Assembly (NCBI GenBank): GCA_964016885.1
Contig: OZ024764.1
Coordinates: forward strand, 3,224,001 to 3,288,000
Source of the DNA: Eledone cirrhosa
Taxonomy: Eukaryota
Reading direction: 5' to 3'
Length of the DNA stretch: 64,000 nucleotides
In this document: piece after piece, positions 1-64,000 of the stretch
Layout of the letters: every line of letters begins with the position of its first letter
How positions within the stretch are numbered: the stretch's first letter is position 1
The notes under the pieces: model-generated
The model's database searches: none
Told to the model about the DNA's origin: nothing
What the model saw: only the letters and a program-made list of their open reading frames with translations
Made by a program: the position numbers and the translations under genes

Positions 1-11682: not shown

Positions 11683-14112
11683 GGGCAGTGGATTGGCAGT
11701 ATCGGTAGAGGGTCGGACGCCATGTTAGGGCGGTGGATTGGCAGTATCTGTAGAGGGTCGGACACCATGCTAGGGTGGTGGATTGGCAGTATCGGTAGAG
11801 GGTCGGACACCATGCTAGGGTGGTGGATTGGCAGTATCTGTAGAGGGTCGGACACCATGCTAGGGTGGTGGATTGGCAGTATCGGTAGAGGGTCGGACAC
11901 CATGCTAGGGTGGTGGATTGGCAGTATCGGTAGAGGGTCGGACACCATGCTAGGGTGGTGGATTGGCAGTATCTGTAGAGGGTCGGACACCATGCTAGGG
12001 TGGTGGATTGGCAGTATCGGTAGAGGGTCGGACACCATGCTAGGGTGGTGGATTGGCAGTATCTGTAGAGGGTCGGACACCATGCTAGGGTGGTGGATTG
12101 GCAGTATCGGTAGAGGGTCGGACACCATGCTAGGGTGGTGGATTGGCAGTATCTGTAGAGGGTCAGATGCCATGCTAGGGCGGTGGATTGGCAGTATCGG
12201 TAGAGGGTCAGACGCCATGCTAGGGTGGTGGATTGGCAGTATCGGTAGAGGGTCAGACGCCATGCTAGGGTGGTGGATTGGCAGTATCGGTAGAGGGCCA
12301 GATGCCATGCTAGGGTGGTGGATTGGCAGTATCGGTAGAGGGTCAGACGCCATGGTAGGGTGGTGGATTGGCAGTATCTGTAGAGGGTCAGACGCCATGG
12401 TAGGGTGGTGGATTGGTAGTATCGGTAGAGGGTCGGACGCCATGGTAGGGTGGTGGATTGGCAGTATCGGTAGAGGGTCGGACGCCATGCTAGGGTGGTG
12501 GATTGGCAGTATCTGTAGAGGGTCAGACGCCATGCTAGGGTGGTGGATTGGCAGTATCGGTAGAGGGTCAGACGCCATGCTAGGACGGTGGATTGGCAGT
12601 ATCTGTAGAGGGTCAGACGCCATGGTAGGGTGGTGGATTGGCAGTATCTGTAGAGGGTCAGACGCCATGCTAGGGCGGTGGATTGGCAGTATCTGTAGAG
12701 GGTCAGACGCCATGCTAGGGCGGTGGATTGGCAGTATCGGTAGAGGGTCGGACACCATGCTAGGGTGGTGGATTGGCAGTATCTGTAGAGGGTCAGATGC
12801 CATGCTAGGGTGGTGGATTGGCAGTATCGGTAGAGGGTCGGACGCCATGCTAGGGTGGTCGATTGGCAGTATCTGTAGAGGGTCAGATGCCATGCTAGGG
12901 TGGTGGATTGGCAGTATCGGTAGAGGGTCAGACGCCATGCTAGGGTGGTGGATTGGCAGTATCGGTAGAGGGTCGGACACCATGCTAGGGTGGTGGATTG
13001 GCAGTATCGGTAGAGGGTCGGACGCCATGCTAGGGTGGTCGATTGGCAGTATCGGTAGAGGGTCAGACGCCATGCTAGGGTGGTGGATTGGCAGTATCGG
13101 TAGAGGGTCGGACGCCATGCTAGGGTGGTCGATTGGCAGTATCGGTAGAGGGTCAGACGCCATGCTAGGGTGGTGGATTGGCAGTATCGGTAGAGGGTCG
13201 GACGCCATGCTAGGGTGGTGGATTGGCAGTATCGGTAGAGGGTCGGACGCCATGCTAGGGTGGTGGATTGGCAGTATCGGTAGAGGGTCGGACGCCATGC
13301 TAGGGTGGTGGATTGGCAGTATAGGTAGAGGATCGGACACCATGCTAGGGTGGTGGATTGGCAGTATCGGTAGAGGATCGGACACCATGCTAGGGTGGTG
13401 GATTGGCAGTATCGGTAGAGGGTCGGACACCATGCTAGGGTGGTGGATTGGCAGTATCTGTAGAGGGTCAGATGCCATGCTAGGGTGGTGGATTGGCAGT
13501 ATCGGTAGAGGGTCAGACGCCATGCTAGGGTGGTGGATTGGCAGTATTGGTAGAGGGTCAGATGCCATGCTAGGGTGGTCGATTGGCAGTATCGGTAGAG
13601 GGTCAGACGCCATGCTAGGGTGGTGGATTGGCAGTATCGGTAGAGGGTCGGACGCCATGCTAGGGTGGTGGATTGGCAGTATCGGTAGAGGGTCGGACGC
13701 CATGCTAGGGTGGTGGATTGGCAGTATCGGTAGAGGGTCGGACGCCATGCTAGGGTGGTGGATTGGCAGTATAGGTAGAGGATCGGACACCATGCTAGGG
13801 TGGTGGATTGGCAGTATCGGTAGAGGGTCGGACGCCATGCTAGGGTGGTGGATTGGCAGTATCGGTAGAGGATCGGACACCATGCTAGGGTGGTGGATTG
13901 GCAGTATCGGTAGAGGGTCGGACGCCATGCTAGGGCGGTGGATTGGCAGTATCAGTAGAGGGTCGGATGCCATGTTAGGGCGGTGGATTGGCAGTATCGG
14001 TAGAGGGTCGGACGCCATGCTAGGGCGGTGGATTGGCAGTATCGGTAGAGGGTCGGATGCCATGTTAGGGCGGTGGATTGGCAGTATGGGTAGATGGTCG
14101 GACGCCATGCTT
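11683..14112 (+). repeat. 45 bp minisatellite, ~54 copies, amplified from a SINE 5' head
   Basis: Unit GGGTGGTGGATTGGCAGTATCGGTAGAGGGTCGGACGCCATGCTA; the last unit runs directly into the SINE body. Confidence 0.95.
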
Positions 14113-14260
14113 TGACGTATAGAGTAACAGCCCTTGCCATTCTGAGTTCAAATCCCGCCGAGGTTAACTTTGCCTTTCATCATTACGGGGTCGATAAAAT
14201 AAAGTACCAGTAATGCACTGGGTAATTGCTGGCCTTGAGCCTAACGTAGAAACAATTATG
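14067..14260 (+). mobile_element. tRNA-derived SINE with Nin/Deu-like central domain
   Basis: B box GAGTTCAAATCC, then GCCTTTCATC..GGGGTCGATAAAATAAAGTACCAG; copies at 17020-17180, 36145-36320 and 52105-52212. Confidence 0.8.
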
Positions 14261-14684
14261 TTTTGTAATATATCAAATCAAAATTACATTATTAAATCTG
14301 ATTTTGTTTCTTGTAAATAATTTTTCTCAAAATATCAATTCAAAACTTTTGTGAATAGCCATCATATCTTGTCATTTACCTATGGTTTAAATTACATATA
14401 AATCAAAGGCAAAATATTTTCAGCAGGGGTTTTGTGCCCCCGGGGAACCCTTTAAAATGAAATATACTTATCCAAGTACCCTGGAAAACCATTCCTGATG
14501 ATATCCTCCGAATGAAACAGTTCAAGTCCTGTAGAAACCATTTCTATATTAAATATATATATATAGGCTTCCTCAACCTTTTCCCCTCCCATACACCTCC
14601 CTTTGCAGTAACCACCCCTCCCCTATCACCTACATCCGCAATTACCCCAAGCTTCCTCATACATCTCTAGTTTCAAAACAAAGG

Positions 14685-16672
14685 TGCTCAGCCCACTCTG
14701 TAAAGTGGTCATGTAGGTGTCACAACAAACAACACCCAGTCCACACTGTAAAGTGGTCATGTAGGTGTCACAACAAAAAGTACCCAGTCCACACTGTAAA
14801 GTGGTCATGTAGGTGTCACAACAAAAAGTACCCAGTCCACACTGTAAAGTGGTCATGTTGGTGTCACAACAAAAAGTACCCAGTCCACACTGTAAAGTGG
14901 TCATGTAGGTGTCACAACAAAAAGTACCCAGTCCACACTGTAAAGTGGTCATGTTGGTGTCACAACAAAAAGTACCCAGTCCACACTGTAAAGTGGTCAT
15001 GTAGGTGTCACAACAAAAAGTACCCAGTCCACACTGTAAAGTGGTCATGTAGGTGTCACAACAAACAACACCCAGTCTACACTGTAAAGTGGTCATGTAG
15101 GTGTCACAACAAAAAGTACCCAGTCCACACTGTAAAGTGGTCATGTTGGTGTCACAACAAAAAGTACCCAGTCCACACTGTAAAGTGGTCATGTAGGTGT
15201 CACAACAAAAAGTACCCAGTCCACACTGTAAAGTGGTCATGTTGGTGTCACAACAAAAAGTACCCAGTCCACACTGTAAAGTAGTCATGTAGGTGTCACA
15301 ACAAAAAGTACCCAGTCCACACTGTAAAGTAGTCATGTAGGTGTCACAACAAGAAGCACCCAGTCTACTCTGTAAAGTGGTCATGTCAGTGTCACAACAA
15401 AAAGTACCCAGTCCACACTGTAAAGTGGTCATGTTGGTGTCACAACAAAAAGTACCCAGTCCACACTGTAAAGTAGTCATGTAGGTGTCACAACAAGAAG
15501 CACCCAGTCTACTCTGTAAAGTGGTCATGTCAGTGTCACAACAAAAAGTACCCAGTCCACACTGTAAAGTGGTCATGTTGGTGTCACAACAAAAAGTACC
15601 CAGTCCACACTGTAAAGTAGTCATGTAGGTGTCACAACAAAAAGTACCCAGTCCACACTGTAAAGTGGTCATGTTGGTGTCACAACAAAAAGCACCCAGT
15701 CTACACTGTAAAGTAGTCATGTAGGTGTCACAACAAAGGCACTCAGTCCACACTGTAAAGTGGTCATGTAGGTGTCACAACAAACAACACCCAGTCCACA
15801 CTGTAAAGTGGTCATGTAGGTGTCACAACAAACAACACCCAGTCCACACTGTAAAGTGGTCATGTAGGTGTTACAACAAAAAGCACCCAGTCCACACTGT
15901 AAAGTGGTCATGTAGGTGTCACAACAAAAAGCACTCAGTCTACACTGTAAGGTGGTCATGTAGGTGTCACAACAAAAAGTACCCAGTCCACACTGTAAGG
16001 TGGTCATGTAGGTGTCACAACAAAAAGTACCCAGTCCACACTGTAAAGTAGTCATGTAGGTGTCACAACAAAAAGTACCCAGTCCACACTGTAAAGTGGT
16101 CATGTTGGTGTCACAACAAAAAGCACCCAGTCTACACTGTAAAGTAGTCATGTAGGTGTCACAACAAAGGCACTCAGTCCACACTGTAAAGTGGTCATGT
16201 AGGTGTCACAACAAACAACACCCAGTCCACACTGTAAAGTGGTCATGTAGGTGTCACAACAAACAACACCCAGTCCACACTGTAAAGTGGTCATGTAGGT
16301 GTTACAACAAAAAGCACCCAGTCCACACTGTAAAGTGATCATGTAGGTGTCACAACAAAAAGCACTCAGTCTACACTGTAAGGTGGTCATGTAGGTGTCA
16401 CAACAAAAAGTACCCAGTCCACACTGTAAGGTGGTCATGTAGGTGTCACAACAAAAAGTACCCAGTCCATACTGTAAGGTGGTCATGTAGGTGTCACAAC
16501 AAACAACACCCAGTCCACACTGTAAGGTGGTCATGTAGGTGTCACAACAAACAACACCCAGTCCACACTGTAAAGTGGTCATGCAGGTGTCAATAAAAAG
16601 TACCCAGTCCACACTGTAAAGTGGTCATGTAGGTGTCAATAAAAAGTACCCAGTCCACACTGTTAAGTGGTT
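14685..16672 (+). repeat. 48 bp minisatellite, ~41 copies
   Basis: Unit CCCAGTCCACACTGTAAAGTGGTCATGTAGGTGTCACAACAAAAAGTA; gives the 16-aa periodic ORFs. Confidence 0.95.
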
Positions 16673-17019
16673 ATGAGAGAGAGAGAGGGGGGGGGGGGGC
16701 TGGCTAGCAGCAACTCTTACTGAAACATCTCTGGTCTCAGGGAAACATGCAACAAAATGTGGTTTGAACGAGTTATTTCCCTTTGAATAGCCTTCTAGTT
16801 CAGAGAACGTTCAAGAAGACAGTCAGTACTGCCGTTCAATGTATTAGACGCTACAGCAGTCCCACCGAGAGGTCTACCTCCTGCTAGAAAGTGCAGTCAC
16901 AAACATACGTGAATCACATAAATCTTAGAAAATGGTGGAATTATTTGTTAGTAGTAAAACATTGAAAACTTTACGTAAGATAAAGAACATAAATACAATT
17001 GAGAAATAGAGGGGGAGAA

Positions 17020-17180
17020 TATGTATGGGTCGGACGCCATACATAGAGTTACGCCCCTTTACGGTTCAAATCCCGCCAAAGTTAACTTTGCCTTTCATCC
17101 TTACAGGGTAGATAAAATAAAGTACCAGTAACGTACGGAGATAATTGCTGGCCTTGTGCCAAAAGTAGATCAATTATTAT
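17020..17180 (+). mobile_element. Partial SINE (same family as 14067-14260)
   Basis: GGGTCGGACGCCAT..GGTTCAAATCCCGCC..GCCTTTCATCC..AAGTACCAG. Confidence 0.8.
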
Positions 17181-17223
17181 ATATATAGTGACCTCAGCTG
17201 GATGGCTGGCACAGGTAAAAGAG

Positions 17224-17307
<84 letters not shown>

Positions 17308-17312
<5 letters not shown>

Positions 17313-17862
17313 GAGAGCAGCACAGACTCCACTACAGCAACAGAGAGACGAATCTTCAGATCTTTATAAAGGTCCGACTTCCACACCAATCTCAAGCTGA
17401 GGCACACCGCCTAGGCTTTGCCCTTCCGTTCGACCACATCATCTTCCGTATTCCCAATCTTTACTCCTAGATACAGGAAATCCTCAACCAATTCTAGCGG
17501 CTCCTCGCCTCCATTAGTAATCTTCTCTGGCTTCTTAATATTCTCTACCAGATACTTCGTCTTAATCTCATTCATTCTCAGCCCCACACTTATTGACACA
17601 GTCTCCACCTCCTGCATCAACTCCTCTGCAGAGGAGACTGAGGTTACCTGGACATGCTCACCGACATCCAGAGTTGACACTACACTCAGTGCTCATGTGG
17701 GAGCCCCTGCATGTACACACTAGAAGAGGAAGACCGAGGTTAACATATGTTGATGTCCTAAGGACAGACACTGGTCTGTTGGAGATGCAGGACATGGCAG
17801 CGATAATGAGGGACAGAGACCGCTGGAGAGAACTCGTCCATGGATCTCAGGAATTTTACCCG

Positions 17863-17866
<4 letters not shown>
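17308..17866. mobile_element. RTE-like LINE fragment with 5' inversion
   Basis: 17308-17630 encodes on the minus strand ..GLRMNEIKTKY..DFLYLG..VVESVLL; 17628-17866 encodes on the plus strand QRRLRL.GH..RHPEL..GRPRLTYVD and the element's 3' end. Confidence 0.8.
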
Positions 17867-17932
<66 letters not shown>

Positions 17933-18075
17933 CATCATCATCATCATCATCATGCAGTCATAGATAGGATAAGTTTAACATGGATGATATTTTCCATAGT
18001 TCCACTCTTGCGTCATCTCGATCTCGACTTAGTCCCAGAATTCTTGGTTCTACTTTCATCTACACCTCCACATCC

Positions 18076-18743
18076 AAGGTGCTGTAGCATGGCCAGGATA
18101 CTTGGAAGGTGCTGTAGTATGGCCAGGCTGTTTAGATATTGCTGTGGTATGGCCAGGGATACTTAGAAGGTGCTGTAGCATGGCCAGGATACTTGGAAGG
18201 TGCTGTAGTATGGCCAGGCTGTTTAGATATTGCTGTGGTATGGCCAGGGATACTTAGAAGGTGCTGTAACATGGCCAGGATACTTGGAAGGTGCTGTAGT
18301 ATGGCCAGGCTGTTTAGATATTGCTGTGGTATGGCCAGGGATACTCAGAAGGTGCTGTAGCATGGCCAGGATACTCAGAAGGTGCTGTAGCATGGCCAGG
18401 ATACTTGGAAGGTGCTGTAGTATGGCCAGGAATACTTAGAAGGTGCTGTAGCATGGCCAGGATACTTGGAAGGTGCTGTAGTATGGCCAGGCTGTTTAGA
18501 TATTGCTGTGGTATGGCCAGGGATACTCAGAAGGTGCTGTAGCATGGCCAGGATACTTGGAAGGTGCTGTAGTATGGCCAGGCTGTTTAGATATTGCTGT
18601 GGTATGGCCAGGGATACTTAGAAGGTGCTGTAGCATGGCCAGGATATTTGGAAGGTGCTGTAGTATGGCCAGGCTGTTAAGATATTGCTGTGGTATGGCC
18701 AGGGATACTTAGAAGGTGCTGTAGCATGGCCAGGATACTTGGA
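18076..18743 (+). repeat. 30-31 bp minisatellite, ~22 copies, often as a 91 bp trimer
   Basis: Unit AAGGTGCTGTAGCATGGCCAGGATACTTGG with regularly alternating variants. Confidence 0.92.
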
Positions 18744-19137
18744 ACATGCGCACTGGATGTCTAAATCTCGCGCGTGCGCATTCAACTCCATCCAAAACAA
18801 GAAAGAAAAAAAATGGCCGTCAGTTTGTAGAATTTTCCAATCTTTCCCGAAACTCTCGCTAAATGGTTTAACAATGGACAAGAGCAGCTTTCCGAAAGGT
18901 AACCTAGATTTTATATTATGTTGAGATGTTTTTGTAAATCTTTCCCTCTTCGTCCCCTATGGTCTACTATTTACACCTGCCTAGTTGTTAACCTATTCTT
19001 AACGAGACACACACCTGTTTCATTACATTGCCAATATAACAACATTTAACATATTTTTTATTGATTAATTTGTAACAGAATTCGACTATGTTTTACCTGT
19101 CGAAGAATCGAAACCTAATCTAAAAGTTGTGGCCTGT

Positions 19138-19482
19138 CAAACCACCTTTTGTTAGGAATTCTCACCATTGTCCTGTCAAAAGACAACTATGATAAACGTT
19201 TGACCTGTCACCCCAGGTACTTGATAGATGAAACACATGGCTACTCCTAAGTCGAGCTATTTACACATCCCTCTAGCTTTAGGGTTATAAATACAATGGC
19301 TTGGACAAACAGAGAGAACGAAGCAGCAGCCCTAGAGAGAATAACGATGTGAAACATTCACTTTCTACAGACCCACAGTAGTTCCTACTTCTCCCTGGGG
19401 TCACAGGTCAAGTGGGATATACGTTTATCATAGTTGTCTTTTGACAGGACAATGGTGAGAATTCCTAACAATAGGTGGTTTT
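19138..19482. mobile_element. MITE-like element with ~75 bp inverted repeats
   Basis: TTGTTAGGAATTCTCACCATTGTCCTGTCAAAAGACAACTATGATAAACGT (about 19149-19199) and its exact reverse complement at about 19421-19471. Confidence 0.7.
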
Positions 19483-20067
19483 AGAGGCGAGAACTTTAAA
19501 CTTGCAATCGACTGTCGTCCTATCCAGGTGAAGTCTCTTCTTACCTTATTCCTAATGAAATACACAGACCAAGTGTTCCAATTCGTGTTGAAAATAAACA
19601 ATAAAATGTAGGGATTTAATAAAATTCAACGTGTTTCTTTTTTATTCACAAATAATTTGTCGAGTGTATTTCTTTAAAACTCTTCTTAGTTTTAGTTAAT
19701 ATTTCGATGTATTTAAATGCTTCTTTCAAGATAGAGATGGAAGACCTTAAATTGTTGATTCAATTCTTGAACCGTGCTAAATATTTTCTGAAACTGTTGT
19801 AAATTCATTTTGTATTCTGGAGCATCCAGGGGTGTGTGTCTGGGGGGTTTCTTGGGTGTTTTAACGATAGGGTCCACAGTGCAGTTATTCAATCCCCACC
19901 CCTACACACGTATATGTTAGGTAAGTCCGTAATTAAAGTTACAGGCGGTGTGTGTTTTTGATGATAAACTCGCATATTTGATGAGATATTGAGGCAGAGC
20001 CGGGCCCCGGTCATTATGATTGTACCATGAGATGATCGATATCGATACGATTGCAATATACCAATAA

Positions 20068-20114
<47 letters not shown>

Positions 20115-20240
20115 GTATATGTGTGCGAGACACGGTCACTCAACTTGCCTCTAAATGGGACAAACCCGTCTAACCCATGCGAGCGTGGAAGATAGACGTT
20201 AAACGATGATGATGATGATATATATATATATATATATATA

Positions 20241-20795
20241 GGCATAATTATGTCCTCAGGTGCCTCACATTCATTCACCTTCGATGGACATAGCCTTGGC
20301 CAGGAGGTGTTGATGTCAACTGGCCGTGTCCTACGTTCATTGAGAATTTTGACCCTCAACCGTAACACCCTCTCGCTGGTGTGTCAGCATTGGTGGCCAA
20401 ATTACTGTCCATTATCGCCATACGCTGCGAACCTTTCTCCCTCACTCCTACAAAAGTTCTTAATATTTGGCCTTCCTATCACGAACTCCTATAGAGATTC
20501 CATAGTGATCCTGGGCAGGTGATGATCCTTCATGCTAGAGACGTGCCCTGCTCAGCGTAGCTGGGAGTTCAGCTTCATGTTTAATCTTCCACACGTTAGT
20601 ACAGTCTACCAAATTAATTTCTCACCTTTGCCAGTCTGTTGCTGATTTCCCTGTCAATCTTGGCACCCGATGTGAAGATGTACCCCAGGTAGCTGAAATG
20701 ATGGACTGTTTTCAGTTAAGTCTCGCCAATGGTGATATGGGGAGGGTGGTACACTTCCTGGGGTGCAGGATGGTGGAATACCTCCATCTTCTTTA
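20241..20795 (-). mobile_element. Degenerate RTE (BovB-like) LINE 3' fragment
   Basis: Minus strand reads ..HFSYLGYIFTSGAKIDREISNRLAK.. and a QLRWAGHV-like region; 3' end shared with 29391-29550. Confidence 0.7.
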
Positions 20796-20844
20796 AGCTT
20801 ACTTACAGTCAAGAGAGCTGGGCAGCCTCTGTGATAAAAGAATG

Positions 20845-23800
20845 GGCCTTCCTTTTAAGGTCCCTGATATACAGTATACTGTGGAAGCTGTCTCTCGATA
20901 CGGCAGCTGTTACATCTAAGCTTGTGTTTGTCTTTTAACGTCCCTGATATACAGTGGTAGCTGTCCCTCTATACGGTAGCTGTTACATCTAAGGATGGCT
21001 ATGTCTTATAACTTACCTGATATACAGTACTCTGTGCTAGCTATCATTCCACACGGCCCACAGTTACATGTATTTAAAAAATGGGTCTCTTAACGTCCCT
21101 GATATACAGTATACTGTGGAAGTTGTCTCTCGATACGGCAGCTGTTACATCTAAGGTTGTGTTTGTCTTTTAAATTCCCTTATAGTATATTGTAGCTCTC
21201 CCTCCATACGACCCACAGTTACATGTATTTAAGAAATGGGTCTTTTAACGTCCCTGATAAACTGTATATTATGGCAGCTGCCCCTCGATACGGCCCTCAA
21301 ATCTAATATAAGGTTGTGTTTGTCTTTTAACGTCCCTGATAAACTGTATATTGTGGTAGCTATCCCTCCTTACCGTTCACAGTTACATCTAAGGATGGTT
21401 CTGTCTTATAACTTCCCTTATATACAGTATATTGTGGTAGCTGTCCCTCTATACGGCTGCTGTTACAACTAATATAAGGCTGGCTTAGTCTTTTAACGTC
21501 CTTAATATACAGTATATTGTGGTAGCTGTCCCTCTATACGGCTGCTGTTACATCTAATATAAGGCTGGCTTTGTCTTTTAACGTCCTTAATATACAGTAT
21601 ATTGTGGTAGCTGTCCCTCTATACGGCTGCTGTTACATCTAATATAAGGCTGGGTTTGTCTTTTAACGTCCTTAATATACAGTATATTGTGGTAGCTGTC
21701 CCTCTATACGGCTGCTGTTACATCTAATATAAGGCTGGCTTTGTCTTTTAACGTCCTTAATATACAGTATATTGTGGTAGCTGTCCCTCTATACAGCTGC
21801 TGTTACATCTAATATAAGGCTGGGTTTGTCTTTTAACGTCCTTAATATACAGTATATTGTGGTAGCTGTCCCTCTATACGGCTGCTGTTACATCTAATAT
21901 AAGGCTGGGTTTGTCTTTTAACGTCCTTAATATACAGTATATTGTGGTAGCTGACCCTCTATACGGCTGCTGTTACATCTCATAAAAGGCTGGGTTTGTC
22001 TTTTAACGTCCTTAATATACAGTATATTGTGGTAGCTGTCCCTCTATACGGCTGCTGTTACATCTAATATAAGGCTGGCTTTGTCTTTTAACGTCCTTAA
22101 TATACAGTATATTGTGGTAGCTGTCCCTCTATACGGCTGCTGTTACATTTAATATAAGGCTGGGTTTGTCTTTTAACGTCCTTACTATACAGTATATTGT
22201 GGTAGCTGTCCCTTTATACGGCTGCTGTTACATCTCATAAAAGGCTGGGTTTGTCTTTTAACGTCCTTAATATACAGTATATTGTGGTAGCTGTCCCTCT
22301 ATACGGCTGCTGTTACATCTCATAAAAGGCTGGGTTTGTCTTTTAACGTCCTTAATATACAGTATATTGTGGTAGCTGTCCCTCTATTCGGCTGCTGTTA
22401 CACCTAATATAAGGCTGGGTTTGACTTTTAACGTCCTTAATATACAGTATATTGTGGTAGCTGTCCCTCTATACGGCTGCTGTTACATCTCATAAAAGGC
22501 TGGGTTTGTCTTTCAACGTCCTTAATATACAGTATATTGTGGTAGCTGTCCCTCTATACGGCTGCTGTTACATCTAATATAAGGCTTGGTTTGTCTTTTA
22601 ACGTCCTTAATATACAGTATATTGTGGTAGCTGTCCCTCTATACGGCTGCTGTTACAACTAATATAAGGCTGGCTTTGTCTTTTAACGTCCTTACTATAC
22701 AGTATATTGTGGTAGCTGTCCCTCTTTACGGCTGCTGTTACATCTAATATAAGGCTGGCTTTGTCTTTTAACGTCCTTAATATACAGTATATTGTGGTAG
22801 CTGTCCCTCTTTACGGCTGCTGTTACATCTAATATAAGGCTGGCTTTGTCTTTTAACGTCCTTAATATACAGTATATTGTGGTAGCTGTCCCTCTTTACG
22901 GCTGCTGTTACATCTAATATAAGGCTGGGTTTGTCTTTTAACGTCCTTAATATACAGTATATTGTGGTAGCTGTCCCTCTATACGGCTGCTGTTACATCT
23001 AATATAAGGCTGGGTTTGTCTTTTAACGTCCTTACTATACAGTATATTGTGGTAGCTGTCCCTCTATACGGCTGCTGTTACATCTAATATAAGGCTGGGT
23101 TTGTCTTTTACCGTCCTTACTATACAGTATATTGTGGTAGCTGTCCCTCTATACAGCTGTTGTTACATCTAATATAAGGCTGGGTTTGTCTTTTAACGTC
23201 CTTAATATACAGTATATTGTGGTAGCTGTCCCTCTATACGGCTGCTGTTACATCTAATATAAGGCTGGGTTTGTCTTTTAACGTCCTTAATATACAGTAT
23301 ATTGTGGTAGCTGTCCCTCTATACGGCTGCTGTTACATCTAATATAAGGCTGGGTTTGACTTTTAACGTCCTTAATATACAGTATATTGTGGTAGCTGTC
23401 CCTCTTTACGGCTGATGTTGCATCTAATATAAGGCTGGGTTTGACTTTTAACGTCCTTAATATACAGTATATTGTGGTAGCTGTCCCTCTATACGGCTGC
23501 TGTTACATCTAATATAAGGCTGGGTTTGTCTTTTAACCTCCTTAATATACAGTATATTGTGGTAACTGTCCCTCTATACGGCTGCTGTTACATCTAATAT
23601 AAGGCTGGGTTTGACTTTTAACGTCCTTAATATACAGTATATTGTGGTAGCTGTCCCTCTATACGGCTGCTGTTACATCTAATATAAGGCTGGGTTTGAC
23701 TTTTAACGTCCTTAATATACAGTATATTGTGGTAGCTGTCCCTCTTTACGGCTGATGTTGCATCTAATATAAGGCTGGGTTTGACTTTTAACGTCCTTAA

Positions 23801-26800
23801 TATACAGTATATTGTGGTAGCTGTCCCTCTATACGGCTGCTGTTACATCTAATATAAGGCTGGCTTTGTCTTTTAACGTCCTTAATATACAGTATATTGT
23901 GGTAGCTGTCCCTCTATACGGCTGCTGTTACATCTAATAAAAGGCTGGGTTTGTCTTTTAACGTCCTTAATATACAGTATATTGTGATAGCTGTCCCTCT
24001 ATACGGCTGCTGTTACATCTAATATAAGGCTGGGTTTGTCTTTTAACGTCCTTACTATACAGTATATTGTGGTAGCTGTCCCTCTATACGGCTGCTGTTA
24101 CATCTAATATAAGGCTGGGTTTGTCTTTTAACGTCCTTAATATACAGTATATTGTGGTAGCTGTCCCTCTTTACGGCTGATGTAGCATCTAATATAAGGC
24201 TGGGTTTGACTTTTAACGTCCTTAATATACAGTATATTGTGGTAGCTGTCCCTCTATACGGCTGCTGTTACATCTAATATAAGGCTGGGTTTGACTTTTA
24301 ACGTCCTTAATATACAGTATATTGTGGTAGCTGTCCCTCTATAAGGCTGGGTTTGTCTTTTAACGTCCTTAATATACAGTATATTGTGGTAGCTGACCCT
24401 CTATACGGCTGCTGTTACATCTAATATAAGGCTGGGTTTGTCTTTTAACGTCCTTAATATACAGTATATTGTGGTAGCTGTCCCTCTATAAGGCTGGGTT
24501 TGTCTTTTAACGTCCTTAATATACAGTATATTGTGGTAGCTGACCCTCTATACGGCTGCTGTTACATCTAATATAAGGCTGGGTTTGTCTTTTAACGTCC
24601 TTAATATACAGTATATTGTGGTAGCTGACCCTCTATACGGCTGCTGTTACCTCTAATATAAGGCTGGGTTTGTCTTTTAACGTCCTTAATATACAGTATA
24701 TTGTGGTAGCTGTCCCTCTATACGGCTGCTGTTACATCTCATAAAAGGCTGGGTTTGTCTTTTAACGTCCTTAATATACAGTATATTGTGGTAGCTGTCC
24801 CTCTATAAGGCTGGGTTTGTCTTTTAACGTCCTTAATATACAGTATATTGTGGTAGCTGACCCTCTATACGGCTGCTGTTAACATCTAATATAAGGCTGG
24901 GTTTGTCTTTTAACGTCCTTAATATACAGTATATTGTGGTAGCTGACCCTCTATACGGCTGCTGTTACATCTAATATAAGGCTGGGTTTGTCTTTTAACG
25001 TCCTTAATATACAGTATATTGTGGTAGCTGTCCCTCTATACGGCTGCTGTTACATCTAATATAAGGCTGGCTTTGTCTTTTAACGTCCTTAATATACAGT
25101 ATATTGTGGTAGCTGTCCCTCTATACGGCTGCTGTTACATCTAATATAAGGCTGGGTTTGTCTTTTAACGTCCTTAATATACAGTATATTGTGGTAGCTG
25201 TCCCTCTATACGGCTGCTGTTACATCTAATATAAGGCTGGCTTTGTCTTTTAACGTCCTTAATATACAGTATATTGTGGTAGCTGTCCCTCTATACAGCT
25301 GCTGTTACATCTAATATAAGGCTGGGTTTGTCTTTTAACGTCCTTAATATACAGTATATTGTGGTAGCTGTCCCTCTATACGGCTGCTGTTACATCTAAT
25401 ATAAGGCTGGGTTTGTCTTTTAACGTCCTTAATATACAGTATATTGTGGTAGCTGACCCTCTATACGGCTGCTGTTACATCTCATAAAAGGCTGGGTTTG
25501 TCTTTTAACGTCCTTAATATACAGTATATTGTGGTAGCTGTCCCTCTATACGGCTGCTGTTACATCTAATATAAGGCTGGCTTTGTCTTTTAACGTCCTT
25601 AATATACAGTATATTGTGGTAGCTGTCCCTCTATACGGCTGCTGTTACATTTAATATAAGGCTGGGTTTGTCTTTTAACGTCCTTACTATACAGTATATT
25701 GTGGTAGCTGTCCCTTTATACGGCTGCTGTTACATCTCATAAAAGGCTGGGTTTGTCTTTTAACGTCCTTAATATACAGTATATTGTGGTAGCTGTCCCT
25801 CTATACGGCTGCTGTTACATCTCATAAAAGGCTGGGTTTGTCTTTTAACGTCCTTAATATACAGTATATTGTGGTAGCTGTCCCTCTATACGGCTGCTGT
25901 TACATCTAATATAAGGCTGGGTTTGTCTTTTAACGTCCTTAATATACAGTATATTGTGGTAGCTGTCCCTCTATACGGCTGCCGTTACATCTATTAAAAG
26001 GCTGGGTTTGTCTTTTAACGTCCTTAATATACAGTATATTGTGGTAGCTGTCCCTCTATACGGCTGCTGTTACAACTAATATAAGGCTGGCTTTGTCTTT
26101 TAACGTCCTTACTATACAGTATATTGTGGTAGCTGTCCCTCTTTACGGCTGCTGTTACATCTAATATAAGGCTGGCTTTGTCTTTTAACGTCCTTAATAT
26201 ACAGTATATTGTGGTAGCTGTCCCTCTTTACGGCTGCTGTTACATCTAATATAAGGCTGGCTTTGTCTTTTAACGTCCTTAATATACAGTATATTGTGGT
26301 AGCTGTCCCTCTTTACGGCTGCTGTTACATCTAATATAAGGCTGGGTTTGTCTTTTAACGTCCTTAATATACAGTATATTGTGGTAGCTGTCCCTCTATA
26401 CGGCTGCTGTTACATCTAATATAAGGCTGGGTTTGTCTTTTAACGTCCTTACTATACAGTATATTGTGGTAGCTGTCCCTCTATACGGCTGCTGTTACAT
26501 CTAATATAAGGCTGGGTTTGTCTTTTACCGTCCTTACTATACAGTATATTGTGGTAGCTGTCCCTCTATACAGCTGTTGTTACATCTAATATAAGGCTGG
26601 GTTTGTCTTTTAACGTCCTTAATATACAGTATATTGTGGTAGCTGTCCCTCTATACGGCTGCTGTTACATCTAATATAAGGCTGGGTTTGTCTTTTAACG
26701 TCCTTAATATACAGTATATTGTGGTAGCTGTCCCTCTATACGGCTGCTGTTACATCTAATATAAGGCTGGGTTTGACTTTTAACGTCCTTAATATACAGT

Positions 26801-28385
26801 ATATTGTGGTAGCTGTCCCTCTTTACGGCTGATGTTGCATCTAATATAAGGCTGGGTTTGACTTTTAACGTCCTTAATATACAGTATATTGTGGTAGCTG
26901 TCCCTCTATACGGCTGCTGTTACATCTAATATAAGGCTGGGTTTGTCTTTTAACCTCCTTAATATACAGTATATTGTGGTAACTGTCCCTCTATACGGCT
27001 GCTGTTACATCTAATATAAGGCTGGGTTTGACTTTTAACGTCCTTAATATACAGTATATTGTGGTAGCTGTCCCTCTATACGTCTGCTGTTACATCTAAT
27101 ATAAGGCTGGGTTTGACTTTTAACGTCCTTAATATACAGTATATTGTGGTAGCTGTCCCTCTTTACGGCTGATATTGCATCTAATATAAGGCTGGGTTTG
27201 ACTTTTAACGTCCTTAATATACAGTATATTGTGGTAGCTGTCCCTCTATACGGCTGCTGTTACATCTAATATAAGGCTGGCTTTGTCTTTTAACGTCCTT
27301 AATATACAGTATATTGTGGTAGCTGTCCCTCTATACGGCTGCTGTTACATCTAATAAAAGGCTGGGTTTGTCTTTTAACGTCCTTAATATACAGTATATT
27401 GTGATAGCTGTCCCTCTATACGGCTGCTGTTACATCTAATATAAGGCTGGGTTTGTCTTTTAACGTCCTTACTATACAGTATATTGTGGTAGCTGTCCCT
27501 CTATACGGCTGCTGTTACATCTAATATAAGGCTGGGTTTGTCTTTTAACGTCCTTAATATACAGTATATTGTGGTAGCTGTCCCTCTTTACGGCTGATGT
27601 AGCATCTAATATAAGGCTGGGTTTGACTTTTAACGTCCTTAATATACAGTATATTGTGGTAGCTGTCCCTCTATACGGCTGCTGTTACATCTAATATAAG
27701 GCTGGGTTTGACTTTTAACGTCCTTAATATACAGTATATTGTGGTAGCTGTCCCTCTATAAGGCTGGGTTTGTCTTTTAACGTCCTTAATATACAGTATA
27801 TTGTGGTAGCTGACCCTCTATACGGCTGCTGTTACATCTAATATAAGGCTGGGTTTGTCTTTTAACGTCCTTAATATACAGTATATTGTGGTAGCTGTCC
27901 CTCTATAAGGCTGGGTTTGTCTTTTAACGTCCTTAATATACAGTATATTGTGGTAGCTGACCCTCTATACGGCTGCTGTTACATCTAATATAAGGCTGGG
28001 TTTGTCTTTTAACGTCCTTAATATACAGTATATTGTGGTAGCTGACCCTCTATACGGCTGCTGTTACATCTAATATAAGGCTGGGTTTGTCTTTTAACGT
28101 CCTTAATATACAGTATATTGTGGTAGCTGTCCCTCTATACGGCTGCTGTTACATCTCATAAAAGGCTGGGTTTGTCTTTTAACGTCCTTAATATACAGTA
28201 TATTGTGGTAGCTGGCCCTCTATACGGCTGCTGTTGCATCTAATATAAGGCTGGGTTCGTCTTTTAACGTCCTTAATATACAGTATATTGTGGTAGCTGT
28301 CCCTCTATACAGCCCACAGGTACAGCTAATATAATGTTGGGTCTGTCTCTGGCACCATATGGCCCACAGTTGCAGCTTATAAAAG
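20845..28385. repeat. 85 bp satellite array I (homogeneous core ~21420-28320, degenerate edges)
   Basis: Unit GTCTTTTAACGTCCTTAATATACAGTATATTGTGGTAGCTGTCCCTCTATACGGCTGCTGTTACATCTAATATAAGGCTGGGTTT; roughly 80 core copies. Confidence 0.97.
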
Positions 28386-28584
28386 GTTGACCTATTTTTA
28401 ACATCCGAAGAACTGGGGTCATCTGTCAATGGCACACTCCACCTCCTCCTCTCTCCTCCCCTAAGGCCACACCCTTAAACCTGGAATAAATCAAAGTACG
28501 TATATATGTATGTATATATATATGTATGTATATATGAATATATATATATATGTATATTTATATATGTATATATATATGTGTGTA

Positions 28585-29130
28585 AGTATGTATACGTACA
28601 TAGATATATGTATACAGACGTACAGTAGTATGTATATATATATACATACATGCACATATATATATATGTACGTATGGGTTTACCGGACATTAATTATAAT
28701 GTTCGGTGTGTTTGTAAACAAACATCCCGAATTAAGCCGCACCGTGTTCGGCAACATCATCGCCCTTTTGTTCAACACTGACAAAGGAACAATGAACTAG
28801 TTTCAAGCTTATTAGCTATCGTCAGCATCGTATACCTTCTTTTCCATTTATCGTTTTCGTTACGCCTGGCCGACTAACTCACTCAATATGCAAATTAGGC
28901 TGCTCATCCGTTAATATGCATAAGGAAAGTATATACTTTCAAACGTTCAATCATTTGACAGGAAGGTATACGGTGCCGATGACAGCTAATAAGCTAGAAA
29001 CTAGTACATCGTTCCTTTGTCAGTGTTGAACAAAAGGGTGACGATGGTTGCTAGACACTGTACGGCTTAATTCAGGCTGTTTGTTTACAAACACACCGAA
29101 CATTATAATAAATGTTCGGTAAACCCATAC

Positions 29131-29206
<76 letters not shown>

Positions 29207-29272
29207 ACAGGTATGTATATATATACATACTACTGTACGTCTGTATACATATATGTATGTACGTATACATAC
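28585..29272. mobile_element. Foldback element with ~250-300 bp inverted arms (including mirrored TA-rich tracts) around a ~120 bp core
   Basis: CCCTTTTGTTCAACACTGACAAAGGAAC at about 28763 and its reverse complement at about 29010; TATACAGACGTACAGTAGTATG mirrored at about 29226. Confidence 0.8.
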
Positions 29273-29390
29273 TGATATTTAAGTATCAGCCGTACTAAGA
29301 GTGGGAAATGAAATTTCATTTCATTTATATATATATGTATGTGTGTGTATATATATATATATACATATACACACACATATATATATATAT

Positions 29391-30570
29391 AGGCATAATT
29401 ACGTCTTCAAGAAGATGCTTCACATTGATTCACCTTCGGTGGACATAGCCTTCGCCAGGAGGTGTTGATGTCACCCAGCGGTGTCCTACGTTCCTTGGGT
29501 GTTTCCACCCTCCCGCTGATGGGTCAGCAGCGGTGACCTAATTATTGCCCATCTTCGCCTCCTGTTCTAAAGGCAACAAGAGGCCCTTTCTGTTACCTCC
29601 CCGCATCCTGCCAACTGCAGCCCTATCTCTTCTTGTCATTCCAATGGCAGTGACCATTCTCTATACTGAGTAAGCCGGGAATACCCTGTAGCCCACCTCC
29701 ACCCTCGTTATCTTCTGGGGCTCTCCTTTTTTTGATTTGGGTTTAAAGTGGAGCTTGAGTTTGCAGCGTACGAAACGATGGTCGGTGTGAAATTCGGCAC
29801 TGGGCATCACTCTGCTATGTAAGAGGTCTTTCAGGTCAGATCAGCGCCCTAGGATATAATCAATGATGTGCCAGTGTTTGGAACAAAGGTGTATCCAGGT
29901 TGTTTTCAAACGGTCCTTCTGCTGCAAGATGATCTTCTTCGCAGAACTCCACCAACAAGCATCCTCTGTCATTGCAGTTACCAACGCCTTGTCTCATAAG
30001 CACTGCCTCCCAGGCTGTTGAATCTCGGCCGACGGCGTTGAAATCGTCCACAGAGATGACCTGTAAGAGACTGTGCAGATCAAAATAAAACTTCTTTTTG
30101 TCTGCTTGAAGAGTGTGGTATATAGTTGATTATTGAGTGGAGAGACACAGAGATGATGCGGTCAGAATTACCTGTTGGCAGGTTTTCAAGCTTGGAAGTG
30201 ATAAAACTCCTGACCATGAAACCCACTCCTGAAAGGCGTCCCATTGCTGCTGGTTTACTTGCCCAGTAGAGGGTGTATCTGGTGCCATGGTCTTGTAGGT
30301 GGCCTTCCTCTGGGAAGTGGACCTCACTGAGAGCAGCGATGTCAACATTCAGTGTGGAATTAGAACAGATTGACATACTCTGGGTGACTGTGTCTAGCAA
30401 GGTCCTGAGGTTCCAGCATGTGATTTTTGGTCCATTGAAGGTGGGTGTTTACCTTTTATTCTTTGATGATTTTCGGCCGCATGCAAAGATGCCCATTGAC
30501 CACGGTTTGCCAACTGGGTGGTGTAGGGGACGAGCCGGGGGGAATACCTCCGAAGTGATACTCAGCAAGA
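29391..30570 (-). mobile_element. Internally deleted RTE (BovB-like) LINE: AP-endonuclease region joined to the 3' end
   Basis: Minus-strand remnants CWNLRTLLD, NVDIAALSEVHFPEEG..YTLYW..SGVGF, DDFNA.VG, GVGNCNDRG..LVEFC; frameshifted. Confidence 0.85.
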
Positions 30571-32125
30571 CTCTTTCTCTGAGATAACAGAATGGGCCTG
30601 CCTTTTAACGTCCCTGATATACAGTATACTGTGGTTTAGCACAACTTTTCTAGACCTCTCCCCATATGGAGCAAGCAGTACTGTCCCTAGAGAAGGCTGT
30701 TTCGTCATTCAGGGTGTGCCGAACGAAATTGTCCCCGGATCAAATCAAACGACGAGACCCCCTGCATATAGGAGTGGGACTACTGCTTCCAGTGTTGAAA
30801 ATAAACAATAAAACGTAGGGATTTAATAATAAAATTCAATATGTTTCCTTTTATTCACAAAAAAATATATCTTGTGTAGTTTTTTTTTAAACTCTTCCTA
30901 GTTTTCCCTGCAGCAGCTCTGTTATTATACGGGTGTCCCCTATGAGGTTTTATCGGGTGTTAACGATAGGGTCTACAGCCAACTACACATATATGTTAGG
31001 TAAGTCCGTAATTACTGTTACAGGCGAAGTGAATGTGTTTATGCACATATAAACTCGCATATCTGATGAGATATCGAGGCAGAGCCGGGCCCCTGTCATT
31101 ATGACTGTACCCTGCATCTAGGGTGTGTCCCCTATCAGGTTTTCTCGGCTCTTTTACCGATAGGGCCTGCAGTCCAATTACTCGATCGCCGCCCTCTACA
31201 TATGTTAGGTAAGTGTGTAATTAAAGTTACATGCTGCGTTTTTGCACATATCTGATGAGATATCGAGGTATATATAACGGCCCACAGTTACATCTAATAT
31301 AATGTTAGGTCTGTCTGTCTGTCCATACAACCTGAGATACCTTCTTTACATACTTGAATGTTCTTATTACATTTTTGATACTTAGAACCCTTGATGGTTA
31401 ATTAGATTCTTGGAAGACAGTTGGATTCGAACCTTAGATACTTCGTTTACATTCTTGATATTTAGAGCCCTTGATGGTTACTACATTCTTAGACAACCCC
31501 CAATTACATCTAATATAAGTCTCTGTCTTTTAACGTCCCAGATATACAGTATATTGTGGTAATTACATCTAATATAATGTTGTGTCTGTCTCTCACTCCA
31601 TACGGCCCATAGTTGCAGTTTATAAAAAGGTGGACCTGTCTTATAACGTCCCTGATATGCAGACATCGAATATAAGGAGACCTGTCTTATAATATCGCTG
31701 ATATACAGTATAACGTAATAGCTACCCCTCCATACGGTCTATAGTTATATCTTAAGATAGGCCTGTCTTTTAATGTCCCTCATATACAGTATATTGTGGT
31801 ATCTGTCCCTCCATACGGTCCACAGTTTCAGCTTATAAAAGGTTAGGCCTGTTTTTTAACCTCTCAAGAACTGGGGTCATCTGTCAATGGCACACTTCAC
31901 CGTCCATCAAGGTACGTATTAGTCACATTTGTATCTATATTTTTAAATATATAAAATAATATATGTAAACGGCATAAATGGAAGTAGTTCAGGTGTGAAT
32001 ATATTTTTCATTTGAAAATTGTTAATACGTTGCTGGTCATGTGATATATATGTATTGTTACGGGGTGTAGTTATGGTTGTCAATCGAAAACTGATGGTGA
32101 CTGTCTTGTTCTTCAATTGTGGTTC

Positions 32126-34930
32126 ATTTGGTGACTATACAGGCAGTACATATGTCAACCCTACCTCCTTTGGTGACTGTACAGGCAGTACACATGTCTG
32201 TCTATACCTCCTTTGGTGACTGTACAGGCAGTACACATGTCTGTCTATATCTCCTTTGGTGACTGTACAGGCAGTACACATGTCTGTCTATCTCTCCTTT
32301 GGTGACTGTACAGGCAGTACACATGTCTGTCTATACCTCATTTGGTGACTGTACAGGCAGTACACATGTCTGTCTATCTCACCTTTGGTGACTGTACAGG
32401 CAGTACACATGTCTGTCTATACCTCCTTTGGTGACTGTACAGGCAGTACACATGTCTGTCTATACCTCCTTTGGTGACTGTACGGGCAGTACACATGTCT
32501 GTCTATCTCACCTTTGGTGACTGTACAGGCAGTACACATGTCTGTCTATACCTCCTTTGGTGACTGTACAGGCAGTACACATGTCTGTCTATACCTCCTT
32601 TGGTGACTGTACAGGCAGTACATATGTCTGTCAACACCTCCTTTGGTGACTGTACAGTCAGTACATATGTCTGTCTACACCACCTTTGGTGACTGTACAG
32701 GCAGTACACATGTCTGTCTATACCTCATTTGGTGACTGTACAGGCAGTACATATGTCTGTCTATCTCTCCTTTGGTGACTGTACAGGCAGTACATATGTC
32801 AGTCTACCTCTCCTTTGGTGACTGTACAGGCAGTACATATGTCACTCTATACCTCATTTGGTGACTACACGCAGTACATATGTCTGTCTATCTCTCCTTT
32901 GGTGACTGTACAGGCAGTACATATGTCTGTCTATCTCTCCTTTGGTGACTGTACAGGCAGTACATATGTCACTCTATACCTCATTTGGTGACTGTACAGG
33001 CAGTACATATGTCTGTCTATCTCTCCTTTGGTGACTGTACAGGCAGTACATATGTCAGTCTATCTCTCCTTTGGTGACTGTACAGGCAGTACACATGTCT
33101 GTCTATACCTCCTTTGGTGACTGTACAGGCAGTACACATGTCAGTCTATCTCTCCTTTGGTGACTGTACAGGCAGTACACATGTCTGTCTATCTCACCTT
33201 TGGTGACTGTACAGGCAGTACATGTGTCTGTCTATACCTCCTTTGGTGACTGTACAGGCAGTACATATGTCTGTCTATCTCACCTTTGGTGACTGTACAG
33301 GCAGTACATGTGTCTGTCTATCTCTCCTTTGGTGACTGTACAGGCAGTACATATGTCTGTCTATCTCTCCTTTGGTGACTGTACAGGCAGTACACATGTC
33401 TGTCTATCTCACCTTTGGTGACTGTACAGGCAGTACACATGTCTGTCTATACCTCCTTTGGTGACTGTACAGGCAGTACACATGTCTGTCTATACCTCCT
33501 TTGGTGACTGTACAGGCAGTACATATGTCTGTCTATCTCTCCTTTGGTGACTGTACAGGCAGTACACATGTCTGTCTATCTCACCTTTGGTGACTGTACA
33601 GGCAGTACACATGTCTGTCTATACCTCATTTGGTGACTGTACAGGCAGTACACATGTCTGTCTATCTCACCTTTGGTGACTGTACAGGCAGTACACATGT
33701 CTGTCTACACCTCCTTTGGTGACTGTACAGGCAGTACACATGTCTGTCTATCTCTCCTTTGGTGACTGTACAGGCAGTACACATGTCTGTCTATACCTCC
33801 TTTGGTGACTGTACAGGCAGTACACATGTCTGTCTATACCTCATTTGGTGACTGTACAGGCAGTACACATGTCTGTCTATCTCACCTTTGGTGACTGTAC
33901 AGGCAGTACACATGTCTGTCTATACCTCCTTTGGTGACTGTACAGGCAGTACACATGTCTGTCTATACCTCCTTTGGTGACTGTACGGGCAGTACACATG
34001 TCTGTCTATCTCACCTTTGGTGACTGTACAGGCAGTACACATGTCTGTCTATACCTCCTTTGGTGACTGTACAGGCAGTACACATGTCTGTCTACACCTC
34101 CTTTGATGACTGTACAGGCAGTACATATGTCTGTCTATACCTCCTTTGATGACTGTACAGGCAGTACACATGTCTGTCTACACCTCCTTTGGTGACTGTA
34201 CAGGCAGTACACATGTCTGTCTATACCTCATTTGGTGACTGTACAGGCAGTACATATGTCTGTCTATCTCTCCTTTGGTGACTGTACAGGCAGTACATAT
34301 GTCAGTCTACCTCTCCTTTGGTGACTGTACAGGCAGTACACATGTCTGTCTATACCTCCTTTGGTGACTGTACAGGCAGTACACATGTCTGTCTATACCT
34401 CATTTGGTGACTGTACAGACAGTACACATGTCTGTCTATACCTCCTTTGGTGACTGTACAGGCAGTACACATGTCTGTCTATACCTCATTTGGTGACTGT
34501 ACAGGCAGTACACATGTCTGTCTATCTCACCTTTGGTGACTGTACAGGCAGTACACATGTCTGTCTATACCTCCTTTGGTGACTGTACAGGCAGTACACA
34601 TGTCTGTCTATACCTCCTTTGGTGACTGTACGGGCAGTACACATGTCTGTCTATCTCACCTTTGGTGACTGTACAGGCAGTACACATGTCTGTCTATACC
34701 TCCTTTGGTGACTGTACAGGCAGTACACATGTCTGTCTATACCTCCTTTGATGACTGTACAGGCAGTACATATGTCTGTCTATCTCTCCTTTGGTGACTG
34801 TACAGGCAGTACATATGTCTGTCTATACCTCCTTTGGTGACTGTACAGGCAGTACACATGTCTGTCTATAGCTCCTTTGGTGACTGTACAGGCAGTACAC
34901 ATGTCAGTCTACACCTCCTTTGGTGACTAC
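32126..34930. repeat. 43 bp minisatellite, ~65 copies
   Basis: Unit TTTGGTGACTGTACAGGCAGTACACATGTCTGTCTATACCTCC; period checked at 32171/32214. Confidence 0.97.
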
Positions 34931-36144
34931 ATATTTCAGTGGAAGTTTTGTGTGTCACACTTCAGTCTCCTCGAAGGCTCACTGCTTTGTCTGGATTGTA
35001 AGATCTTCTCTGTGGCCAACGCTTGGCCAGAGGGCCAAAGACATGGAGTGTATTTACATAAGGTCACAAAAAAAGTGGTTTAAATGACATGTCTAACTTG
35101 TATAACCTTCTATGGCTATCGCTCAACTGTAAACAAAGCGGTTTAAAGACATGTCTAACTTCCATCTTCTTGAAGCTTACAGTCCGGAGAGCAGCAAGAC
35201 TCTTTTTCTGTGGAAAAAATGGGCCTGTCTTTTATCGTCCCTCATATACAGTATATTATTGTAGCTGTTACATCTAATGTAAGGATGTGTCTGTCTTTTA
35301 ACGTCCCTTATATACCGTATATTGTGGTAGCTGTCCCTCTATACGGCTGCTGTTACATCTAATGTAATGTTGGGTCTGTCTGTCTTTTAACACCTGATAT
35401 ACAGTATATTGTGGTAGCTGTCCCTTCTAATATAAGGGTGTGTTTGTCTTTTAACGTCCCAGATATAGAGTATATTCGGTAGCTGTCCCTCCATACATGT
35501 AATATAAGGTCTGTTTGTTTCTCTCTTTTAATGTCCCTCATATACAGTATATTGTGTTAGCTGTTCCCCCACACGGCCCACAATTACATGTAATATAACA
35601 ATGGGTCTGTGTTTATGCACATATAAATTTGCATATCTGATGAGATATCGAGGCAGAGCCGGGCCCCTGTCATTATGACTGTACCCTGCATCTAGGGTGT
35701 GTCTCCTATCAGGTTTTCTCGGCTGTTTTTACCGATAGGGTCTGCAGTCCAATTACTCGATCGCCGCCCCCTACATATGTTAGGTAAGTGTGTAATTAAA
35801 GTTACATGCTGCGTTTTTGCACATATCTGATGAGATATCGAGGTATATATAACGGCCCACAGTTACATCTAATATAATGTTAGGTCTGTCTGTCTGTCCA
35901 TACAACCTGAGATCCTTTCTTTACATACTTGAAGGTTCTTATTACATTTTTGATACTTAGAATCCTTGCTATAAAAAGGTGAACCTGTCTTATAACATCC
36001 CTGATATACAGTAGATTGTAATAGCTACCCCTCCATACGGTCTATAGTTACATCTAAAGATGGGGCTGTCTTTTAACGTCCCTGATATACAGTATATTGT
36101 GGTAGCTGTCCCTCCATACGGCCCACTGTTACATCTAATATAAT

Positions 36145-36320
36145 TGTTTCTACTATTGGCACAAGGCCAGCTATTACTCCAGTGTATTACTGGTACTTTA
36201 TTTTATCGACCCCGTAAGGATGAAAGGCAAAGTTAACCTCGGCGGGATTTGAACTCAGACCATAAAGGGCGGTTACTCTGCAAAGCATGGCGTCCGACCC
36301 TCTACCGATACTGCGAACCC
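36145..36320 (-). mobile_element. SINE (family of 14067-14260) with a single copy of the 45 bp head
   Basis: Minus strand reads GCAGTATCGGTAGAGGGTCGGACGCCATGCTTTG..GAGTTCAAATCCCGCCGAGGTTAAC. Confidence 0.85.
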
Positions 36321-39300
36321 TAATATAATGTTGGGTCTGCCTGTCTTTTAACACCTGATATATAGTATATTGTGGTAGCTGTCCCTCTATACGGCTGCTG
36401 TTACATCTAATATAAGGCTGGGTTTGTCTTTTAACGACCTTAATATACAGTATATTGTGGTAGCTGTCCCTCTATACGGCTGCTGTTACATCTAATATAA
36501 GGCTGGGTTTGTCTTTTAACGACCTTAATATACAGTATATTGTGGTAGCTGTCCCTCTATACGGCTGCTGTTACATCTAATATAAGGCTGGGTTTGTCTT
36601 TTAACGACCTTAATATACAGTATATTGTGGTAGCTGTCCCTCTATACGGCTGCTGTTACATCTAATATAAGGCTGGGTTTGTCTTTTAACGACCTTAATA
36701 TACAGTATATTGTGGTAGCTGTCCCTCTATACGGCTGCTGTTACATCTAATATAAGGCTGGGTTTGTCTTTTAACGACCTTAATATACAGTATATTGTGG
36801 TAGCTGTCCCTCTATACGGCTGCTGTTACATCTAATATAAGGCTGGGTTTGTCTTTTAACGACCTTAATATACAGTATATTGTGGTAGCTGTCCCTCTAT
36901 ACGGCTGCTGTTACATCTAATATAAGGCTGGGTTTGTCTTTTAACGACCTTAATATACAGTATATTGTGGTAGCTGTCCCTCTATACGGCTGCTGTTACA
37001 TCTAATATAAGGCTGGGTTTGTCTTTTAACGACCTTAATATACAGTATATTGTGGTAGCTGTCCCTCTATACGGCTGCTGTTACATCTAATATAAGGCTG
37101 GGTTTGTCTTTTAACGACCTTAATATACAGTATATTGTGGTAGCTGTCCCTCTATACGGCTGCTGTTACATCTAATATAAGGCTGGGTTTGTCTTTTAAC
37201 GACCTTAATATACAGTATATTGTGGTAGCTGTCCCTCTATACGGCTGCTGTTACATCTAATATAAGGCTGGGTTTGTCTTTTAACGTCCTTAATATACAG
37301 TATATTGTGGTAGCTGTCCCTCTTTACGGCTGCTGTTACATCTAATATAAGGCTGGGTTTGTCTTTTAATGTCCTTAATATACAGTATATTGTGGTAGCT
37401 GTCCCTCTATACGGCTGCTGTTACATCTAATATAAGGCTGGGTTTGTCTTTTAACGACCTTAATATACAGTATATTGTGGTAGCTGTCCCTCTATACGGC
37501 TGCTGTTACATCTAATATAAGGCTGGGTTTGTCTTTTAACGACCTTAATATACAGTATATTGTGGTAGCTGTCCCTCTATACGGCTGCTGTTACATCTAA
37601 TATAAGGCTGGGTTTGTCTTTTAACGACCTTAATATACAGTATATTGTGGTAGCTGTCCCTCTATACGGCTGCTGTTACATCTAATATAAGGCTGGGTTT
37701 GTCTTTTAACGACCTTAATATACAGTATATTGTGGTAGCTGTCCCTCTATACGGCTGCTGTTACATCTAATATAAGGCTGGGTTTGTCTTTTAACGACCT
37801 TAATATACAGTATATTGTGGTAGCTGTCCCTCTATACGGCTGCTGTTACATCTAATATAAGGCTGGGTTTGTCTTTTAACGACCTTAATATACAGTATAT
37901 TGTGGTAGCTGTCCCTCTATACGGCTGCTGTTACATCTAATATAAGGCTGGGTTTGTCTTTTAACGACCTTAATATACAGTATATTGTGGTAGCTGTCCC
38001 TCTATACGGCTGCTGTTACATCTAATATAAGGCTGGGTTTGTCTTTTAACGTCCTTAATATACAGTATATTGTGGTAGCTGTCCCTCTATACGGCTGCTG
38101 TTACATCTAATATAAGGCTGGGTTTGTCTTTTAATGTCCTTAATATACAGTATATTGTGGTAGCTGTCCCTCTATACGGCTGCTGTTACATCTCATAAAA
38201 GGCTGGGTTTGTCTTTTAACGTCCTTAATATACAGTATATTGTGGTAGCTGTCCCTCTATACGGCTGCTGTTACATCTAATATAAGGCTGGGTTTGTCTT
38301 TTAACGTTCTTAATATACAGTATATTGTGGTAGCTGTCCCTCTATACGGCTGCTGTTACATCTAATATAAGGCTGGGTTTGTCTTTTAACGACCTTAATA
38401 TACAGTATATTGTGGTAGCTGTCCCTCTATACGGCTGCTGTTACATCTAATATAAGGCTGGGTTTGTCTTTTAACGACCTTAATATACAGTATATTGTGG
38501 TAGCTGTCCCTCTATACGGCTGCTGTTACATCTAATATAAGGCTGGGTTTGTCTTTTAACGACCTTAATATACAGTATATTGTGGTAGCTGTCCCTCTAT
38601 ACGGCTGCTGTTACATCTAATATAAGGCTGGGTTTGTCTTTTAACGACCTTAATATACAGTATATTGTGGTAGCTGTCCCTCTATACGGCTGCTGTTACA
38701 TCTAATATAAGGCTGGGTTTGTCTTTTAACGACCTTAATATACAGTATATTGTGGTAGCTGTCCCTCTATACGGCTGCTGTTACATCTAATATAAGGCTG
38801 GGTTTGTCTTTTAACGACCTTAATATACAGTATATTGTGGTAGCTGTCCCTCTATACGGCTGCTGTTACATCTAATATAAGGCTGGGTTTGTCTTTTAAC
38901 GTCCTTAATATACAGTATATTGTGGTAGCTGTCCCTCTTTACGGCTGCTGTTACATCTAATATAAGGCTGGGTTTGTCTTTTAATGTCCTTAATATACAG
39001 TATATTGTGGTAGCTGTCCCTCTATACGGCTGCTGTTACATCTAATATAAGGCTGGGTTTGTCTTTTAACGACCTTAATATACAGTATATTGTGGTAGCT
39101 GTCCCTCTATACGGCTGCTGTTACATCTAATATAAGGCTGGGTTTGTCTTTTAACGACCATAATATACAGTATATTGTGGTAGCTGTCCCTCTATACGGC
39201 TGCTGTTACATCTAATATAAGGCTGGGTTTGTCTTTTAACGACCTTAATATACAGTATATTGTGGTAGCTGTCCCTCTATACGGCTGCTGTTACATCTAA

Positions 39301-41405
39301 TATAAGGCTGGGTTTGTCTTTTAACGACCTTAATATACAGTATATTGTGGTAGCTGTCCCTCTATACGGCTGCTGTTACATCTAATATAAGGCTGGGTTT
39401 GTCTTTTAACGACCTTAATATACAGTATATTGTGGTAGCTGTCCCTCTATACGGCTGCTGTTACATCTAATATAAGGCTGGGTTTGTCTTTTAACGACCT
39501 TAATATACAGTATATTGTGGTAGCTGTCCCTCTATACGGCTGCTGTTACATCTAATATAAGGCTGGGTTTGTCTTTTAACGACCTTAATATACAGTATAT
39601 TGTGGTAGCTGTCCCTCTATACGGCTGCTGTTACATCTAATATAAGGCTGGGTTTGTCTTTTAACGTCCTTAATATACAGTATATTGTGGTAGCTGTCCC
39701 TCTTTACGGCTGCTGTTACATCTAATATAAGGCTGGGTTTGTCTTTTAATGTCCTTAATATACAGTATATTGTGGTAGCTGTCCCTCTATACGGCTGCTG
39801 TTACATCTAATATAAGGCTGGGTTTGTCTTTTAACGACCTTAATATACAGTATATTGTGGTAGCTGTCCCTCTATACGGCTGCTGTTACATCTAATATAA
39901 GGCTGGGTTTGTCTTTTAACGACCTTAATATACAGTATATTGTGGTAGCTGTCCCTCTATACGGCTGCTGTTACATCTAATATAAGGCTGGGTTTGTCTT
40001 TTAACGACCTTAATATACAGTATATTGTGGTAGCTGTCCCTCTATACGGCTGCTGTTACATCTAATATAAGGCTGGGTTTGTCTTTTAACGACCTTAATA
40101 TACAGTATATTGTGGTAGCTGTCCCTCTATACGGCTGCTGTTACATCTAATATAAGGCTGGGTTTGTCTTTTAACGACCTTAATATACAGTATATTGTGG
40201 TAGCTGTCCCTCTATACGGCTGCTGTTACATCTAATATAAGGCTGGGTTTGTCTTTTAACGACCTTAATATACAGTATATTGTGGTAGCTGTCCCTCTAT
40301 ACGGCTGCTGTTACATCTAATATAAGGCTGGGTTTGTCTTTTAACGACCTTAATATACAGTATATTGTGGTAGCTGTCCCTCTATACGGCTGCTGTTACA
40401 TCTAATATAAGGCTGGGTTTGTCTTTTAACGTCCTTAATATACAGTATATTGTGGTAGCTGTCCCTCTTTACGGCTGCTGTTACATCTAATATAAGGCTG
40501 GGTTTGTCTTTTAATGTCCTTAATATACAGTATATTGTGGTAGCTGTCCCTCTATACGGCTGCTGTTACATCTAATATAAGGCTGGGTTTGTCTTTTAAC
40601 GACCTTAATATACAGTATATTGTGGTAGCTGTCCCTCTATACGGCTGCTGTTACATCTAATATAAGGCTGGGTTTGTCTTTTAACGACCTTAATATACAG
40701 TATATTGTGGTAGCTGTCCCTCTATACGGCTGCTGTTACATCTAATATAAGGCTGGGTTTGTCTTTTAACGACCTTAATATACAGTATATTGTGGTAGCT
40801 GTCCCTCTATACGGCTGCTGTTACATCTAATATAAGGCTGGGTTTGTCTTTTAACGACCTTAATATACAGTATATTGTGGTAGCTGTCCCTCTATACGGC
40901 TGCTGTTACATCTAATATAAGGCTGGGTTTGTCTTTTAACGACCTTAATATACAGTATATTGTGGTAGCTGTCCCTCTATACGGCTGCTGTTACATCTAA
41001 TATAAGGCTGGGTTTGTCTTTTAACGACCTTAATATACAGTATATTGTGGTAGCTGTCCCTCTATACGGCTGCTGTTACATCTAATATAAGGCTGGGTTT
41101 GTCTTTTAACGACCTTAATATACAGTATATTGTGGTAGCTGTCCCTCTATACGGCTGCTGTTACATCTAATATAAGGCTGGGTTTGTCTTTTAACGTCCT
41201 TAATATACAGTATATTGTGGTAGCTGTCCCTCTATACGGCTGCTGTTACATCTCATAAAAGGCTGGGTTTGTCTTTTAACGTCCTTAATATACAGTATAT
41301 TGTGGTAGCTGTCCCTCTATACGGCTGCTGTTACATCTAATATAAGGCTGGGTTTGTCTTTTAACGTTCTTAATATACAGTATATTGTGGTAGCTGTTAC
41401 ATCTA
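36321..41405. repeat. 85 bp satellite array II, ~60 highly homogeneous copies
   Basis: Same unit as array I but mostly with the AACGACC variant; phase recurs every 1020 bp (12 x 85). Confidence 0.97.
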
Positions 41406-42691
41406 ATATAATGTTGTGTCTGTCTCTCACTTGCTGCATAGTTGCAGCTTATAACGTCCCTGATATATAGACATCGAATATAAGGTGGACCTGTCTTATA
41501 ACGTCCCTGATATACAGTAGATTGTAATAGCTACCCCTCCATACAGTCTATAGTTATATCTAAAGATGGGCCTGTCTTTTAACGTCCCTGATATACAGTA
41601 TATTGTGGTAGCTGTCCCTCTATATAATGTTGGGTCTGTCTGTCTATAGTTACAACAATATAAGGGTGTGTTTGTCTTTTAACGTCCCAGATATAGAGTA
41701 TATTGCGGTAGCTGTCCCTCCATACATCAGCTGTTACATCTAATATAAGGTCTGTTTGTCTCTCTCTTTTAACGTCCCTCATATACAGCATATTGCGTTA
41801 ATTGCTCCTCTCTACATCCCACAGGGATGTATGGGTGGGCCTCTCTTTTAACGTCCCTGTTATATGTTCCCCACAAGGCCCACAGTTACAATATAACAAT
41901 GGGTCTGTATTTTAATGTCACTGATATACACCTTATACAAGGTTAGGCCTGTCTCTTAACATCCCAAGAACTGGGGTCATCTGTCAATGGCACACCCATA
42001 AACCCGGAGTCCATCAAGGTACGTATTAAGTCACATTTGTATCTATATTTTTAATTATTCGTTGATGAAATAATATATGTAAACGGAATAAATGGAAGTA
42101 ATTCAGGTGTGAAGATATTTTTCATTAGAAAATTGTTAATACGTTGCTGGTGCTATATGTGTTGTTACGGGGTGTAGTTATGGTTGTCAATCGAAAACCG
42201 ATGGTGAACGTCTCTCGAAGGTTCAATGTCCTCTCTGGCTTGTAAGATCTTGTCTGTGGCTAACGCTAGCTTAGAGGGCCAAAGGCATGTAGTGTATGTA
42301 CATAAGGTCGCCAAAAAAGTGGTTAAAAGACATGTCTAACCTGTATAATCTTCTATGGTTATCGCTCGACTGTAAACAAAGCTGGCTACCCTCTCACGTC
42401 TAACTTGCGTCTCTATCGCAATATCTTGTAGACATTAAAGGGTCCTGAATTGTAGAAAGGGTCACTATCAAACTTCGATAAAACCCCATAATTAAACTCC
42501 CTAAACAATCCGTTGGCAGACATCGAAAACCCCGTCTTCGTAGCACCACCAATGCATTAATAATTGTCTTATGAAAAAAAATATTTGAATCCAGAATTAC
42601 TTCCCTTTGTTCCGTTTGCATATATTAATTTTTTTTTGATCAAAATTTTTCCAAAGTAGCCATAAGTACCACTATTTAACTCAGTAGAATT

Positions 42692-42848
42692 GCGGCCTTC
42701 GCGGTGGCGTGCGATCTGCGTCTCAGACTACCAGTCCCCCTGGCTGGCGTTCGATTCGTAGTGGCGTACGACTGCATCGGCCTGGGACTATTCGGGGCCG
42801 GCACATAGATGCAAGGCCCGTCCCTGACCACCGTGAAGAATTCTTTTT
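42692..42848 (+). ncRNA. Candidate structured RNA polymerase III transcript (unassigned family)
   Basis: GC-rich island; 11 bp terminal stem CTTCGCGGTGG (42697-42707)/CCACCGTGAAG (42828-42838); B box GTTCGATTC (42749-42757); TTTTT at 42844-42848; TATTTAA at 42673-42679. No expression evidence. Confidence 0.4.
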
Positions 42849-42857
42849 CAAATTTCA

Positions 42858-43065
42858 TCTAATATGCAAATGAGCTCGAAGTTCATTTACATATTAGAAG
42901 AATTGTATTAGAAAGAATCTTATTATATATAGAAAGAATCTTAATTACTCTTGAAGCTTCATTTACATATTAGAAGCTCATTTGCATATTAGAAGAAAAT
43001 TTTTTTTTAGAAATATATTAGAGAATCTTAATTACATTTTTGAAGTTTCATTTGCATATTAGAAG
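42858..43065. promoter_or_regulatory. Cluster of octamer (POU/Oct-1-type) motifs in a short repeated module
   Basis: ATGCAAAT 42864-42871, ATTTGCAT 42980-42987 and 43050-43057, ATTTACAT 42886-42893 and 42961-42968, each in CATTTRCATATTAGA; function is inferred only. Confidence 0.4.
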
Positions 43066-43080
43066 AACCTTGGAGGTTAA

Positions 43081-43770
43081 TTACATTCTTGGAAGACAGT
43101 TGGATTTGAACTTTCTTAACTTAGTTTCTATATAGAGAGACTTAGATTCTTAGAACCCACAATCTCACTTACATTCTTGGAAGACAGTTGGATTCGAACC
43201 TTCTTAACTTACATTCTTAAAACCCACAATTTCACTTACATTCTTGGAAGACAGTTGGATTCGAACCTTTGATACTTTCTTTACATTATTAGATGGTTTC
43301 TACATTCTTGGAAGACTGTTGGATTCGAACCTGAGATACTCTCTTTACATACTTGAAGGTTCTTATTACATTTTTGATACTTAGAACCCTTGATGGTTAA
43401 TTAGATTCTTGGAAGACAGTTGGATTCGAACCTGAGATACTTCCTTTACATTCTTGATACTTAGAACCCTTGATGGTTACTACATTCTTAGACGACTGTT
43501 GGATTCGAACCTGAGATACTTTCTTTACATACTTGAAGGTTCTTATTACATTTTTGATACTTATCACCCTTGATGGTAACTACGTTCTTAGACGACTGTT
43601 GGATTCGAACCCTCAATGATACTTTCTACATTGTTGACATTCTTTATTGATACTTACTCTTCATTCCCTTGGTACTTACTTTTCTCTCCTTAGATTCGAA
43701 CCATTGAAGACACCGTCTACATTGTTTATTGGACAACCATTTTTGGAGCGACTGCTGGATTCGAAACCTT
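43081..43770 (-). repeat. Irregular repeat array carrying ~9 Pol III B-box motifs
   Basis: GGATTCGAACC (reverse complement GGTTCGAATCC) at 43190, 43257, 43321, 43422, 43501 and 43601, with variants at 43102, 43692 and 43757, inside a conserved ~30 bp module. Confidence 0.8.
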
Positions 43771-44384
43771 GATGAGGCTGTTTAAAATATATTTTACCTT
43801 CATACCAGGAATAAATAAACAACACAATAAAGTATATGATACAATTGTTTTATTACAAACTTATTTCATTCTACAGAACACTTGTTGGCTGGACATCTGT
43901 AAAGAAGGAACATAAGAGAAGAATTAAACAATATTTCTCGTGTATTTAAATACGTTTTTGTCAATAAAAACACGTTGAATTCTATTTTACGAAGTTGTTA
44001 TTTATTATTGATGTTCATAATTAATTGAAACAACAATAAAAGCTATTTATATGTATGTGTAACGTACACATATTATTGTTTTAACGGGATATTGTCTATG
44101 TCTAACGAGGATCAAGACAAGGACTATTCGGGGCCGGCCCAGACGACAGTGGAGCAAATCGTACAATGAAGAACAACAAACCTGGATTCAACAGCAATGA
44201 ACTTATAGATGGGCTGGCCTCGTCTCCTCAGAGACAATAGGTAAACTATTAGAGTGGACACCAACGTACCAACAAGTACAAATGGTACAGTGTCTGACAA
44301 AATAATCAACACTGTTCTTGGACTAAAACAAAACTTTAAAATGATTGCTTACGAAGGGAAAATTGGTTAGGACGCCAGGGTTAA

Positions 44385-44510
44385 ACCCCAAGATACTGCT
44401 GGTACTCAGACTCAGCTAAGTATAATGAAGTGTTTTTCTCAAGAACATAACACGATCCAGGAATGGAACTCATCACATTATGATCGTAAGTCCAACACTG
44501 TCACCACTAT
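44385..44510 (-). mobile_element. Degenerate CORE-type SINE fragment
   Basis: ACTCAGCTAAGT..TCTCAAGAACATAACACG..GGAATGGAACTC resembles 690-780; a similar scrap lies at 45985-46060. Confidence 0.5.
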
Positions 44511-46424
44511 GGGAAGAAATAAGGAAGTTTCACATCATACACTGTTGTGTATAGAATTAAATTTACGACATTACAAGACGGAAGATAAGATTTCCCCCAT
44601 CGACAAAGTCAAGTGGGAGAAAGAGAGTTTAAAACATAGATGGTGAACAGCTGGACTTATTGTGTGTACCTCGGGGAGATTGCAAGAGGTGGGTAGCTTT
44701 TGGAAAGTTGCCCCAAGTCAACAATCGAAACTACCACGTTCGATTGCTGTGAGTTAGATCTCGAGAGGAAGACAACCACACAGTGATGGGGAGAAATAGT
44801 CGACAGAAGGATTTGATAAAGACAAAGGAACTACCCCCAGGAAGAAGTAGGAACAATTTTAAAACTACACTACCTATTAATAAAAAAAATATGAATTAAA
44901 TTTTATTATATCCGCAATGTATTGAAACAGGTGAGTGTGTATCTCATTAAGAATACGTTAACAAGAGAAGAACTAGGTAGGTGTAAATAGTAGATCATAC
45001 GAAGGAGACTAAGAGGGAAAGATTTACAAAAATATCTCAACATAATATAAAAATCTACGTTACCTTTCAGAAAGCTGCTATTGTCCATTGCTAAACCATT
45101 TAGCAAGAGTTTCTGTAAAGCTTGTAACATTCTACAAACTGACGGCCATTTTTTTTTCTTGATTTGGATGGAGTTGAATGCGCAAGCGCGAGATTCACAA
45201 ACCCAGTGCGCATGTTCCAAGTATCTTGGCCATGCTACAGCACCAGCTAAACAACCTGGCCATGCTACAGCACCATCTAAACAGCCTGGCCACGTTACAG
45301 CACTAGAAGTTAATCTATAATTATGAACAAACGTAATTCTCAGGGAGATTCAGCGTTATAAGACTGACCATTTGAATTACAGCTGACAGACTTCTGTCAG
45401 CCCAGTTTCACATGGGTGTGATCGAACCTGGGACTTAATGATAGCTAACTCCCCTCCGCTAACCGTGTGTGGGGATATAGTCGGGAGGGGGGCAAGAACA
45501 CTGGATGTCTCCACTTCCAATCACAAACATATCAAAAGTGGTCGATACTTTGACAGTTTGCCCTCTTGGCTGGTCACTTGAGAAAATGTCATAACTTATG
45601 ACATCGTAACCGAAGGGCCTACCCCTTACGGAGTGGGAAGGCTGTCATGCCGTTAATCGATATCGATCTGTTAACACTGATCAATACTTCAGCTATGATT
45701 ACGAGAATGTCAGACATACAGGAGAGAGAGAGTTCTTTAAAAAGTAGGTTTCCCTGTCATACATTTAATTCTATACACAACAGTGTATGACTGTACCTGT
45801 AATTAAGGGAGAGGGTTGGTAGAAATATCGGCCTACAATCTCATGAAATATCTCTGAGTAACTGGGCGGAACAAGACCAAAGTACTAAAGACAATAGCAG
45901 AGGAGTTCCATGGCATGAAACATCTAAGAATATAAGACCACCCCCTGCACAGGGCGCCAGTCCATCGCAAGGTTATCTCCCCCAGCTACAGCTGAGTAAA
46001 CTGGAGCAACGTGAAATATAATGTTTTCTCAAGAACACCACGCAGTCCAGGAATGGATCCCACCTACCTCTAATGACGATATTATGAAGGGAACTAAACC
46101 ATTTAGCGAGAGTTTCTGTAAAGCTTGTAACATTCTACAAACTGACGGCCATTTTTTTTTCTAGTTTTGGATGGAGTTGAATGCGCAAGCGCGAGATTCA
46201 CAAACCCAGTGCGCATGTTCCATGTATCTTAAGACTGGCCAAGCTACAGTACCCTCTAAAGAACCAGGCCATGTTACAGCACTAGCAGTTAATCTATAAT
46301 TATGAACATATGCGTAATTCAGTGTTATAAGACTGGCCATTTGAATTACAGCTGACAGACCTCTATACAGTTCATGAGGTGTGATCGTACCTGGGACTTA
46401 ATTTACAACTGTTTTAGTTTTTAC

Positions 46425-47782
46425 GACCAGTATAATTCAGCTGAACATGAGTACCAGTAATAGGTGGGGGGTTTAAGCCTGTGATGGACTGGTGGCCTGG
46501 CCAGGAGGGAGTCTCGTACTCTCATTCGCTTTACGGGATAAACGACAGACCAGAGAACTTCCACATACTTTGGGGATTTAAGGCAACAAGACAATCGCCG
46601 ACTAATTAACAATATTAAATGGTGATTACAGTTTCAGAAAATATTTAGCACTGCTGAAGAATTGAATCAACAATTTACGGTCTTTGATCTCAATCTTGAA
46701 AGAAACATTTAAATCCACCGAAATATTTGCTAAAGACAACAGAGCTGCTACAGGGAAAACTAGGAAGAGTTTTAAAACAAAATACATTAAATATATTTCC
46801 TGTGAATAAAAAAAGAAACATGTTGAATTTTATTATTAAATCCCTGCATTTTATTGTTTATTTTCAACATTAATTTAGTGAATAAAACACAAACACATAG
46901 GTTTTTCATTTTTTATTAAAATAACAACAGTGCTTAAATAAATATATTCTACATGATTAAACTTAAGGGTCAGTCTGTCTTGTGGTTCTGGAGCTAGGGA
47001 GGATGGCAAGGGCGACATACGGAAACAGCCACTGCCTCACACTTGTGGGTAGCTAACTCCGCTCCGATAGCCTTGCAAAGGGGGATTTGGTCAGGTGGGG
47101 GCCAAGAACACTGGAAGTCTCCACTGCCAAAATCTCAATCACAAACATATCAAAGGGTGGCCAATACTTTGACATGAGGAGCAGCAAAGCCTAAACTGAA
47201 CACACAATGTTGTCAATTGAGAAAATGTCACAACGTATGACATCCTTCCTAAACGAAGGGGCCTACCCTTACGGAGCGGGAAGGTTGTCATGCCGTTAAT
47301 CGATATCGATATGTTAACAGCTATGATTACGAGAATGAGACATACAGACCAGTATAATTCAGCTGAACATGAGTACCAGTAATAGGTGGGGGGTTTAACC
47401 CTGTGATGGACTGGTGGCCTGTCCAGGAGGGAGTCTTGTACTGTCATTCGCTTTACGGGATAAACGACAGACCAGAGAACGTCCACATACTTTGGGGATT
47501 TAAGGCAACAAGACAATCGCCGACTAATTAACATTATTAAATGGTGATTACAGTTTCAGAAAATATTTAGCACTGCTGAAGAATTGAATCAACAATTTAC
47601 GGTCTTTGGTCTCAATCTTGAAAGAAACATTTAAATCCATTGAAATATTTGCTAAAGACAACAGAGCTGCTACAGGGAAAACTAGGAAGAGTTTTAAAAC
47701 AAAATACACTAAATATATTTCCTGTGAATAAAAAAAGAAACATGTTGAATTTTATTATTAAATCCCTGCATTTTAATGTTTA
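46425..47782. repeat. Local direct duplication of ~440 bp (46425-46862 and 47347-47782) containing a SINE-like domain
   Basis: GACCAGTATAATTCAGCTGAACATGAGTACCAG.. present twice nearly identically; CCTGTGATGGACTGGTGGCCTGTCCAGG resembles the V/Meta SINE domains (from memory). Confidence 0.75.

Positions 47783-64000: not shown

Follow-up and report, generated by a model that had tools for sequence, protein, structure and literature searches.

Does a segment of about 155 nt in the genome of Eledone cirrhosa encode a structured RNA polymerase III (Pol III) transcript of a distinct kind and, if so, does the gene belong to the host or to a virus or large mobile element? A preliminary description had put forward an orphan, VA-like RNA at this site and had allowed for either origin. 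The segment lies in a stretch of 64,000 nt (assembly GCA_964016885.1, contig OZ024764.1, positions 3,224,001–3,288,000, forward strand), referred to here as the window, whose DNA is rich in satellites and LINEs and comes from an animal genome of 3 Gb. Contigs of four sequencing runs from one study, of unrecorded type, span the segment and confirm its DNA, and a direct check of the sequence found every motif that had been named at the position given for it. We call the predicted RNA, and the genes resembling it, RNA1. The features of the locus, in window positions, are these:

42595–42605, plus strand: motif M (RDTTAYYTCCC) at −97, likely a Pol III activator site; in 37/38 RNA1 loci
42614–42621, plus strand: octamer-like GTTTGCAT at −78; younger subfamily only, 23/37 copies
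42661–42668, plus strand: TATA-like box (C/T)ATAAGTA at −31; in 37/37 RNA1 copies
42692–42848, plus strand: predicted RNA1 transcription unit, about 155 nt, with the start (G42692) taken from the TATA spacing and the end from the T5 run
42697–42707, plus strand: 5′ strand of the terminal stem, CTTCGCGGTGG, forming 11 bp with CCACCGTGAAG, one of them G-U
42708–42770, plus strand: apical arm (helices 2–4), a long interrupted hairpin holding the B box; double changes at columns 19–77 and 41–55
42749–42757, plus strand: internal B box, GTTCGATTC, present in the window copy
42782–42826, plus strand: 3′ arm (helices 5–6), made of a lower stem, a U-rich bulge of 5–6 nt (42789–42794), an upper stem and a hexaloop
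42828–42838, plus strand: 3′ strand of the terminal stem, CCACCGTGAAG, paired in the single-copy fold and in the consensus fold of 22 sequences
42844–42848, plus strand: T5 Pol III-type terminator, seen in the window copy
42864–43057, no strand assigned: three perfect octamers past the terminator, starting at 42864, 42980 and 43050
43103–43702, minus strand: eight B-box-like motifs in short repeats, 8 of the window's 10 GATTYGAAC matches
44121–44150, plus strand: decayed partial copy of the RNA 3′ half, with an exact 18-mer repeat

The candidate proved not to be an orphan. A genome search with RNA1 gave 40 scored matches (of 95 candidates) that are 79–100% identical, and the window copy is a young member of a multicopy gene family. 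Behind the same promoter lies a second, longer RNA of 182–194 nt, RNA2, whose own search gave 40 scored matches (of 286 candidates), and reading of 20 further loci added RNA3 (163–164 nt) and RNA4 (186 nt), making at least four related subfamilies; these genome searches report best hits only, and rare retrocopies could escape them. Two tight promoter patterns found 75 and 44 sites, with 0 for the reversed controls, and the family thus counts at least 119 promoter sites, a lower bound given that the covariance model was run on selected loci rather than on the whole genome; 108 of the 119 lie on C12–C27. Run on 30 sources, the RNA1 covariance model picked up 18 RNA2-type matches besides the window copy and nothing in the five loci of U6, 7SL and vault RNA that were among them. 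In new loci it also detected RNA3 and RNA4. Scores across the three subfamilies went as low as about 14 bits. Among 7 diverged copies the mean identity is 0.80 over the 100 bp promoter and 0.84 over the RNA body, and 0.54–0.60 in the flanks. Broken copies are common, making up 7 of 40 RNA1 loci and, in a later batch of 25 promoter sites, about 15.

We surveyed 10 kb around each of the 40 RNA1 loci. The RNA1 alignment comprises 22 distinct full-length sequences, with some counts referring instead to 37 copies or 38 loci; it leaves out three loci that are deleted or rearranged (L071, L076 and L077), four that have no intact start (L072, L088, L089 and L090) and identical duplicates. The 18-mer repeated at 44121, considered as a guide or target site, was ruled out as such: longer versions of this repeat in L058, L060, L062, L063 and L065 align to the RNA 3′ half, of which it is a decayed piece. 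A metagenome scan returned a single match, by eye a bacterial tRNA gene that scores 7.2 bits with the RNA1 model and is put down to chance.

The consensus fold predicted from the 22 RNA1 sequences is a three-way structure composed of an 11-bp terminal stem, an apical arm and a 3′ arm, which we extended by hand to 46 pairs. The apical arm is also predicted in RNA2, and the stem-bulge-stem of the 3′ arm in RNA3 and RNA4, where the upper stem has a different sequence. Across the 22 sequences 96.1% of cells are paired, 6 of the 46 pairs carry double changes (those of the 3′ arm at columns 97–135 and 114–123) and none of 500 shuffles matched the covariation score, tests that are partly circular in that the structure was derived from the tested alignment and that kinship among related copies can beat covariation shuffles. 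The 13–29 differences that separate subfamilies leave 44–46 of the 46 pairs intact, where random placement keeps a mean of 33–41; 26 of 28 such comparisons beat all 300 simulations, the two exceptions being the closest pairs, with 6–7 differences. The plus strand folds better than its complement in 15/15 members. A minus-strand transcript was rejected because the G-U pairs and the T run favour the plus strand. These comparisons demonstrate divergence that preserves the predicted structure on the plus strand. Stability gives a more modest signal: the window copy folds at −65.4 kcal/mol (z −2.0, with 6 of 200 shuffles equally good), modestly better than chance, and its own clade, in which two pairs are lost, reaches a z of only −2.0 to −2.2, with a range of −1.8 to −4.9 among other members (15 members).

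The conserved fold sorts the helices that had been proposed from the window copy. The terminal stem is kept, with 237 of 242 cells paired (97.9%) and double changes at 2 of its 11 pairs in the 22 distinct sequences, and a run of at least four T residues follows it in 22/22 aligned sequences, whose rows had been cut at that run. An extension of this stem through AGAATT/AATTCT does not hold up: the 3′ AATTCT occurs in 22/37 copies, and five unpaired bases offset it from AGAATT. The CAGTC hairpin is retained (fully intact in 16/22), and neither the TGCATC/GATGCA nor the CGGCC/GGCCG helix is conserved (6/22 each). Pairing of TCGTA with TACGA can form in 22/22 but is incompatible with the apical helix that bears the double change at columns 19–77. 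GGGAC at 42784 pairs with GTCCC at 42820 in 22/22, with one double change; its suggested role in a switch or pseudoknot is unsupported, since the alternative partner, GTCCC at 42734, pairs in 16/22 and in variants does so solely through G-U. Set against the consensus forms of the A box and the B box, the latter GTTCRANNC, the B box reported for the window copy is indeed there, and across the family it is strict in 12/22 distinct RNA1 sequences and imperfect in 10/22.

Upstream of the RNA, TATTTAA at 42673 had been taken for a TATA box, a role that its retention in 20/37 copies does not support. The TATA-like box at −31 is found not only throughout RNA1 but in all 4 RNA2 copies scanned, and the TATA box of U6 in the same genome stands at −30. 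Motif M falls between −130 and −60 in 37/38 RNA1 loci, against a far-flank background of 0.14 per kb and three occurrences in the 64 kb window. It was also found upstream of 2/3 U6, 1/2 7SL and 2/3 vault loci scanned, lying 190–270 bp upstream of several of these genes (L121–L123, L135, L139 and L142), and was absent within 350–400 bp upstream of 7SK and of the window's tRNA-Glu gene. A motif-M-like string inside the window's SINE family indicates that the motif is not gene-specific, and the presence of such boxes is by itself no proof of a host gene. We regard motif M as a candidate lineage-specific Pol III activator site. The octamer-like box that had been noted at 42614 is present, though confined to the younger copies; U6 genes bear ATGCAAAT or ATGCTAAT at −76 to −78, the same place as this box. 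Older RNA1 copies have motif M at about +173 in place of the downstream octamers.

Because the changes among related copies keep the branched fold and the promoter has a U6-like layout, an undescribed small RNA is likely here. The Pol III-type, VA-like structured RNA of the preliminary description is thus well supported, at the level of sequence, by promoter layout and structure-preserving divergence; as for its two origins, a host-encoded gene is favoured and a virus or large mobile element is without support. The family is a real one of Pol III-type genes for structured RNAs, apparently new to description. An Rfam search of the candidate gave no family match and sub-threshold hits only, and 4 further loci gave none at gathering score. 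We found no paper describing RNA1–RNA4 in a literature search that lay outside most subscription journals and repeat databases, and six 9–10-mers had no match in three supplementary files of PMC9699675.

How the family has spread is legible in its flanks. We conclude that RNA1 genes moved as DNA, because the copies retain both upstream and downstream DNA. For 26/37 copies the closest relative shares their contig, against a mean of 5.8 after shuffling. The loci lie among satellites, in flanks built of shuffled modules and tandem repeats. Of the 23 cases in which a neighbour lies within 20 kb, 18 are facing, 4 divergent and 1 tandem, with the reservation that facing pairs are not independent events. 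Their inverted arms, 0.4 kb long at the least and about 15 kb at the most, in some cases include LINE pieces, and some facing pairs are identical inside arms of 98–99% identity; arm length and content vary by locus, and the regions read showed neither a shared terminus nor a target duplication. At C22:9.02–9.05 Mb in the same genome (G000; L233, L195 and L234) a palindrome with arms of about 15 kb or more surrounds an identical RNA3 pair. As to SINE-type retrocopies, promoter-less, A-tailed full copies were not seen, and 37/38 RNA1 loci keep the upstream motif; an internal 18-mer has 30 exact matches, every one of them at a locus of this repeat unit, and a run of at least 10 A residues follows the terminator in 4/37 RNA1 copies. 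The window itself holds two other repeats: a 45 bp satellite of 54 copies (11688–14111), made from the head of the local tRNA-type SINE, and, by eye, a MITE-like element of about 450 bp (28677–29131) with long inverted arms, flanked by TA microsatellites.

None of the established small RNAs of this genome accounts for the family, and separate U6, 7SL, vault and 7SK genes lie away from it. Eight members were aligned locally with 7SL, vault, U6 and tRNA-Glu; the best z scores, 2.8 and 2.4, were both with U6 and both at chance level given that 40 alignments were tested. A 7SL likeness that had been suggested was not borne out by comparison of 8 members with the genome's own 7SL (z −1.2 to 0.9). 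The view that the candidate is not a tRNA stood, with no cloverleaf from ARAGORN or Rfam at this site, and the isolated tRNA-Glu(TTC) gene at 51714–51786 of the window is unrelated to it (ARAGORN). Vault RNA (RF00006) has in common with RNA1 its paired ends, an internal box with an upstream TATA, an oligo-U end and multiple copies; however, the RF00006 model gave no hit on the candidate, similarity to RNA1 is not above shuffles and the true vault genes form a separate tandem array at G000:C3:221.18–221.25 Mb (L137–L142; 14 hits at or above the Rfam cut-off, 87–93 nt, TATA at −31 to −33). The candidate has no match to RF00100 either, and the 7SK gene of this genome is a separate locus on C2. 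U6 forms a tandem array of 32 hits at G000:C19:31.78–31.84 Mb (32 of 48 U6 hits are head-to-tail), and 7SL one of 21 hits at C12:42.10–42.13 Mb with 2 more at 42.86 Mb (23/25 head-to-tail). A hammerhead core was sought in 7/7 RNA1 representatives and not found (no CUGANGA on either strand, no GAAA on the plus strand). Comparison with tRNA sequences suggested a possible tRNA-Arg origin of the family, and a pattern search for tRNA-Arg genes of that type found none. The shape of the 3′ arm may resemble that of the hepatitis B virus epsilon, with no supporting context at these loci.

By analogy, the closest counterpart appears to be primate snaR and not viral VA RNA, with no common origin implied; the known kind that the family extends is the lineage-specific, duplication-amplified Pol III RNA. 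The snaRs are made by Pol III, are highly structured and restricted to a lineage, and have a B box, a T-run terminator and several subfamilies; they spread mainly by segmental duplication along with flanking DNA, partly in inverted regions (PMC3045588, PMC2094060). The RNA1 family resembles them in its Pol III-type structure, B box, T run, subfamilies, duplication with flanks and inverted regions. The two differ in that snaR is about 117 nt, Alu-derived and equipped with an intragenic promoter and 3′ oligo(A), whereas the RNA1 family encodes RNAs of 155–195 nt that have a branched fold and no likeness to the host 7SL, from genes with a fixed TATA and motif M upstream that are dispersed as facing pairs. 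VA RNA is similar in size to RNA1, with its B box in mid-molecule. The modelled RNA1 consensus fold, with its covariation, would match the three domains of adenovirus VA RNA, namely a terminal stem, an apical stem and a third structured domain, as they are set out in PMC5511817. Paralogous genes are a further likeness to VA RNA I/II; the family differs in having no viral genes nearby, no viral contig match and no Rfam match, and in having more than 100 chromosomal copies with host-type upstream elements. The TRIMp3 elements (Helenus, Ajax and Cassandra) are mobile repeats in which both terminal repeats bear a Pol III promoter (PMC10886601). They share with our loci a Pol III-type promoter in paired repeats, but their repeats are LTRs around a primer-binding site within 311–1263 bp, whereas here two genes are inverted and 2–10 kb apart and the RNA fold itself is conserved.

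A coding partner was not apparent. The 108 open reading frames (ORFs) of at least 85 aa from 19 loci matched no viral or transposase Pfam family, their matches being to reverse transcriptase (RT), endonuclease, PHD/C1, a hydrolase and a weak DUF only, and a search of viral contigs with the family gave 0 matches; by eye, long ORFs in three 70 kb regions resemble LINE or Helitron pieces. The reading as a viral VA RNA is unsupported because no viral or transposase gene was found near the copies. Linkage to a zinc-finger gene was also discarded, with no C2H2 pattern in the window, in 70 loci or in the long ORFs of the three 70 kb regions. Three frames were seen beside individual copies. L089 carries on the minus strand (224–3082) an open frame of 953 aa with a weak RT match (E 0.00028) and, by eye, a GIY-YIG-like end; it is Penelope-like and adjoins a TA microsatellite, and as an RNA partner it was rejected because it lies beside the L089 copy alone. 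L157 holds an unbroken frame of 246 aa for a lipid-droplet hydrolase (3496–4233; PF10230, E 6.5e-58), possibly a retrocopy, about 4 kb from an RNA2 gene. In L076, at about 2.2–2.6 kb on the minus-strand side distal to the RNA, a frame with a zinc knuckle and a restriction-like endonuclease was recognised by eye as a piece of an R2-superfamily-like retroelement.

These observations bear on four other accounts of the loci. The facing pair could form the centre of a selfish DNA element with long inverted repeats (foldback-like), or of a decayed DNA virus, its RNA a VA-like decoy of silencing or of dsRNA sensors and its coding partner lost or elsewhere. Such an element would explain why 18/23 neighbours face, unlike the head-to-tail U6, 7SL and vault arrays, why some pairs are identical within arms of 98–99% identity and why the flanks are shuffled modules with tandem repeats. 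We nevertheless consider it unlikely, as the arms differ at each locus and reveal no shared end or target duplication in the regions read, no viral or transposase family is represented among the 108 ORFs, the search of viral contigs came up empty and the pairs are not independent. The loci might alternatively act mainly as DNA, clusters of TFIIIC and activator sites serving as chromatin boundaries or activators in satellite-rich regions, with the RNA secondary. The extra B-box-like repeats, octamers and motif M that flank the gene on both sides, and the satellite setting, would fit; but the B box is less conserved than the stems, and pairing is kept through the RNA body on one strand, which a DNA-only function would not need, so that we hold this account to be quite improbable.

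Just as snaR derives from Alu, the family might derive from the head of a tRNA-type SINE and be left as a largely neutral source or relic. This would accord with the collinearity of RNA2 and one SINE copy of the window (L096 score 40, z 5.7, 0/300; L091 z 3.4; 56 comparisons). A profile of 86 SINE copies, on the other hand, gave no positive score for 14 family members, although this profile is insensitive, since it missed tRNA-Glu too. Promoter-less, A-tailed full copies were not seen, the 30 internal 18-mer matches are all at repeat-unit loci and structural selection speaks against neutrality; we give this account, too, little credence, while noting that a SINE origin as such is compatible with our best explanation. 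It would be more surprising still if the family were the lineage's counterpart of Y RNA or stem-bulge RNA (sbRNA), acting in replication initiation or with Ro60. The multicopy Pol III genes, the end-closing stem and the U tail invite the comparison, as does a paired GUG-CAC, found in the terminal stem of 21/22 RNA1 sequences and also in RNA2b and RNA4, which defines the upper stems of Y RNA and sbRNA (PMC4450293, PMC4726728). In RNA2a and RNA3, however, GUG-CAC is missing, and a 3-bp motif in a GC-rich stem is weak evidence. Nor is there a lower stem with a bulged C, the RNA1 stem being 11 unbroken pairs with an unpaired 5′ overhang of 5 nt, or UUA(U/C)C after the stem, where the apical helix comes next, and where Y RNA and sbRNA would have a single-stranded loop there are two long hairpins. 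The family thus shows, in part, one of three Y/sbRNA features, and none of 51 scored candidates matched the Y RNA model of Rfam.

The explanation that we favour, with somewhat better than even confidence, is that the window holds a young copy of a family making Pol III RNAs of 155–195 nt that serve as ligands or decoys of dsRNA-binding proteins. That at least some copies yield a real Pol III transcript is highly probable. Transcription by Pol III would begin at G42692 under the control of the TATA box, motif M and the B box and end in the T run, so that the transcript would have a U tail for La to bind, and intact copies would yield a branched, U-tailed RNA with the predicted three-way structure. 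Selection appears to act on the RNA helices, which may reflect contact with a dsRNA-binding protein, perhaps through a conserved site in the bulged 3′ arm or in the internal loop of the B box. New copies would arise through segmental and inverted duplication, and copies would be lost through deletion. snaR binds NF90, and VA RNA binds PKR, Exportin-5 and Dicer; by analogy with both, the RNAs could be ligands or decoys for dsRNA-binding proteins. A partner of this type, given a real transcript, is the least supported step, and we propose it tentatively, at somewhat short of an even chance. A bolder form of the proposal, which we think rather unlikely, is a new animal class of Pol III RNA that travels as a facing gene pair inside long inverted duplications, a VA-like decoy, host or selfish, homogenised from arm to arm, whose bulged 3′ arm would titrate dsRNA-binding proteins (ADAR, Dicer or Exportin-5, for example) in a lineage noted for heavy RNA editing.

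Few classes of Pol III RNA are known in animals, and it is rare for a new one to come with covariation support. The family described here spans more than 100 loci in four diverged subfamilies, its promoter and fold are defined, and it points to an upstream motif common to Pol III genes of this genome. If expressed, it would give invertebrates a parallel to the snaRs of primates and the VA RNAs of viruses, in an unusual facing-pair layout, and it would be a candidate regulator of dsRNA pathways.
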